From the IMG/VR virus record IMGVR_UViG_2724679514_000002, positions 5,998 through 69,997 of that record: a stretch of DNA of 64,000 nt; one strand, 5' to 3'. A program made the position numbers and the translations under genes. Source of the DNA: a virus (lineage: Duplodnaviria > Caudoviricetes). The notes under the pieces were generated by a model. That model did no database searches, was not told the DNA's origin, and saw nothing but the letters and a program-made list of their open reading frames with translations. Shown in pieces: positions 1 through 64,000 of the stretch (within the stretch, counting starts at the first letter, position 1; each line of letters opens with the position of its first letter).

Positions 1-207
1 GATACTGATGCCCTTGAATTTTATGCAATGGCACTAGAAACTTCTCTCACAAACCCTGAGGAAATAGAAAAGGCCGTCACCCCAGAAGCGATACTGAAAC
101 GAGTCATGATGATGCAACAAGAGATAGGTCAGAGAATGGAAACGGCCGTCATTTTAGATAATATACTGGAAATACTCACAAGGCTGCGACAAGGGTTAGA
201 GAAATGA
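1..207 (+). CDS. hypothetical protein, 5' truncated by window edge
   Basis: Frame 1 is open from base 1 to TGA at 205-207 (DTDALEFYAM...RQGLEK*); stop overlaps the next ATG (ATGA). Confidence 0.6.
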   Translation, partial: DTDALEFYAMALETSLTNPEEIEKAVTPEAILKRVMMMQQEIGQRMETAVILDNILEILTRLRQGLEK

Positions 208-362
208 TCAGAAGAGAAATCAAAGAGCGACCTATTTTATTTTCTGGGTATTTTTGGATTTATCCAAGAATTTCTTTTTGGTTGCTTTGGGTATCTATCA
301 ACGGACCTGACTCATGGCAATTAAACCCTTGGGTGTGGGTGATTGAGTTTAAGAAATTATGA
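204..362 (+). pseudogene. 52-aa, internally deleted remnant of a common phage protein (KERPILFS...NPWVWVIEF type, ASCH-like)
   Basis: My translation: MIRREIKERPILFSGYFWIYPRISFWLLWVSINGPDSWQLNPWVWVIEFKKL; ATGA overlaps at both ends. Confidence 0.55.
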
Positions 363-808
363 AACAGCAAATCGAAGTCACACTTGATCAGTTTCTATCC
401 GCATTCGACGAGGGTGTGGAACTGGCCAAAGAAAAACCAGTTGTCACGACTAACGTGCGCGTTGAAGACAGAACGGTTTTTACGGGAGAGAGATTTTATT
501 TGGTTGAATCTCGCAAGACAGGGGACTTGTGTTTTGCATCGCGTTGTCTCGAACAGACAGCAGAACAAGAGGGCTGTTATCAGGTAACCCGTTATTCGGA
601 CAATAAACGTCGATGGGTGACGACAGAAGAATTCACGACGCAATTTAAACGACTGAAAGGTAAGCCAGAACGCGTCTACGTTGGCAACGTGTTAGGCGTT
701 GGTCATGATTACAAGCAGGCGGCAATCGAAGATAACGAGTCTGGAACTTTGTTAAGCGAAGTGATTGATAACATGCGAAAAAATAAACAGAGTAGGGAGG
801 TTGCATAG
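359..808 (+). CDS. hypothetical phage protein
   Basis: 149-aa ORF in tightly packed + operon. Confidence 0.75.
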   Translation: MKQQIEVTLDQFLSAFDEGVELAKEKPVVTTNVRVEDRTVFTGERFYLVESRKTGDLCFASRCLEQTAEQEGCYQVTRYSDNKRRWVTTEEFTTQFKRLKGKPERVYVGNVLGVGHDYKQAAIEDNESGTLLSEVIDNMRKNKQSREVA

Positions 809-813
809 ATCAG

Positions 814-1341
814 ATGGTTGTCGCAAAAAATCAACGATGGAATTTTGGAAACAAGAGTGCTGGAAAGAAATATAAAAAGAATGAGCCGCGATTCGAAAAA
901 TCTCAGTTCGAACCATTGACCGAAAAAATTTTGATTGGAATAGACCCAGGAACCGAAACTGGTTTCGCAATTTGGAATCAAGATTTAAAACAACTAACGC
1001 GCGTAATGACGTATTCCGTTTTAAAGGCACAAGACGAGGTCAAGGCATGTTTCGAAAAAGAAAAATCTCTCTGCTTGATCATTGAGGACGCACGAAAACG
1101 GAAGTGGTATGGTAAAAACTCTGACGCGAAACGGATGGGTGCCGGAAGCGTTAAACGCGATTGCACGATATGGGTAGAGTTTTGCAACAGAAACGGAATC
1201 CCATATCGTCTTGATCACCCGAAGCGTGGATTGACAAAAATCAAAGCCGCGGAATTTAAAATTCTTACAGGCTGGATGAAGAGGACGAGTGAACACGCAC
1301 GAGTTGCAGCGTTATTAGTATTTGGGCTGGGGCGATTTTGA
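814..1341 (+). CDS. RuvC-like (RNase H fold) Holliday junction resolvase/nuclease
   Basis: ILIGIDPGTETGFAIW and LIIED motifs; GGAGG SD upstream. Confidence 0.7.
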   Translation: MVVAKNQRWNFGNKSAGKKYKKNEPRFEKSQFEPLTEKILIGIDPGTETGFAIWNQDLKQLTRVMTYSVLKAQDEVKACFEKEKSLCLIIEDARKRKWYGKNSDAKRMGAGSVKRDCTIWVEFCNRNGIPYRLDHPKRGLTKIKAAEFKILTGWMKRTSEHARVAALLVFGLGRF

Positions 1342-1393
1342 ATAACATTTGCCTTAAGTAAAATTTTGAAGGATAGGAAGGAGTAATGACGAT

Positions 1394-1717
1394 ATGAAAG
1401 TATTTTTAATGGATGATTACGAATATTGGGCAGCAACATCTTTACGGCAACTGGCACGTTATTTTGCCCACGAAACAGAGAGTACAATTAGAGAATTTAT
1501 TACGGAGAGAATATCAAAAATTGTTGATATAGATGAGTATTATGTTTGGGAAGATGAAGACGCTATGATAAATCACAGAAGCTCTTACACGACGGAAGAG
1601 GATCGATATTGGTTGGAAAAGACGGGAGTCGTAATCACATTTCGAAAATATATAGAACATTGGATCAATTTCGGACATGATACAAATTGCCCCATCCCAA
1701 TTGCATGTATTGATTAA
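1394..1717 (+). CDS. hypothetical phage protein
   Basis: ORF with AGGAG SD. Confidence 0.75.
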   Translation: MKVFLMDDYEYWAATSLRQLARYFAHETESTIREFITERISKIVDIDEYYVWEDEDAMINHRSSYTTEEDRYWLEKTGVVITFRKYIEHWINFGHDTNCPIPIACID

Positions 1718-1729
1718 CGGATAAATAGC

Positions 1730-2050
1730 ATGGACAAATTAGAAAATGATAATGTTATTGATTTTAGAGAAATTGGCACATTGTCAGTAGATATTCCAAT
1801 TGATACATTAATACAATGTGAGCATAATAAGGTAAGTGTTATTAATGGGTCTGCATATCTAAAATGTAGGATTTGCTTGAAAGATATAGATCCGATTTGG
1901 TTTCTAAAAAAGATTGCCCTTAAAGAAGGAAGGCAACGTTGGCTTGAAGAAGTTATATCTGATCGGATAAATGATTTAAATCAAAAATTCGAAAATCAAA
2001 ATAAGTTAAAATGCGAACACTGTGGGAAATTTACAAGGATAATTAAATAG
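1730..2050 (+). CDS. Zn-finger hypothetical protein
   Basis: CEH...CRIC and CEHCGK motifs. Confidence 0.7.
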   Translation: MDKLENDNVIDFREIGTLSVDIPIDTLIQCEHNKVSVINGSAYLKCRICLKDIDPIWFLKKIALKEGRQRWLEEVISDRINDLNQKFENQNKLKCEHCGKFTRIIK

Positions 2051-2062
2051 GAGAAGAACTCA

Positions 2063-2254
2063 ATGAGTTATTTCGAAGATATTATAAAAACTGCAACCCC
2101 CGCTCGTGTTAGAGTCGATAAAAATGGAAGTCGATATCGAGGTGAAATCGGCTATATTCTTTCAAGCACAGCTAATGGTAAATTTAGAGTCGTTGTTGAA
2201 ACGGAAGGTAATCCCATAATTATTCTTGAAATTTCCCAGGTAGAACCATGCTGA
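2063..2254 (+). CDS. small hypothetical protein (SH3/KOW-like?)
   Basis: AGGAG SD; GSRYRGEIGYI pattern. Confidence 0.65.
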   Translation: MSYFEDIIKTATPARVRVDKNGSRYRGEIGYILSSTANGKFRVVVETEGNPIIILEISQVEPC

Positions 2255-2829
2255 ACTCACAAGAAAGACGCGAGTATATCGCTAAGGAGATTTTAAAATG
2301 GAAATTCCTACGCAAACATAATAGCGAATCTGGATTTTATATTATGTCAAATTGGGCATATGATGATAACGGAAGAATAATATCAATGCCTAGAGTGCCC
2401 AGAGCAGTGATGGTGGAGAAACTTCCAGATTTCGAATCTCTTCCCGAATGGGTCGGTCCTATCTGTGACGTTGTATTTCCGATGCTCTCGGAAAAAGGCT
2501 GGAGTATTTCTTTTCTAGGCAATGGATATGCATCTTTATGCGGTCCACTGGGTTGGGCAATATTGGACATCAGAACTGGTCCAATTTCCACAGTCCTCGT
2601 TGACGCTCATATAAAAATAGAAAATGATAAAATGGAAAGTTTTAAAGATGATCTTAAAATCATATCAGATTTTTCGAATGAAGAACTCAATAGCTTGGAA
2701 TTAGCATTCCATAAAATTCCCCACGAAAAAGAAATTCGTCTGAGTTTTTTTGCGACTTTCGTTGAGGGTGCAAAGGCCTATAGAGATATGCAGACCCAGA
2801 ATCCAAAAGGAAAACAAAATGGAAATTGA
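2248..2829 (+). CDS. hypothetical phage protein
   Basis: 193-aa ORF overlapping both neighbours. Confidence 0.7.
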   Translation: MLNSQERREYIAKEILKWKFLRKHNSESGFYIMSNWAYDDNGRIISMPRVPRAVMVEKLPDFESLPEWVGPICDVVFPMLSEKGWSISFLGNGYASLCGPLGWAILDIRTGPISTVLVDAHIKIENDKMESFKDDLKIISDFSNEELNSLELAFHKIPHEKEIRLSFFATFVEGAKAYRDMQTQNPKGKQNGN

Positions 2830-3097
2830 ATGTTATTTAATCACGACTCGTCACAAATCGATCTTTGGGGAAAATTGGCTCCTTTTTTGGGGTCCCAAAC
2901 GATCAGGTTATACCTCTGATCAAAAATCAGCAGGAATCTACAATATAGATTTTAAAAGTAAGTCATTGGACTATCCAATTTGTAAAACATGGGATCAATA
3001 TTCTAAATTTAAAAAAAGATACGGAGATTTCTATGTTCCGGTGTTCGAAGTAAAAAAGAAATCAAAAGAATTTACCTTAACCGAGGTTCCTCAATGA
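2819..3097 (+). CDS. hypothetical phage protein
   Basis: ATG 2819 after AAGGA SD (track start 2750 likely too long). Confidence 0.65.
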   Translation: MEIECYLITTRHKSIFGENWLLFWGPKRSGYTSDQKSAGIYNIDFKSKSLDYPICKTWDQYSKFKKRYGDFYVPVFEVKKKSKEFTLTEVPQ

Positions 3098-3339
3098 TAA
3101 AATTTTTACATAATACGCTCATTTGGTTAAAGCTAAATGATTCTATTCGTTTGATAGGGCATCCATTATTCTCATTTATAACGGTTTACTTAGAGCACTC
3201 CTATCGTTTCTGCACTAAACATTTAATTGTGTTAAATTTATATTATATTGCTTATACCGAAACCACACTCAAACGCTTGTATTTCGAATTTGGTTTATTA
3301 GGAGTTTGGATAAGCGTTTCGATCAGGTTAAGAAAATGA
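3094..3339 (+). CDS. hypothetical hydrophobic protein
   Basis: ATGA overlap, GAGG SD. Confidence 0.6.
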   Translation: MIKFLHNTLIWLKLNDSIRLIGHPLFSFITVYLEHSYRFCTKHLIVLNLYYIAYTETTLKRLYFEFGLLGVWISVSIRLRK

Positions 3340-3358
3340 ATGGAAGAGGAAAAACGAA

Positions 3359-3646
3359 ATGGAGAGGGATGAAAAAATCTTACGTTCGCTTGTATCAATT
3401 AAGGGTCGGGATTGGGTTGATTGGTTTACGGAAACAGCAAATGATTATGGTTCAATCGGAAATTATCGTGTTATAAAAAACCTGCGAGAAGAACAATTTG
3501 AGGAGGAACAGATCGAATGTTTTGGTGCAATTGGAAAAGCTTTTATAGACCAAGACGATCCTGGTGGGGGCGATGATTTTTATGGGACAATTTATTTTAA
3601 GCTAAATTCAAAACAACGTTATTTAAAATTTGATTATATTGTTTAA
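3359..3646 (+). CDS. hypothetical phage protein
   Basis: GAGGA SD, 95 aa. Confidence 0.7.
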   Translation: MERDEKILRSLVSIKGRDWVDWFTETANDYGSIGNYRVIKNLREEQFEEEQIECFGAIGKAFIDQDDPGGGDDFYGTIYFKLNSKQRYLKFDYIV

Positions 3647-3679
3647 AAAGAAAACGGGAATGGGCAATAGTAAGGAGGA

Positions 3680-4081
3680 ATGATGAACGTTTATGTAATT
3701 GCAGAAGATTACGAAGGCGAATATCCCAGGTTGGTATTTGCGAAAACAGAATTAAGGGCCAAGAGGTTGTATTGGGTTAGGGGCGCAAATGAAGAATACT
3801 GTGACTTCGATAAATTTTATTACATAAAGAAATTATCATCACAAGAATCATTAAATATACTTAACGTTATTGGAGATGTGCCTGACGGCGGTGTAATAGA
3901 TCTTGAGGATGATCTTCAAGATAAAAATTATGAAAAACTAAACCCCATTTTACGTAAAACGGGGTGGCGTTATGCACATGAGGAGAAATGTGAAATATGC
4001 GGATTGTATCCACTTGGGATGGAAGAGTATCTTTTAAATGATGAGGGCATTTGTAAGCAATGCGTAACTCTAGATGACTAA
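3680..4081 (+). CDS. hypothetical protein with C-terminal CxxC..CxxC
   Basis: AAGGAGG SD; CEIC, CKQC. Confidence 0.75.
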   Translation: MMNVYVIAEDYEGEYPRLVFAKTELRAKRLYWVRGANEEYCDFDKFYYIKKLSSQESLNILNVIGDVPDGGVIDLEDDLQDKNYEKLNPILRKTGWRYAHEEKCEICGLYPLGMEEYLLNDEGICKQCVTLDD

Positions 4082-4149
4082 CGACGACATCATCAAACTC
4101 ATATCGATGTATACGGTAGGTGGTACGGCCGTCGGATACGCTATGATCT

Positions 4150-4515
4150 ATGTATTCGTTTGGTTACCGATGCGGTGGTTTGTGGATGAATGTGTTGGAG
4201 ACGATGGACAAAATCATGAGTGATGTCAAGACGAGACCAGAGTCACATTATACAAAACGTATATTGCATACATTTGCAAGCGAGAAGTCTGTACTAATCG
4301 AGATAGATTATTATTATCCAATTGGGCCACAAGTATCGTTTGTAGTTAGCGGTTATTATAATGGTCAACCTTTAGTCAAAGGAGTATTTTATCGAGATGC
4401 AATAGGAGACGTTACAACGTACGAAGAAGTCACAGCATTAACTCGCCTTGAGATAAGAGAACTGACATATAAAATTTACGAAGAAGTGGATAAAGTTTTA
4501 GAAATGATTGAATGA
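4150..4515 (+). CDS. hypothetical protein (start uncertain)
   Basis: 121-aa ORF, same orientation as operon. Confidence 0.6.
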   Translation: MYSFGYRCGGLWMNVLETMDKIMSDVKTRPESHYTKRILHTFASEKSVLIEIDYYYPIGPQVSFVVSGYYNGQPLVKGVFYRDAIGDVTTYEEVTALTRLEIRELTYKIYEEVDKVLEMIE

Positions 4516-4568
4516 TTGATGTTGTTTACATAAAAAACAACGCAATATAAAATAGAGGAGTATAATTT

Positions 4569-4913
4569 GTGAATACAGATAAATTAGAAATCAATGAAAA
4601 AAGAAATATTAAAGCATATTCGAGTAAACGAAAGACTGAAGTAACTCAAAATCCGCACTCAAATAAAAATAAGATTATTAATATTAGTAAAAGAAAAGAC
4701 AGAATAAAAAATAAATCATACTCTAAAGAAATTGAATTGAACCCTTTGAAAAAAAATTTATCAAAAGCAATTTCCAAACATTTGGAAGTAACTATTGAAT
4801 TGTGTGATAACTTGCAGCCTTATTTACAAGAACATCCATCTGAGTTTTTACAATTATGGAAGGCATATTTAGATTCCATAGCACGCCTGAAAACAAAATG
4901 TGATGAAACCTAA
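4569..4913 (+). CDS. hypothetical basic protein
   Basis: GAGGAG SD before GTG; Lys-rich. Confidence 0.65.
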   Translation: MNTDKLEINEKRNIKAYSSKRKTEVTQNPHSNKNKIINISKRKDRIKNKSYSKEIELNPLKKNLSKAISKHLEVTIELCDNLQPYLQEHPSEFLQLWKAYLDSIARLKTKCDET

Positions 4914-4952
4914 ATAGATTTTAATATAAATAAGAATCGCATACGTTTACTT

Positions 4953-4991
4953 AATAAATGACGGTATTTTATTTTGTCATCTGGCAAAAAA
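4953..4991 (+). repeat. 39-bp repeat, copy A (perfect inverted copy at 45124-45162)
   Basis: AATAAATGACGGTATTTTATTTTGTCATCTGGCAAAAAA, 39/39 identical to the reverse complement of 45124-45162. Confidence 0.95.
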
Positions 4992-4993
4992 AT

Positions 4994-5013
4994 CTCGGGA
5001 CTATTGTCCCGAG
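4994..5013 (-). terminator. hairpin, probable intrinsic terminator of the lysis/late transcript
   Basis: CTCGGGAC-tatt-GTCCCGAG stem; flanking A7 run reads as a U-tract on the - strand; lies between convergent genes. Confidence 0.6.
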
Positions 5014-5048
5014 GTAGTTGTAAGCAAGAGAAGAAAAATCAATACAAT

Positions 5049-5486
5049 CTATGGCGCAACAATCAATTCCTTCGTTTCGTCGGTTGGGTTTGCGGCCGAT
5101 CCTCCGAACCAACTTACAAACCTGTAAACGTATGCGGCTCTAAACGCACTCATTCCATCTTCTAAACAAATTTTTTTTAGAATCTGATCTGCAGTATCAC
5201 GGTATTTAATGTGGTCTAATTTTTCCTCCCTCATCAATTGATAGAGTGCGTCGTGTACTAGTGACCCTCTCATAAAGGTTTTTGTGTCGAACGTCGGACC
5301 GCTTGGGCCATCCCACGCATACCCGGCCTCTATATGCAATAGGCCGTCTGGATCCAAAGAGACAAATGTTTTTATCCGATGTCCGACATGAACTCGGCTA
5401 TCCGTTTTAATGTTTGTCTGATAATCGTAAGATCGAACAAGTTCGTATTTATAGTTATTTAGATTTTTATAAATTATTCGATCCAT
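5049..5486 (-). CDS. DUF1353-family protein
   Basis: AGYAWDGPSGP...SLVHDALY...ADQILKKIC motif. Confidence 0.8.
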   Translation of the reverse strand: MDRIIYKNLNNYKYELVRSYDYQTNIKTDSRVHVGHRIKTFVSLDPDGLLHIEAGYAWDGPSGPTFDTKTFMRGSLVHDALYQLMREEKLDHIKYRDTADQILKKICLEDGMSAFRAAYVYRFVSWFGGSAANPTDETKELIVAP

Positions 5487-5694
5487 TGCTGTCTCCGTCC
5501 TTGTTTTTGCCGATAAATCCGATCGCTGCGAACCCCGCTGCTATCGCTAAACAAGCTTGGCTCCAATCCGCCTTGTCGATAAAGACTGATACCACTCCAC
5601 CGATTACAATCAACACTCCTAAAATTGTTGAGATCCTTCCCTTGGTCGCATTATCAGAGAGATATTTCCAAAGTGATTTTTTATGTTTCGTCAT
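5467..5694 (-). CDS. putative holin / small 2-TM membrane protein
   Basis: Two hydrophobic helices and a charged C-terminus, next to the endolysin. Confidence 0.6.
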   Translation of the reverse strand: MTKHKKSLWKYLSDNATKGRISTILGVLIVIGGVVSVFIDKADWSQACLAIAAGFAAIGFIGKNKDGDSNGSNNL

Positions 5695-5715
5695 ATTATA
5701 TTTCCTTTATGTATT

Positions 5716-6168
5716 TTATCCTATTAAGATCCGTTTGTATTGCATTTTGCCCGGTGTCCCAAACGCGTTTAAAACTTCTTTCTTAGGTTTAAATCCAATT
5801 GGTGCAACAGAGACATGGACCCAGGTAACACCCGAAGACGTGCCCTCGTTAATCAATTGGTGGAATGGCAAATTGAGTTTAATAATTTCCTCCACGATGT
5901 TTTTTGTTGTGAGTCCTTGGACGCAAATGTCAGCTGCTTCGCCACTCATATGTTGCGACGTAATGCTCCCTTTCACTTTCCGGTTTACAGCCGGTGATCG
6001 GAATCCTGAGTTTACAATAATCGGTTTATCAATTGCTTGCCTTAGTGGTTCGAGTATTGTTTCACAAAGCCTTTTTAGATTTGCAATTTGGCGTTCATCA
6101 GGATTATTCTCAAGACCTGTTTGTGTAACGGTCATTTCTTTTAATGTAAAATTTTCAGTTAGATTCAT
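5716..6168 (-). CDS. peptidase M15A family endolysin
   Basis: SGFRSPAVN...SQHMSGEAADI...WVHVS zinc-binding motifs. Confidence 0.9.
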   Translation of the reverse strand: MNLTENFTLKEMTVTQTGLENNPDERQIANLKRLCETILEPLRQAIDKPIIVNSGFRSPAVNRKVKGSITSQHMSGEAADICVQGLTTKNIVEEIIKLNLPFHQLINEGTSSGVTWVHVSVAPIGFKPKKEVLNAFGTPGKMQYKRILIG

Positions 6169-6782
6169 AATTTTTTCCTAAGTAAAATTCCGATTCCCGT
6201 TGCTGCCTCTTCGATTTCTTGTTTTTGAGGGATGCGATTAATTTCTTCATGCCACGATACGGATACAAAACCTTCTATTTTCCCTTTGTATTCGATTTTA
6301 GCAAATAAATGTGCTTTGATTTTGTTAAACCGAAATATATCTTTCCAAGCCGATGATTCTGGTAATGTTTCTGTTAGCAGGTAAACGGAATCAGATTCGC
6401 AAATAGGTTTAATAATTTCTAACGATTGAGATATACTTTGGTTCGTATAAAAATTATTAAAATCATAAGGGTAAGCCATTCCTGATTTAACTACAATATT
6501 TGTGAGAGAAAATTTTTCTACGCCCGTGCCGTTATGATAATATTCACCATTGTGGAATAAAAATACCTTTGCGCGGCTTGCTTTATAATGATCTCGTAAA
6601 ACAGCAAGCAACTCCTGGACAGACGTATTCCGATTTAATTCTCTCTGAATTTTCCCTCGATCACGATAGGATTTAAGCCATTGCGCGCACTTATCAGATA
6701 TATATTTTATAACGGTTATAGTTGCTACGCCTGCAACTATACCAGTTTCCGAAAGAATTTCCTCGATCACGGCGGATCCCAT
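6165..6782 (-). CDS. N-terminal TM plus GAF-like domain protein, possible T4 gpT-like holin
   Basis: Hydrophobic N-terminal segment; ASRAKVFLFHNG...IEGFVSVSW GAF-like pattern; stop overlaps endolysin start. Confidence 0.5.
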   Translation of the reverse strand: MGSAVIEEILSETGIVAGVATITVIKYISDKCAQWLKSYRDRGKIQRELNRNTSVQELLAVLRDHYKASRAKVFLFHNGEYYHNGTGVEKFSLTNIVVKSGMAYPYDFNNFYTNQSISQSLEIIKPICESDSVYLLTETLPESSAWKDIFRFNKIKAHLFAKIEYKGKIEGFVSVSWHEEINRIPQKQEIEEAATGIGILLRKKL

Positions 6783-7489
6783 CCTGTGTTTATATCAAAT
6801 GTAAGCAGCTCACTTACGGACGCAGATTGTATCTCGGACTTTAAACTAAACGCGTTTTGTAGCAGACTCGTTTTTCGTTTCGCGCCATCGCCAAGGACCT
6901 GCTTAATTTGATCTGCTGTGTGCGCGCGATATTCCCTAAGCCCATTTTGATCTGCGCATTTATACATTACGATTTCGTTAAGTGATACTAGGCCAACTAG
7001 GTTTAGCTGGTCGTCTTGATTGCTGTCATACGTATGAGTAGATCCAAGTGCGTTTGACTTAAATCCAGAGACAATCTTAGTAGCACAGATGGCATTAACA
7101 TTGTTGATGATTTTTTTCCGTAACAGATCAATATCCAATTCCCAACCGTTAGGGGTATAGACTTGGTTTTCTAAGCGATTTCCGGCAATGTCTTTCAACG
7201 GCTCTATCTCCGTTTCTGTCTCTACGTCTATTTGCTCTTCCCAACTCTGCAGAACCCTTTCTTTTCCGGTAGCCTTGTTAAATACCGGCTTCGGTTTGAA
7301 GTCTTGTGCTACTCCGTCTTTGATCTCTGCTGCAAACGTATCTCCGATTTGCGGATTGTAGTGGAGAGAATATATAATCTCGTGTTGATCTTTTTTGTAA
7401 TCACCCCACGCGTCCACGCCTGTCAGTTTGTTGGGATATGGGTTTATCCAAATAACTCGTTTATTCGTTTTATCTAATATATAATTCAT
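6767..7489 (-). CDS. DUF4376-like tail fibre assembly protein
   Basis: GFKSNALGSTHTYDSNQDDQLNL...HTADQIKQV motif; directly follows tail fibre. Confidence 0.75.
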   Translation of the reverse strand: MNYILDKTNKRVIWINPYPNKLTGVDAWGDYKKDQHEIIYSLHYNPQIGDTFAAEIKDGVAQDFKPKPVFNKATGKERVLQSWEEQIDVETETEIEPLKDIAGNRLENQVYTPNGWELDIDLLRKKIINNVNAICATKIVSGFKSNALGSTHTYDSNQDDQLNLVGLVSLNEIVMYKCADQNGLREYRAHTADQIKQVLGDGAKRKTSLLQNAFSLKSEIQSASVSELLTFDINTGWDPP

Positions 7490-8877
7490 TATGCTACCCT
7501 CACTTTGTATTTTACTGCTACGTATGCAGGGGTGGTTTCGTCTCCGGTTCGGGGAGCTCCATTTTGTCCATCGGACGTAGGCGCACCAACTGAAACATTT
7601 ATGCCTGCTTGCCCAAGCGCTCCACCAGCGTAACCACTGCCGCCGCTCCCCGCAAACCCACCAGCGCCGTTCGGAACTACGCTCGAAGAATGATAGTGCC
7701 TCTGCGCCTGATCCTGTCCCGCAAACCCAACAGCACCACCGTCATAATTCCCACCTGCTGCCTTCGCTCTTGTTCCGTGCACTCCTGCACCTCTTGCAAA
7801 AATCCCTCTTCGATCCGGAATATTAAACGTAGTAGACCCATCCCCAAAACTATATTCAACGTTTATAATCATTTCCCCGGTTTGCGAAGATGTAAGGTCT
7901 ATAATTGCGCCCGTAGAAGTTGCTGAAATCTGAAAGTCATTTGTGGTTGGGTTACGTACATAATAATTAGTTAATGCTGTTACTCCTCCCCCTGTAAAAG
8001 AAAACTTTACAAGTTGACCCTCAACACATCCATGATTTGTACAACTGATTCGATCAGTTGATGCAGTTATACCTGTTATATTTTTGCGTACTAAATTCCA
8101 GAGTGTAGCGTAAATACCTGTTCGTAAGATCGTTTGTCCATTTGGTGTTTTGTATCTAGATGGATCTAATTGATCAAAAGGGTCTTCACACATGTCACCA
8201 AGAACAATCGGGTCTAAAATAACATCACCAGTTTGTCCATTAACTGAACGAACTGGTATTATGAAATCCTCTACTGTGAATAGTGTTCCATTTTTGTTTT
8301 TTGGAATCTTTATAGAATTTATAATTTTATTAACTGAAATAATGTTACCAAATGCATTGTCTTTTTTATATTCAAACCACTTAATTCTTCCTGATGTAGG
8401 TGTAGGAAAAGAAGCTGTGTTATTATAGTTTTCATAGATTTTAAGTTGGTAAACTTTTCTAGTATTTGCGCTTTGCTGGTAAGAGGAATTAGAAGAAATA
8501 TTGAAAAATTGTAAATCAACTAGATCTGAGTCTAACGAAACTAATTCAATTTCATAAAATCCCCAAAATGCCTGGGGAGTAGGCTGAAGAGATAAAGATT
8601 CTAGGAAATAAATCTCATCGTCTTTTATCATTCCCCCTTTTTTGGTATTAATTGTAGTGGAATTAAAATTTGAAATTTCTCCACCAAACCACTGATATTC
8701 TCCAGATTCTAGACAAAATAGTTCTCGAATGAGCATGGTAATTGCTTTAGGATAAACTAATATATCATCTTCAAGACCTGGTGCGAGCCCAACCATTTTA
8801 GCGTTAACACGTTGATTTGGATTGTATATTGCTCTCTTAGTGATAGAATTGTTTGTAGCAACGCTGACAGTTGTCAT
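7489..8877 (-). CDS. tail fibre protein with tail-collar domain
   Basis: VRSVNGQTGDV, GDGSTTFNIPDRRGIFARG, QDQAQRHYH, RTGDETTP motifs. Confidence 0.85.
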   Translation of the reverse strand: MTTVSVATNNSITKRAIYNPNQRVNAKMVGLAPGLEDDILVYPKAITMLIRELFCLESGEYQWFGGEISNFNSTTINTKKGGMIKDDEIYFLESLSLQPTPQAFWGFYEIELVSLDSDLVDLQFFNISSNSSYQQSANTRKVYQLKIYENYNNTASFPTPTSGRIKWFEYKKDNAFGNIISVNKIINSIKIPKNKNGTLFTVEDFIIPVRSVNGQTGDVILDPIVLGDMCEDPFDQLDPSRYKTPNGQTILRTGIYATLWNLVRKNITGITASTDRISCTNHGCVEGQLVKFSFTGGGVTALTNYYVRNPTTNDFQISATSTGAIIDLTSSQTGEMIINVEYSFGDGSTTFNIPDRRGIFARGAGVHGTRAKAAGGNYDGGAVGFAGQDQAQRHYHSSSVVPNGAGGFAGSGGSGYAGGALGQAGINVSVGAPTSDGQNGAPRTGDETTPAYVAVKYKVRVA

Positions 8878-9518
8878 TGATTTTCTCCTATAAAATCTTT
8901 ATCTAAAAATCCATTATCTAAATGCAAATAACCGAATTCAGGATATTCATTAATTACACCCGCAAAAGCACCAATACCTGCACATTTTATTTGATAAATT
9001 GTTCTTAAAAGTGATGCATCAATATCAAAAATCGTATTAAATATTATATAAATTGCATTAGTATGATGAGTAAGAACGGAACCATAAGGTTTGTTTCTTA
9101 ATACAGGGGTATCAAGATGAGAAACATTCAAAAAAAAACCCAGTTCTTGTGCTTCTTTGATCTCAACGTGATCTAAATCTTTAATTAAATTTTTAATTGC
9201 TGGTAGTGTACCGACAATGGATAATAATTTAGAGAGTATTTTGGCTCTATATTCGTAATCAGGCAAATTAGTGTCATTTGCTACTCCTAAAAACTCTCCC
9301 CAAGCATTAAGTAAAAATCCACTAGCATTTGTTAAAGTAAATTCATCAACTAAACGCTTGATGAAACGATAATGCCATTCTATTCCATTATAAATTGCAC
9401 CTTTATTTATATCGTTTATATTTTGAATATGATTCTTTTCTTTGCGGTCAGGATCATAGAATAAAGCTCGAAATACCTTTCCAGATTTATTAAAAAGTGA
9501 AAGATACTTATCGATCAT
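8874..9518 (-). CDS. baseplate wedge protein (gpI-like)
   Basis: ASGFLLNAWGEFLGV...DYEYRAKI motif; follows baseplate J. Confidence 0.7.
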   Translation of the reverse strand: MIDKYLSLFNKSGKVFRALFYDPDRKEKNHIQNINDINKGAIYNGIEWHYRFIKRLVDEFTLTNASGFLLNAWGEFLGVANDTNLPDYEYRAKILSKLLSIVGTLPAIKNLIKDLDHVEIKEAQELGFFLNVSHLDTPVLRNKPYGSVLTHHTNAIYIIFNTIFDIDASLLRTIYQIKCAGIGAFAGVINEYPEFGYLHLDNGFLDKDFIGENQ

Positions 9519-10678
9519 GGGGGGTTAATCCTATTAACCAGATTACATATAATTACTCCACCACCACTTCCACCGATTTTAGGTACTGATCCAGAAGAAA
9601 CAACTATATCCGATGAGAATCCTACAAATCGAATTCTTTGTATATCTGGGTGTGCATTAATACCTGCACTTTTTAAACGATCAAAAATAACATCTTCTCC
9701 ATTTCTAAGGCGATTTACATAATTTGCAAAATTTTGGTTTACAATAGATATGAGCTGTGAATCTGAAAGTTGAGTAGAAACTAAAACATCTAGTTCATAG
9801 TTAAACGAAATTGGCTGAACAGAAAGATTGCTTACAAAAAGTCGAGTTCCAGCAGCTTTATAACCGAAATCTGAACTATTTAATAATCCTGATATTTTAT
9901 CTCTTACGGTTTGTAAAATATTAGGTGCAGTATTACTCGTACCATCGGATACATAAATATTTATCCATCCTGTTTCTGGCTGGCCATTGTTTGGGTTTAT
10001 GTTTTCAGTTACATAGCAATCAACAATTCCAGAAATTGATTTCACTCCTGATAAGATTCCAGATAGCGTAGATCTACTTAAATTATTTACAAATTCTTGC
10101 CATCTGATTAATCGTTCTTCTTCTGTTTCCTTATCTGTTCCGCCGGTTATTGGGTATGGATTAAAAATACGATCAAAATCAATTAAGATAGTTGGATCAG
10201 AAGTTTGAAAAATATCACCACGACCTAAGTTAGTATCAATACTCAGAGGATCTACGTTATATTGAGTGCCAGGCTCTACTGCACGAATGTCTATATCAAT
10301 TGATGTATGACCAACAACTAATACTGCTGGATTTACTGTTTGATACACTTGCCCGAAAAGTGAAATCGTAAATATCGGAATACTATAATTTGATGTTAAA
10401 CCTGATTTTTCGAATCTTATAAATCCAGTAGATTTTTTTCCATCAAGAAGACCAAAACCAAATGATTCATAGCACGCATTTCTCTTAGCATATAGATAAG
10501 CAGAGTAGAATTCTGAACTCATACGAGACAATACTGCTGCAATTGCCTCAAGAATTGTACGAATTCGAGAGCCTGGTTTAAAATTCGTAAGTCTCACATT
10601 GGCCGCAACTAGGTAGCTTACAAAGTTTGCAAATATTCCAGAAAAAGTCCTAGGTGTATATGGACTTGGATCACTCAT
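9515..10678 (-). CDS. baseplate J/gp47 family protein
   Basis: TNFKPGSRIRTILEA; ITGGTDKETEEERLIR; KAAGT. Confidence 0.9.
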   Translation of the reverse strand: MSDPSPYTPRTFSGIFANFVSYLVAANVRLTNFKPGSRIRTILEAIAAVLSRMSSEFYSAYLYAKRNACYESFGFGLLDGKKSTGFIRFEKSGLTSNYSIPIFTISLFGQVYQTVNPAVLVVGHTSIDIDIRAVEPGTQYNVDPLSIDTNLGRGDIFQTSDPTILIDFDRIFNPYPITGGTDKETEEERLIRWQEFVNNLSRSTLSGILSGVKSISGIVDCYVTENINPNNGQPETGWINIYVSDGTSNTAPNILQTVRDKISGLLNSSDFGYKAAGTRLFVSNLSVQPISFNYELDVLVSTQLSDSQLISIVNQNFANYVNRLRNGEDVIFDRLKSAGINAHPDIQRIRFVGFSSDIVVSSGSVPKIGGSGGGVIICNLVNRINPP

Positions 10679-10686
10679 GGGAAGTG

Positions 10687-10716
10687 GACAAGAGATAATT
10701 GCCTGAAAAAAATCAA
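10687..10716 (-). promoter_or_regulatory. putative late promoter TTGATT-N19-TTGTC (8 nt to ATG)
   Basis: Motif shared by 10 late-gene upstream regions. Confidence 0.7.
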
Positions 10717-10727
10717 TTAAAAAATAC

Positions 10728-10757
10728 TTGAAGTTGTATTACGATAGTTTCCTTGTC
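10728..10757 (+). promoter_or_regulatory. putative late promoter TTGAAG-N19-TTGTC
   Basis: Same motif, back-to-back with the previous copy. Confidence 0.65.
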
Positions 10758-10774
10758 ATATGCCTTAGACAAAA

Positions 10775-12637
10775 ATGGGATCTTTAGCTACAAGTGTAAC
10801 AAGAGGCACCGGTGGGTTTGAAGCTACCGGTGCATTTAGTTTAGAATTTCAGATGCGTCAATCAACATCGGGCGTTTCTCCTGTGTCTTTTGGAGAATAC
10901 TTTTTTTTGATTGGTCTTTCGCGGCTGGAGCATTCCTATAATTATAATATATCCGTTACACCTACCTATGGAGGTGCTCAAGTCGTCGATAATGGGAATT
11001 CTATCAGTAATATTTTGCTGTCAGGTGAAATTTGGCAGCAATACGAAGGACAACCTGTTCGAAAACCAACCAGTTCCTTTGGAAGTCTATCTGGAGCCGC
11101 ATCTGCAATTGGTAACGCATTATTGCAAGAACTTGAGGGAATAAATCCAATAAAAAAGTCTGGATATTTAGATTTCTTTGATCTTGTCTATTTAATGCAC
11201 GAAATTCGAGATGAGTCCAAGGCTGATAATAGAGTTCCGACATTCTCGCCATTTTTTCCGAATGCTAATGATATAAAACTGAAAGCAACCGGAAACACCC
11301 CTTTTAATTTCGAAAAAGTAGTCATGATTTTTCACGACTACGATCGGGATGCACATTGGGAAGTTGTATTTGCGGATCATGGAGGATTTAAGATTTCGCA
11401 ATCAAACGAAGATCCGTTAACGTGGCTTTGGTCCTTAAATTTAATAGGGATCGCCGATCTTTCATCAAGTGCGCCTTTTAGACGTCCCGCGTTACCGGAT
11501 CCAAAAGCATTAATAAACAATGCAATAATAGCATTTGATAATATACTTACTGACATTTCTGGACCTTTGAAGTATTTTTCTAATGTAACTGATCTATATA
11601 AAGACATTACTAATTTAGCAAAAACAATGAAAAATGATCTTAAAATGTTTGAGATTACAAATAAAAATACGTTGAATAAAATCGCTAAATCAGGTGGACC
11701 TCTTAAGAAAAAAACAAATCAATTTCACGAACTTTTAAACCAAGTCTATTTCCCAAATCAGATAGTTCCTGAAATGGGAACTTTAGATACCCCTCAAGTC
11801 CCGATTACATCTAACTCTACATTGGATGATATAAATAAATCCGAAATGCCATCTTCGGTTTATAATAATATTTTTACGACATCTGTTGTGCCGGAAAATG
11901 AATATGTAATTGCGATTGATCCTATGGTAAATTCTGTTTTAGATATTCAACAAGCCCTTGCAGATGTAAGTGCTGCTTTAATTTTAGTTAATAACCAAAA
12001 TATTTCACAAAACTTTGCTTATATTACTGTAAATCCTGGCATGTCTCTTGAAAGTATATCAAATTTTTACTATGGATCTCCAGAACGCGTTCAAGATTTA
12101 ATTAGAGACAATGGGATGTTGTTAGTCGGAAGAGGGGATGATATTGTTGGTTTATCAATTCGAGTTCCGTCTCAAAAATCTTATTCTCAAATTGATACAG
12201 GTATAATCTCAGAACATCGTATTCTAGACTTTCTACCTCCTGATAAGGCGCAAGAAATTATAGAAAAATGGTATTTTGGAGAAGATATAAGTTTAACAGA
12301 TGATTATGATATTGATGTCGAATCTGGTGATCTTGCGATAACGAGTGGTTTAGATTGTTTAATTGACGGATGCTTGGATAAACTTAGAATTTTACCTGGT
12401 CAAATCCCATTTCATACGGCTATAGGCGCAAGTATTGAGCCGGGTACTGCACCGGATGAACTTTTTAGTTTAGTCATTCCTTCAAGAATTATTCAAAATT
12501 TACAATCGGATCTTGGAGTAAAAGACGTTTCAATTACTTCGTTTGAATTCAATGGAGATACGATTGAATACCAAGTTCAGATAAGTCCTATTGGTGATTT
12601 CAAAAGTTTTAAATTACGTAGGCGTCGTAATTTTTAA
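10775..12637 (+). CDS. baseplate protein: tube-initiator-like N-terminus, LysM-like domain and gp25-like C-terminus
   Basis: YITVNPGMSLESISNFYYGS (LysM-like); GDLAITSGLDCL...IPFHTAIG (gp25-like). Confidence 0.6.
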   Translation: MGSLATSVTRGTGGFEATGAFSLEFQMRQSTSGVSPVSFGEYFFLIGLSRLEHSYNYNISVTPTYGGAQVVDNGNSISNILLSGEIWQQYEGQPVRKPTSSFGSLSGAASAIGNALLQELEGINPIKKSGYLDFFDLVYLMHEIRDESKADNRVPTFSPFFPNANDIKLKATGNTPFNFEKVVMIFHDYDRDAHWEVVFADHGGFKISQSNEDPLTWLWSLNLIGIADLSSSAPFRRPALPDPKALINNAIIAFDNILTDISGPLKYFSNVTDLYKDITNLAKTMKNDLKMFEITNKNTLNKIAKSGGPLKKKTNQFHELLNQVYFPNQIVPEMGTLDTPQVPITSNSTLDDINKSEMPSSVYNNIFTTSVVPENEYVIAIDPMVNSVLDIQQALADVSAALILVNNQNISQNFAYITVNPGMSLESISNFYYGSPERVQDLIRDNGMLLVGRGDDIVGLSIRVPSQKSYSQIDTGIISEHRILDFLPPDKAQEIIEKWYFGEDISLTDDYDIDVESGDLAITSGLDCLIDGCLDKLRILPGQIPFHTAIGASIEPGTAPDELFSLVIPSRIIQNLQSDLGVKDVSITSFEFNGDTIEYQVQISPIGDFKSFKLRRRRNF

Positions 12638-14157
12638 TGATTCATTCAATTAAACCAACGTTTAGAGTGTTCTTACTCGGATTTATTCCATACGAAGTAA
12701 CTTCTGTTTCTAAAAGGTATAGTTACGACGAAATTGTTGCTTTAGAATCGCCAATCGAAATTCCAAGCAATATGATAGCACGCATTAATTTCAAGGATTC
12801 CGTATCCGGAGGTTCTTTTAAAATTGATCTTCCTAAAGGTGCTAGAAATGATTTTTTTACAAATGGTCAAAGAATACGTATAAGGGAATTATTTAGACCT
12901 GGTCGATTAATTGTTATAACCGAAGATGACAAAACTAAATTTGCTGGTCGTATATCCGAAAGTAGCCATAGAGGGGGCGTGAGAGGTGAATCTGAGTACA
13001 CTGTTACTGGGGAAGGTCTGGAAGAAGCTATAAGTTCACAAATTTTATTTATAGATTTCGATAATTCTAAACCACCTTCTAACACGATCTCCGTGGAAGT
13101 TGCCGCAAAATCACCAGGTAGTAGGTTACAAATAGCTTTACAAACAGTTCTAAACGCGATTAAAGAAACAAAAAGTCCAACGTTAATGATGCAATCCCTT
13201 GCGGATTCTGCTATTAAACATTTACTTAGTAATGGTAAGTATGGCGGAAGAGAATTTTTTCAAATGGTGGATACCTTAACTGGACTAGACCAAGAACCTT
13301 ATACAATTGCTTTTTTGCATACGCTTCAGTGGTTAAATTCTCAAAATTTCGGGAACACTCTTTCTATTTGGTCACTGATGGAGTCTTTGGCAAAACCTCC
13401 GCTCTATGAGCTTTTTTTCCATTATGATCAATCTGTAGATTTTTATATCAGTGGCGAGAATAAGTCACTATTTATACCTAAAAAATATGAATCGGTTAAA
13501 ATTACTTCCCCTGATACGTTGATTGGAACACTTGTGTATCGTAAAACACCTTTCCAATTTCTGGATTCTGTTTCTCTTTCTAAAGATACAATGCAAGGTC
13601 TTGTTGTGGAGGTGGATCAAAGTTATATTAGTAATTTTGAATTAACAGAATCAACTGCTGATATTTTTTCAGGTGTCCATGTCAATGTAGGTATATTCGA
13701 TAATATAATGGGACTTATGTTAAACCCTGTCACATATAGCCCTCAACTTCTTGCAGAATTTGGGCAACGTGTTTTATCTATCGTTCTTGATGGGTCCGGT
13801 TTTCCGAAAGAGGTAGATACAGCAGCCGCACAAAGTACATTCAATCTAAAACTAAATGAAATGCAAGCTAAGATCTTTAATACTTTCGGAACCGGAGAAA
13901 GAATTTTTTCAGGATCTTTTTCAGGTGGATACTTTCGAGGTGTTTCCAAAGGCATGATTATGGAAATAGTCAATAAAGATGGAGGAGTGCAATCTAGATC
14001 ACTTAACGGAGATTTAGAAATTTATGATCCAAGATTCTATATTACTGGTATAGATGTAACTTGGATACCAGGTGCAGGGAAAGCAGATCAAACTATTTCT
14101 GTAAAATGGGGGAAAAGAAAATTAGATCCTATGTGGGACCAAAAAACAATTTCTTAA
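12637..14157 (+). CDS. putative baseplate hub protein
   Basis: Coupled (TAATG) to upstream gene; FAGRISE...YTVTGEGL and FYITGIDVTW patterns. Confidence 0.55.
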   Translation: MIHSIKPTFRVFLLGFIPYEVTSVSKRYSYDEIVALESPIEIPSNMIARINFKDSVSGGSFKIDLPKGARNDFFTNGQRIRIRELFRPGRLIVITEDDKTKFAGRISESSHRGGVRGESEYTVTGEGLEEAISSQILFIDFDNSKPPSNTISVEVAAKSPGSRLQIALQTVLNAIKETKSPTLMMQSLADSAIKHLLSNGKYGGREFFQMVDTLTGLDQEPYTIAFLHTLQWLNSQNFGNTLSIWSLMESLAKPPLYELFFHYDQSVDFYISGENKSLFIPKKYESVKITSPDTLIGTLVYRKTPFQFLDSVSLSKDTMQGLVVEVDQSYISNFELTESTADIFSGVHVNVGIFDNIMGLMLNPVTYSPQLLAEFGQRVLSIVLDGSGFPKEVDTAAAQSTFNLKLNEMQAKIFNTFGTGERIFSGSFSGGYFRGVSKGMIMEIVNKDGGVQSRSLNGDLEIYDPRFYITGIDVTWIPGAGKADQTISVKWGKRKLDPMWDQKTIS

Positions 14158-14171
14158 GTTTGGATTTCTTT

Positions 14172-14435
14172 TTATAGCTTATCCCAATTCGGAACCTTAC
14201 CATCAACCTTTGTTTCAGTAAGTAAATTTTGAAAGTCAGAAAAAATTTGCTTCTTTGCTTTACCTTTGTAATATTTTGAAAAATATTGAGAAGTTTCAAG
14301 ATCTTGAATTTCTTTTGTAAACGCATACAATGCTAATTGATTGATAGAGATACCTTGTTGTTCTGCAATTTTTTCTATTTTATGTTTTAAATCTATAGGA
14401 ATTCTAATTGTCAATACACTATATTTTGTTTTCAT
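14172..14435 (-). CDS. ribbon-helix-helix HicB-family antitoxin-like protein (no toxin partner seen)
   Basis: LTIRIPIDLKHKIEKIAEQQGISINQL RHH motif. Confidence 0.75.
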   Translation of the reverse strand: MKTKYSVLTIRIPIDLKHKIEKIAEQQGISINQLALYAFTKEIQDLETSQYFSKYYKGKAKKQIFSDFQNLLTETKVDGKVPNWDKL

Positions 14436-14588
14436 GATTCTCTCTCCAATATTTCTATTTTTATTGAATGGGTAATAGGGACTTCGTTTATTGATTTTAG
14501 GACCAAAAAGATTACATTTGTTATATAATTTATAGTGGACAAATTTTTTTAAAAGTAAATAAATACAAATGCTCTTATTCTAAAAGAT

Positions 14589-15125
14589 ATGAATGATTTA
14601 CGTAGAAAGGAAATAAATGCCAAAGCTGACGAACTTAGAATGTTTCTGGAATTAAAAGTTCCATTAGATCTAGTTCAATCGGTTGAAAAATTAGGCGGGA
14701 GAGTATTTGAGGATGAGAGTTTACCTTTCGAAGCTTTGATAAAAAAGGACGAGAAAAGCAATAAATTTGAAATACGCTTACAAGGTAATCACTCTGAAGT
14801 CAGGAAGCGTTTTTCAATTGCTCATGAAATAGCCCATTTAATTTTACACATGAATTATGATTACAAAAATCATTCATGGCTGGGTGAAACCGAATATAAA
14901 GATTCTGTTTTATATCGATATGGATTTACAAAAGAAGAATATGAAGCTAATGAGTTTGCAGCAGCATTCTTAATGCCAGCAGAAGAATTTAAATTAATTT
15001 CTAATAAAAACTATCATTCAGAAAGTGAAATATACAAAATTAAACCAATTGCAGAGTATTTTAAAGTATCAATGGATGCGGTAAAAAATAGAGGCCGTTG
15101 GTTACAGATTTTTGCCTGGGATTAA
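14589..15125 (+). CDS. ImmA/IrrE family metallopeptidase (copy 1)
   Basis: RKRFSIAHEIAH (HExxH); EYEANEFAAAFLMP. Confidence 0.9.
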   Translation: MNDLRRKEINAKADELRMFLELKVPLDLVQSVEKLGGRVFEDESLPFEALIKKDEKSNKFEIRLQGNHSEVRKRFSIAHEIAHLILHMNYDYKNHSWLGETEYKDSVLYRYGFTKEEYEANEFAAAFLMPAEEFKLISNKNYHSESEIYKIKPIAEYFKVSMDAVKNRGRWLQIFAWD

Positions 15126-15128
15126 TTC

Positions 15129-16070
15129 TTGTTATATGTAGATCATATATTATTTTTTTCTTTGGATTTGGTTAATTCGACTGAGTATAAGACATTAAAT
15201 CCAAAAGAATGGCCAACAGTATTTCAAAAATTTTATGAAATAGCCGATAACAAACTTCGAGAAAAATTCTCTAGAATTAAAGTCTGGAAATATATAGGCG
15301 ATGAAGTTTTATATTATTTACGAATAAATTCATTAAAAGATATTTTTGACGCTCCAGTTTGTTTTTACGAAGTTCTACAGGAAAGTATTGCATCATTACA
15401 TAAACATAAACCAGAATCTAAAAGAATATTGTCAATAAAAGCAACTCTTTGGATGGCTAAGGTTGGAAAGATTCCTTCGTTAAATCAAGAAGAAGCTGAA
15501 AATATTTTTAAGCATGGAAATTTTCAAAATATCATAATCTCATCCGAAAACTCATTTAAGACTGATATTGAAGATTTTCTTGGTCCAGATATTGATACTG
15601 GATTCCGTATTTCAAAATATTCTTTTAAAGGAAAACTTGTTATCTCTGCTAACATTGCTTATATCTTGTATAAATTTCGAGAAGAAGTATATAGTAACTA
15701 TAAATATGCACCAGAAGATCGATTAAGAATTTTATATTTAAAAAAGTTAAAAGGAATTTGGAATGGTAGAGCCTATCCAATTATTTGGTATCAAACTGAT
15801 TGGGATTATAAAAAAGTATTCTCTTACGATGATCATTTACATACTGAATATGCAGACTTTGTAAAAGAAATTTTAATTACAAAGCAAACGAAGCTAAAAG
15901 TTATTCAAAGGATTTCCGATGAAATTGGTTTTAATGAAGTATTAGATTGTTCAATTAAAGAAATTCAAGAAAATAGTAAGAAAATTGAAGAAGATGAGAT
16001 TAAACCTATTTCTTTACCAATAAAAAATACGCGAAATAAATATTTGGAATATCGTATGAAAACTGAATAA
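15129..16070 (+). CDS. class III nucleotide cyclase-like protein (copy 1)
   Basis: FSLDLVNST, WKYIGDE, DFLGPDIDTGFRI, LKGIWNGRAYP. Confidence 0.7.
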   Translation: MLYVDHILFFSLDLVNSTEYKTLNPKEWPTVFQKFYEIADNKLREKFSRIKVWKYIGDEVLYYLRINSLKDIFDAPVCFYEVLQESIASLHKHKPESKRILSIKATLWMAKVGKIPSLNQEEAENIFKHGNFQNIIISSENSFKTDIEDFLGPDIDTGFRISKYSFKGKLVISANIAYILYKFREEVYSNYKYAPEDRLRILYLKKLKGIWNGRAYPIIWYQTDWDYKKVFSYDDHLHTEYADFVKEILITKQTKLKVIQRISDEIGFNEVLDCSIKEIQENSKKIEEDEIKPISLPIKNTRNKYLEYRMKTE

Positions 16071-16074
16071 AAAA

Positions 16075-16464
16075 TCAGAATTCTAGTTTTGAATACCAGT
16101 CTTCTAATTCTTCTGTTTTTGATTCGTCTATATAAAATCGATAATCTTTAAATTCACAACCACAATATGGATGCACAGGCGCACAAAGCTGATATGATTT
16201 TGCATTTCTCCCAACATTATTCTTTCCAGGCCATGCAGCTATTTTCACTCCATGCGGATCGTGTATAACCGTATCATCTCCTCCGAAATATTCAGAATTT
16301 TCGAAATCAGAGTAACTTGCAAATAGTCTAACTTTAGTACCCCAATGCGATGAACAAAAGTTACAAGAATTTGTAACTTCGCTTGATTTTAAGTATGTTC
16401 CAGCACTTTCCTTAGTGGAGTAGTGTTCATGTTCTGATTCTGAAAAATGATCCCAAAAATTCAT
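16075..16464 (-). CDS. C-terminal half of a MuF/SPP1 gp7-like minor head protein
   Basis: SCNFC...WPGKNNVGR...APVHPYCGC resembles the MuF TCxxC...PPxHPNCRC motif. Confidence 0.55.
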   Translation of the reverse strand: MNFWDHFSESEHEHYSTKESAGTYLKSSEVTNSCNFCSSHWGTKVRLFASYSDFENSEYFGGDDTVIHDPHGVKIAAWPGKNNVGRNAKSYQLCAPVHPYCGCEFKDYRFYIDESKTEELEDWYSKLEF

Positions 16465-16465
16465 A

Positions 16466-17200
16466 TTAGTAATGTTTTATAATTTCTGAAAGAATTTGCG
16501 GTAACGTGGTTTTTAGTTGATTCAATTTGTTAGTTGCTGATACAAAGGAACTCAAATTATTCGGTGCTGAAGACGGACTTCCTGGTGCTGTACAATTTAC
16601 TGTAAGCAAGGTAAGTGCATTTGAGATTTCGACTAGTATATCTATGAGATCTTCTAACTTTTTTTTCAAAGTTTCTCCTTGTGTGGCATGCTCTAGTTTA
16701 TTTACAATAGGTGGATTCGAAAGATCGATCTGAAATCTTATCTGATTTAATTGATCCACATGTTTCAATAAGTTATCTGTCCAAATAGTCTTGTGTCCTG
16801 ATTCATGACCAGTCGAAACTTCTTCGCTATCATAATCTAAATTTTTACTTAAATTCGTCTGAGTGGATACCCCAGCCGGGAATGGGTAAATTGCCAATAT
16901 AATTGGATTGTCTCTTTTATTTTGAATGAATCCAAGTAGGCATAATTGTCCTTTCTTAAATCCAGGTTTGTGACCGGAAAAAAATCCGGTTATTCCATAA
17001 TATGGGCCTGGTAATCGAATCTTCTTCAGTCTTTCACCAGTAAATAATCTTATATCTGCACGATATTTAAATAGTCCTGAATGCAAAGTTTCTATTTCCG
17101 CCAATTCAAACCCGTTTTGAATTGAGGGATTATTTGGCCCATTTCCAGTAAATTGGACTTTTTTTTGATTAGTGAATGAATCAAATAACTTTCGTTTCAC
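16466..17200 (-). CDS. baseplate spike / gpV-like protein
   Basis: OB-like N-terminus (KGQLCLLGFIQ...PIILA), GHESGH, C-terminal TVNCTAPGSPSSAPNN. Confidence 0.65.
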   Translation of the reverse strand: MKRKLFDSFTNQKKVQFTGNGPNNPSIQNGFELAEIETLHSGLFKYRADIRLFTGERLKKIRLPGPYYGITGFFSGHKPGFKKGQLCLLGFIQNKRDNPIILAIYPFPAGVSTQTNLSKNLDYDSEEVSTGHESGHKTIWTDNLLKHVDQLNQIRFQIDLSNPPIVNKLEHATQGETLKKKLEDLIDILVEISNALTLLTVNCTAPGSPSSAPNNLSSFVSATNKLNQLKTTLPQILSEIIKHY

Positions 17201-17209
17201 AGATTAGAG

Positions 17210-17239
17210 GACAAGTTTAGAAATATTTTAAATAATCAA
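17210..17239 (-). promoter_or_regulatory. putative late promoter TTGATT-N19-TTGTC (9 nt to GTG)
   Basis: Shared motif. Confidence 0.7.
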
Positions 17240-17303
17240 GTAATTTATCGATTGACCAAGGTGTATTGAATTTTAACCCTACTCATGTCCTAGAGAGGTC
17301 AAG

Positions 17304-17933
17304 ATGAAATATTCTGTTTTTATTCTATTATTAATTACGTTTTCTTTCTCTATCTACTCCGATAACCAAACAGCTAATAATGATTCCGAACTACAAACCA
17401 AACAAGAAGAACAAGAGAAAAGAAACGTTCAAAGAGATGAATATCTAAAAGTTATTAAACTCTTTGAGGGCCTAAAACAATATAGAATTAAATATGGTGA
17501 TAACGATGTTCTTAAAGAGAATAAAAACAAAGAAATAGAGAAAGAAATTGAATCTCTAAATATAAAATTAAAAGGGAATTCTTTTAAATTATCAAATGCA
17601 ATTGCAACATCTGTTGAGGAAAATAAAAGTTCAGGTAAAAACCTAAATAAAAAATCAAGTGAATTCATTATTATTTATAAAGGAAATGAAGAATCAAACA
17701 GAAATGTATCAGATTATTATGGAACAGGTATGTCAAGTGAAGAAATTATTAATACAGTTGATATTATTGACCATATTGAAGTTATAATAGTAAAAACAAT
17801 ACAATCAAAGCAAGAAGCTATTGATATAAAAATTGGTGAGTCATATTCTGTATCTGGAAAAATTGATAAGATTAGAATCAGCAATGCTGGTAGGGGTATA
17901 AATCGTTACGGAATTTACTTATATATAAAGTAG
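17304..17933 (+). CDS. exported protein (moron), possible C-terminal OB fold
   Basis: Signal peptide MKYSVFILLLITFSFSIYS; opposite strand to tail operon; very AT-rich. Confidence 0.75.
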   Translation: MKYSVFILLLITFSFSIYSDNQTANNDSELQTKQEEQEKRNVQRDEYLKVIKLFEGLKQYRIKYGDNDVLKENKNKEIEKEIESLNIKLKGNSFKLSNAIATSVEENKSSGKNLNKKSSEFIIIYKGNEESNRNVSDYYGTGMSSEEIINTVDIIDHIEVIIVKTIQSKQEAIDIKIGESYSVSGKIDKIRISNAGRGINRYGIYLYIK

Positions 17934-17950
17934 CGAGGTTTTTATTCAAT

Positions 17951-19612
17951 TTAAAAATAACTTTCAATTTCGCGAACTTTTTCTGCTGCTTTCTGGCTTA
18001 GATTTATTAATAAATCAAATACCATATCTTGCGTATCGCTTGCCTTCTCAAATAAATCTTTAATTTTTTCATCCCTTCCAGCGATTATATCATCTAATTT
18101 ATTTGCTCGTTCTCTATATGCTTGCCCTTCAATCTTTGAAATTTTATCCCCAGCAATGGCCCCTTTTTCGTCTGCTGATGTCTCATTGTCCAAATCAAAG
18201 AAATTGCTGATTTTTGACTTTTTTTTCATATCGAACGATTCGGTCGCTGTAGTAATTCCCAACTGATTGAGTAGTAAACCATTTGTCTCGTCACTAAGCC
18301 CAAGACCAGACATAAAATCTCTAATGGTTTTCACATTGTCTTTATTCGAAATTCCACGTTCTGCCAATGCTTTGGCTTCCAAAGCAGATTTACCTGAAGC
18401 CATGTGCTCACTTACTAAAACTGAATTAAAAAAGTTTCCGCTCTTGGATACATTATCATTTAGATTTTGGTAAACGGAATTAGCGCGATTATCACGAATT
18501 CCTAAACCAACAATGTTTGAAAATGTTCTAGAAATATCAGCTGCACTTTGCGTTCCCATTCCGGAGTTGTATGCAGACTCAGAAGCAGAGGTAATATGTG
18601 TCAAAAATTCAGACTGTCTCAAACCGGAAAATCCAGATCGAATTGCATCTGATAATATCTTTTTTAATTCAGAATCATTTTCACCAAACTCACCGTATTT
18701 ATTTAATTTCGCAAACAATTCCGAACCCTGGGTTCCACCAATTCCCTGAGAAAGCCCAAACTGAATTCCTAATTTATTTTTGGATATATCAGCAATTGCA
18801 TCACCACCAAGGATTCGTGATCTAGATACTCCTATTTGTGCAAGTTCAGCATTTCTTACTAATCCCCCACCTCCGCCCTTGTATCCGCCATATACATCTA
18901 ATGTAGAATCTTGTGATTGCATGGTTTGTTGATACATACCAGCCATAGAAGATATAATTGAAGCTGCGGCACCTACAACAGCACCTACGCCAAACGCAGC
19001 TGGTGCGATAGCGGCGCCTACTTTAGATAACATAGAAGATTTATTTTCAGTTTGTGGAGACGCGGCTGGTTCGGCTGTAGGAATCCCACGATCTGGAAAT
19101 ACGAATTTCCCACCATAAGTTCTACCTCCTCCCATGCCACCACCACTTAGAGGACCAACAATTTTATCAATCTTTGCTTCCCTTATGATTAGTTTGTCGT
19201 ATTTTCCGCCTGATCCAATTGAATCCAAGGGCACTTTTGGAAGAAAATCTTCATGAATTTTCTTATTTCTATTATTATGATAATCTTTGAAAACATCTTT
19301 GAATTTCTTAGCAGATTCTATTTTTCTCGAAATAATTCCAGAAAATCTACCCGAACGTAATTCGTTAATATCAGACTCTATACCTGTGCCAGTGTTATCC
19401 CCAGTCTGATAGCCTTCTGTTGCAGTTTTATTTTTATCTTTTTTCTTACTATTTTTTTTAGAAGATGAGGATGATGGTGGATCGGCTGCAGATGGAACCC
19501 TAGGAGCATTTTTTAACCGATCAAATTCAGCACGCATCTCAGGAGATAGTTTATCAAAAATTCTTTTTGCAATCTCATCAGCGTTAACTTTAACTGATTT
19601 ACTCATATTCAA
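17951..19612 (-). CDS. putative tape measure protein
   Basis: Follows chaperone pair; Ala/Gly/Ser-rich with hydrophobic segment GAAIAPAAFGVGAVVGAAA. Confidence 0.6.
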   Translation of the reverse strand: MNMSKSVKVNADEIAKRIFDKLSPEMRAEFDRLKNAPRVPSAADPPSSSSSKKNSKKKDKNKTATEGYQTGDNTGTGIESDINELRSGRFSGIISRKIESAKKFKDVFKDYHNNRNKKIHEDFLPKVPLDSIGSGGKYDKLIIREAKIDKIVGPLSGGGMGGGRTYGGKFVFPDRGIPTAEPAASPQTENKSSMLSKVGAAIAPAAFGVGAVVGAAASIISSMAGMYQQTMQSQDSTLDVYGGYKGGGGGLVRNAELAQIGVSRSRILGGDAIADISKNKLGIQFGLSQGIGGTQGSELFAKLNKYGEFGENDSELKKILSDAIRSGFSGLRQSEFLTHITSASESAYNSGMGTQSAADISRTFSNIVGLGIRDNRANSVYQNLNDNVSKSGNFFNSVLVSEHMASGKSALEAKALAERGISNKDNVKTIRDFMSGLGLSDETNGLLLNQLGITTATESFDMKKKSKISNFFDLDNETSADEKGAIAGDKISKIEGQAYRERANKLDDIIAGRDEKIKDLFEKASDTQDMVFDLLINLSQKAAEKVREIESYF

Positions 19613-19914
19613 ACTCTCTCTTTTAATTTTTCAAGATCTGCAATTCTTTCTTTTTTAATTGCTTCGCCAAGCGACCTCGCACGACCTTCTGGCCACGATT
19701 CGATTTGCCATTTTTCTAGGAACGATTTGTAACTATTAGATTTTACAGAATCAATTTCTAATTGTATATCTAATTTCTTTTTGAATCTGTCCAAACGATC
19801 AGATAGAAAAGAATCCGCATACATTAATGCGAGTTTCTCTTCTGGTTCAATATCATCTAGATTATTCCACTCTTTCGGCAACATCCGATAATTTAGGAGT
19901 AGATACAGATCCAA
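19609..19914 (-). CDS. tail assembly chaperone C-terminal frame (probably made by frameshift)
   Basis: Overlaps upstream chaperone; frame is open back to the A9 run at 19968-19976. Confidence 0.6.
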   Translation of the reverse strand: MDLYLLLNYRMLPKEWNNLDDIEPEEKLALMYADSFLSDRLDRFKKKLDIQLEIDSVKSNSYKSFLEKWQIESWPEGRARSLGEAIKKERIADLEKLKERV

Positions 19915-20290
19915 AAGGAAGGTTTGATTCGACTGAATCAGTTTTTTTAGATAATGGGGATCGGTTATTTTTTTTTAACTCATCCTCATAGGACTTTTCA
20001 AAAGTTTTGTATTTATTCCAAATCTTCAAAATTACCTGATCGGGAAGATCACCAAAATCTATACCGTCCAATTCTTTCGGTTTGGTTGTTAAAATTTTAT
20101 TAAAAGTCACACAAATTAATTCAATAGCATACGCATCTGACGAAATAGAACCAAGTGGGACAAAATTCAGCCTTTGAGCGACTTCGATTTCAATATCTCG
20201 TTTTTCACTTCTACGGGGAAAATTCCCTGCAAAAATGTGTCCTTCTAATTCAAATGAAAAACTTCTTTCTACTCCCGGAAATAAACCCAT
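19862..20290 (-). CDS. tail assembly chaperone
   Basis: Between tail tube and tape measure genes. Confidence 0.65.
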   Translation of the reverse strand: MGLFPGVERSFSFELEGHIFAGNFPRRSEKRDIEIEVAQRLNFVPLGSISSDAYAIELICVTFNKILTTKPKELDGIDFGDLPDQVILKIWNKYKTFEKSYEDELKKNNRSPLSKKTDSVESNLPFGSVSTPKLSDVAERVE

Positions 20291-20739
20291 CAGTTATAAG
20301 CCTCTTTTTTTTGGATGCGAAGAATTTTCATGGAAATATTAGAAGCACTTGGAGTATCCGTATTAACACCTGTTCTTCTTGAATCTAATTTACATATAGC
20401 ACGTAAAATTCTGCGGTCTGTGCCTTTTTCTCTAAATTCAAGAAGATTCCCTCTATGAGTAATAATATTCGAAAGATCTGGTAATGTTTTCACTGTACCA
20501 GGGTCCTTATCATCAGTTATAATAAATATCTTACCAGCTAAATCCCCTTCAAAACGCATTGGTTTAATTGCTACTGGAAAATATTGACCTACCACATAAA
20601 TTGGAGTTTGATTATAATTCTCATTTAATTCAATTTCATTAATATACGCGACAACATTTCCATCAATATAAACTTCCGCGTTAGAGCCGACAAGTATTGA
20701 TGGATCAGGAAGATCTTCCGGGAGTTGTGGGTCAGCCAT
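20290..20739 (-). CDS. tail tube protein
   Basis: 149 aa, directly after sheath; beta-rich, NENYNQTPIYVVGQYFP. Confidence 0.75.
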   Translation of the reverse strand: MADPQLPEDLPDPSILVGSNAEVYIDGNVVAYINEIELNENYNQTPIYVVGQYFPVAIKPMRFEGDLAGKIFIITDDKDPGTVKTLPDLSNIITHRGNLLEFREKGTDRRILRAICKLDSRRTGVNTDTPSASNISMKILRIQKKEAYN

Positions 20740-20740
20740 G

Positions 20741-22540
20741 TTATACCTTACCTCTCAATGGTTTTAAAGAAAGAATATAGAAAATGAAATTCAAAGGAGT
20801 TGTAACGTTACCTTCTAAATCCAAGAAAGACCAAGTGTCCCCATTGACTTGAATGGAGAAATTTTTCTTATATGCTTCTACGCCGAGAGACGCAGAACCA
20901 AGTAAATATCCTTGTTGAACAAAATACTCAAGTTTACCTTCGATATAGTTGAGAACATCCGGAACGCGAACTCCAGAAACTGGAGAAGAATCATCGACCA
21001 TGCTTTGACCGATAAATTTCGCATTAAAGCCAACTCTAAGTTCACGCACCATGGTTAACGCAGTTGCAACTGAAGACTTTTCATTTAAGATCAAATCATC
21101 TCTTCGCTCGGTTGTGACAGATCTGGAGATTGCCCATGAATTGTCTGAAGGTTTTTGATCTAGAATTAAAGCACCAGCCTTGATACAAGAATCCCTGACA
21201 GCCGTATCTCTAGAGATATATTCTGCACTTTTAAGTATATTGAGCGATTTCCAAGTTGGAGAAATTCTTGGAGAGTTAGCAGCGGAAATTGCATTATCTA
21301 TTACGGAAAGATAATATCCAGGAAGCGTTTGCTCTATTCCATTTATATCAAAATCCCTAAACGATTCTAAACCATACGTCATCCAATATGTACCAAGCGT
21401 TCTAGCTTCGTCTAGTCTTTGTGATACAGGCAAAACACCATCCGCACCACAACCACCAATTGTTTCTGATCCGATTTCCGGTGAAATCATATCAAAACAA
21501 ACTTGTTTAAAATAAATTTTATCAGAAAGGGTAGAGGAAAGAATATTGCGATATAAACCAGAGACTTTTTTAGAAAAGGTGATTGCATCTTTTAGATCAG
21601 ATGTTGATGGCACACCAGCAAGTCCACCCTGAGTAAAATACTTAAACATAGTTGAACCAGCGAATGGCTTACGAACAGGACCCAAAACAACTTCACCGAG
21701 ACCAGTACCCTCGATAAAATTTTGTTCCATAAATAAATCCGCATAAATTGAAACACTTGTTGGCGCTTTTACTGAAATCGCTTCGGAAGTTTCGATATGA
21801 TCAAGATTTGCAGCCAAGAATTCTGGGGATTCAAAAAGGGTAGCAACGTAACCAACTTGTGAATTGATTTGATCTACTATTTCGCCGATTGTAGGATAGT
21901 CAGAAAAACTGATTACGATTGATTGAGAATTATCTGTAGCACCGGCTAATGTTATTTTTAGATTTAAAGCATCGATTTCTAAAAGTGCAGAAGTGCCGTT
22001 ACCTATATAAGAAATTGTGAAAGCTATCTTCTCTAATTTCCTTGACGTTTGAATGTTTTTATCATCACCGATTTGGATTATTTTTTCTATAGAGTTTTTA
22101 AAGAATCGGATCTTTTTACCATTGGGCCCAGGAATTGGATAAGAGATCCTATGAGTTTGGCTAATTTTTAAGCTAGTGAAGTCATTAAACGCTTTTGTAT
22201 TAGGACATATATTTATAAATTTAATAAGTTGCGGACCTTGTGCAAGACTATCATCACTAGACGGAAAAGAAGCGAGTTTGATAGCTTGTAGCAACTCGCC
22301 GCTTCCTAAAATACTCTTTGCTTGATTGTAACCGCTTACTCCGCCGGAAACAGTATAGAATCGCTGTTCATCTCTTAGAGATGAATCATTAAAATAAACT
22401 CCATTTGCAGCTTTACCAATTAGCACCAAAGTGAATTTATCTGCACCTGCACCTGGATTAGCACCAATGCTTTGAAACTTCCCTCGAGCACCTGGGGCTA
22501 CGTATGCTCTACCTTGAAATTCACTTCCTGAGGTACCCAT
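20741..22540 (-). CDS. tail sheath protein
   Basis: 599 aa; FQGRAYVAPG N-terminus, AKSILGSGELLQAI, SPTWKSL, RSVTT, TPLNFIF. Confidence 0.85.
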   Translation of the reverse strand: MGTSGSEFQGRAYVAPGARGKFQSIGANPGAGADKFTLVLIGKAANGVYFNDSSLRDEQRFYTVSGGVSGYNQAKSILGSGELLQAIKLASFPSSDDSLAQGPQLIKFINICPNTKAFNDFTSLKISQTHRISYPIPGPNGKKIRFFKNSIEKIIQIGDDKNIQTSRKLEKIAFTISYIGNGTSALLEIDALNLKITLAGATDNSQSIVISFSDYPTIGEIVDQINSQVGYVATLFESPEFLAANLDHIETSEAISVKAPTSVSIYADLFMEQNFIEGTGLGEVVLGPVRKPFAGSTMFKYFTQGGLAGVPSTSDLKDAITFSKKVSGLYRNILSSTLSDKIYFKQVCFDMISPEIGSETIGGCGADGVLPVSQRLDEARTLGTYWMTYGLESFRDFDINGIEQTLPGYYLSVIDNAISAANSPRISPTWKSLNILKSAEYISRDTAVRDSCIKAGALILDQKPSDNSWAISRSVTTERRDDLILNEKSSVATALTMVRELRVGFNAKFIGQSMVDDSSPVSGVRVPDVLNYIEGKLEYFVQQGYLLGSASLGVEAYKKNFSIQVNGDTWSFLDLEGNVTTPLNFIFYILSLKPLRGKV

Positions 22541-22809
22541 TATTTAGCCCCACCTTTAATTTCTTCAGTAGCCGTATTTCTTATATCTCCCTTTGGCTCT
22601 TGACCATGAAAAAAAAGATCATAAGCTTGTTTCACATCGTATTCATTTTTTAACTCATTAAATTTCCTAAAATTTAATGCGCAAAAAGCCCGAAAAGTTT
22701 GCGCCATTGAGTATCGAGAAAGCTCACTTGTTTCAGAGATAAACTTTTCTAAACAACTTTGTGCATTTCCTGAAGGAATAGAAGTGGAAGATTTCTCATT
22801 GCCAGCCAT
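22540..22809 (-). CDS. hypothetical protein (start revised to ATG 22809)
   Basis: ATG lies 9 nt after the late motif. Confidence 0.6.
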   Translation of the reverse strand: MAGNEKSSTSIPSGNAQSCLEKFISETSELSRYSMAQTFRAFCALNFRKFNELKNEYDVKQAYDLFFHGQEPKGDIRNTATEEIKGGAK

Positions 22810-22818
22810 AGAACTGGG

Positions 22819-22848
22819 GACAAAAGAAGAGTTATAAAAAAAAATCAA
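22819..22848 (-). promoter_or_regulatory. putative late promoter TTGATT-N19-TTGTC
   Basis: Shared motif upstream of the sheath/tube genes. Confidence 0.7.
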
Positions 22849-23622
22849 TCAGATTTTTTTTGGATCATGAGAATAATTTTTTATTTTCCCATGTAGTGCT
22901 TGGAATTTGATTCCATCTTGAAACGTTGATTCCGTTACATCTCTATCGAAGAAAACATGTGCTTTAGAAATGAATGGTTCTTTGCTAAATTTATAAACTC
23001 GAACCAATTGTGAGATGATGATCGAAAATTCAAAACCCCAACAGCCACGCATAATCTCAGGTGCCTCAATATTTGCTTGAAGTCTCCCATCGATACGAGC
23101 AGAAACCCGATAATTCTTATAAATGCGTGCAAATAAAAAAGGGAGTAGGGCAGTTACTATTCTGTAAAGATCGTTACTGATACGCCTCCCCAAAATTCCG
23201 CCGCCCCCCCATCCGGTAATCATAACATTTGAGTCAACGCGCGTTGTGTAATATTCTACTGTCCGGAAATTCCCATTAAGAACTTTATCAAATTGTTTGA
23301 AATCAGGGTTTTCAAACTGTGAATTATGACGATCTCTATAAAACTGTAATTTACGTTTTATTTGATCATTATAATCAGAATACTGAAGGCTCATTCCTAG
23401 CTCTGTTGAAATATCATCATTCTGAAATTCAACTCCAATCTTTGGAAAAAAACTATTATTGGCATTTTCACCAGAACTTGCATAGGTATATAAAGGATGA
23501 CCATAGGCTACTATGTCTTTGGGCTCAATGGAGCGTTCTTCCAATCCGCTTTCATCCAGTAATTTTGAAAGTTCTTCAATGATTCTTTGTTCCGGATCAC
23601 ATTGATAAAGGCAAAGTATCAT
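22849..23622 (-). CDS. putative tail terminator/completion protein
   Basis: Position between head and sheath genes; FPKIGVE motif. Confidence 0.5.
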   Translation of the reverse strand: MILCLYQCDPEQRIIEELSKLLDESGLEERSIEPKDIVAYGHPLYTYASSGENANNSFFPKIGVEFQNDDISTELGMSLQYSDYNDQIKRKLQFYRDRHNSQFENPDFKQFDKVLNGNFRTVEYYTTRVDSNVMITGWGGGGILGRRISNDLYRIVTALLPFLFARIYKNYRVSARIDGRLQANIEAPEIMRGCWGFEFSIIISQLVRVYKFSKEPFISKAHVFFDRDVTESTFQDGIKFQALHGKIKNYSHDPKKI

Positions 23623-24365
23623 ATTTTTTTCTTCTTTAAATAGGCTTCTTTTAAATCTAAAGTTAATGCTTCTGCTAGGTTTTTTAAGAATTCTGAATTT
23701 CTTAAAATCCTATCCGCTTCTTCTTGCATTCTTTGGACAAATTTTTGTCCTTTAATTTCTGGGTAAGGCTCCCAATTCGAATCTTCCGTTAACACTACCA
23801 TCTTGCTAGCACTGGTGGAGCTTCCACCTCGTTCATTTAACTGCTGAAATTTTACAGTGTTTGAACGTGAATTTCTTTCAACCTTTTCGATCGAATATGA
23901 ATTTCTTTTAACCTTTCCGCCCATTGGAGAAGAAACTTTTGAAGTCGAAAGGATCTTCAATACAGAAGAAGCAGATTCTTTTTCTTTTCCTTTCATTGGT
24001 ATAATCAAAAATTTCTTACCCCTTGCATTAATTCTAACTTTCTTGGAATTAGATAGTAAATAAGAAGCAATATCAAAAGCACGCCTTCCGGTTTCAGCAA
24101 CCTTTTCGAAATTATAAGCAGACTGATTGCTATCATAATAAATTCTAAATCCTAAACCGAATTTTTTTATTTTGATTTGTCCATTTGCTAGATATTGTTG
24201 TCCCCACCAACCTAATCCGCCATTTTTGATGGAAACTTCAGAACGTTTTCCAGCCATAAATTCCCATTTTTCTCGTATTTCAATCGCTACAGAACCAAGT
24301 ACCGCGTAAAAACGAGGAAACATAGCAGGGTTAGATTTTATTTTACTCAAAATAGAATCTAACAT
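23619..24365 (-). CDS. putative neck/tail completion protein
   Basis: VAETGRRAFDI, KKFLIIPM, WEPYPEIKG patterns; basic; synteny. Confidence 0.5.
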   Translation of the reverse strand: MLDSILSKIKSNPAMFPRFYAVLGSVAIEIREKWEFMAGKRSEVSIKNGGLGWWGQQYLANGQIKIKKFGLGFRIYYDSNQSAYNFEKVAETGRRAFDIASYLLSNSKKVRINARGKKFLIIPMKGKEKESASSVLKILSTSKVSSPMGGKVKRNSYSIEKVERNSRSNTVKFQQLNERGGSSTSASKMVVLTEDSNWEPYPEIKGQKFVQRMQEEADRILRNSEFLKNLAEALTLDLKEAYLKKKKI

Positions 24366-26206
24366 CTTTTTGAAAATTTGTTAGAAAGTGCTTCAATTGA
24401 TTTTACACGATTATAATATACCGGAAATTTCTGTAAAAGTTCTGGATAATTCTTAAGGACTTTAACAGGAATTTTTTCTCCTGCTTTCATTGCATTTTCA
24501 ACGAACTCTCTATCTTCTTCTGGAGAAGCATCACTATGTTCTTTGGCTGAAATTAACCTCCAGCCATTCCCTTCTTTTTCGTAAGTATTTCCATCTGAAA
24601 AGGTATGGATGTTGTTTGGATTATCTGATTCAGAACCTTTTATGAATTGATAAGTAAAAATTGGTCTTGTTTCAAAAGATTTTGCATAAGCCAAATCATG
24701 TGGTGCAAAAAGAAATTCGCTTCCCGATGGAAGTTTTATTTTGATCATATTATCAACCTTACCCAAAACCTCAGCGATATGACCTCGATTGATTTTACCA
24801 TTATTTGGTCGTTCAACTCTAACAATATCTCCAGGAATAGCGTATTTCACATCGTTTATTTGTGCACGTTTTTCTGGAGGAGTTCTAGCGATTCTTTCCC
24901 TATTCCTCTCTTTTGCTTTTTGTTCAAATTCTTTCCAGCGTCCAAGAACTTCGACGGCTTTTTGTTCGTGTGTAACTGCATGAGACTTAGAACTTCCAGA
25001 GGAAGTCTGAACTTTTCCAGTTGGCTTGAAGTTCTGAGAAGATTCTTTCCCTTTTCCTACTGACTTCCAATCACCACTCGAAGTTTTTTCATGTTGAAGG
25101 CCATCATTCCAAGTTCTTCTTTCTCCAACTTGTGCAGCTTGTGATTTGTGAAAAAAAGCTTCTACTTTTTTTCTCGTATCTGAATTATTAAGCCAACAAA
25201 TAAATTGATTGATAGTCATAGAGACATGATCTCCATATCCTTTCCAACCTTTTTCATAACAAGAATTGTATCCGACTATTGCTTCATATTCTGAATCAAA
25301 TCCGAGCATAACTTTGTGTTCATCAAACTTACTTGTATTTGGGTCAATTTGATTGATTACAAAAACGATTTCAGATTTTGGATTCGGTCCTATAAAAACA
25401 TCCACATGATCTCCATCATTTCCAGTCGAACCCTTTATATATCCATAATGGTGATTCATTTTAGTTTCCCAAGATTTACCATCCGAGTCGATTCCTTTTC
25501 GACTGGTTCCGGCTGGATTCTCAATTGTAATGGGAAGATTGTGAATCTTGATATGTTTTTTTTTATAATTGCCAGCTTTCTTTTGTGCTTCAGTGGGACT
25601 TGAGTTTACATCTTCCTTACTTATTTTTAAGGAAGATGACTTTTTGTATTCTTTCGCATCTACCCATGATGCGAAATTCTGAATTTCTTCTGTCTCTGGA
25701 AAGATCCCTTGAAACTGAATTCCGCGGTCATCCAAATATAAATGTGCAGGAATTTTATCCGCAGAATACTGAAAAAGATTAGAAAATTTACTCATTTTTG
25801 GAACGCCAAGATTTCGGGCGTATCTTGATTGCCTCCACTCACTTTGATGGGTATCAAAAAAATTTTTTATAGCTTTAATGCCTTTTTCTTCCAAACAACG
25901 GGTAGAATGAATTACTATGTAGAAAAGATTAGAATTTTTGAATAACCAATCAAATGCGCCCTCAACCGGAGGATCCGGTATATTATCGATTCCTTGCCAT
26001 CCGCTCGAATAAGAATGGATAACTCCATCGAAGTCTACACAAATCGTTTTCTTACCTTCAGACTTCTTGTATTTTTTTTTAAAGAATCCTTTAAAATCCT
26101 TTTGAAAACTATTTTTCTTAAACTTAGATAAAGAATCTTTTATTGTAGCAGCACCATTTGTAAGCGCAGCCACATCCGTTATACCCTGAGAGTTTGCGTT
26201 GAACAT
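24359..26206 (-). CDS. multidomain protein: capsid-derived N-terminal peptide, HAD-like phosphatase, inorganic pyrophosphatase-like domain and further modules
   Basis: TICVDFDGVIH...YLDDRG (HAD); PTEAQKKAGNYKK...YGYIKGSTGNDGDHVDVFIG...FDEHKVMLGF (iPPase domain of polyvalent proteins); GAGGA SD. Confidence 0.8.
   Translation of the reverse strand: MFNANSQGITDVAALTNGAATIKDSLSKFKKNSFQKDFKGFFKKKYKKSEGKKTICVDFDGVIHSYSSGWQGIDNIPDPPVEGAFDWLFKNSNLFYIVIHSTRCLEEKGIKAIKNFFDTHQSEWRQSRYARNLGVPKMSKFSNLFQYSADKIPAHLYLDDRGIQFQGIFPETEEIQNFASWVDAKEYKKSSSLKISKEDVNSSPTEAQKKAGNYKKKHIKIHNLPITIENPAGTSRKGIDSDGKSWETKMNHHYGYIKGSTGNDGDHVDVFIGPNPKSEIVFVINQIDPNTSKFDEHKVMLGFDSEYEAIVGYNSCYEKGWKGYGDHVSMTINQFICWLNNSDTRKKVEAFFHKSQAAQVGERRTWNDGLQHEKTSSGDWKSVGKGKESSQNFKPTGKVQTSSGSSKSHAVTHEQKAVEVLGRWKEFEQKAKERNRERIARTPPEKRAQINDVKYAIPGDIVRVERPNNGKINRGHIAEVLGKVDNMIKIKLPSGSEFLFAPHDLAYAKSFETRPIFTYQFIKGSESDNPNNIHTFSDGNTYEKEGNGWRLISAKEHSDASPEEDREFVENAMKAGEKIPVKVLKNYPELLQKFPVYYNRVKSIEALSNKFSKRC
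26143..26203 (-). repeat. 61-bp direct repeat of capsid gene segment 27624-27684
   Basis: 56/61 identical by manual alignment. Confidence 0.95.
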
Positions 26207-26216
26207 AAATCCTCAT

Positions 26217-26246
26217 ATAAAAAAGGGCAGAGTAAACTGCCCTTTT
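26217..26246 (-). terminator. intrinsic terminator after the major capsid gene
   Basis: AAAAGGGCAG-tttact-CTGCCCTTTT followed by more T on the - strand. Confidence 0.85.
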
Positions 26247-26271
26247 AAATTCAATTTTTAGAATACCTTCT

Positions 26272-27837
26272 TTACGTCACAGACATCGAAGTTGGTAGAT
26301 TCTTTATAAGGTAAAAGCGGTAGGGTTGTAACACCGCAAGTCCGCCATAAAATTCGACCATACCAGCCAGTTTTCTTTGATAAACCGCATTATTAGGGGC
26401 AAATTTTGTCTGAAGCATCGGTAACATCCGAAGCATCTGGTAAGTTCTTGTTTGGTCTAACGGAGATTGTGCATTAAAATCACCAATTACACCTTCGGTG
26501 CAACCAGGAATCCATTCATTCACATCAGAATAAACTGTTGTCATTCCACCGGATTTCCCAATTCGTTCCGTTAATCTAAAATCACCATTTCCCGGACGAG
26601 TTTCTCTGAATATTTGATAATAATCTGCAACTTCTCCCGATCCAGCAGGTGTTATTGTAAGCACGATGGACCTACCTTTTACCATAACACCTGGAGTAGT
26701 TACTATACTAGAAGCCGCACTTCTACCATATCGATTACATGCTACAATTCTGTAACTGATTGCAGAATCAGAATTAGATGAATCTTTGATGTCAGCTGGC
26801 TTCCATTTGGATCCAAAAATAGAACCTCCTGAAATAACCGCAGTTGCAGTTGGCTGATCTGGAGCCTTTGCGTGCGTTTTTCCGGGAATCTCTATATTAT
26901 TTGCATCTTTGTAAGTAGGAAGTGGAACAAGGTGCCTGCTCATCCAAAGATCTGTTTTGAAATCCAATTTACTGTTACGCAATGGTGCTCCAATCAAACC
27001 TGGAATGTCGTAACCGATAGTAGGGTTTCCGTTGGAAGGCTGTGCAATAAATTCCTTAGCACCTACATAATAATTGTCTAATACGTTCTTGACGGAATCA
27101 TGTAACCAGAGTTCGTTTACGAAACCAAAATGTGTTCGAATGTTTACAGCCAGTTCTTTGATTATTTTTAAATCTGGAAATCCTCCTTGTGCATCATAAA
27201 CTTGTCCAGCATTTACAAGTTCAGTCACGAAACCGTCGAATTCAAGTCCATTGATCCCTTTGTTCCCATACCAAGTTGCATAGGCAAGGGTTTTCATGAT
27301 TCTGTTAATTGCACCCTGAATCTGAATGTTTTCAGGATCATACGAACCACCACTACGATCAGACATGTCTAAGACTTTAGAAACGGCATAACCTTCTGCA
27401 AGGTACGATACAACTTTTGAAATTCGATCAATCGTTACATCCTTAAATTCCGCATCATCCGACTCACCAACGAACGAAAAATCTCCGTTTCCACCCCAAT
27501 CCAAAATTCTTGCATAAACATTCAGAGTAGATTTCGTATCCTTGTAATGCATCGTATTTAAGAAATTGTATTCATTGCTGTTTTGAGCAAATAGCACCAT
27601 TTCTTCGTCTAGAGAGTGTATGGTTGTAGCAGCGCCATTTGTAAGCGCGGTCACATCCGTTATACCTTGAGAGTTTGCGTTAAAAGTTTTAGCAAAAGCG
27701 GTTAATTGTTTGAGGTCTGTAAATGTTGCTGGAACTAATCCAAGCACAACGTTAGAAGGATCTCCAAAACCTAGAAGATTCCCAGCCACCAAAAAAGTAA
27801 ACGAAGCTAAAACTAGCCAAAAATTTTTAAGTATCAT
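26272..27837 (-). CDS. major capsid protein (Herelleviridae/A511-like family)
   Basis: KTFNANSQGIT...SLDEEM and IMKTLAYATWYG...GLEFDG...VYDAQG resemble A511/K-type capsid proteins (recalled); follows protease and scaffold genes. Confidence 0.8.
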   Translation of the reverse strand: MILKNFWLVLASFTFLVAGNLLGFGDPSNVVLGLVPATFTDLKQLTAFAKTFNANSQGITDVTALTNGAATTIHSLDEEMVLFAQNSNEYNFLNTMHYKDTKSTLNVYARILDWGGNGDFSFVGESDDAEFKDVTIDRISKVVSYLAEGYAVSKVLDMSDRSGGSYDPENIQIQGAINRIMKTLAYATWYGNKGINGLEFDGFVTELVNAGQVYDAQGGFPDLKIIKELAVNIRTHFGFVNELWLHDSVKNVLDNYYVGAKEFIAQPSNGNPTIGYDIPGLIGAPLRNSKLDFKTDLWMSRHLVPLPTYKDANNIEIPGKTHAKAPDQPTATAVISGGSIFGSKWKPADIKDSSNSDSAISYRIVACNRYGRSAASSIVTTPGVMVKGRSIVLTITPAGSGEVADYYQIFRETRPGNGDFRLTERIGKSGGMTTVYSDVNEWIPGCTEGVIGDFNAQSPLDQTRTYQMLRMLPMLQTKFAPNNAVYQRKLAGMVEFYGGLAVLQPYRFYLIKNLPTSMSVT

Positions 27838-27840
27838 CTT

Positions 27841-28563
27841 CTAGTTCCCTCCTTGTGAAGATTTTAAAAATAATTTTGCAGGTTCTGTGAGAATTCCTTG
27901 AGACTTGTAAGTCTGAAGATCACTGATACCAAGAACTTTATCCTGAGCACCCTTGAAGAGAAGTTTTATGATCTGTTCTCGAGAACCGAGTTGGTTCTCA
28001 GGAATCTGGTCACCCGTAGTTATAGAATGCTTTCCATCCTTAGGCAATCCACCAAGGTTTTTAATTTCTGATTTTAGAAACTCTATTTCGGTTTTGAAAC
28101 CAGAGATTTGTTTTTCGGAAGTTTCATTATCTTTAATTAAAAGCGCTAGTACTGCACCGTATTCTTTGTCTCTTTTGGATATAGAGTTTAAAGACTTACT
28201 GAAGGATTTCAATTCTGTCCTAAGTTTTAAAGAAGCAAAGCCTCCTTTCTCCATTGCCTTATCGGGCTCGGTATCAGTTGGCTTGCCTTCATCAACGATT
28301 TCTTTGATCGTATCCCAAACAGTTTGAGAATCTTCATCCCCAAGACCATTCGCTTTGCACCATTGTTTTATGGCTGATTCCTCGACCTTGACCTCGCCTT
28401 TTTCAATCGCTGATTGAAGTTTTGAAATAAGCTCGTCAGTGATCGCGGATTCCGAATCATCATCGTCTTCATCTGATTCGCCCTCGTCTGGTGGTGGAGG
28501 GGCGTCCGATTTCATAAACGGACTCAAAAAACCTTCCTTCCATTGTTTGAATTTATCTTTCAT
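27841..28563 (-). CDS. putative scaffold protein
   Basis: Acidic, coiled-coil-like; between protease and capsid genes. Confidence 0.6.
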   Translation of the reverse strand: MKDKFKQWKEGFLSPFMKSDAPPPPDEGESDEDDDDSESAITDELISKLQSAIEKGEVKVEESAIKQWCKANGLGDEDSQTVWDTIKEIVDEGKPTDTEPDKAMEKGGFASLKLRTELKSFSKSLNSISKRDKEYGAVLALLIKDNETSEKQISGFKTEIEFLKSEIKNLGGLPKDGKHSITTGDQIPENQLGSREQIIKLLFKGAQDKVLGISDLQTYKSQGILTEPAKLFLKSSQGGN

Positions 28564-28581
28564 TTATTACTCTCCTTATAA

Positions 28582-29463
28582 TTAACCTTTTTGGCATAAA
28601 TGAACTAAAAGTTTAAGAGCTTGGTCGTTCGATTCTTCTACACTAAGTCCGAATCTCATCATGAAATTTCGAATTTCTTCATAATCCGGTTTTAAGATCC
28701 CAGCTTCCATATATTTGATAAGTGAATCAGAAACGTAATCTCTATATCCCCATGACTGAAGAATGTATTTTAAAATTGCTTCATTGGTATTTTCAGGGAT
28801 AGGCGGAAGTGTTTCGATTTTATCAACAACAATTTCGCTCGGAGACGAAATGATTCCGGTGAGACCTGAATTGAATGTTTGCCCAAGAACTGATTTCATT
28901 AAAACCATTTGTGTATTTGGATTTATAGCTTCGCCAGGCGGACAGATGGCGATGTGACTAATTCTTGCGCGATCATAAGTGTTTGGGCCGTATTTAGAAA
29001 TTGTTTCTGGTCTTGGTGCATAAAAACCGCCCGCAGCAGAAGTTTCTAACCCTGTGAACCCATCCTCCAACAAGGGAATATACGGTTTGATGAAATCGCT
29101 TTCTGAATTAATTCTCGCCTTGCAATAAAGACCATCATTATCCCAAAAATAATCACTAATTGGACGACCAATAACCGCGCTCTGTCTTGCTTTTTCGATT
29201 TCTGCACGATTGATTGGAGAATCTGATTTCGAAAAATTTAATACATAAGAAAGATGATTCCAATCTATATAAGATTTTGTTTTAAAGTATTCCTTATCCT
29301 CCGGATGATCCCAAGCGCATTTTAGAATCATATCGCCCTGTCGATCCCTCGTTTCGCTTGAGATTTTCAAAAGGACGTTAAGCATTTTTCCATCTTTCTC
29401 AATCTCTTGAATTTGTGCCGATTTAAGAAATGGCCGCCCTTGAAATTTATTGAAATCACTCAC
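28582..29463 (-). CDS. prohead protease
   Basis: ISSETRDRQGDMI, YIDWNH, ETSAAG, ISHIAICPPGEAINPNT. Confidence 0.75.
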   Translation of the reverse strand: MSDFNKFQGRPFLKSAQIQEIEKDGKMLNVLLKISSETRDRQGDMILKCAWDHPEDKEYFKTKSYIDWNHLSYVLNFSKSDSPINRAEIEKARQSAVIGRPISDYFWDNDGLYCKARINSESDFIKPYIPLLEDGFTGLETSAAGGFYAPRPETISKYGPNTYDRARISHIAICPPGEAINPNTQMVLMKSVLGQTFNSGLTGIISSPSEIVVDKIETLPPIPENTNEAILKYILQSWGYRDYVSDSLIKYMEAGILKPDYEEIRNFMMRFGLSVEESNDQALKLLVHLCQKG

Positions 29464-29863
29464 TCGAAATTACCTCTGTGACTCGAATTCGCCTAGTCTC
29501 GATTGCTTTTATTAAAAGTTGTTCTGGTTGAAAACCGCCTAGTGCAATGACCTCTGCTTCTTTCCATTCACCATTCAATTTTGTCTGAAATTGTATTTTT
29601 GCAGGATCGCCCGCCTTAATTCCATTTTGTGGATCCGAATCTATATAGTTTGCAAAAAGAAAAACCGCGTTTACTGCTTTGTAACGAGTAAGATCAACTT
29701 GAATTGGAGTAATTTGTGTATCTCTTAATTGATTTTCTATATCAAAGAAATCGCCAAAACTCCCCGCCTCAAAATCATATTCTACTGATTTTGTCGGAAA
29801 AGGAGTGAGTCCCCCATTTTCACTTACAAGTGCAATGTCAATTTTTACTCGTAAACGATTCAT
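29456..29863 (-). CDS. hypothetical virion protein
   Basis: Coupled within head operon. Confidence 0.65.
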   Translation of the reverse strand: MNRLRVKIDIALVSENGGLTPFPTKSVEYDFEAGSFGDFFDIENQLRDTQITPIQVDLTRYKAVNAVFLFANYIDSDPQNGIKAGDPAKIQFQTKLNGEWKEAEVIALGGFQPEQLLIKAIETRRIRVTEVISSE

Positions 29864-30174
29864 TTGAAAACAGGGATGAAATACCCGGAGACTTCCGAGA
29901 TTCCTTTTAAGGTTGCTTTATCAACAAAAAGAGGTACAGTAAATTGTTCGTTACCGTTACCGTTTCTTTTGTATTCTTGAATATTATCTATAGCCGAGTT
30001 ATTCAGAAATTCGATAGTCCAAGGACCAGACGCTCTTACATTTAAAATTGCAAAAATACGTTCAGGATGAGTGAGGACAATTTCCTCTAATCCATCTACT
30101 AAAATCGATGGTGTTGTAAAATGATTATTGATTCTCGAAAGCTCTAGATCTTGAGCGGTGAAGGTTTTACGCAC
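29860..30174 (-). CDS. hypothetical virion protein
   Basis: Coupled within head operon. Confidence 0.65.
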   Translation of the reverse strand: MRKTFTAQDLELSRINNHFTTPSILVDGLEEIVLTHPERIFAILNVRASGPWTIEFLNNSAIDNIQEYKRNGNGNEQFTVPLFVDKATLKGISEVSGYFIPVFK

Positions 30175-30964
30175 TTTTACCCACCCATAGATTAATTGTA
30201 TGTGTTGTTAAAAACGGAGTGGATCCGAAGACGTTATCAAGAGTCAGGACGTTCCCGTTGATGGACACAACCCCATCCCATGCGACTTGAACACCTGGTG
30301 CATTTGTTAGAACAACCCGAATATCCTGTAAGATCGGTTGAAAATCAAAAGCAAATCTCATCTTACCAAGAGCAACTTCTACTGCTGTTGGGTTTCTTTT
30401 TACAAATCCAGACTGGACAGTCCCAGGTTTTCGACCAACAATAGAATTTGGTGAGGCCCATTGATTGTTTGTGCCAACCATCGTAGATCCAAAAGACGTC
30501 AGGGATTCAAAATCTTTGTTGATAGTAAGCATTTCGTTATTTGACATTTTTAATGCCAAAACTTCTGATCGACTTTGAGTATTGATAGCACCCGCAATCG
30601 CAGTAGAAACTCTTTCTGGCGTATCATCAGAATGCGTTGATATTGCGATTCTTCCTTCAGGGACTCCTAACTGTGCTCTATCAAATTGATAGGTAAGTGC
30701 TCCAATAGAAATTGTTTCTCCATCAGAAACGTTTGAGGCCAATCGGAGAATATTTATAGCAAGGCAACCTGGATCATTTAAAACATCAACCCAACGCAAC
30801 CCATCCCAAAAAACAATTCTTCCTGTATCAGATTCCCTTACAAAAAAAGGATCACTTCCTGATGTTATTGTTAGTCCAAGTCTTTCTGCGGAAGCAAGAA
30901 GAACTTCTGATTTTAAAATAGAACTCTGATTGAATTGGATTCTTTGGTTAATGTCCGGATTCAT
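30167..30964 (-). CDS. putative head decoration/fibre protein (start revised to ATG 30964)
   Basis: GGAG SD and late motif upstream; ESDTGRIVFWDG and DGETISIG...YQFD patterns. Confidence 0.6.
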   Translation of the reverse strand: MNPDINQRIQFNQSSILKSEVLLASAERLGLTITSGSDPFFVRESDTGRIVFWDGLRWVDVLNDPGCLAINILRLASNVSDGETISIGALTYQFDRAQLGVPEGRIAISTHSDDTPERVSTAIAGAINTQSRSEVLALKMSNNEMLTINKDFESLTSFGSTMVGTNNQWASPNSIVGRKPGTVQSGFVKRNPTAVEVALGKMRFAFDFQPILQDIRVVLTNAPGVQVAWDGVVSINGNVLTLDNVFGSTPFLTTHTINLWVGKSA

Positions 30965-30988
30965 TAATCTCTCCGTTAGCTGATGACA

Positions 30989-31018
30989 GACAAGAGAAAT
31001 CCTTTTAAAGAATTGCAA
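30989..31018 (-). promoter_or_regulatory. putative late promoter TTGCAA-N19-TTGTC (head operon)
   Basis: Shared motif. Confidence 0.7.
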
Positions 31019-31033
31019 CAAAAAAAATAATGA

Positions 31034-31063
31034 TTGTCAAAAAAATATAAAGAAGCTTTTGTC
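31034..31063 (+). promoter_or_regulatory. putative late promoter TTGTCA-N19-TTGTC (7 nt to ATG)
   Basis: Shared motif, back-to-back with the previous copy. Confidence 0.7.
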
Positions 31064-31070
31064 CTAGAAC

Positions 31071-31433
31071 ATGCAAGACCAACCCAACATTTCACAATCA
31101 GAATTCATAATGTTACATGCCGCTATTGACCGTATATTAGCCCTTCATGCCGAAGGAAAGATTGCTGTGTATCCATCGCAAATAAAAAAATTGAAAGACA
31201 TTCGTCAAAAACCTACCTATTTAACTCATGCACAACGAAAATTAACTCTATCTATAATAGATTCAATATTCATAAACCATAGAAATTTATACGATATAAT
31301 GACCCCTAAACAAAAGAAAATGAAAGCGCCTAAACCTGAATTAAACGCTCTCTACAATCGTATTAGAATTATTCACTCAGAGATTCTCGATAGTTTGAAG
31401 CAACCAATATCTTTGCCGACTCAATCAGTTTAA
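31071..31433 (+). CDS. hypothetical protein
   Basis: 120-aa ORF directly behind a late motif. Confidence 0.65.
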   Translation: MQDQPNISQSEFIMLHAAIDRILALHAEGKIAVYPSQIKKLKDIRQKPTYLTHAQRKLTLSIIDSIFINHRNLYDIMTPKQKKMKAPKPELNALYNRIRIIHSEILDSLKQPISLPTQSV

Positions 31434-31806
31434 CCGGATCCTTTCCGAAACTTAAAAGTTGAGCCAAAATAAGATTACCTGTCCAGTAGAAATATCCTAT
31501 AACCCCTACATAAGTGCCCATCGAATAAATATCAATCTTTGGAGGGACTTTTGAAACATGAACAATTGTAAAACCTGCAAAAGATTGAACGAATTTCGAA
31601 AGTTTTTGAAATCCAAATTTAAAAAACGTTAATACGATTTTTCTATGTATAGGATTCATATTTTCATCATGAAACTTTTTAGAAAATTCCAAAAGTTTTA
31701 ATGATTCCTTGTTTAAAATTTCACGAACTCGCTTCTTTTCAAAACGCCTTGAAAAGGCTCTGTTAGCTCTTCCCATTTTTTCTTTACTTTTTGTCTTAAC
31801 GACCAA
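31369..31806 (-). CDS. hypothetical basic protein with hydrophobic C-terminal segment
   Basis: AGGGGG SD before TTG; 145 aa. Confidence 0.55.
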   Translation of the reverse strand: MVVKTKSKEKMGRANRAFSRRFEKKRVREILNKESLKLLEFSKKFHDENMNPIHRKIVLTFFKFGFQKLSKFVQSFAGFTIVHVSKVPPKIDIYSMGTYVGVIGYFYWTGNLILAQLLSFGKDPVKLIESAKILVASNYRESLSE

Positions 31807-31824
31807 AAAGCAATCCCCCTTTTT

Positions 31825-32775
31825 TTATAAAATTGCTAAACGTTTTGGTTTATACCTCTCTATAATTCCCGGACCAATAACTTTTAATCTATTATAGAGT
31901 TCTAATTGTCTTGCACCGAACAGCGAAGACGTTGCTGACTGTGTAGTGGAAATTGATTCGTGTAATGGTCCTACGCCCACTGAATATGATGCAATTGCAC
32001 CCGCTTTAGATTCGCCATGTGCAGACATAACCCTTAAACATGCCAACATCCCAATGACTTCACACAATTCCGCCGGTACCCTAGCTGCAGAATCGTAACC
32101 AGAAATAAAATCGACATAATGAACTGTTGGAACTCTTGTTTGAGGGAGTCCGGCAAATATTCTTTGTGATCTTATAGCAGCATTTGGATTAGAATTGAAA
32201 CCATTCCCAAGCATTCCGACAGATCTCAAAATACCAGACTCGTAAGTAATTCTTGCTTTGCTTAAAAGATCAATAGACATTCCATCTGGAATATTGTCTG
32301 AGTTGCGTGAAACAGGATTCACAAATTCCCAACGTAAAACTCTATTTAATGGCGCCTTTCCTAACGATACAAAAAAATTGTTCCCAATATCATCATTTTT
32401 GTAATCAATTGGATCAAACCATTTGGCATGATTTTCTATAAATCGAGGCAAGTTCCCCTTGGGTCTATGTCGATAAACTTGTGGGTATATATCATGTTCC
32501 AGTTCGTTTGATAAAGCCAAGGTGATCCGATGTATCAAACCTTGGAGATTTTCATTAGTGATATAAGATCCGTCTGTTGACATTAACCTGGAATTACCAA
32601 TCATCCACGAATACCTCACTTCGTCTGGAGTTACGACCGCACCCCATCCGCCTTGTGCAGGCAAACCAGGTATTAACGTCCCAACCTCTTTTCCAGCAAA
32701 ACACCTTTCTAGAAGATTGCGATTTGCATCAACATCTGGGTTATCAAAAAGAAAACCTTTCCAGTTATTTGCCAT
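31825..32775 (-). CDS. putative head-tail connector/neck protein
   Basis: VDFISGYD...VPAELCEVIGMLA...IASYSVGVGPLHESISTTQSATSSLFGAR. Confidence 0.65.
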   Translation of the reverse strand: MANNWKGFLFDNPDVDANRNLLERCFAGKEVGTLIPGLPAQGGWGAVVTPDEVRYSWMIGNSRLMSTDGSYITNENLQGLIHRITLALSNELEHDIYPQVYRHRPKGNLPRFIENHAKWFDPIDYKNDDIGNNFFVSLGKAPLNRVLRWEFVNPVSRNSDNIPDGMSIDLLSKARITYESGILRSVGMLGNGFNSNPNAAIRSQRIFAGLPQTRVPTVHYVDFISGYDSAARVPAELCEVIGMLACLRVMSAHGESKAGAIASYSVGVGPLHESISTTQSATSSLFGARQLELYNRLKVIGPGIIERYKPKRLAIL

Positions 32776-32783
32776 GAGTACGG

Positions 32784-32813
32784 GACAAATCTATTTATAA
32801 ATTTTTTAGTCAA
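32784..32813 (-). promoter_or_regulatory. putative late promoter TTGACT-N19-TTGTC (8 nt to ATG)
   Basis: Shared motif. Confidence 0.7.
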
Positions 32814-32826
32814 GTGTATATTTCTG

Positions 32827-35800
32827 TCATGCAGATTTCAAAAATCGTTTTAATATAAACCTGTTTTTAATCTCTATATCCAAACCAAAAGATTTTCTAA
32901 ACTCATTGATTCCAGCTACAGACAAAAGATCACTTACATGTTTTTTAACAATCATGTCTATGGTTTCATTTGCTTTGTTCTTTTCTCTCTCTTCGAGTTC
33001 TTTTGTGAATTTGGATATATACTCTTCTTTCTTACTCCCTAGAATTTCATGGACCTTTTCTGATAATTTATCAGAATCGCTTAGAAGTTTGTTTGCTTCT
33101 GCTTCAGCTTTATCCAAATCACTTAGTCCTTTTCTTTCTAGATTTTCTTCGTTTCTTTTTAATTTCGCTTTTTTGAGTGATAATCGTGTATTCAAATCCT
33201 GGATTGTCTTCTTTTGATAATTAATAGCAAGTTCAGAACGCGGTCCATAGCTTTCATAGCGTCCGGCCTCTTTGAGTTTGTTAAACTCTTCTACATTTTC
33301 TTTTAGTTCTTTTTTTTCTTTATTTAGCCAGTCCTCTTCGTTATTAATTACCTTTCTTAGTTCTTTAATTTCATCGACAATACCTTGTAGCGAAAATGAT
33401 CGGCCTTGAAGATCCTTAGCCTCTTGCCTCACCTTTGCAGCTTCTTCGTTAACCACAAATGCCGCTTTTCGTTTAGGATCTCTAATGATTTCTGTTTTTA
33501 ATTCTTCTGGATTTATATCTGAGACATCTATTGCAGCTGATCCACTTTTCTCAAAAATCTGATTGATACGCGAAATCTTTTCAGATTGTTTTTGATAAAG
33601 TTTTGAATCAATGGAATCTTCCATTAAAATATCGATCCATTGAACATCTTTTTGTAAATTTCCAGGCCTATGGTGCCTTCCTCTTTTCTGCACTTCTGTT
33701 GTCGGATTCCAATCGATGGAAGCATTATACGCCGCAATCGTATTATTATTCAAAGATACGCCTTCTTTTATAACGTCTGATCCAATAAGAATTTTACAAG
33801 GATGTTTGCTGGAATTAAATTGATCAGATATTTCTGTAAACCTAGACAAACCTTGTTTTGCTAGTTCTGGATCTTTTGCCTTTTTAATTTTAGTGTCCGA
33901 TGTTAAAATTCCGATCGCATCCTCTGGAATCCCATGTTTTTCCATTAGATATTGTTTAATTTTCGAAATGTATTCAACACCTTTTGGCATAAACATTAGT
34001 TGGCCTGGAATTCTTTCTCCGGGCTTAGATTTTTTATATTGATTGTAAAATTCCGCAAGGGAATCCGCGATGAATTGTAGTTTCGGTGATCTTTCTACAA
34101 TATTCTTATCGCCTTCAGGATTAATTTCCCCTATGTAATTCCAAACATCGCCTTCGCCTTTTTTGACTAATGCGGGAGAAATATTCATCATTTGTTGAGT
34201 TAGAATAGAAACTAAAGGTGCGCCTCCAAGTGCAATTCCGGAGGCGGATTTCAGATCATACATTGACTCAAGTTGATTGCGTATCATTTCTTGTTCTTTT
34301 GTTAAGGGGAGGGTGATTGCTTTCATTTTTAAATTGGGTCGCTCCACTCCGTTTTTATCTCCTGACTGAAAATCAAAATACTCAGAAATCAAATTTTGCA
34401 ACGCTGGTGCATTTTTAAAAGAACGGACAACTTGCTTATTCACTACCTGTCCGTTCCCTTCTATCACGTTTTCATATCGAGTTTCTACGAAAGTTCCTAA
34501 AAAATCTCGAATATTCGTTATGCCCATTTTTTCCATTCTTTTTTTTGCAACGATCGAAAGAAGCGAGTATATCTGTAGAGGATTGTTAGTAAATGGTGTA
34601 GCACTTAGTAATAAAACGTTTCGATCGTTATTTTTTTCAAGGATATGCCTTGCGGCTAACCATAGTTTAATTCCTCGAGCGGAGGGCGTGCCTCCTGTTA
34701 TTCCATCAAACTCATTGGCTCCAGTATCATCTCCTCGGCTCTTCAATTTATTTTCAGTCCTACCTTTAGTCGATGCGACATCCACAAAAATGTTATTAAA
34801 ATTGTGCGCTTCGTCGATGGTGATATGGTCAAATCCAATCTTATCAAAAAATAAATCTGATCGGGTACCCTTAACGGCTTCCGAAACTATTGAATTAGAT
34901 TTTTCATCCATTTGAGCTTTTTCTCTTTTATTTTCTTTTGCAATATCTGGATTGTATATTTGATCTCGCACTTCGTTTGTAAGTTCTTCGTATCTTTCGT
35001 TGCTAAATCCAAATTGGGTGAATGCGTCATAGGACATGATTGTAACAACTCCTTCTTCCACCTGGAAACCATTCTCAGACTTGTTTAAATTATTCAATTC
35101 TGGAGATCCTACCATCTGAATCGGCACGTTCGGAAATCGTTCTTTAAATTCTAGGGCCCAGTTTTGCAATACAGAAGTCGGAACAATAATCAAAGGCTTT
35201 TTACACTTACCTGATTGCATCGCTGAAACGTTTGATGCCATACCTGTCCATGTTTTACCTAGACCAACCTCGTGAGTTGCACACCCAACCCCCTGCGCCA
35301 TATATCTAGATATGAAGTTTGTTTGCGTTGGTCTAAGATCTTGCCTGTTCCCTTTATAAAATTTAGACATCCCCTCTAATACAACTGGTATATTTGATCC
35401 ATCTAAATTAACTACGGAGTTAAATTGCTCATTCCATTTTTTTGTTAAATCCTCACGTTCTTCAGTACTTAATGATTCCTGAATGAACTGTTGAAAAAGT
35501 TTATTCCCAATCTCTTTCCTCTCCTTCTTTTTTAATTTATTTGTTTCTATTTTTGTAGATTCACCCGTAGCCCTATCATAAACCACATCGTTTCTTCCTG
35601 TTACCTTTTCACCGCTTAGGTATGCAAGAATATCTGATTTTGTAATTGTATAATTCATAAAATATTCATTTGGAAGACCACCTTCATAATCCATTATTTT
35701 TCCTATATTTTTCCCGTAGCGCCCTAAAACCGGTTCCCCCAAAATAAATTTTTTGAATTTTTCGATTAAGCTAGTATTATCTTCGAATATAAACCCTTTT

Positions 35801-38013
35801 GCAAATGGTTCGATTGGTGTTAGAATAATATTTTCAAGTTTTACTTTTTCTGGTAATGCTGATTCTAATAGTTTTTTTTGTTTCGTATATTCCTCTGAAC
35901 TTAGAATATCCTTTTCTATTTCTAGTGTTCTAAGTTTTTCAGTTAAATCCCCGGACGCATAAATAAAATCTGGATATATTTCGTTATTCATTTTTGACAT
36001 TTTATTAATGTCAAAAACTTGAGAGTCAGGGAGAGAACCTGTTGGCAGTATGTTACGAACCATGTCTAAATCAACTTGGTCGTATTTTTTACCATATTTC
36101 TGTATAAATTCGTCTTGTGTGTATAAATCTTTGGGATCAATCTTCTTATCTTCGCCTATCGTGTTTCGAACCGCATTAGATATTTTTTCTTTAGTCTCTC
36201 TTTTTTTATTTACCTTCTTTGCCTCCGATACGGATTTTAAAACTTGTTTACCTTTTGCATTCGTATTTCCTATTAAACCTTCAGAAATTGCCGCTTTTTG
36301 TTCTTCACTCATTTCAGTTTGAAGCGGCAATTTGAAATTTAAGAAATCAGTAATATCTCCTTTAACATAGTCCTCTTCTTTTCCGAATCGGTTTTTTCTT
36401 TTTTCGATCGAACCAAAAACATGTTCAGGTTTTTTTTCAAAGTATTTTCCGGAGAAAGCCAGTGAGTTATCTTTAGAGTTAGTTGTATTTTTTCTTAAAA
36501 CAATTATATCAGTTCCGACCTGAGTATTGCCGAAGGAACCTTCAGGTAAACGATATGCTTCTAACAATTCTGCTTTTTCAAATATTTGATTTTTCCATTT
36601 TTCGTTATTTGCATTTAAAAATGATTGTGGTACTATAAAAGTAAGAATACCTCCTTCTTCCAAAACATCGATCCCTCGATTTATAAAATAATGCTCATAT
36701 CTTTTCCACCCTTTGCCTTCGATGGCTTTATATTTTCCCTCCATTGCTCCGTATGGTGGGTTACCGGCTACAAATTGAAATTTTTTTCCGGTATAATTAT
36801 CCCCAACAGATTTATTTTTATCATTAACAAATAGTGTCTCAAATGCTTTGTCCGATATATTCGCAGTTGGATTTAAGATTTTTGCGATTAAAAAAGCTGT
36901 ATTGTCATCTGGGTTATACTCCATCATATCCCAGTTGTAATTTTTTCCTTTACCTTCTGCAAACCTTCCTATTCCAGCAGAAGGTTCTATCCCACTATCC
37001 CCATCTTTTATGTATCGGGAGAGAATATCTTGCATCTTCTTGACTATATGACGTGGCGTAAGAAATTGATAGAGCATACCTCTGTTTGCATCTACTTCCT
37101 TGTTCGTAGTTTGTCCTCCAGAGCCTTCATATAACCTTAATATATCTTTTTGTTCAGGTGTAATTTGATCATGAGGGATTGTTGATAAGATTTTTTTACA
37201 TTCTAAATTTATTTCATTTTGTTTTTTATTGCTCCAAAGTTCTCGAAAAGTTTTTAGTCCATCAGAAACCTTAAGAGCGACGGACTCCTCCGTCGTCAGT
37301 CGCTCGTTGCCCGAAAGTCCTGAAAAAGATCTACCTCCAGATTTCCGGCTAGCGAGAGAAGATTTTCTAGAGTTGGTTCCAGATTGTCCACTTTGGCCAT
37401 TTTGAGGAGACTCTGAAACACCCAATTTGGATCTCTTGTCAGTAAGGTTTGATAACCCGACTCCTTGATTCTGTTCATTAATTCTGCTTGTATTTCCATT
37501 TGGCTTCTGTTCTCCATATAGATCGTAAAGTAACTTGAATATTGATTTTTTATATGATGACTTTTCGATATTTTGATTCGTATTGTTTGTAGTAAAATTA
37601 GTAATTTGATTCGAATCGGGTTTATTGCCTATTATCTTTGAATTCGTTTTTTTTGCATTCTTTTCCTGGTGGAATTTTGCATCAATTTGGGATTTTATTT
37701 CAAAATATTTTATAAAATGTCTTTTCCACTCTAGAAGCGAAACGCCTTTTGATTTTATTTTATTCGATTCGTATTCGCGCTTTGGAATTGTCTTTGCAAC
37801 ATTCTTATCTGTTCCAAAAAAATTCGTTATCGCTTCTAGAATTGTAGCGAATCTTTTTTTATCCTCATCGTGTTTTTGAATCAATTTCCATTGTTTTGAT
37901 TTTTCACCGGAATCAGAAATTTTTCGATAAATTCCATCTTTACGAATAGATTCCCTTCCAACTTCAAACTTACGCGCTTTTAAAAAACTTTGAATTATCT
38001 CATACTGATTCAT
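32827..38013 (-). CDS. DarB-like N6-adenine methyltransferase plus SNF2/SF2 helicase fusion
   Basis: IEPSAGIGRF and GNPPYG (MTase); HEVGLGKT, IDEAH, LLSATP, QKRGRHHRPG (helicase); 1728 aa in head region. Confidence 0.85.
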   Translation of the reverse strand: MNQYEIIQSFLKARKFEVGRESIRKDGIYRKISDSGEKSKQWKLIQKHDEDKKRFATILEAITNFFGTDKNVAKTIPKREYESNKIKSKGVSLLEWKRHFIKYFEIKSQIDAKFHQEKNAKKTNSKIIGNKPDSNQITNFTTNNTNQNIEKSSYKKSIFKLLYDLYGEQKPNGNTSRINEQNQGVGLSNLTDKRSKLGVSESPQNGQSGQSGTNSRKSSLASRKSGGRSFSGLSGNERLTTEESVALKVSDGLKTFRELWSNKKQNEINLECKKILSTIPHDQITPEQKDILRLYEGSGGQTTNKEVDANRGMLYQFLTPRHIVKKMQDILSRYIKDGDSGIEPSAGIGRFAEGKGKNYNWDMMEYNPDDNTAFLIAKILNPTANISDKAFETLFVNDKNKSVGDNYTGKKFQFVAGNPPYGAMEGKYKAIEGKGWKRYEHYFINRGIDVLEEGGILTFIVPQSFLNANNEKWKNQIFEKAELLEAYRLPEGSFGNTQVGTDIIVLRKNTTNSKDNSLAFSGKYFEKKPEHVFGSIEKRKNRFGKEEDYVKGDITDFLNFKLPLQTEMSEEQKAAISEGLIGNTNAKGKQVLKSVSEAKKVNKKRETKEKISNAVRNTIGEDKKIDPKDLYTQDEFIQKYGKKYDQVDLDMVRNILPTGSLPDSQVFDINKMSKMNNEIYPDFIYASGDLTEKLRTLEIEKDILSSEEYTKQKKLLESALPEKVKLENIILTPIEPFAKGFIFEDNTSLIEKFKKFILGEPVLGRYGKNIGKIMDYEGGLPNEYFMNYTITKSDILAYLSGEKVTGRNDVVYDRATGESTKIETNKLKKKERKEIGNKLFQQFIQESLSTEEREDLTKKWNEQFNSVVNLDGSNIPVVLEGMSKFYKGNRQDLRPTQTNFISRYMAQGVGCATHEVGLGKTWTGMASNVSAMQSGKCKKPLIIVPTSVLQNWALEFKERFPNVPIQMVGSPELNNLNKSENGFQVEEGVVTIMSYDAFTQFGFSNERYEELTNEVRDQIYNPDIAKENKREKAQMDEKSNSIVSEAVKGTRSDLFFDKIGFDHITIDEAHNFNNIFVDVASTKGRTENKLKSRGDDTGANEFDGITGGTPSARGIKLWLAARHILEKNNDRNVLLLSATPFTNNPLQIYSLLSIVAKKRMEKMGITNIRDFLGTFVETRYENVIEGNGQVVNKQVVRSFKNAPALQNLISEYFDFQSGDKNGVERPNLKMKAITLPLTKEQEMIRNQLESMYDLKSASGIALGGAPLVSILTQQMMNISPALVKKGEGDVWNYIGEINPEGDKNIVERSPKLQFIADSLAEFYNQYKKSKPGERIPGQLMFMPKGVEYISKIKQYLMEKHGIPEDAIGILTSDTKIKKAKDPELAKQGLSRFTEISDQFNSSKHPCKILIGSDVIKEGVSLNNNTIAAYNASIDWNPTTEVQKRGRHHRPGNLQKDVQWIDILMEDSIDSKLYQKQSEKISRINQIFEKSGSAAIDVSDINPEELKTEIIRDPKRKAAFVVNEEAAKVRQEAKDLQGRSFSLQGIVDEIKELRKVINNEEDWLNKEKKELKENVEEFNKLKEAGRYESYGPRSELAINYQKKTIQDLNTRLSLKKAKLKRNEENLERKGLSDLDKAEAEANKLLSDSDKLSEKVHEILGSKKEEYISKFTKELEEREKNKANETIDMIVKKHVSDLLSVAGINEFRKSFGLDIEIKNRFILKRFLKSA

Positions 38014-38019
38014 ATGACC

Positions 38020-38049
38020 GACAAATTATAGATTGTTTTTGCTTTGCAA
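38020..38049 (-). promoter_or_regulatory. putative late promoter TTGCAA-N19-TTGTC (6 nt to ATG)
   Basis: Shared motif. Confidence 0.7.
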
Positions 38050-38058
38050 TAAGAATTT

Positions 38059-39204
38059 TTAATGCGAAATCCCAGAGATAATTTCTGATAGATCTAGTTC
38101 AGTTTGATCTAATCTCGCAACCCATTCCCTTGGCTGTATTCTATCGGCCAAAGCTGAAAGTTTAGTTGATGGCAAGATTTTAAATTTTGGATTATATCCA
38201 TAAACTATGGATACTTGATCTGGTAAGATATTTTCATTCAATTTTAAATATCTAAATTTCTCTATTGAGTAGTTAGAATACTCTCTTTCTTGAGAGTGTA
38301 TTGAGTATATTTCTCTTACGGGTGTATATTTGATAGGATACAACCCGTCTTTATTTCTTTTGCAAATTTCTTTTTCTGTTAACAGCGAATTCAATAAAAC
38401 AATCAAATCGTCTTTAGCAAAATTTGTTGTTGAGCCTACTACAACATCTAAATCACCAATTTGCAAATCGATGCCCGTTTTTCCTAACCTCCTATCCTTT
38501 GCCTCTATCATACGATACCCAATCTTAATCGGCGAAAATGAGTCCAAAGTGATTTTGTAAACTGTTTCAGCGGGAGACACGTCTTTTATATATAAATTTA
38601 CAAAATCGTTTCTGGAATCTGTAATTCGAGAGAATACCGTTTCAGTTGGCCTTTTCCGCCAGATTTCTTTTACGTTAATTACTAATTTATTGGGAAATAA
38701 TTCGAAATTTATTATATTACCATCAATCTTCTGAACCACGGTGATGCTTTCATCTTCATCAATGACAAAAATTTCGTAATCACATCTAACTAACATATAA
38801 GATTCGAAACCTGCATTTGGTAATATTCTGATTCGATTGTCCTTGAACTCTTCAAATTTTAATTCAATGTTACCACCATCTTCTTCTGCACGAACGACAT
38901 ACAACCTACGTATATTTTTAATTGGTCCATAACGAGTATATAAATCATTCCCATCAAATTGCTGATTCTGAAGATCCTCTAAAGGTACTCTAAATGATTT
39001 ATCAATCCGATAAATCATACCTTCTTTGCCTGGTAGTGCCATTAATTGCTGACTATTTTTATCAGGATTTGGAAAAGATCGTAACCAAATTACGGGTTCG
39101 CCTTGCCTTTGTATTAAATCGTCAGGAGGATTAGGATTGAAGGTAGAAGGGCCGATCTCTACCTTAAAAGTATTTCCGCCGGTTTTGAGAAATTCACGAG
39201 CCAT
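38059..39204 (-). CDS. putative neck/head-completion protein
   Basis: DDLIQRQGEPVIWLRS pattern; head-region synteny. Confidence 0.5.
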   Translation of the reverse strand: MAREFLKTGGNTFKVEIGPSTFNPNPPDDLIQRQGEPVIWLRSFPNPDKNSQQLMALPGKEGMIYRIDKSFRVPLEDLQNQQFDGNDLYTRYGPIKNIRRLYVVRAEEDGGNIELKFEEFKDNRIRILPNAGFESYMLVRCDYEIFVIDEDESITVVQKIDGNIINFELFPNKLVINVKEIWRKRPTETVFSRITDSRNDFVNLYIKDVSPAETVYKITLDSFSPIKIGYRMIEAKDRRLGKTGIDLQIGDLDVVVGSTTNFAKDDLIVLLNSLLTEKEICKRNKDGLYPIKYTPVREIYSIHSQEREYSNYSIEKFRYLKLNENILPDQVSIVYGYNPKFKILPSTKLSALADRIQPREWVARLDQTELDLSEIISGISH

Positions 39205-39427
39205 GTTTGTAAAATGGTCCTGCTAATTGATATTCTTGATTTTCGGCATAATTTTTTACTTCGTAATAATTTTGGGATTCGTAAATTAGGAGTGAGTCAG
39301 AGCATCTCCTAAGAGCATAATACTGCTCATCAAAACTAAGCTCTAAATTAAGAATACGAGTTATAACCATTTTTTTTATCGCAAATTCGATATAGTAAAG
39401 ATTTGTTAATTCCATTTCTCCCTTCAA
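39194..39427 (-). CDS. hypothetical protein
   Basis: Small coupled ORF; GGGAG SD suggests ATG 39415. Confidence 0.55.
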   Translation of the reverse strand: MKGEMELTNLYYIEFAIKKMVITRILNLELSFDEQYYALRRCSDSLLIYESQNYYEVKNYAENQEYQLAGPFYKHGS

Positions 39428-39446
39428 TTTTTTTTAGTTAAACACA

Positions 39447-40406
39447 TTACATCATCCTACGCCCTTTTGTAAAAATCGCGTAATTGATTCCGCTTTCCAC
39501 TAACGCCGAAACTCTCCCTGCATTAAAAGCCATAGACGCTTCAGTCCACGCAAACCGTCGAAAGTTTCGATTCAACCGAAGAGTTAACAGAGATGACTCA
39601 TGCCCATCGAGTATTTTGAGATATTCGTCTTCTGACATTTTACCCTTTTCCACTAATTCGAAAAGATCAGGGTAGGCCATTTCCGACTGGAGTTGTTCCA
39701 TAGTTTTCCCTTCACTGATCGCGGCTGAAATCATGTCTCTATACATCATAGATAAATATTCAAAAGGTTTACCGCATCGAATCGGATTCCCTTTTGAATC
39801 TTGCGTGATATTTCCATCTTCATCCCGTTGATAGATTGCAATCCACTCTGAGCCATGATTTTTTGCGTATTCAGCAGCAAGCTCTCTTTCTCGATTTTTT
39901 GGGATTATCTTTTCTAGAGATTGCCGATCTTCCAATCCAACTCCCAGTTTGTATTTCAGTGCACGATCATAGTCTTCGATACCCATCTCATCGACTGTTT
40001 CAATCGGCAATTTCAGAGATCCACTCAAATAACCTGATAGATACCCTAGCAAAGTCCCTGACTCTCCAATATCTTTATACACTGGACTCCAATCCCTTTC
40101 CAGATATTCAAAAAGCCATTTATCAAATTCGGAATCGGATAAATGTTGGTTTACAAATGGCGGGCGGTCTTCTGGAAATTTTTTTTCAAAAATTCTTGGA
40201 AAATACTTTCCAATCGTTTTTTTTCCCCAGGAAAAAATTCCCTTACGGAAAAAAGTTTTTGAAGCATAAATATCCGGATCCTTAGGACCTAATGCACAAA
40301 ATTCCAACCACTTTAATCTGTCTCCTACAAGTAGTTGGAATTCGCGGCCAGCACGGCCTCTTAAAAATGGACTTTCAGTCTGCCAATTCTGCGAGGAATG
40401 AATCAA
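39447..40406 (-). CDS. N-terminal part of a MuF/SPP1 gp7-like minor head protein
   Basis: RDMISAAISEGKTMEQL...RNFRRFAWTEASMAFNAG...ESGIN; two genes after portal; lacks the Cys/His C-terminus. Confidence 0.65.
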   Translation of the reverse strand: MIHSSQNWQTESPFLRGRAGREFQLLVGDRLKWLEFCALGPKDPDIYASKTFFRKGIFSWGKKTIGKYFPRIFEKKFPEDRPPFVNQHLSDSEFDKWLFEYLERDWSPVYKDIGESGTLLGYLSGYLSGSLKLPIETVDEMGIEDYDRALKYKLGVGLEDRQSLEKIIPKNRERELAAEYAKNHGSEWIAIYQRDEDGNITQDSKGNPIRCGKPFEYLSMMYRDMISAAISEGKTMEQLQSEMAYPDLFELVEKGKMSEDEYLKILDGHESSLLTLRLNRNFRRFAWTEASMAFNAGRVSALVESGINYAIFTKGRRMM

Positions 40407-40863
40407 TTGCCGAAGACCAAAGCGATAATTTAGTTTTCACATCTGTGCTTTGACGGTGTATTCCGTCAATTGCGCTTGTAAGCCTATCATAAGTATCAGT
40501 ATTTACACTTTTGAGAATTTTTTCTGCTACCTCACTCCACTGCTCAGTCGTAAACCTTTCAGACTCGATTCCTTTCGACGCGAATAAGTCGATAACGCCA
40601 GAAACCTTGCTTTTCACACTTCTGTTTGTTGTGGATAGTATCTGTAAGATGCTATCATATAATTCTGATTTTTTTAAATTGGATAATCCATCTACAATAG
40701 GCTGCAAAAATCCTTCCACTTCCTCGACACTTTCCTCTAAAGTTGGTTTTTGGTTCTCTTCATGAGAAAATATTTCCTCTGATCCATCTACATCGTTGAG
40801 TGGGAGAGGATCATTATTTTCCACATTTCCCGCAACCCGTTCTTGCATATTGACTTCTGACAT
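40375..40863 (-). CDS. hypothetical acidic protein
   Basis: AAGGCGG SD; follows portal. Confidence 0.7.
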   Translation of the reverse strand: MSEVNMQERVAGNVENNDPLPLNDVDGSEEIFSHEENQKPTLEESVEEVEGFLQPIVDGLSNLKKSELYDSILQILSTTNRSVKSKVSGVIDLFASKGIESERFTTEQWSEVAEKILKSVNTDTYDRLTSAIDGIHRQSTDVKTKLSLWSSAIDSFLAELAD

Positions 40864-40912
40864 TTTATACCGCCTTATTTTTTTTACTCTTTTATGAGTG
40901 CATTATAATATA

Positions 40913-42604
40913 TTATTGAGATTCCGTTTCGGCATTTGGAGTAATAAAGTCGTCATCACTCCAAGGCAATTCCTCATTTGCATCTGATTCTGACACATCT
41001 GAATTATCGTCTACAGGAGGTTGACCAAACTGAGGCCCATTTCCTAAAATTTTACTAAACTCTGCTGCAAAATAAGGATTTCCGATTAACATCCCCATTT
41101 GAGCAAATTTTTTAGCTTGGTCATCTGATATTACCCCGTTTGTTTTATATGAGTCTGCAAGCTCCTGCATGGTTGGCCTGTCTTCCGCCTTTAAAATATC
41201 ATCGAGAGTTCTAAAGGTTTTAAATTGTTTATCATAGAGATCAGCTTTTTTTGACGACTCGTCGACTTTGACTCCATTAAAAATTAATTTATATAACGAA
41301 TCGTCCTGTGGATCGTGTGCCTCATTCAGACAATCACGATGGAACGCCATCAAAGATCCATGTGAGCGATCTCGCGCAAAGTGCTGCCTACCATCGACAG
41401 ACGGTTCCGATAACGTAGCGGATTGATTGAGCTTTAGGCCAATTTGTGCAGGATCAATGCCGTACCGTGCGCAAATCAAAGAAGCACTCATCTGTAAAAG
41501 TTTATCAAATTCGAAATCATCATTTACCTCTAGGTTATGCACCTGGATTTTTCCAGCCCCAAACAGCATTGGTAATCTAAATCCACTCCTATTCCCGTAA
41601 TAAGCGTTTTCCCATTCTAACTCCAATCTCTCCTGATCCGATTTTTGTATGTTCCCCTCGCTCGTTATCAGAGCACGAGGAGGATTCCGAGAGTTAAATC
41701 TATCCGCGTTATGTTTGATAACAAAAATCAATGACATGATTTCTAAGATACACGACTCAATTGGGGATATTCCAAATCCTCGAAATCTTACATCTGATAT
41801 ATTGTTTTTGTGACGCAAGACGATCCGACCAGCTTCATAGACCTCGACAACTTGGTTTCGAATCATCTGGACATGAGTAATTGTTCTGTCGCCTTTATAG
41901 CCTTTTTTAGGATCCACACGAAAAATCGTTGCTGGATCCAGATAGGTAATATCAATCAATTCGTTCCGCCGATTATAAGTCCTTTGATATGCGACAGTAT
42001 CAATTGCAAGAATGTCTCTTGTAGCCATTTCAAGGACTTCGCCTAAGCGTTCACGCTCTCTCCAGGTCGGGAGAGATTTATCACCCATTAATAACATCAA
42101 ATGGCCAAGATTTTCCATTTTAATCTTATCTTCTGGCGAAGGTGATTTTTTTTTATCTTTCATCGCGATTGAAAAACCTGGATCTTCGTCGAGGTCTGAA
42201 TACATTGAAACATCGTCCGAAAGAATTTGATGGATGGATCCGATTAAAGATGAGGAGTACCCAATGTCCCTAAGATCGAATGGGTCTGGTCTAAAAACTG
42301 GTCTGCAGCGAACACCTTGCGACAATAGGACATATTGATCATCAATGTAAATGGGGTCTTTTGCGTTCTTCTGTGCTTGCAAAATATCATACATTCGATT
42401 ATTTAAATTAATGGCCTGATCAACCGTTGCACGAGTTGGCCCGTAAAAACCACTTTTGCGAAACGTAGAAACATCCATGTGCTGTGGATCCGTCTCTTCT
42501 TTTGGTGCAGCCTTGCCTTTTACTTCTTTCTCATTTTCGCGGAATTCTTTTGGCGTTCTGTAATATAAATTCTTTTTGTAATTATTTCCGCGAGGTCGTG
42601 CCAC
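40913..42604 (-). CDS. portal protein (start revised to GTG 42604)
   Basis: TYLDPATIFR, RFRGFGISPIE, ICARYGIDPAQIG; follows terminase. Confidence 0.9.
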   Translation of the reverse strand: MARPRGNNYKKNLYYRTPKEFRENEKEVKGKAAPKEETDPQHMDVSTFRKSGFYGPTRATVDQAINLNNRMYDILQAQKNAKDPIYIDDQYVLLSQGVRCRPVFRPDPFDLRDIGYSSSLIGSIHQILSDDVSMYSDLDEDPGFSIAMKDKKKSPSPEDKIKMENLGHLMLLMGDKSLPTWRERERLGEVLEMATRDILAIDTVAYQRTYNRRNELIDITYLDPATIFRVDPKKGYKGDRTITHVQMIRNQVVEVYEAGRIVLRHKNNISDVRFRGFGISPIESCILEIMSLIFVIKHNADRFNSRNPPRALITSEGNIQKSDQERLELEWENAYYGNRSGFRLPMLFGAGKIQVHNLEVNDDFEFDKLLQMSASLICARYGIDPAQIGLKLNQSATLSEPSVDGRQHFARDRSHGSLMAFHRDCLNEAHDPQDDSLYKLIFNGVKVDESSKKADLYDKQFKTFRTLDDILKAEDRPTMQELADSYKTNGVISDDQAKKFAQMGMLIGNPYFAAEFSKILGNGPQFGQPPVDDNSDVSESDANEELPWSDDDFITPNAETESQ

Positions 42605-42611
42605 GAGGAGG

Positions 42612-42642
42612 GACAATTGGTTAACGTTTTAAAATATTGCAA
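42612..42642 (-). promoter_or_regulatory. putative late promoter TTGCAA-N20-TTGTC (7 nt to GTG)
   Basis: Shared motif with spacer one base longer. Confidence 0.55.
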
Positions 42643-42726
42643 ATCTTTTTTGTTCACGGAATTCTAGTTTTCAAATAATTTGAAAATGGTTTGAAAACTC
42701 TTGTTAATATAAGTTGATTTTATTTC

Positions 42727-44460
42727 CTAAAATCCACGGCGCTTTAACTGATCCCTACGCAACTGGTCTAAACTTTTTGCAATGTAACCACTATTATTTT
42801 CATTTTGATTGTTTTTTTGAGACAACATTATCACGCCAGACCTTTGTTCCGTAGTGAGAAATTTAACTGAACTACCAATTCTTTCTGTGATTAATTGGTA
42901 GGCCATTTGAGTGGCGTCAGGGCCGTCTTTTTTTCGGAACGGAAACTCTTCGAATTGTTCTATAAGTATTTTCGAATCTTCCCGCAATACTAGTTGTCCA
43001 GTTGCTATTGGGACCTGGAGAGAACTTACGATTCTGAGGTCCTTATCGCCACGGCTATCTATTTCCATGATTGGTACTATTATTTTATTGGCAAGCGTCA
43101 GGCCTAATTCATTATTTTTTATTGAGCAAAGTTCATTCCAATCCTCTAGATGTTTTCTAAACCCAGATAGAAAATAATCCTGGCCTCCGTTTATCTCTAT
43201 GCCAGCCACGCTCCACGGAAACGCTTGTAACGCTTTTATAAAATCATTCTGGATTTGTTCTGGGCGACGGCGTTGAATGTCTGAATAAAGTTCAAAAAAC
43301 TTTCCTTGTGGCGATAAACCAAGGCCAACGATTGCGGAAAAATCGGATCTCTCTGTTCGGCCAAGGGATAGATCAAGTGCTAGTGCCAGTTGCCAACCAT
43401 CAAATGTTTGCGGCCTTTCGAACTTCCACGTTTGTATAAGCCCTTTAAATTTTTGGCCAACCTCTGGTAGAGGCTCATTTTGTCTTTCTTGCGCGAAAGT
43501 GATAGCATCGTCATTGCGCTCTTTTTGTAATAAATCAATAGGTGCGCCTTCGGGCCATGACGATCTCTCTGTACCGTCTGGATCTGTGATCAAGGCCTTG
43601 TATTTTTTACGAATCCAATCCCTGTAACGATCGGATTTAAACACGTATTCACCTACGCAGTTAGGTGCAATAGTAGTATAGGACAAAATAACATCAATTC
43701 CCCAGACAGTTCCAAGTTTTAACGCGGCTCTTTCTAGCCACCGGTATTTTCTGGTCATCGTAGACTCAGAATTCACGTCTTTCTCCTCGTCTGGGTCGTC
43801 AAGGAGTAGGGCATCCGGCCTTATATTTTTGTGCCGTTTACCTCTAATCGCATTACCCCAACCTTTTGCAATAATCCTAAACCCTCCGTTAAAAACTAGA
43901 TCAAAGTCAGACCAAGAAACATTTTGGCCTTTTATATCTTTTTTAGGCAGTAACTCCGGATAATCGTTTGCGAGTTCTGAATTATCCTCGATTTCTTCTT
44001 GGATTTTGCGGAGGAATTCCTTTGCCTGTCCAAGCGTAGATGAAATTAAAATCGGGAATTTCCATGTGCGCGTTAATACCAGCCATATAACCCCACACAA
44101 TGTGAGTATTGTTGATTTTCCAAAACCACGTGATAATGCGACAAGAGTGCGGAGAGGGGTTCTGTGTTTTGAACCGTCTTTATTTTTTGGCGAACGATAG
44201 CTTTGTATGAGATTAATTAATTCTATTTGTTGTTCGCCGAAAGCCACTGAAAAATAGTGGGGGAAATAATGCTTACAAAAAAATAAGAAAGACCCTTTTT
44301 TGCCAGTCGCACGTTTTCTACAGATATTTTTTTTTCTGTTAATACCAAAGGTTTTGGCTCTAAGTCTTTCTGTTACATTCCTCACCGCCTCCGCGAGAAT
44401 GGCTGGGTCTACATTCACGTATTGAGTTCCATCGAGTATTTTAGTCAGCTCTGATTTCAT
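42727..44460 (-). CDS. terL: terminase large subunit
   Basis: Walker A SRGFGKST; IRGKRH...RPDALLLDD; nuclease ALDLSLG...SDFSA; KKDGPDA. Confidence 0.92.
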   Translation of the reverse strand: MKSELTKILDGTQYVNVDPAILAEAVRNVTERLRAKTFGINRKKNICRKRATGKKGSFLFFCKHYFPHYFSVAFGEQQIELINLIQSYRSPKNKDGSKHRTPLRTLVALSRGFGKSTILTLCGVIWLVLTRTWKFPILISSTLGQAKEFLRKIQEEIEDNSELANDYPELLPKKDIKGQNVSWSDFDLVFNGGFRIIAKGWGNAIRGKRHKNIRPDALLLDDPDEEKDVNSESTMTRKYRWLERAALKLGTVWGIDVILSYTTIAPNCVGEYVFKSDRYRDWIRKKYKALITDPDGTERSSWPEGAPIDLLQKERNDDAITFAQERQNEPLPEVGQKFKGLIQTWKFERPQTFDGWQLALALDLSLGRTERSDFSAIVGLGLSPQGKFFELYSDIQRRRPEQIQNDFIKALQAFPWSVAGIEINGGQDYFLSGFRKHLEDWNELCSIKNNELGLTLANKIIVPIMEIDSRGDKDLRIVSSLQVPIATGQLVLREDSKILIEQFEEFPFRKKDGPDATQMAYQLITERIGSSVKFLTTEQRSGVIMLSQKNNQNENNSGYIAKSLDQLRRDQLKRRGF

Positions 44461-44984
44461 TCGCCATTATTTGATATATGTTCCGTTAACTTTTCTTCTA
44501 AAAATGATTCCAAACCTGATAAAATTTTGTTCCTCGATGATTCGGCCTCTGCCTCTATTTTATTTTTAAATAAATATTTAGAATTAGTGAGATATGATAA
44601 AACTTGTTGAATTTCTTTTGGACTCAGCTTTCCTTTTTTTTTCTTAAGTTCCGAAATCCAGTCACTGAATACACAATAAAGATTCGATGCGATCGCATCC
44701 GCATTCAAACGCATCGCCTCTATTCTCACGTGTGCCTCTTTTTCGTAAGCATTCCTAAAATTTCTCCCAACTATCTCGTCTGAATAGAGCCAACGTTTTA
44801 TCGTGGATGGAGCCATTTTGATGCGCTTTGCAGTTTCCGCAATAGTAACCCCATCTAGGAGCATGAGGATGGCCTCGAATTGCTCTAAACTTATATTCTG
44901 ATGCGAATTTTCATAAGTTGTTTCTATTTTTATAGCCTTACGTGATTTCCGTTTTTGTCCTGTTTTGTCCTGTTTTTTCTCCAC
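44457..44984 (-). CDS. putative terminase small subunit (HTH)
   Basis: GVTIAETAKRIKMAPSTIKRW HTH; ATGA-coupled to terL. Confidence 0.7.
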   Translation of the reverse strand: MEKKQDKTGQKRKSRKAIKIETTYENSHQNISLEQFEAILMLLDGVTIAETAKRIKMAPSTIKRWLYSDEIVGRNFRNAYEKEAHVRIEAMRLNADAIASNLYCVFSDWISELKKKKGKLSPKEIQQVLSYLTNSKYLFKNKIEAEAESSRNKILSGLESFLEEKLTEHISNNGE

Positions 44985-44992
44985 AAACTCGT

Positions 44993-45022
44993 GACAAAAA
45001 GTTGTAAAATTCTTAGTGTCAA
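44993..45022 (-). promoter_or_regulatory. putative late promoter TTGACA-N19-TTGTC (8 nt to GTG)
   Basis: Shared motif. Confidence 0.7.
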
Positions 45023-45123
45023 CTATTTCTTTTTTTGTTCGCTTCGGTTCGCCATAGAAATTCTCCGAAGTTCTCTCGCTATATTTTCTTACAATTTAAT
45101 TTAACCCCGCAACATGCGGGGTA

Positions 45124-45162
45124 TTTTTTGCCAGATGACAAAATAAAATACCGTCATTTATT
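45124..45162 (-). repeat. 39-bp repeat, copy B (inverted relative to 4953-4991)
   Basis: Exact reverse-complement match; followed on the - strand by the hairpin CCCCGCA-tgt-TGCGGGG. Confidence 0.95.
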
Positions 45163-45166
45163 TGCG

Positions 45167-45934
45167 TTACAAATGACGAGTCTTACCCTTTTTAAAATCC
45201 TCAACAAAGGCCAAGAATTCTTTTTTAGAAATAACCTTAGTTTCAGGATCCAAAATTTCTTTGATTGCTTTATCCACCTCTCTCTGTGCAGCCGTAAGTT
45301 TTTTTTCAGCCGCAATGTATTGTTTTGCAACTCTGCTCACAAATTTAAATTCGTTCGAGCCGAGGAGGGGATAGGGAGATTTTTTCTTTTCGACCTTCCA
45401 ACCGTTTGCAGCGACTACTCGCTCTATCCACCTATACGCTGTTCGCTGAGACATGGCCCAATCATCCGCAATCTCATCGGCAAGCGAAAGACCTTTTGTT
45501 TGACCAAGCTTCGGAGCGCCCGCCATATTTTCCAGAAAGCGATTTTTTGGATAAAGTTTCGGAAGGATCTCTATGATATCTTCATCCGCCCATTTTTCGC
45601 CATCATTGTTAGTCCCGTAAACCTCTCGTCTAACAACGCGTGGGTCATCGTCGTTTAACAATCTACGCGCACGGATTGTTTTAAATTTTACATGGCCCTT
45701 ATCACTCAGAGCGCGATGAGCCTGGGTTCTCCGCTCTCCTTTATAGATCACGTATTTACCGTTTTTGTTTTTGGACGAACTGATTGTTATACTCTCTAGT
45801 AAGCCATCTCTAAAGATCCCTTTTGCGAGTAACCCAACTGCATCGGGATCTATTTTGCGTTTGCGTTTGATTGGGAGCACATAGGGCTCAAGATCGTCTA
45901 TAGATACGTCAATGTCCTGTGAGTATTTTTGCAT
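45167..45934 (-). CDS. ParB/Srx N-terminal domain protein with HTH
   Basis: LAKGIFRDGLLESITI...YVIYKGERRTQA; IADDWAMSQRTAYRW. Confidence 0.75.
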   Translation of the reverse strand: MQKYSQDIDVSIDDLEPYVLPIKRKRKIDPDAVGLLAKGIFRDGLLESITISSSKNKNGKYVIYKGERRTQAHRALSDKGHVKFKTIRARRLLNDDDPRVVRREVYGTNNDGEKWADEDIIEILPKLYPKNRFLENMAGAPKLGQTKGLSLADEIADDWAMSQRTAYRWIERVVAANGWKVEKKKSPYPLLGSNEFKFVSRVAKQYIAAEKKLTAAQREVDKAIKEILDPETKVISKKEFLAFVEDFKKGKTRHL

Positions 45935-45988
45935 GGCGACAGACTATAAAATTTTTACTGTACGGCTATAAAAAAATAAAATTGTATC

Positions 45989-46015
45989 TTGACAATACAA
46001 CCTATAGGTTGTATT
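45989..46015 (+). promoter_or_regulatory. hicAB promoter with 22-bp palindromic operator
   Basis: TTGACA overlapping AATACAACCTATAGGTTGTATT (perfect palindrome 45994-46015). Confidence 0.75.
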
Positions 46016-46023
46016 AAATAATC

Positions 46024-46215
46024 GTGAAGGCATTAAACGCGAAACAAGTAATCGAGCTACTTAAAGCAAATGGGTTTGAGCTGGAACGCGAGGGAAAAGG
46101 ATCTCACGTCATATATAAAAAGGGCTCGATTACAGTAACAGTGCCGGTTCACGGAAAAAAAGAACTGAAATTAAAAACTTTGAATGCAATACTTAAACAG
46201 GCAGGGCTAAAATGA
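46024..46215 (+). CDS. hicA: HicA family toxin
   Basis: LKANGF...GKGSH...VTVPVHGKKEL...AILKQAGL. Confidence 0.92.
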   Translation: MKALNAKQVIELLKANGFELEREGKGSHVIYKKGSITVTVPVHGKKELKLKTLNAILKQAGLK

Positions 46216-46634
46216 TTTCATATCCAGCTGTCCTTACTGAGGACGAACAAGAGGGCGGATATACCGTCGAATTCCCGGACCTTCCAGGCTGTATTACTGA
46301 AGGCGATACATTAGAGCAGGCTTTAGGATACGCGAAAGACGCATTGTCTCTTTATCTCGAATCAATCGATTCGCGGAAACTACCAATTCCACAACCTTCG
46401 AAAAAATCGGGCAAGAGCATCCATTACATCGAGCCCGAAAAAAAAATCGCATTCGCGATCTGGTTGAAACTTAACCGTGCCGAACAGGGACTCAGTCAGG
46501 CAAGAGTCGCAAGCCAACTCGGCGTGTCTCAACAGGCTTATCAAAAATTCGAAAATCCAAAGCGTACAAATCCAACTCTATCACAAATAGTTAAGTTGGA
46601 AAATCTTTTCGGAAGCGAAATTCTTAAACCGTAA
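46212..46634 (+). CDS. hicB: HicB family antitoxin with XRE HTH
   Basis: GGYTVEFPDLPGCITEGDTLEQA plus C-terminal HTH. Confidence 0.92.
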   Translation: MISYPAVLTEDEQEGGYTVEFPDLPGCITEGDTLEQALGYAKDALSLYLESIDSRKLPIPQPSKKSGKSIHYIEPEKKIAFAIWLKLNRAEQGLSQARVASQLGVSQQAYQKFENPKRTNPTLSQIVKLENLFGSEILKP

Positions 46635-46652
46635 CCAAAACAAGGAGGCGAT

Positions 46653-47003
46653 ATGAAAAATAATTTAGATAATTTTGAGAAACATTTAGAATCAAAAATC
46701 GACTCCTCAAAATCAGTAAGCAAAAAACGTAAAAATGAAATTCTTACGTTACTCAAAGACGCATCGGTACCATTCCGAGAAGGAGAGTTTTGGAAAAAAC
46801 ATGGACATCTTGAAACGCCCGGTAATAACATGCGGACCTATCGCGAAATGGCTGGCTGGTCTCAGACCGAACTCGGACAAAAACTTGGAGGCATTGCAAG
46901 ATCCCACATCTCAGCGTATGAGTCCGGTAAAAGATCGATTGGTAAAGATCTCGCTAAAAAATTAGCAAAACTTTTTAAAACATCAGTAGAGATGTTTATC
47001 TGA
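46653..47003 (+). CDS. XRE-family HTH protein (antitoxin-like)
   Basis: YREMAGWSQTELGQKLG...ISAYESGKR; AGGAGG SD. Confidence 0.85.
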   Translation: MKNNLDNFEKHLESKIDSSKSVSKKRKNEILTLLKDASVPFREGEFWKKHGHLETPGNNMRTYREMAGWSQTELGQKLGGIARSHISAYESGKRSIGKDLAKKLAKLFKTSVEMFI

Positions 47004-47036
47004 CAAATATAGGCAATTACCGCCAGGAGGTAAACC

Positions 47037-47306
47037 ATGGGCAAACGTTACAATGAGGCGCATAAAACAAAATCGGATCTATTTGATGTTGCAAAAAACA
47101 TCGAAAAAAATTTAGAAATATTGGAACAAAATAGAGATGTCGCACAGAGTATTTTTGCACGCGCGGAGGGCAAATATTCCATCCAGGCAATCTGTGAACA
47201 CGTAGGCTGGTCAGATCATCACTATCGGGAGTATCTCAGGAAAGGCCGTTTGCGAGTAGATAAACTATTCGTCGCCGCAGATCATTTAGAAAAGTTAATG
47301 GAATAG
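47037..47306 (+). CDS. hypothetical protein (possible HTH)
   Basis: AGGAGG SD; SIQAICEHVGWS. Confidence 0.7.
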   Translation: MGKRYNEAHKTKSDLFDVAKNIEKNLEILEQNRDVAQSIFARAEGKYSIQAICEHVGWSDHHYREYLRKGRLRVDKLFVAADHLEKLME

Positions 47307-47328
47307 TCAAAATTCTTCCGGAAAAAAA

Positions 47329-47447
47329 TTAACTTTTTTTACTTTTTAACAAAATAGTGATTTACTATTTTAAATCACCGTGCGATAATATTATTATCAA
47401 CGGGTGGCACCCAAAAGCCAAGGTTACAAAAACCATGAGCACAACTA
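47329..47447 (+). repeat. ~118-bp promoter/leader direct repeat, copy 1 (copy 2 at 53159-53276)
   Basis: Near-identical; contains palindrome GTGATTTA-ctattt-TAAATCAC, TGcGATAAT and leader GGGTGGCACCCAAAAGCCAAGGT up to the ATG. Confidence 0.9.
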
Positions 47448-47677
47448 GACTGACTAAAAAATTCGTTATCTCACAAATCAGAAGGACCTTGCAAGATCCG
47501 AATCTATTCAATAGGTTTTTGCCGGGTGCGGTTCTGCACGCATGGCTAAACACCGACGAAATGGGATTTGACCAGGGTGACGAGGATCGTTTAATCAGGA
47601 ATCTTAAAAACTGGGGATACATAACTCGCAATGGCGAATATTATGTCCTCACTCGTGAGGGATACAAATCCATTTAA
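47435..47677 (+). CDS. small hypothetical protein (winged-helix-like?)
   Basis: ATG 47435 sits at the same repeat position as ATG 53264; IRNLKNWGYI...YVLTREG. Confidence 0.65.
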   Translation: MSTTRLTKKFVISQIRRTLQDPNLFNRFLPGAVLHAWLNTDEMGFDQGDEDRLIRNLKNWGYITRNGEYYVLTREGYKSI

Positions 47678-47734
47678 TCCTGTTTGGCAAAACTCTCAGA
47701 GAGAGAACCGGGATTGTTTGGAACGGTCATTACA

Positions 47735-48004
47735 ATGGATATAAATAAAATCAAATCGATGATTGCGGAAATCGAAGACATCGATGTCATCGATGAAATC
47801 GTAAACGCGTGCCGTATAAATGCAATTGAGCGTATACGGCGCGCGGGGTCGTTGCGCCAAATCAGAGGTTGGACCGGGATAAATAATGGCAATCTGAGTC
47901 AGTACCTAAACGAAAAAAAACATGTGAGCACGGAAACATTAATTAAATTTGCAAAACAGATCAGAGACAATAAAAATCAAATGTCCTCTGATGAGACATA
48001 TTAG
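47735..48004 (+). CDS. XRE-like HTH protein
   Basis: SLRQIRGWTGINNGNLSQYLNEKKHVSTETLIK; start at CGGTCATTACAATG. Confidence 0.7.
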   Translation: MDINKIKSMIAEIEDIDVIDEIVNACRINAIERIRRAGSLRQIRGWTGINNGNLSQYLNEKKHVSTETLIKFAKQIRDNKNQMSSDETY

Positions 48005-48125
48005 TCATTATCGGAAGCTGAATAGGGTGGCTACAAAAATGATAAGCATACATATATATAGCGTATTTGAATTTTTTCAAATATATGTTTTGCCATATAT
48101 CGCAAAATTCTTATTATTGTGATAT

Positions 48126-49205
48126 ATGGCAATTTTTGATCCTTCGCTACCTTTTGATTTACCTTTGTTGCCGCCAGATATCAATTTCTCGGACCCAAAT
48201 TTATTAAAACTTGTTGCCCGAGCGAGAACGGAATTAGGCGAATTGAAGGGATTTTCCTCTACAGTCCCAAATCCAATGCTTCTCCTTTCCCCAGCTATTA
48301 TTCGAGAGTCTATCGCTAGTTCAAAAATTGAAAATATAAATACGACAATTGTTGATGTATTTAAACAATCTTTGTTTCCAGAATACGAAAGAAATGAAAG
48401 TGATAAGGAAGTATTAAGATATCGAAACGCGGTTCTTAAAGGGTATAGCTTACTAAAGGATCTCCCTATTTCAAATCGAATTATTGTTTTAATTTTAAGA
48501 GAGTTACTGCCTGGGAGAAATACAGAGATAAGAGGTGTTCAAAATCATATTAGAAATACTTTAACTAATGAAATTATTTATACACCGCCGCCCGTAAACT
48601 TAATTCCATCTTTAATATCCAATCTTGAAATATTTTTAAATGACATAGACGATGACATCGATCCTTTAATCAAATGTGCTGTATCTCACTATCAATTTGA
48701 GGCAATACATCCTTTTGAAGATGGAAATGGAAGAACAGGACGAATATTAATGGTTCTGTATCTAGTTCAAGCTAAGATTCTATCTTTGCCAATATTATAT
48801 ATAAGCGGGTACATAAATAAAAACCGGTCACAATATTATACATTACTATCTAAAGTTACAAAAGATCAAGATTGGGTTCCATTTATTGAATTCATTCTAA
48901 ATGCGCTTTATTTTCAGGCGAAATCGACTAAAGAAACTTTAGTAAATATTATTAATTTATATCAAAAATATAGATTTGAAATCGAAGCAAAAGCAAACAA
49001 AGCATTTAAAACTGGTATAGTAGACGCTATGTTTTCTTCACCATTTCTAACCCCTACGAGTTGCGCGGCAAAAATTAAAACTCATTATACGACGGCTACA
49101 AGGTATCTCAATGAATTGCGAGGATTAGGTTATTTAGGATACTTAGAATTAGGAAAGTTTCATTATTATGTAAATACTTCTCTGATTGAAATTCTAGAAG
49201 ATTAA
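48126..49205 (+). CDS. Fic family protein
   Basis: HPFEDGNGRTGR catalytic loop; ASSKIEN inhibitory-type motif. Confidence 0.92.
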   Translation: MAIFDPSLPFDLPLLPPDINFSDPNLLKLVARARTELGELKGFSSTVPNPMLLLSPAIIRESIASSKIENINTTIVDVFKQSLFPEYERNESDKEVLRYRNAVLKGYSLLKDLPISNRIIVLILRELLPGRNTEIRGVQNHIRNTLTNEIIYTPPPVNLIPSLISNLEIFLNDIDDDIDPLIKCAVSHYQFEAIHPFEDGNGRTGRILMVLYLVQAKILSLPILYISGYINKNRSQYYTLLSKVTKDQDWVPFIEFILNALYFQAKSTKETLVNIINLYQKYRFEIEAKANKAFKTGIVDAMFSSPFLTPTSCAAKIKTHYTTATRYLNELRGLGYLGYLELGKFHYYVNTSLIEILED

Positions 49206-49284
49206 ACGAATTAATTTTGTAAGGTGATTATTTTAGGCATTGAGTCGAGTAATTTATAAAGTAAAAAGGAAAAATAAACATTCA

Positions 49285-50091
49285 ATGGAACACATATTTC
49301 ATTATACTAACTTAGATACGGGAATCAAGATTCTTGAGACTAAATCACTACGAGCGGGCAAATTTAAAAATTCAAATGATCCAATGGAAAACATATCGAT
49401 ATCATTTTATTCAGATAAGTTAGATGATATTACGCAAAGTGATGTAAATAAAAAACTGAATAAAAAATTGAAAGATGACATTCATTTTTTGTCATTTTCA
49501 GAAGGAGAGTTTTTCATTTCGGATGATTTGGATTTATATTCTCGCTTTTTGTTAGAGGATAATCGACCAGGATATTTTTATCCGAGAATGTGGGGACAGT
49601 ATGGAGAAAAGCATAAAGGGCTATGCTTTGTGTTTAACAAAAATGCGATGATAGAATCGGTTGCTAAATATTTAGATAATTATAATATTAAAGCGGAGAA
49701 TGTTAAATACATAGATATCACAGAACAGGAATATTTTTCGACTGTATATAATAGTTTTAGAGTCGATTATGAAGATTTACAAAAACATAAAGTCGACGGA
49801 TATATTGAATTTATGCTGGAAGATAATTATAAGAACCTTTTCTTTAAAAAAGATATAGATTGGAAACTCGAAAAAGAATTTCGATTTTTAATTTACCCGA
49901 AAAAGAAACGGACTTCTGAAAAAGAATTGAGTATTCCTATCGCCGATTCATTAGAGGGAATATTTTTAGGCTCAAGTTGTCAAACGGACCACCGTATTTT
50001 GAATTCATTATTGGATCAAATTGGAATAAATAGTTACACAATTAATTTTGGCGAAGGCATTATTTTTATCGAAAAACACATTGGGTCATAA
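49285..50091 (+). CDS. DUF2971 domain protein
   Basis: FHYT...SNDPME...LSFS...MWGQYGEKHKGLC...KDIDWKLEKEFR. Confidence 0.8.
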   Translation: MEHIFHYTNLDTGIKILETKSLRAGKFKNSNDPMENISISFYSDKLDDITQSDVNKKLNKKLKDDIHFLSFSEGEFFISDDLDLYSRFLLEDNRPGYFYPRMWGQYGEKHKGLCFVFNKNAMIESVAKYLDNYNIKAENVKYIDITEQEYFSTVYNSFRVDYEDLQKHKVDGYIEFMLEDNYKNLFFKKDIDWKLEKEFRFLIYPKKKRTSEKELSIPIADSLEGIFLGSSCQTDHRILNSLLDQIGINSYTINFGEGIIFIEKHIGS

Positions 50092-50122
50092 ATTACATTA
50101 TCGGTAGTTAAATTTTGATTTG

Positions 50123-50641
50123 TTACTCCCTCACAGAGGCGGCGAGGGCTAAATCTACTGTCGTGTATTTTGCAAAAAGCTCTTTTAAATTTTGATCATA
50201 CCAGGTTTGGTTAAAACCGTTATCATATTGCCTTATAATCGCATCCTCTAGTCTGTTCGCAAATTCCTCTGAAAATGACCGCTGTCGCAATGCCTTAATG
50301 ATCCCTGTATCAGCATCTACTAATATAACATGCAGTAATGTTGATTCACCTTTTTGCCTTTTTGGCGGAAGGACTTTTTCGGAATCAGACAATCTATGAA
50401 TGCTGTACGCCGAATCTGACAACGGAATGGCCGGATCAAAAGAATATGAAAATAATATAATACTCTTAAATTCCAGGAATGCGAATTTGGCCTCCCCTTT
50501 TCTAACGGCGTTAATCTCTCGTTCGGTTGGATCCTTGTAGAATAACAATAGTTCATGTTGGCCTTGCCTGTAAAAATAGTGTCCGCCCTCCTCCCATTTT
50601 GTTCTGTTGCTATATTGTCCACCGACTTTGTAAACGTACAT
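50123..50641 (-). CDS. hypothetical protein
   Basis: 172-aa ORF downstream of rep, GGGG SD. Confidence 0.7.
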   Translation of the reverse strand: MYVYKVGGQYSNRTKWEEGGHYFYRQGQHELLLFYKDPTEREINAVRKGEAKFAFLEFKSIILFSYSFDPAIPLSDSAYSIHRLSDSEKVLPPKRQKGESTLLHVILVDADTGIIKALRQRSFSEEFANRLEDAIIRQYDNGFNQTWYDQNLKELFAKYTTVDLALAASVRE

Positions 50642-50688
50642 GTAATTACCCCAAACTTATTATTTTTTCGACCTATATTAATATTTTC

Positions 50689-51402
50689 TTAAGCTACATT
50701 TTTATCCCCTACTCCGGCAAACTCGACTGTGATTTGGCTTTTAAGGACTTCCGTAAAATATTTATAAATTATAATACTCAAAGATTTTGAGACTGGCGTA
50801 TGTACTATTAGTTTACTAGATTCTAAAGTGATTTTGGCTTTTGCTAGAGTTTGATAGCTATACGGTGTAATTCGGTCCTTAGCCCAATTTAGTACGCTCT
50901 CCCAATTTGGTTTTTGATTTTCCGCAATTTTAGATTCCGACGCATTTATGTTTAATGTTTTATTTTGTACCTCTTTTGTACGTACAGGAGTGGAACGATT
51001 GTCTTTGTCTGATTTGCTTTGTTGTACTCCCCTCCCCTCTCCATTTGTACTATGCGGACTAGGATAATTACCTGATGCTGTTTTGGATATTTTGTATCGA
51101 GTGCGAGCCATTGAGACAGCATCATGTAATGTTGATCTTATTATCCGTGTTCGGCCGTCGAACGATACTTGCTCGATGTAACCTAATTTACGTAAACGTG
51201 ATATATATTTAGCAACAGTCGTAGTAGCCATACCAAGTAAATTACCTAGATATTCGTTACTCGCATAGCATCCTCCTCGCTCTGCACGCGCACCAATATC
51301 GAGTAATGTGATTTTTGCCAAAAGATCCCTTAGACTCCTAGGTAGTTTTTGATCTGTTACGACACGGGGTATCCAGTCGCCGTCTATAATTATATCTTCC
51401 AC
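50689..51402 (-). CDS. HTH-type replication initiator (Rep); start likely GTG 51402 (track 51453)
   Basis: GGCYASNEYLGNLLGMATTTVAKYISRLRKLGYIE wHTH; follows par genes; AAGGA SD. Confidence 0.75.
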   Translation of the reverse strand: MEDIIIDGDWIPRVVTDQKLPRSLRDLLAKITLLDIGARAERGGCYASNEYLGNLLGMATTTVAKYISRLRKLGYIEQVSFDGRTRIIRSTLHDAVSMARTRYKISKTASGNYPSPHSTNGEGRGVQQSKSDKDNRSTPVRTKEVQNKTLNINASESKIAENQKPNWESVLNWAKDRITPYSYQTLAKAKITLESSKLIVHTPVSKSLSIIIYKYFTEVLKSQITVEFAGVGDKNVA

Positions 51403-51781
51403 GGTTTTTATTCCTTTTTTACGGTGCGGACATAATTGGGTTACGCACGGCAAAATAGTTTTACCCTACTCTATTGTCGGGACACATGGGATTGGCGCGA
51501 AGCCTATTCGGATGGTCCTCGATTCGTTACATGCGACCGTATTGTGAGATGGGTCGTTGTTTAGTTATGTCTCCTAAACGGGTACAAATCTAGATCAAGA
51601 TCGCAAAAAATGTCAAGAAAAAAAGAGACATAATTTTATTATTAGGTTGGGAGGATTGCCTGTGGGCATCTCACCTCCGCACAGGCTTTTTAGTAACGAA
51701 TCTCGGAAAGAGAATCTTAAGGTACTGTAAAATATCCAGATAGATTTGGGTACTCTTTTTTAAGTTTCAGTAAATAAATTT

Positions 51782-52342
51782 TTAATGTAAAAGCTCAAGG
51801 TCTTTATCTATATTAGAGATCTGTTGATTTGCTCTTTGTAAAATGGTTTCTCGCTTGTCTGTTAAAAAGTTTTTCAGAAGCATTTTTTCTTTTTGATTGA
51901 GCTTAGAACCCAATCGGAATTTTTTATAAACTTCTTTCGGGTCAATATTGTCAGTAGATGAATTGAGTTCTTTTTCCTCCGCTACTGGTCCAGCGATTAG
52001 TTTGTAAGCATCTTCTAAATGCGTCAGCATTGACGCATTTATTTGGTCTCTTTTTTCATAGATTCTCATATAACGTTGTGCGGTTCGAATTTTAAAATTG
52101 AGATTATTTTCGACCCATGGGATGAATTCTCCATGTTCAAGCTCATCTTTTTTTTTAGTTAAAATCTCGCCGGCTTCAATTGCAAATCGAACCATGTTTT
52201 TCCCAGCAGTAAGAATCGATTGATGAAGTCTATTAAGTTCAGTAGCAATATTATCTAAATTAGTTATTTCAAAAGAATTCTCAGCTTTTACGAACCCTGT
52301 TCTTTGACCAAGAATTGCATTTTTTTTTCTTTCGTTTTTCAT
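51782..52342 (-). CDS. DUF3102-domain protein, putative ParB-type partner
   Basis: AIEAGEILTKKKDELEHGEFIPWVE...RTAQRYM; ATGA-coupled to parA. Confidence 0.75.
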   Translation of the reverse strand: MKNERKKNAILGQRTGFVKAENSFEITNLDNIATELNRLHQSILTAGKNMVRFAIEAGEILTKKKDELEHGEFIPWVENNLNFKIRTAQRYMRIYEKRDQINASMLTHLEDAYKLIAGPVAEEKELNSSTDNIDPKEVYKKFRLGSKLNQKEKMLLKNFLTDKRETILQRANQQISNIDKDLELLH

Positions 52343-53061
52343 TTTGAAATTTCTTTTCCTAGTTCAAGGAATTGGATAGCCGCGTTCGAATTTGCTTTGA
52401 TTTTTGTTCCAAGCGTAACCGCATTTTCCAAAGATTCGTTCCGGGATATGTGTGTGGTAGTAATCGGAATTTCAGCACCAATTTCAATTATGTTTTCTGA
52501 TTTTTTAGGAGATACGTTGGAAGGGACGCATATAAGTTTTGTATTTTTTCCGGCTTTAATGTTGTTACCAATCATCTCATCTAGAATTTCGAACCCTTGG
52601 AGAGACCAGCGAGAATAGGAAATCGGACACAAGACGAGATCAGAAACGTAGAGACTAGTCCGTAACTCAAAACAGTCTGCTGGCGGACTGTCTAATATTA
52701 CGTAATCATAGGGTAGGCCACGTAACGATTTTTCGAAAACGACAACTGAGCCAAAATCGTTATTTAACTCTGAGTTTATGCTTGCGAGTTTTGGGGTGGC
52801 AGGAATGCAATCAACACCAAACTCAGTTGGGTAGATTGCATCTTCGATCGGTATTCGTCCGGTCAGGACATGTTTAATATTATTTGCTGAAATCTTTTCG
52901 ACCGAAATCGCTCTAAGAAAGTAATCTGTAAGATTATTATTTGGGTCCATATCAACAACAAGAACTCTAAAGTCTTGCTGGACAAGGGCTTGGGACAGGA
53001 ATACATCTATCGTCGTTTTTCCAACGCCGCCTTTCATTGATGCGCTACAAATTATTTTCAT
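52339..53061 (-). CDS. parA: ParA family partition ATPase (start ATG 53061)
   Basis: KGGVGKTT, VLVVDMDP, YDYVILDSPP. Confidence 0.92.
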   Translation of the reverse strand: MKIICSASMKGGVGKTTIDVFLSQALVQQDFRVLVVDMDPNNNLTDYFLRAISVEKISANNIKHVLTGRIPIEDAIYPTEFGVDCIPATPKLASINSELNNDFGSVVVFEKSLRGLPYDYVILDSPPADCFELRTSLYVSDLVLCPISYSRWSLQGFEILDEMIGNNIKAGKNTKLICVPSNVSPKKSENIIEIGAEIPITTTHISRNESLENAVTLGTKIKANSNAAIQFLELGKEISK

Positions 53062-53158
53062 TTTGTTAGAAAAAATAAAAACTGTTCCGTGCTTGCAAAG
53101 CGTAATTTTATTCCTAAAACAGCCCCATTTTATTGAGTGCAGCAGGACCAAATTTTTT

Positions 53159-53276
53159 TTAACTTTTTTTACTTTTTAACAAAAAAAGTGATTTACTATT
53201 TTAAATCACCATGCGATAATAAATATATCAACGGGTGGCACCCAAAAGCCAAGGTCAAAAACCATGAACACAACTA
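53159..53276 (+). repeat. ~118-bp promoter/leader direct repeat, copy 2
   Basis: See 47329-47447. Confidence 0.9.
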
Positions 53277-53683
53277 CAATCGAAATCAGCGAATCTTACA
53301 AATCCTCAGAACTCCCAGTATATGCTAAGGACAAGGACGGTAGAATTTTACCAGCCCACATCAGTTTAAACGAACACGGAAGAGTGTCCGCATCTCATGA
53401 CGACGAGATCGACACGAGAGGAATGGATGTTTGGCAAGGCTGTAGGTTGCAGTGGAATATTCCGGTCAATATATCTGGATGGGCTCTTGACCAGTTAATC
53501 AAAAATCTAAAACCATTGTTAGAGAGAGTGCACAATGGACATACTGTTGATTATGACGCAAATAACAGTGCTGTTGTAACGTTGTCAGATGATGCTAAAG
53601 ATGCGAGCAAAGAAATCGAAACAGAGATTTCTGAAATCGGAGAAAGCTGGCTAGTGACAGAGGGGTTGGACGAAGAAGAATAA
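53264..53683 (+). CDS. hypothetical acidic protein
   Basis: 139-aa ORF starting at the end of the repeat. Confidence 0.75.
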   Translation: MNTTTIEISESYKSSELPVYAKDKDGRILPAHISLNEHGRVSASHDDEIDTRGMDVWQGCRLQWNIPVNISGWALDQLIKNLKPLLERVHNGHTVDYDANNSAVVTLSDDAKDASKEIETEISEIGESWLVTEGLDEEE

Positions 53684-53697
53684 AATCCAATCCAAAC

Positions 53698-53718
53698 ACC
53701 GGCCTAAGATAGGCCGGT
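53698..53718. terminator. hairpin between the two cassette genes
   Basis: ACCGGCCT-aagat-AGGCCGGT; no clear U-tract. Confidence 0.4.
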
Positions 53719-53725
53719 CATCACA

Positions 53726-53998
53726 ATGATTAGTTACTCAAAAATTCGAACACAAGAGCAGAGCCTGGAACGGCTCTGCTTTGCGTATATTAATGAGGCT
53801 TGCGAAAAACACGGAAAACTGTTTCTGTCCAAACAGATAGCGAGCGAACCGTTTATCCAAAAACACGGTAGCGGCGAGGAATACCTGGACATTATGATTG
53901 CAAGGTATCGAGAATCAAAGCGACATAAGAAATCTAATATCAATAAATTACTAGAGATTTGCGAGCGTATATCTATATTAGACAATAAGTCTGTATAA
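53726..53998 (+). CDS. hypothetical protein
   Basis: Starts at CGGTCATCACAATG, parallel to 47735. Confidence 0.65.
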   Translation: MISYSKIRTQEQSLERLCFAYINEACEKHGKLFLSKQIASEPFIQKHGSGEEYLDIMIARYRESKRHKKSNINKLLEICERISILDNKSV

Positions 53999-54267
53999 CA
54001 GTAATATGTCTCATTCCTACCACAAGGGATAAAATAGACAGAGTAAATTACTGTTTACAAAACGTTATCAATTTGATAGATTGCGCAATGTATCGCTAAC
54101 GACAGATTTTATTAACATTTTGTCGTAATAGATTTACCGATACGGACGATAAATAGAGAGAGTCCCGTCTAAACTAAAGAGGGTAGGGGATTGCTGCAAA
54201 ACAAACACTGGCAGTTCCGTTGTTTTCGAACCTTCGAAAAATTTTATAAAAGTTATAAACTCTAAAT

Positions 54268-54966
54268 ATGATTACAGAATCGAATGATCAAGACATGATG
54301 AGCCAGATCGAAGACTATCTAAGAATTGGATTATCTGCAAAACATAGAGTAACAAACCAAATTATACATTTTCCGCTCATCCATATAGTCGTCGAGAGTT
54401 ATGTCAACGATAGTGGACAAAAAACGTTTATTGCAACATGTTTAGAATTTTCGCAGGCGTTTGAGAGCGATAAGCCACAGACTGCTGTAGCAGGTGTGAT
54501 CAAATTAATGCATGATTATTTTTTAACAGCCTTAAAAAAAGAAGGAATGGAATTTATTTTCGAAGAACTAGAAAAAAATGGTAATGAAATACTTTGGGGC
54601 AAAGTTCGAAGATACTTAGCAGAAAAATTTAAATCCAATTTATTATTCGTGGAAAAATCTTTTGATAGAAGAACGACAAAAGCAGAATTGATGGAGCTTG
54701 CAAAAGATATTATACAACCTTATGAAGAGAATGAAGTCGTAAGCAAAGACCACCATGAGAAAGTTACTAGCCTTAAAGACGAGACTATTAAAAAACAGAA
54801 CGAGCTTATATTAAATATTTTGCAGGTATTATCATATAAAACAAAACAAATAAAAGAGCAAAAGAAGAGAATATCAATATTGACAAATGGGCTTGAAGGT
54901 GGTTTGGAAGAATGGGCCGAACAAGAGCCTGATATACAAATCCCCGTCCCCTCCTCTGTATCTTAA
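54268..54966 (+). CDS. HicB-like fold protein with coiled-coil tail
   Basis: TFIATCLEFSQAFESDKPQTAVAGV pattern. Confidence 0.5.
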   Translation: MITESNDQDMMSQIEDYLRIGLSAKHRVTNQIIHFPLIHIVVESYVNDSGQKTFIATCLEFSQAFESDKPQTAVAGVIKLMHDYFLTALKKEGMEFIFEELEKNGNEILWGKVRRYLAEKFKSNLLFVEKSFDRRTTKAELMELAKDIIQPYEENEVVSKDHHEKVTSLKDETIKKQNELILNILQVLSYKTKQIKEQKKRISILTNGLEGGLEEWAEQEPDIQIPVPSSVS

Positions 54967-54981
54967 AATTGATACACGTTA

Positions 54982-55275
54982 ATGGAATATACTTTCGAAG
55001 GCGTGTTAAATATTTTAATCAGTCGAGGATATACCATCGATTGGGAAACACCTTATGAAATCTCTGTTATACCTGATGACCTTTGTAAATTAAAAGATAT
55101 GGGATCAATTATTGCAAAGTATTGGATAAGAGGGACGGAGCAAAAATCTTTAAAATCAACACAAATATCAAACGGTCTTATGACAAAGATGGTTTTATGC
55201 AGAACGATTTTGCCGTCGGTGAGAATGAAACTTGAAGACTTTGAATTCGCAAAAGTCATCAAAGAAAAAATATAA
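54982..55275 (+). CDS. hypothetical protein, possibly divergent HicA-like
   Basis: VLNILISRGY...LCRTILPSVRMKLEDF. Confidence 0.5.
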   Translation: MEYTFEGVLNILISRGYTIDWETPYEISVIPDDLCKLKDMGSIIAKYWIRGTEQKSLKSTQISNGLMTKMVLCRTILPSVRMKLEDFEFAKVIKEKI

Positions 55276-55525
55276 AATAATTTATTTCCAAACCTCAACA
55301 CATCGCATTAAAAAACCCTAATACTTAATATCGCGTGTCAAATGTAGCAAAAGTAAAAGTCGGTTAATTTTTCGAAACTTGCCTCAAGTATACGTCGGAT
55401 AATCTGAGGCCCGACGATGACTACGTTTAAAAAAAAGATCATAGACCTGCTTTTAGAATTTGCAGAAGAGTTTAAAAAAAATAAGGGATCTGTATTGAAT
55501 TTATCAGAGAGATTTGCAGATAAGA

Positions 55526-55942
55526 TCATCGATGTTTTTTCGGAAAAAACCGATCAAAAATAGTTCGAAAGGTTTTTCGCTCTTTGTCATCTAACTCTAG
55601 CATTTGTTCGACCATTGGCAATAATCCAGACTCTTTGAGCCGCCTCTGAAAAACTCTATCGCGCTCAGTATTAAAAGTTGATTCGACTTGTTTGGGACTG
55701 AGTGAATCCAGTAATTCGATCGGAACGAATTTCTCACCATCCCCAAAGATCAACCAAAATGGGGAATAGCCATACTCCTGCATGAGTTTATAGGCAAAAT
55801 GAAAAGGTATATCACGTTTATCTAATAAATAATTTGAGAATGTTGCAGGGTCAGTTTCACACACCTCCGCCAACTCTTTTGATTTGAGTTTTGTTTCCTC
55901 GAGAATAATATTTAATCTTTGTCCTTGTCCTTTATGTCTCAT
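55526..55942 (-). CDS. XRE-family transcriptional regulator
   Basis: LKSKELAEVCETDPATFSNYL...YSPFWLIFGDGE. Confidence 0.8.
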   Translation of the reverse strand: MRHKGQGQRLNIILEETKLKSKELAEVCETDPATFSNYLLDKRDIPFHFAYKLMQEYGYSPFWLIFGDGEKFVPIELLDSLSPKQVESTFNTERDRVFQRRLKESGLLPMVEQMLELDDKERKTFRTIFDRFFPKKHR

Positions 55943-56129
55943 AAATTCTATTATGTCGCTTTAAAAAATCAACAGTTTGTCAATTTTTGAATTGACTATG
56001 CAAAAGTTTTGACTCATATTCTGTCCAAAAGTTACGTTTTGTTAATATTATGTTTTCGGCACGGAACAAAGTGAAAGTGAATAAAAAATTTGATATATTT
56101 TTAAAGCTGAAACAGAACACTTAACATTT

Positions 56130-57053
56130 GTGAAGTTACTGGAAATAGGTATGGTTACTGCAATTTTTGTCTCACTATTTGTCTTTTGGCTAGGGATATA
56201 TGTATATCGCAACTCGTTGCAAAATGAGTCGTCTCAAAAATGGTTTTTGCTTTTTGTAATTTCCGCTGGTGGTTGGATTTTTTTGCTTGGGATGCGCAAC
56301 ATTGTTTTGATGGAGTGGCGTTTGTATTATCACCATTGGACTCTAATCCCAATTTTATTCACACCGCACCTATTTTTTAGATTTGCTAAAAGCATTTTTG
56401 ATCCCGAATACAAAATGGGTAGTGGGCTGTTTGTAATTAATACGGTGGGGATTGCATATTTTACATATTTGGCTATCACCTGTCAATTTATGGTACACTC
56501 TGACGGAATTAATTATGCGTATGAACCCAGACCGCAATATCATTTATATATAATGTATTGCGTTTTGTATTATATAGGCACTTTAATCACTCTATGGATA
56601 GACGTTAGGCGTTACAAACAACATAAGATACAGGCTATATTAATCACAATCGGAACGATAATCACTGTGTCTATATCAGTCTTGTTTGTTTATGTGTTGC
56701 CAATGATTTTTGGAATATATCTGGCGCCTTACTCGTCGATTGGTGTGGCGATAGCAGGTTTGTTTTTTGCGGCGGCGGCACTTTTGGGTAATGCGTTTAA
56801 ATTAAATGCGTTAGTTGATTCAGGCGCAAATGTAACAAAATTAAATCGAGTTATTGTAATAGTCGCTGTCGTAATTTACAGATATGTTGATCCCGTTGAA
56901 TTTTTTAAAAAATCGGAAACAATTTCGGAACAAATCGACAGGACGAGTGATAAACTTTGGGGATTATTCCTCTCGCTATACTTAGATGATGTAGATGTAA
57001 AAAATCGGATACGAGAGGCGGCCAAGGAAATAACATTAAAATCTAATTTTTAA
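56130..57053 (+). CDS. 7-TM membrane protein (HisKA_7TM-like sensor domain, no kinase)
   Basis: About 7 hydrophobic helices; FWLGIYVY...WFLLFVISAGGWIF; short soluble C-terminal tail. Confidence 0.7.
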   Translation: MKLLEIGMVTAIFVSLFVFWLGIYVYRNSLQNESSQKWFLLFVISAGGWIFLLGMRNIVLMEWRLYYHHWTLIPILFTPHLFFRFAKSIFDPEYKMGSGLFVINTVGIAYFTYLAITCQFMVHSDGINYAYEPRPQYHLYIMYCVLYYIGTLITLWIDVRRYKQHKIQAILITIGTIITVSISVLFVYVLPMIFGIYLAPYSSIGVAIAGLFFAAAALLGNAFKLNALVDSGANVTKLNRVIVIVAVVIYRYVDPVEFFKKSETISEQIDRTSDKLWGLFLSLYLDDVDVKNRIREAAKEITLKSNF

Positions 57054-57164
57054 AAGCCATTACTTAAAAGTAGGTGACATAAAAAGACTATTATTGTAAT
57101 ATATGCCATAATTTATTTTGTCCTAGCCTTACGATAACATGTGGATAAATTGGTTTAATCTATT

Positions 57165-57938
57165 ATGATGGGCACAATGGCAAATGCTAGAAAACGTAAT
57201 GCAAGCCGTACATCTGGTGAACGTTTACTTTTTGATTTTCAGAAATCAAAAGAAGAATTAGAACAAGAAGCCTTGGAAAAAGAATATTATGAATATCTTT
57301 TTCGCATTGATGCAAAAGTTACACGCTTTGCTTTTGATTCCGTATTAAATAATACTAAATCATCTGGTGCAATTCCACTATTTTACAAAGGCGATTCTAC
57401 ACTTTTGCGTAGACGTGCAGTTTCGATTGTTGGCACCCGCAATCCATCTAAAAAGGGTCGAGAGACCGCTGCAGCAATTACAGAAGCAGTTATAAAACTT
57501 GGTTATGTAGTTGTATCGGGTCTTGCTAAGGGCATCGACTCAGTTGCACATTCAACCACTTTAGTCGCCAAGGGCTCAACTATTGCAGTCTTAGGAACGC
57601 CGATACATAAAATTTATCCTGCAGAAAATAAATTATTAGCAGAAGAAATTTCAGAAAATGGTCTGATACTATCCATGAATCTACCACATGAAGAGAAAGG
57701 GACTTATCTTTTTCCTAGACGAAATAGATTAATGGCATTGATGACCGAAGCGACAATTGTTGTCGAAGCGGGTGAAACTTCTGGAGTAATCCATCAAGCT
57801 GCAGAATGCAAGCGGCTGCATAAAAAATTGATTTTTTCTAAATCCCTAGTCGAACAAAAATACGATTGGGTTTCAAAATTTATAAATAGCGGCGCATTAG
57901 TCGCAGAAAGTTCGAATCATTTAAAGCAGATTCTTTGA
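57165..57938 (+). CDS. dprA: DprA/SMF-family protein
   Basis: VSIVGTR, VVSGLAKGIDSVAH, IYPAEN, FPRRNRLM, VVEAGETSG. Confidence 0.9.
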   Translation: MMGTMANARKRNASRTSGERLLFDFQKSKEELEQEALEKEYYEYLFRIDAKVTRFAFDSVLNNTKSSGAIPLFYKGDSTLLRRRAVSIVGTRNPSKKGRETAAAITEAVIKLGYVVVSGLAKGIDSVAHSTTLVAKGSTIAVLGTPIHKIYPAENKLLAEEISENGLILSMNLPHEEKGTYLFPRRNRLMALMTEATIVVEAGETSGVIHQAAECKRLHKKLIFSKSLVEQKYDWVSKFINSGALVAESSNHLKQIL

Positions 57939-57947
57939 AAGATATTC

Positions 57948-58652
57948 ATGTCTGCGCATTCTTTTAATATCCTTGGTTTATCTTCAGAGTTATCAGTATA
58001 TGATAAAAACCTAAAATATGGTTATCTTGCCAGATACTTTACCCCAGTCACGAAATCAAAACAAAATCCATTTATGACAGTTGAGGCGTATCGTAAGCAA
58101 ACGTATTCTCCTAATATATTAAATTACAAAGAAGGAATATCTAAGGCCATAGGCTTTTTTGTTTTTGGAATGAAAAAATTTCTTGATAATATATTAGAGT
58201 TACATAATGAAACAAATGCTATTTTAATACCAGTGCCATCTTCAAAAGCAAAAAATGACCCTTTTTATAATAATCAACCAAAGGGTGTTAAATTTGATAG
58301 AAACAGAGATGACAGAAATATAATATTCGTAAATCGCATTTGTAAACTTGATAGTAAATATAAATGTGTCGATGCGATTTATCGAGTTACTTCAAAAAAA
58401 GAAAAAGAAAGGATTGCTGTTGAAAATTATATAAGTGATTTAGAAATTAGGTATGCCGAGAAGTTGGATGGAAAATGTATCATTCTGATTGACGATATTA
58501 AAACTAATGGGATAACTTTTGAAGCATGTTCTAGATTGATCGAAAATCATATTTCATCAGGTCTGTTGATAACTATTGCGATTGGTCAAACTAGATCCCA
58601 TGAGAGTTTTAAAAATACACCAAATGAAATATTAGAGCCCGATTATTTTTAA
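57948..58652 (+). CDS. phosphoribosyltransferase (ComF-like)
   Basis: LIPVPSS; IILIDDIKTNGITF PRPP-binding loop. Confidence 0.85.
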   Translation: MSAHSFNILGLSSELSVYDKNLKYGYLARYFTPVTKSKQNPFMTVEAYRKQTYSPNILNYKEGISKAIGFFVFGMKKFLDNILELHNETNAILIPVPSSKAKNDPFYNNQPKGVKFDRNRDDRNIIFVNRICKLDSKYKCVDAIYRVTSKKEKERIAVENYISDLEIRYAEKLDGKCIILIDDIKTNGITFEACSRLIENHISSGLLITIAIGQTRSHESFKNTPNEILEPDYF

Positions 58653-58858
58653 TAAGATATACACTTGCAAAAACGGTAGAGGGCATGTCTATCTTATTAT
58701 AGAAAGCTTGCTTGATATTAAATTGACATAAAAAGTATTATTGATATTATCCATTGGCGAGGGCCTCTAACAGGAGACATAATATAGATAATTATTAACA
58801 AAATTGGAGCAGTTAAAGTCTTGTAAACTGCTAATCATTTGTTTATTATATAAAAGCT

Positions 58859-59410
58859 ATGCAAACCGTAAAACAAAGTGGCATCCATCCTTATAAACGA
58901 GAAGATATTACGTACGTGAGGCCTTCTCCCATTCAGGCTAGTAAATCTGCGATCAGTAATTTCGCCGAAAAAATAGCTCAGAAATTGCAATTCCGACCTG
59001 GGAATGCGTTTGATGATGTTATTTTAAGATTAGGTGGCAAAATACACTATCTATATCCGGAGCAATTGGAAGCGACTGAAAGCGGATCAATTTTAGTTCA
59101 TAAAGTTTGTGATTTCGAAATTTTCTTATCAAGTCTTACTGGTTCTTTGCGTGATCGATTTACAATTGCGCATGAATTGGGACATTATTTTCTCCACTCC
59201 GACCAAGGCGAAACGCCGATCCAAGTTGAAAGAAATGGTAGCGATAGGTTGGAATGGGAGGCAAATTGGTTTGCAGCAGCCTTTTTGATGCCTGAGAGTG
59301 AAGTGAAGACTTCATGGGAGAAATATAAAAATATAAGTGTTTTATCGACCTATTTCCAGGTCTCCTATTCAGCAATGTCTGTACGTTTACAAAATTTAAG
59401 TTTAATATAG
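58859..59410 (+). CDS. ImmA/IrrE family metallopeptidase (copy 2)
   Basis: RDRFTIAHELGH; EWEANWFAAAFLMP. Confidence 0.9.
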   Translation: MQTVKQSGIHPYKREDITYVRPSPIQASKSAISNFAEKIAQKLQFRPGNAFDDVILRLGGKIHYLYPEQLEATESGSILVHKVCDFEIFLSSLTGSLRDRFTIAHELGHYFLHSDQGETPIQVERNGSDRLEWEANWFAAAFLMPESEVKTSWEKYKNISVLSTYFQVSYSAMSVRLQNLSLI

Positions 59411-59420
59411 TACAATCCAA

Positions 59421-60353
59421 TTGCCGAGTCCTGCTTCAAGCTTGTCTTTGTTTATTAGTATTGATCTAGTTGGTTCGACTGCATTTAAAAATGGATATAG
59501 AAAAATAGGGAATGAACAGCCTTGGTTAGATTTCTTTGAATCTTTTTACAGAGAAGTGCCTAATCAATTAAAATCATTTATAGGCGCTGAAAAATCTTAC
59601 TGTCCAATAATATGGAAAACTGTAGGAGACGAGATCGTTTTCACTTGCAACATTACTAAAAAAGATCAACCTAAAAATATAATATTAGGTTTATATAATA
59701 CGATAATAAAGTATCATAAAGAATTAGCCTTAAGAGCCTTACCTTTGAAAATTAAAGCTACTGCATGGCTTGTTGGATTTCCTGTAATTAATGCTAAAAT
59801 TAAAATTGAGGATGGGAGTGGTGTTAGAGATGACTATATTGGTCCAAGTGTTGATATAGGTTTTCGATTAACTAAATATGCAGACTCACGTAATTTAATT
59901 CTTTCTGTTGAATTGGCCTACGTATTATCAGATACATTAACTTCTTCCGACGAAGACACCCTATTGGGAGGATTGTTTTTAGAAAAAGAAGAAATTTTAA
60001 AGGGGGCATTTAACGGAATCCCTTATCCTATATTCTCGATTAAAATTCAGGATGAATTTGAAAAAAGTCGATTGAATGTTTTTAAGAAAACCAAAGTTGA
60101 AAATGTCGATTTAAAGAACTACTGTAAAGAATACATTAAACAAGTTAACGATCCTTATGTTATAGTTCTCCCATATATTATATGTCAAAGCGAAGAACCA
60201 TATAATATCATTCCAGGAGCGCATGAAGAAGTAATTCAGAATCTTCTAAAAAAAGAAATGGGAGATTATGAAAAGAATCCGAAACCCGAAGGTATCTTAG
60301 AAACTGGTGAAGAAAAATTGGAAGTTTCAGACGAGATAAAGAAAATGAATTAG
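59421..60353 (+). CDS. class III nucleotide cyclase-like protein (copy 2)
   Basis: FISIDLVGST, WKTVGDE, DYIGPSVDIGFRL, LKGAFNGIPYP. Confidence 0.7.
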   Translation: MPSPASSLSLFISIDLVGSTAFKNGYRKIGNEQPWLDFFESFYREVPNQLKSFIGAEKSYCPIIWKTVGDEIVFTCNITKKDQPKNIILGLYNTIIKYHKELALRALPLKIKATAWLVGFPVINAKIKIEDGSGVRDDYIGPSVDIGFRLTKYADSRNLILSVELAYVLSDTLTSSDEDTLLGGLFLEKEEILKGAFNGIPYPIFSIKIQDEFEKSRLNVFKKTKVENVDLKNYCKEYIKQVNDPYVIVLPYIICQSEEPYNIIPGAHEEVIQNLLKKEMGDYEKNPKPEGILETGEEKLEVSDEIKKMN

Positions 60354-60731
60354 GCCTAACCAGAAAATTTTTTTCTTTATCCCAATTTGAAGAATTATGA
60401 AAGATCACTCTTTTACAAAAAGTAATGTTATATTGCCTTTATTTAATATTGCACTGAGGCCAATGCGCGATCTTGATCCAGAGGAATTGGCAATGTATAA
60501 AGCATTTATCGAATCTAAGAAAAAAATAATCAAGAAATCAATTTTATAAAATAATCTTTCGACCACCTATTTTAAAAAAGCATAAAGTATTTCTCAAACC
60601 AACTCAAACTCTCTTAATTGTAATTTAAATTATGTCACTTTATATAAATTGCAATTAACCAAAACTATTTGACGCCTATGGCATATTTATTTTATTTTGC
60701 CAAAACTAAAATTATATGAGGCAAAAGTTAA

Positions 60732-60944
60732 ATGAATATTAACAAAGCTGTAGATAAACAATTTGAGACTAAAAAACTTTCTGAGATCGCTGATTCACCC
60801 GTATCTGCTCTACAAGGTTTAAGTGAGGGCGATGCGGAATATCTCCAAAAGGCATTTAATGTAAAGACAGTTAGAGATTTTGCGAATTTAAAATATGTCA
60901 AATGGGCTCAATCAATAGTTGCTTTAGCTGACACAGAACAATAA
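60732..60944 (+). CDS. small conserved-looking protein (HhH-like)
   Basis: SPVSALQGLSEGDAEYLQKAFNVKTVRDFA; GAGG SD. Confidence 0.75.
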   Translation: MNINKAVDKQFETKKLSEIADSPVSALQGLSEGDAEYLQKAFNVKTVRDFANLKYVKWAQSIVALADTEQ

Positions 60945-60962
60945 CAACTAGGTGAATCTTAT

Positions 60963-61790
60963 ATGGCAATTCCTACAAAGACATTTGAAAGAGTCACCTC
61001 TGGATTAAAAAAATTTCAACCTATCTTAAATTCTGCAAGAGCAAGAGATGTAAATGAATCTGATACAGTGGTTATAATTACAGATATGCTTTCTGAAGTT
61101 TTTGGGTATGATAAATACTCAGAAATTACCACGGAGCATGTTATTAAAAAAACATTCTGTGATTTGGCCATTAAAATAGATGGCAAAGTTAAACTTTTAA
61201 TTGAGATCAAAGCTATTGGTCTAGAGCTAAAAGATGATCATATAAAACAGGCTGTTGATTACGGCGCAAATGCTGGCATAGAGTGGGTTATATTGACAAA
61301 CGGAATGATATGGCAAATATACAGAATTACATTTTCTAAGCCCATAGATAAAGAACTCGTGTATGAAATTAATTTTTCGAACATTAATCCGAAGAACGAA
61401 AATCATGTAGAACCTGTTTATTATCTTTGTAAAGAGGCACTTGGAAAATCTCTTCTTGACGAGTATCATTCTCAGAAGCAAGCATTAAGTAAATATTATA
61501 TAGGTCAGATGATATTGACTGAAACGATATTGGATGTAATAAAGAGAGAATTAAAACGACTCACTCCAGGTGTTAAGATTGAGAATGAAGAAATTGAAGA
61601 AGTGTTAAAATCTGACATTATCAAAAGAGATGTGTTAGAAGGAGATAAGGCACTGGATGCGAAGAAAAAAATACAGAAAGCTGCTAACACATACCTGAGA
61701 AACTCTTCACCTGTTCAGAAAAAAGAAACGATAACAACAAATAATGAGCCAGAAAAGGAACTCCCCAGTCAGGAACCTGCTTCAACTTAA
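60963..61790 (+). CDS. HsdR N-terminal-like PD-(D/E)xK nuclease
   Basis: NESDT...FCDLAI...LIEIK...QAVDY...ILTNG..W. Confidence 0.8.
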   Translation: MAIPTKTFERVTSGLKKFQPILNSARARDVNESDTVVIITDMLSEVFGYDKYSEITTEHVIKKTFCDLAIKIDGKVKLLIEIKAIGLELKDDHIKQAVDYGANAGIEWVILTNGMIWQIYRITFSKPIDKELVYEINFSNINPKNENHVEPVYYLCKEALGKSLLDEYHSQKQALSKYYIGQMILTETILDVIKRELKRLTPGVKIENEEIEEVLKSDIIKRDVLEGDKALDAKKKIQKAANTYLRNSSPVQKKETITTNNEPEKELPSQEPAST

Positions 61791-61873
61791 TTATTTCTGA
61801 GTAAAAAATTCATCACTCGTAATATAATTAAGTACGGGTGATGGAACATTATCGAATCATATAGTTATCTTAA

Positions 61874-62275
61874 TCACTTCACGAACGTTTCAACAATCGT
61901 CTTAATTTTCTTTAAGTCGTCTGGCTGTATCTTTACAAGCATCTCTGCAATTTCGCATAACGTAGAATTTTTAATAATCTTACGTGATAGTATGATTCCT
62001 TTTTCAATCAGTTTCTTTTCTGCTTCTGTTACATTCGAAGGGGTTGTATTTCTCATGTCGCCTTCGCCTTTAAGTGTCCAGTTCTCCAATATTCCAAACT
62101 TATAATATAGAAGTTTAGCAAGAGTTTCAGACACTTCACGTTCTCCTGAGAGAAGATGAGAAACCTGGCCTTTCGAGATTCCGACCTCCCGGGCAAATTC
62201 GGTATTATTTAGCCCAGTCGAATCAAGAATTATTTTGAAACGAATGTTTTGATGAATAATTTTTTCTGTTTCCAA
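61874..62275 (-). CDS. CI-like XRE repressor (start likely TTG 62275; track 62389)
   Basis: GLNNTEFAREVGISKGQVSHLLSGERE...NWTLKGEGDM; divergent from Cro-like gene; no S24 domain. Confidence 0.8.
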   Translation of the reverse strand: METEKIIHQNIRFKIILDSTGLNNTEFAREVGISKGQVSHLLSGEREVSETLAKLLYYKFGILENWTLKGEGDMRNTTPSNVTEAEKKLIEKGIILSRKIIKNSTLCEIAEMLVKIQPDDLKKIKTIVETFVK

Positions 62276-62288
62276 TGTAAATTTTTGA

Positions 62289-62311
62289 TTGACAATGTTT
62301 ACATGGTAAAC
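62289..62311 (+). promoter_or_regulatory. Cro-side promoter with operator palindrome
   Basis: TTGACA followed by GTTTAC-atg-GTAAAC. Confidence 0.55.
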
Positions 62312-62364
62312 CAGTGTCACCCTAATAGTTATCACTAACGACGCAATTACGGAGAGAATCCTCA

Positions 62365-62625
62365 GTGAGCGGAAAAATTCAAGGAACAAATAGACCCAAT
62401 TCGGTTATGTCGCCTGATGAATGGCGGGAATGGATTAAGGGTGAACTTGCGAAGAGACACAAAAACCTCATGAGCATCAAAACTAAAACCGGACTCTCTT
62501 ACTCTACTGTGCGCGATACACTATCCGGACGTACTTCGAATCCTGCTGTATTGCAGTATCTAAGCGATCTTGGAATCGAACATGGCCGAAATCCCGGGAA
62601 GGCGAGATTTCGCAAAGCAAGCTAA
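62365..62625 (+). CDS. Cro/Ner-like HTH protein
   Basis: IKGELAKRHKNLMSIKTKTGLSYSTVRDTLSGR. Confidence 0.75.
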   Translation: MSGKIQGTNRPNSVMSPDEWREWIKGELAKRHKNLMSIKTKTGLSYSTVRDTLSGRTSNPAVLQYLSDLGIEHGRNPGKARFRKAS

Positions 62626-62654
62626 GCAATATTACAAAAATATAAAACGCTTCC

Positions 62655-62855
62655 GTGAGTTCTCAGAACACGGAGACGAGAATGGAAAATTCGCAGAACA
62701 AAGAGAACGAGGGAAGATACTTTTGGCAATACGACGCAAACGGCGAACCGCACAAAATGAACAGGCTGATGGCGCAACTACAGTGCCTCTACTTGCGTAT
62801 GATGATCGATTGGTTTAGGCCACTGGAAGTACGAGAGAAAGTAGTAAGAACTTGA
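62655..62855 (+). CDS. hypothetical protein (ATG 62682 likely)
   Basis: GGAG SD before ATG 62682; fills the gap in the + operon. Confidence 0.5.
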   Translation: MSSQNTETRMENSQNKENEGRYFWQYDANGEPHKMNRLMAQLQCLYLRMMIDWFRPLEVREKVVRT

Positions 62856-62891
62856 GAGATTTACGGGATATGACGAAGATGGATTTAAGAG

Positions 62892-63149
62892 ATGGCAATA
62901 GAAAAAAGAGCAGTGGCAGACGCCATAAAAAGGCGTCGCCAAAACTTGGACACGGAATCGGCGGATCGAGAAATCCTTATAGAATACATTCGTCAATTTG
63001 TGGATTCACAGCGCGGCAATCAGAAACTCTTGGCCGAAGCCAGTTCTATTCCTCAAAACAAAATTTCGAGCCTTATACGGGAAAAGAATTTTGCTCCAGG
63101 AATGGATTCGATTATAATTTTAGCCGAAGCAATTCAAAAAATCCAGTAA
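62892..63149 (+). CDS. HTH regulator, paralog 1
   Basis: RGNQKLLAEASSIPQNKISSLIRE. Confidence 0.8.
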   Translation: MAIEKRAVADAIKRRRQNLDTESADREILIEYIRQFVDSQRGNQKLLAEASSIPQNKISSLIREKNFAPGMDSIIILAEAIQKIQ

Positions 63150-63164
63150 GTGGATTTTATTTAC

Positions 63165-63190
63165 TTGACGAATATCCACGAGGTGGATAT
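63165..63190 (+). promoter_or_regulatory. promoter with operator ATATCCAC-gag-GTGGATAT
   Basis: TTGACG, palindrome, then TATAT. Confidence 0.6.
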
Positions 63191-63227
63191 ATCAGAGCCC
63201 GGAGAGTCCGGGAAATGGAAACAGAAG

Positions 63228-63485
63228 ATGGCCGAACAGAAAGAAACGATCGATCAAATCATATCGAGACGCGAGATTTGCCTCGATACATTGGAATCAG
63301 ATCGAGAGTCGCTCATCGATCACATACGAAAATATGTCGATTCAAAACGAGGGAATCAGGTTCTCCTTGCGAATGCCAGCGGAATTCCACAGAACAAAAT
63401 TTCAAATCTCATCAGGGGCAATGGATTTCCGCCAGGAATGGAAACAATAGTAGCCCTCGCAAAAACTATCCAAAACATCCAATAA
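63228..63485 (+). CDS. HTH regulator, paralog 2 (start ATG 63228)
   Basis: RGNQVLLANASGIPQNKISNLIRG; same length as paralog 1. Confidence 0.8.
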   Translation: MAEQKETIDQIISRREICLDTLESDRESLIDHIRKYVDSKRGNQVLLANASGIPQNKISNLIRGNGFPPGMETIVALAKTIQNIQ

Positions 63486-63500
63486 CTAAGTATTTTTTAC

Positions 63501-63528
63501 TTGACAAATACTTAGATTCTAAGTATTT
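63501..63528 (+). promoter_or_regulatory. promoter with operator AAATACTTAG-att-CTAAGTATTT
   Basis: TTGACA followed by palindrome. Confidence 0.6.
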
Positions 63529-63664
63529 CAATCACAACAACTACCCGACCAAAAATAAAAAAGCCCGGCTGCAACCGGGCTCCGAGTTAGACAAAAGTCC
63601 AACGACTGACTTCTGTTTATCTCCTCTTTTGTTTGCGGTCAACCAAAAATTTTAGGAGATACCT

Positions 63665-63859
63665 ATGACCCCACATTTCCACCTATCAGACCGCGCCCGA
63701 ATTGCGCTAGAATGTTTTGAGATCCGCAACGGATACAAACCCAATCACAAGGAGCTGGTTGCGATCTTGCAAAATGAGGGATTTAACCTTGCGACAATTG
63801 CATTTTTTATGCAATGCGTCCACACGACTCCCAGGCATTCCGGCGAGGTGTTCGCATGA
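63665..63859 (+). CDS. hypothetical protein
   Basis: AGGAG SD. Confidence 0.7.
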   Translation: MTPHFHLSDRARIALECFEIRNGYKPNHKELVAILQNEGFNLATIAFFMQCVHTTPRHSGEVFA

Positions 63860-63904
63860 TTGCCTTGAGAAAAATCGGATTGAATCCGATAATGGATGAG
63901 AGCC

Positions 63905-64000
63905 ATGTCCAAAAAAGAGACGATAAAACAAATTATCGAACACAGACGGAAGTGTGTGGATTCGGAGCAAGAACACCGCGAAGCGTTGACGGAATATATT
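63905..64000 (+). CDS. HTH regulator paralog 3, 3' truncated by window edge
   Basis: My translation MSKKETIKQIIEHRRKCVDSEQEHREALTEYI aligns with the N-termini of paralogs 1 and 2. Confidence 0.7.
   Translation, partial: MSKKETIKQIIEHRRKCVDSEQEHREALTEYI

Follow-up and report, generated by a model that had tools for sequence, protein, structure and literature searches.

A capsid-like N-terminal tag on a modular protein encoded next to the capsid gene of LE1-like Leptospira phages

Head genes and a modular protein behind the capsid gene

The window, by which we mean the whole stretch of 64,000 nucleotides analysed, is a complete LE1-like Leptospira phage (complete viral record), and all features described here lie on its minus strand. 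Its major capsid protein (521 aa, 26272-27837) matches phrog_752 (E = 2.2e-127) and two PDB chains, 5lii_P (E = 5.4e-18, over residues 50-514) and 9row_B (E = 1.3e-17), and 668 phage records matched, mostly from Staphylococcus and Bacillus phages. It is a homologue of Twort-like or SPO1-like capsid proteins, and the surrounding genes follow the order protease, scaffold-like protein, capsid that is also seen in loci L080, L082 and L084; both traits are those of a Herelleviridae-type head module. The scaffold-like protein (240 aa, 27841-28563) lies between protease and capsid, as in Herelleviridae, and carries four F-x-K-S words. The head maturation protease homologue (293 aa, 28582-29463), encoded two genes upstream of the capsid gene, was recognized by hhalign of a 52-sequence profile against the annotated Herelleviridae enzyme of a Staphylococcus phage (probability 97.6%, E = 2.7e-12), in which His and Ser align with it, and its residues D40, D67, H70, G99 and S142 are invariant. 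Neither Pfam nor PDB gave anything significant for this protein, whether searched with the single sequence or with a profile; one of the 52 relatives gave a weak Peptidase_S78 match (E = 0.025). A further gene specifies a DarB-like giant protein (1728 aa, 32827-38013) that combines an Eco57I-type methylase with an SNF2 helicase (Pfam and PHROG matches).

Directly after the capsid gene, between head genes and tail genes, lies a gene for a 615-aa protein (24359-26206; phrog_23773, E = 6.8e-263), a homologue of LE1 gp25 (49% identity) that we refer to as the cargo. A sequence-only reading of this DNA had placed it behind a capsid terminator, and a terminator-like hairpin with a U run is indeed present there (26219-26246): its fold reaches -19 kcal/mol (z = -2.86), an equally good fold occurred in none of 200 shuffles, and the LE1 record has an annotated terminator at the same place. 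The hairpin was not among the sites listed by a simple terminator scan of the window.

From its N-terminus onwards the cargo has the tag, a linker rich in Lys, a HAD-like module, an InPase module and a C-terminal part that is conserved. The linker (codons 22-49, 26060-26143) ends on a first Y-K-K-S word (26060-26071), of which K48 is invariant in nine orthologues, and the putative HAD-like module (codons 50-190, 25637-26059) ends on a second (25637-25648). The sequence-only reading had called this module HAD phosphatase-like. A match to phrog_1238 (E = 3.4e-11) and the word D-F-D-G-V, which fits HAD motif I (D-x-D-x-[TV]), lend that assignment weak support; the Pfam HAD_SAK_2 match (E = 0.017, 15.9 bits) stays under the cut-off of 27.5, and there is no PDB sequence match. 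The inorganic pyrophosphatase-like domain that had likewise been noticed is clear-cut: residues 206-339 (25190-25591) match the type I InPase family PF18823 at E = 5.5e-54, with 182.1 bits against a gathering cut-off of 26.8 and 134 of 135 profile positions covered. The C-terminal part (residues 356-615, 24362-25141) is present in all orthologues, and no family was assigned to it.

This set of modules varies among relatives. The HAD-like module is wholly absent from four aligned orthologues (L010, L035, L037 and L038) and, judged from N-terminal sequences, from L065 and L068; the InPase domain is missing from L004, L006, L007 and L008; some orthologues have added C-terminal modules; and ParB-like and P-loop additions occur. 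With several effector-type domains (InPase strong, HAD-like weak) in a variable set, encoded by a phage in a head context, the cargo is of polyvalent type. A Pfam search found no MuF, portal or peptidase domain in it.

The tag and its relation to the capsid N-terminus

Immediately behind the start Met, cargo codons 2-21 (26144-26203) copy capsid residues 52-71 (27625-27684), the start of the capsid N-arm and the source or partner of the tag. A codon-by-codon comparison gave the figures of the sequence-only reading again: 19 of 20 residues are identical, as are 55 of 60 bases (56 of 61 with the next base), and four of the five differences fall on third codon positions and one on a first position, a single T/A codon accounting for two of them. 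The similarity ends abruptly on both sides. A profile made from the tags of relatives alone, with the window's tag left out, found the capsid at E = 1.1e-7 among 956 six-frame segments of the window and no further segment besides it (next best E = 2.8). The resemblance is not due to chance.

The copied stretch begins just behind the predicted maturation bond of the capsid, K50-T51 (27685-27690). K50 aligns with K24 of the Staphylococcus Twort-like capsid protein in 5lii_P, and 9row_B, a deposited chain of this protein with 439 residues, begins at residue 25; F48 and K50 are invariant in eight capsids. Cleavage after K50 would follow from this alignment. The sequence-only reading had noted that A511-type capsid proteins are matured at a K/S bond just before the homologous sequence, and the chain start agrees with this for the Staphylococcus Twort-like relative, the one relative compared. 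We use 'N-arm box' for the first ~20 residues of the cargo, which copy this presumed mature capsid start.

We compared 13 LE1-like loci, whose capsids are 63-86% identical to that of the window. In all 13 the gene after the capsid gene begins with Met and a version of the tag, diverged to 9-16 of 21 residues like the capsid, and the tag is retained even as the HAD-like, InPase and C-terminal modules are gained and lost. Residues N5, G8, T10, D11, G18 and A20 are invariant in nine orthologues (6 of 20 positions, against 1 of 28 in the linker). One cargo gene per genome has the tag, in the window as in the LE1-like loci, and beyond capsid and cargo neither the window nor the 180 kb searched of LE1-like loci (E <= 1) contained a third tag-like segment, with the capsids of two of the 13 loci (L037 and L068) escaping the tag profile. 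Present in 13 of 13 loci, the tag is old and conserved and not a one-off duplication. Three Leptospira prophages that are more distant, but share a related capsid and an InPase protein, have no capsid-like tag in ~58 kb each, so that some phages with this type of capsid do without the label.

The window tag shares 55 of 60 bases with its own capsid and just 44-45 of 60 with the orthologous tags of its closest relatives, and in L004 and L006 tag and own capsid have ~35 identical bases in common, with synonymous variants unlike those of the window's tract. These identities and shared tracts indicate that the near-identity in the window is the product of recent gene conversion between two repeats 1.5 kb apart, and that it and the third-position differences, first taken to suggest selection on the peptide, reflect this rather than long purifying selection. 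Tag and cognate capsid co-vary weakly: within the LE1-like group, relatedness uncorrected, on average 12.6 of 21 residues are identical to the own capsid and 11.9 to other capsids (p = 0.044 by permutation; 0.079 when the window is left out).

Conversion that clearly occurs, the ~35-base tracts and the weak co-variation are also what one would expect if the tag were a functionless by-product of recombination, that is, if a partly duplicated capsid 5' region had given rise to the start of the neighbouring gene and its similarity were maintained by gene conversion. We regard this as improbable. The tag sits at the exact N-terminus in every locus despite 37% capsid divergence and repeated shuffling of modules; in LE1, L037 and L038 the DNA has diverged down to 20-35 of 60 ungapped matches (an underestimate for L037, which has a one-codon indel), yet the peptide core remains; and the window tag differs from the capsid segment of L004 (53 of 60 bases, 20 of 20 residues) at seven bases, all of them synonymous. 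Direct repeats around the capsid gene moreover risk its deletion, which is a cost, and the independent copies in proteases of other phages, described below, argue for function.

Putative cleavage words, and capsid-start copies in proteases

The word [FY]-x-K-[STG] occurs exactly once in the capsid, at the predicted maturation bond. Its enrichment among the window proteins tested is limited to four: the cargo has 7 such words where 1.4 are expected (p < 0.0005), the scaffold 4 where 0.4 are expected (p = 0.001), the protease homologue 3 for an expected 0.3 (p = 0.004) and the DarB-like giant 8 for an expected 2.8 (p = 0.009); the other 28 have 0-2 each, none significant. In the cargo, the YKKS, FHKS, YAKS and FIKG words that the sequence-only reading saw between modules are present at residues 46, 187, 352, 507 and 521, conserved and at borders. 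The first [FY]-x-K-S word behind the tag is that of residues 46-49, 25 residues further on. The three C-terminal border words, F-H-K-S (25142-25153), Y-A-K-S (24677-24688) and F-I-K-G (24635-24646), are kept in nine of nine orthologues, those at 507 and 521 strictly and that at 352 with A allowed in the last position, and the gains and losses of modules are bounded by such words. The two remaining cargo words, at 256 and 317, fall inside the InPase domain and are probably uncut. Scaffold sites 16, 121 and 162 and the protease word F12-x-K14-S15 are likewise kept in nine of nine orthologues.

A second set of capsid-start copies came from other phages. In each of seven non-Leptospira phages sampled with this capsid type (Staphylococcus phiIPLA-C1C, Pseudomonas Dolphis, Bacillus Bastille and SBSphiJ7, Enterococcus EF24C, Morganella Mecenats66 and Levilactobacillus ENFP1), the protease ORF has an internal copy of the phage's own capsid start, comprising the x-x-K/S cleavage site and the first mature capsid residues. 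These copies lie at about residues 156-249 (E-values 3e-13 to 0.015), are the sole second match in each ~10 kb locus and track each phage's own capsid version (7/7). When 57 distant relatives of the protease were searched with the LE1-like cargo-tag profile, 8 of them matched in this segment (E < 0.003). The internal copy in non-Leptospira proteases is a new observation and an independent parallel to the tag. LE1-like proteases are without such a copy, whereas the LE1-like cargo has one; for the window's own protease compared with its capsid, the copy was not detected (best E = 3.5), so that the parallel comes from other phages. A head protease has to get into the prohead as well. The box stands behind a cleavage site in capsid and protease and behind Met alone in the cargo; the three boxes may not be equivalent.

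The position of the box directly behind an x-x-K/S bond, invariable in capsid and protease, and the joint travel of box and bond, matched to the own version in 7 of 7 phages, could also mean that the box serves for docking to the protease, as an exosite at the primed side of the bond to be cut, and is no prohead address. Capsid, protease and cargo would then each be held by the protease, and the cargo would enter the prohead in some other way or through the protease. This seems unlikely to us. The N-termini of scaffold and protease and the internal sites of the cargo have the K/S word without a box, so that no box is required for a site to be recognized; just Met precedes the cargo box, and hence there is nothing to cut there; and LE1-like proteases have lost the box. 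The two explanations also overlap, as binding to the protease would itself bring the cargo into the prohead.

A putative prohead address and known packaging systems

What the analysis shows are homologies and conservation, along with motif statistics and conversion tracts; binding, packaging, cleavage and injection of the cargo are inferred, along the following lines. The N-arm box would bind whatever the start of the capsid N-arm binds during prohead assembly, candidate partners being the scaffold or core, the shell's inner face and the protease. The cargo would thus be enclosed in the prohead, at a low copy number to which the terminator-like hairpin ahead of its gene may contribute. Inside, the 293-aa protease would cleave [FY]-x-K-[STG] behind its Lys, the word that marks the predicted capsid bond, the N-terminal regions of protease and scaffold and the module borders of the cargo, and the enzymes set free would exit with the DNA. 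The sequence-only reading had already proposed the capsid arm as a head-targeting tag on a polyprotein cut into injected effectors; tag conservation, the match to the predicted capsid bond, the border words, the protease homologue and the parallels in proteases lend it partial support. On balance we think it somewhat probable that the tag is a prohead address label on a polyvalent cargo later cut by the protease. The DarB-like protein, in which the six-frame search with the tag profile found no capsid-like tag, is a second candidate head cargo.

A protein that stays in the shell would be a different outcome. The start of the N-arm in HK97-fold capsids is a strand that joins a neighbouring sheet and shifts on maturation (PMC5744158, PMC12749128), and a free copy of it could fill such a site in the finished shell. 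The cargo might accordingly be an assembly factor or a minor capsid protein that replaces the capsid N-arm at certain lattice positions, its enzyme modules working in the producing cell or on the particle without injection. We give this very little weight: polyvalent proteins of InPase type are linked to head interiors and portals (PMC5512222; an InPase is fused to a portal in PDB 9b41_L), and cleavage words between modules suit release rather than anchoring.

Beyond the LE1-like group, and more tentatively than the address label itself, the first 20-30 residues of the mature capsid could be a portable 'self-address' across the Herelleviridae-type head lineage. Any polypeptide presenting this peptide would then co-assemble into the prohead by fitting the site of the capsid N-arm start, at once where the peptide is a free N-terminus (LE1-like cargo) and after cleavage elsewhere (capsid, C-terminal part of the protease). 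To load a new enzyme, a phage would simply have to join the capsid gene's 5' end to it by recombination, and address and capsid would stay matched through gene conversion.

One close likeness is to the capsid targeting sequence of T4, a short N-terminal peptide that sends IPI-III and Alt into the prohead, where they are processed by the prohead protease before exiting with the DNA (PMC7411985). The window tag is N-terminal and conserved, but was found on just one cargo gene per genome. The T4 sequence, however, is a propeptide that is cut off (PMC7411985), whereas the window label copies the first mature residues of the capsid, has no cleavage word directly behind it and is held similar to the capsid by gene conversion. 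For P1 DarB, 30 N-terminal residues or fewer suffice to package a reporter (PMC9024508). DarB is a large multi-domain anti-defence protein with a signal for packaging at its N-terminus, and the window's head module has a DarB-like giant as well; P1 DarB depends on helper Dar proteins, and the parts of PMC9024508 drawn on here mention no likeness of its signal to the P1 capsid protein.

In Staphylococcus phage 80alpha, capsid and scaffolding proteins have a common N-terminal motif cleaved by Prp. That shared part surrounds a host-protease site also common to ribosomal protein L27 and involves no cargo enzyme, whereas the part shared in the window lies wholly after the bond. A C-terminal targeting region was reportedly described by Duda et al. 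in 2013 for the HK97 gp4 prohead protease. For the SPN3US protease gp245, a C-terminal propeptide has been proposed to target it to the prohead (PMC7411985); as in the boxed proteases, a part outside the catalytic domain would bring the protease in, and the passages of PMC7411985 on gp245 mention no likeness of this region to a capsid N-terminus.

Polyvalent proteins as described by Iyer, Burroughs, Anand, de Souza and Aravind in 2017 combine several effector-type domains in a variable set, InPase being listed among them, and those bearing InPase are predicted to be packaged and processed (PMC5512222). Processing and packaging were proposed to proceed through built-in peptidase domains or through MuF or portal fusions (PMC5512222), all of which the window cargo lacks, and the name Leptospira does not occur in that article. 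A capsid-derived tag together with prohead-protease words at the borders would cover both packaging and processing.

A capsid-like tag at the start of the gene after the capsid

The viral record (69,997 bases, with direct terminal repeats) is rated complete, and the window covers 64 kb of it. Compared with Leptospira biflexa phage LE1, the capsid protein (521 aa, 26272-27837 (-)) is 69% identical, and the product of the next gene, a 615-aa protein that we call the cargo (24359-26206 (-)), is 49% identical. The minus-strand order runs from the large terminase and portal, through two unknown genes, a 1728-aa DarB-like protein composed of a methylase and an SNF2 helicase, and four small or unknown genes, to a 293-aa protein (28582-29463 (-)), a 240-aa scaffold-like protein (27841-28563 (-)), the capsid, the cargo, three conserved unknown genes and the tail sheath. 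The capsid and cargo genes are separated by a stable hairpin with a U run behind it, at the same place as a terminator annotated in the LE1 record. Relatives of the capsid protein occur in 19 of 114 Leptospiraceae genomes and InPase domains, such as the one carried by the cargo, in 20; the two sets nearly coincide, on the same contigs, so that nearly every such prophage has an InPase protein.

The sequence-only reading had noticed that the cargo begins with a near-copy of the capsid protein, and this holds: cargo residues 2-21 (the tag) match capsid residues 52-71 at 19/20 residues and 55/60 bases, and the similarity ends sharply on either side. Four of the five base differences fall at third codon positions. 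The cargo Met is preceded three codons earlier by an in-frame stop and 5 bases earlier by a G-A-G-G word; together they identify the tag as the true N-terminus of the cargo and rule out read-through or frameshift out of the capsid gene. A word-indexed protein search with cargo residues 1-49 returned a single match.

The copied segment has a particular position in the capsid protein. K50 aligns (phmmer) with K24 of 5lii_P, a 463-residue Staphylococcus Twort-like capsid protein, whose second deposited chain, 9row_B, has 439 residues and starts, by alignment offsets, at residue 25. By homology, maturation of the window capsid protein is therefore predicted at K50/T51 (the slash marks the bond), and the tag would equal the first residues of the mature protein. 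By analogy with HK97-fold capsids, this segment would be the start of the N-arm. According to the accessible text on phage 80alpha, the N-arm start forms, in the procapsid, an additional strand of a sheet below the P-domain; on maturation it shifts under a neighbour's E-loop, and the helix after this strand is the part held by the scaffold (PMC5744158, PMC12749128). The predicted propeptide of the window capsid is 50 residues long (residues 1-49 occupy 27691-27837 (-)). At its start, about 20-25 residues are hydrophobic and resemble a membrane helix, a feature shared by all LE1-like capsids. Only about 15-25 residues precede the bond in related Staphylococcus and more distant Leptospira capsids, and an internal start closer to the bond is possible in the capsids of some relatives.

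To place the tag in its clade we gathered 13 LE1-like loci, drawing on Leptospira genomes, viral contigs and one metagenome record; some of the loci are one element present in two collections. Capsid identity to the window is 63-86%. In all 13, the gene after the capsid starts with Met and a diverged version of the tag, identical to capsid segments at 9 to 16 of 21 positions. Across nine orthologues, M1, N5, G8, T10, D11, G18, A20 and K48 are invariant within the first 49 cargo positions. The rest of the protein is far more changeable, its domain borders being taken from alignments only: the HAD-like module is absent from L010, L035, L037 and L038 (L-numbers denote relatives' loci), the InPase module from L004, L006, L007 and L008, and extra C-terminal modules are present in LE1, L035, L037 and L038. 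In L038 the tagged cargo has a ParB-like module joined to its C-terminal end, and in LE1 such a module forms a separate gene, gp26, after the cargo (L038:7416-10475 and L001:9609-12188); in L037 the addition is instead a P-loop module (G-x-x-x-x-G-K-S). The tag is retained despite all these gains and losses.

In its DNA, the window tag resembles capsid segments more than it does the tags of the closest orthologues. Matches number 55/60 bases against the window capsid and 52-53/60 against the capsids of L004-L008, but drop to 44-45/60 against the L004-L008 tags. In L004 and L006, tag and capsid are identical over a separate tract of about 35 bases, whose synonymous variants are not those of the window tract. 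Such patterns mark repeated gene conversion between repeats lying 1.5 kb from each other, and the 19/20 identity is a recent homogenisation over an ancient feature. The third-position differences had been taken as a sign of selection on the peptide; this argument lapses, since recent gene conversion explains the near-identity, and the case for selection comes instead from conservation of the tag across the clade. The same two observations bear on whether the tag is a functionless recombination scar: conversion tracts are present, the tag is kept in all 13 LE1-like loci, and we consider a scar quite improbable. An RNA-level role of the repeat was also rejected: in LE1, L037 and L038 the peptide core survives even though ungapped base matches drop to 20-35/60. 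Separately, the position that aligns with window T63 is Ala in the L004/L005/L010 group of capsids and Thr in the others; most cargo tags also have Ala there, which suggests that conversion has run from tag to capsid as well.

A predicted head maturation protease and putative cleavage words

The 293-aa protein had no match in Pfam, NCBIfam or PDB sequences, and tblastn in the phage collection returned only 7 Leptospira records. A profile search of 1.84 billion representatives yielded 56 relatives, and an alignment with 52 of them shows D40, D67, H70, G99 and S142 to be invariant. The 52-sequence profile matched the annotated head maturation protease of Staphylococcus phage phiIPLA-C1C (hhalign probability 97.6%, E = 2.7e-12, 227 columns) with His and Ser aligned, and on this profile similarity we take the protein to be the head maturation protease. 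Its AlphaFold model has a mean pLDDT of 57 and gave nothing at E <= 0.001 against the PDB with Foldseek. The T4 gp21 protease (5jbl_A) was rejected as a structural match: its VIA-align score (rank 7, Z 4.8, rmsd 4.3 over 117 residues) is within the noise range. A K-S pair at residues 190-191, between the catalytic and C-terminal helical parts, is kept in at least 90% of the 52 relatives and is likely a self-cleavage point.

We counted the word [FY]-x-K-[STG] in 33 window proteins, with 2000 shuffles of each. Four proteins are enriched: the cargo (7 against 1.4 expected, p < 0.0005), the scaffold (4 against 0.4, p = 0.001), the protease (3 against 0.3, p = 0.004) and the DarB-like protein (8 against 2.8, p = 0.009). 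The capsid has exactly one, at the predicted bond, and the remaining 28 proteins have 0-2 apiece, none significant. The protease word at residue 12, three scaffold words and the cargo words at 507 and 521 are kept in 9/9 orthologues, as is the cargo word at 352 if A is permitted at the last place. In the cargo, the words at 46 and 187 bound the HAD-like module and mark exactly where it is present or absent among orthologues; those at 256 and 317 fall within the InPase domain, show little conservation and are probably left uncut. Two of the DarB-like words fall within the final 25 residues of that protein (32827-38013 (-); Eco57I-type methylase and SNF2 helicase), which is encoded in the head module and may be another processed head cargo, one lacking a capsid-like tag.

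Capsid-like boxes on the proteases of other phages

Inspection of the hhalign output showed that an internal stretch of the Staphylococcus protease resembles the N-terminus of its own capsid protein. Such a copy of a capsid start, on whichever protein, we call the box. Residues 156-197 of the phiIPLA-C1C protease are identical to capsid residues 16-57 at 27/42 positions (BLASTP E = 3e-13), and the protease of Pseudomonas phage Dolphis matches its own capsid at 23/51 (E = 3e-7). Five further phages were hand-picked for different genera from a list that sampled the 668 capsid matches across their ranking. With the first 80 capsid residues as query, the only second match per locus of about 10 kb was the protease ORF in 5/5: Bacillus Bastille (E = 1.6e-4), Bacillus SBSphiJ7 (2.8e-7), Enterococcus EF24C (1.6e-8), Morganella Mecenats66 (0.015) and Levilactobacillus ENFP1 (0.001). 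In these five the box lies at about residues 165-226, directly after an x-x-K/S word. Many distant protease relatives have a second K/S or K/A word with a capsid-like box 10-40 residues after the K-S pair.

A profile built from LE1-like cargo tags only recovered this protease segment in 8 of the 57 distant relatives of the protease (E < 0.003, the best being 1.1e-5). The window protease has no significant box relative to the window capsid (best E = 3.5); LE1-like phages carry the box on the cargo instead of the protease. Co-variation of the tag with its cognate capsid, which the sequence-only reading had put forward as a check, is weak among LE1-like phages and appears on the proteases of other phages, where the box is very different from phage to phage, yet tracks the cognate capsid in each. 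We consider a pure protease-docking role of the box unlikely.

A capsid-segment profile run over 2906 segments of three more distant Leptospira prophages matched their capsids and nothing else (E <= 4e-21, against 0.43 for the next best), and no second copy of the box was found in them at all. In more distant Leptospira prophages (L042, L044-L047, L050-L054, L057-L059), a distance of about 18-20 kb separates InPase protein and capsid gene. The InPase proteins of these 13 loci have a conserved N-terminal region of their own in common, which is not capsid-like and may be a different packaging signal.

A possible address for head loading and its relation to known systems

The box is present, in 7/7 sampled relatives, on a protease that must enter the prohead, and on the N-terminus of a cargo whose class is predicted to be packaged; as the simplest common reading of the two placements, we take it to be an address. 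The box would fill a site that the start of the capsid N-arm fills in assembly, whether on the scaffold, the shell or the protease. Cleavage at the words would then cut the cargo into linker, HAD-like, InPase and C-terminal pieces, and the hairpin ahead of its gene would limit the cargo to low levels compared with the capsid protein. We place moderate confidence in this address-plus-processing model, every step of which we infer. It supports in part the proposal of a head-targeting tag on a cut cargo, and extends it to the proteases of other phages. The class of the cargo, the polyvalent proteins, is predicted to be packaged in the accessible text of its description (PMC5512222), and a solved portal, 9b41_L, carries a fused InPase domain like that of the cargo. 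Cargo residues 355-615 gave no usable match in the ESM Atlas (TM <= 0.33), and the HAD-like module nothing useful against PDB sequences. A shell-bound or assembly role of the cargo seems highly improbable.

How proteins are selected for the head in tailed phages is known for a few models only (T4, P1 and HK97). A label that is a plain copy of the first mature residues of the capsid would be a different and very simple rule for head loading. It would explain the recruitment of the maturation protease in a large phage family including the Staphylococcus Twort-like phages (K, ISP and 812 are examples; 812 and ISP are among the listed capsid matches), as well as the loading of a variable set of nucleotide-directed enzymes by LE1-like phages. 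If true, it would allow proteins to be loaded into phage heads with a short tag that follows a rule. Both LE1 and its host, Leptospira biflexa, can be cultured, so the idea can be put to a direct test; a shuttle vector has been built from the LE1 replication origin (PMC6078989).

A literature search of titles and abstracts, with subscription journals mostly outside its coverage, found no copy of a capsid N-terminus on a cargo or protease. The closest known systems are the capsid targeting sequence of T4 and the SPN3US protease, for which a targeting role of the C-terminal propeptide has been proposed (both PMC7411985), the N-terminal 30-residue packaging signal of P1 DarB (PMC9024508), the polyvalent proteins of Iyer et al. 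(PMC5512222), and the Prp site common to the capsid and scaffold proteins of 80alpha (PMC5744158). In the accessible text of these four reports, none of the systems is described as having a label that copies the capsid's own mature N-terminus; the cargo tag would add a variant to the known head-targeting labels on polyvalent cargo.
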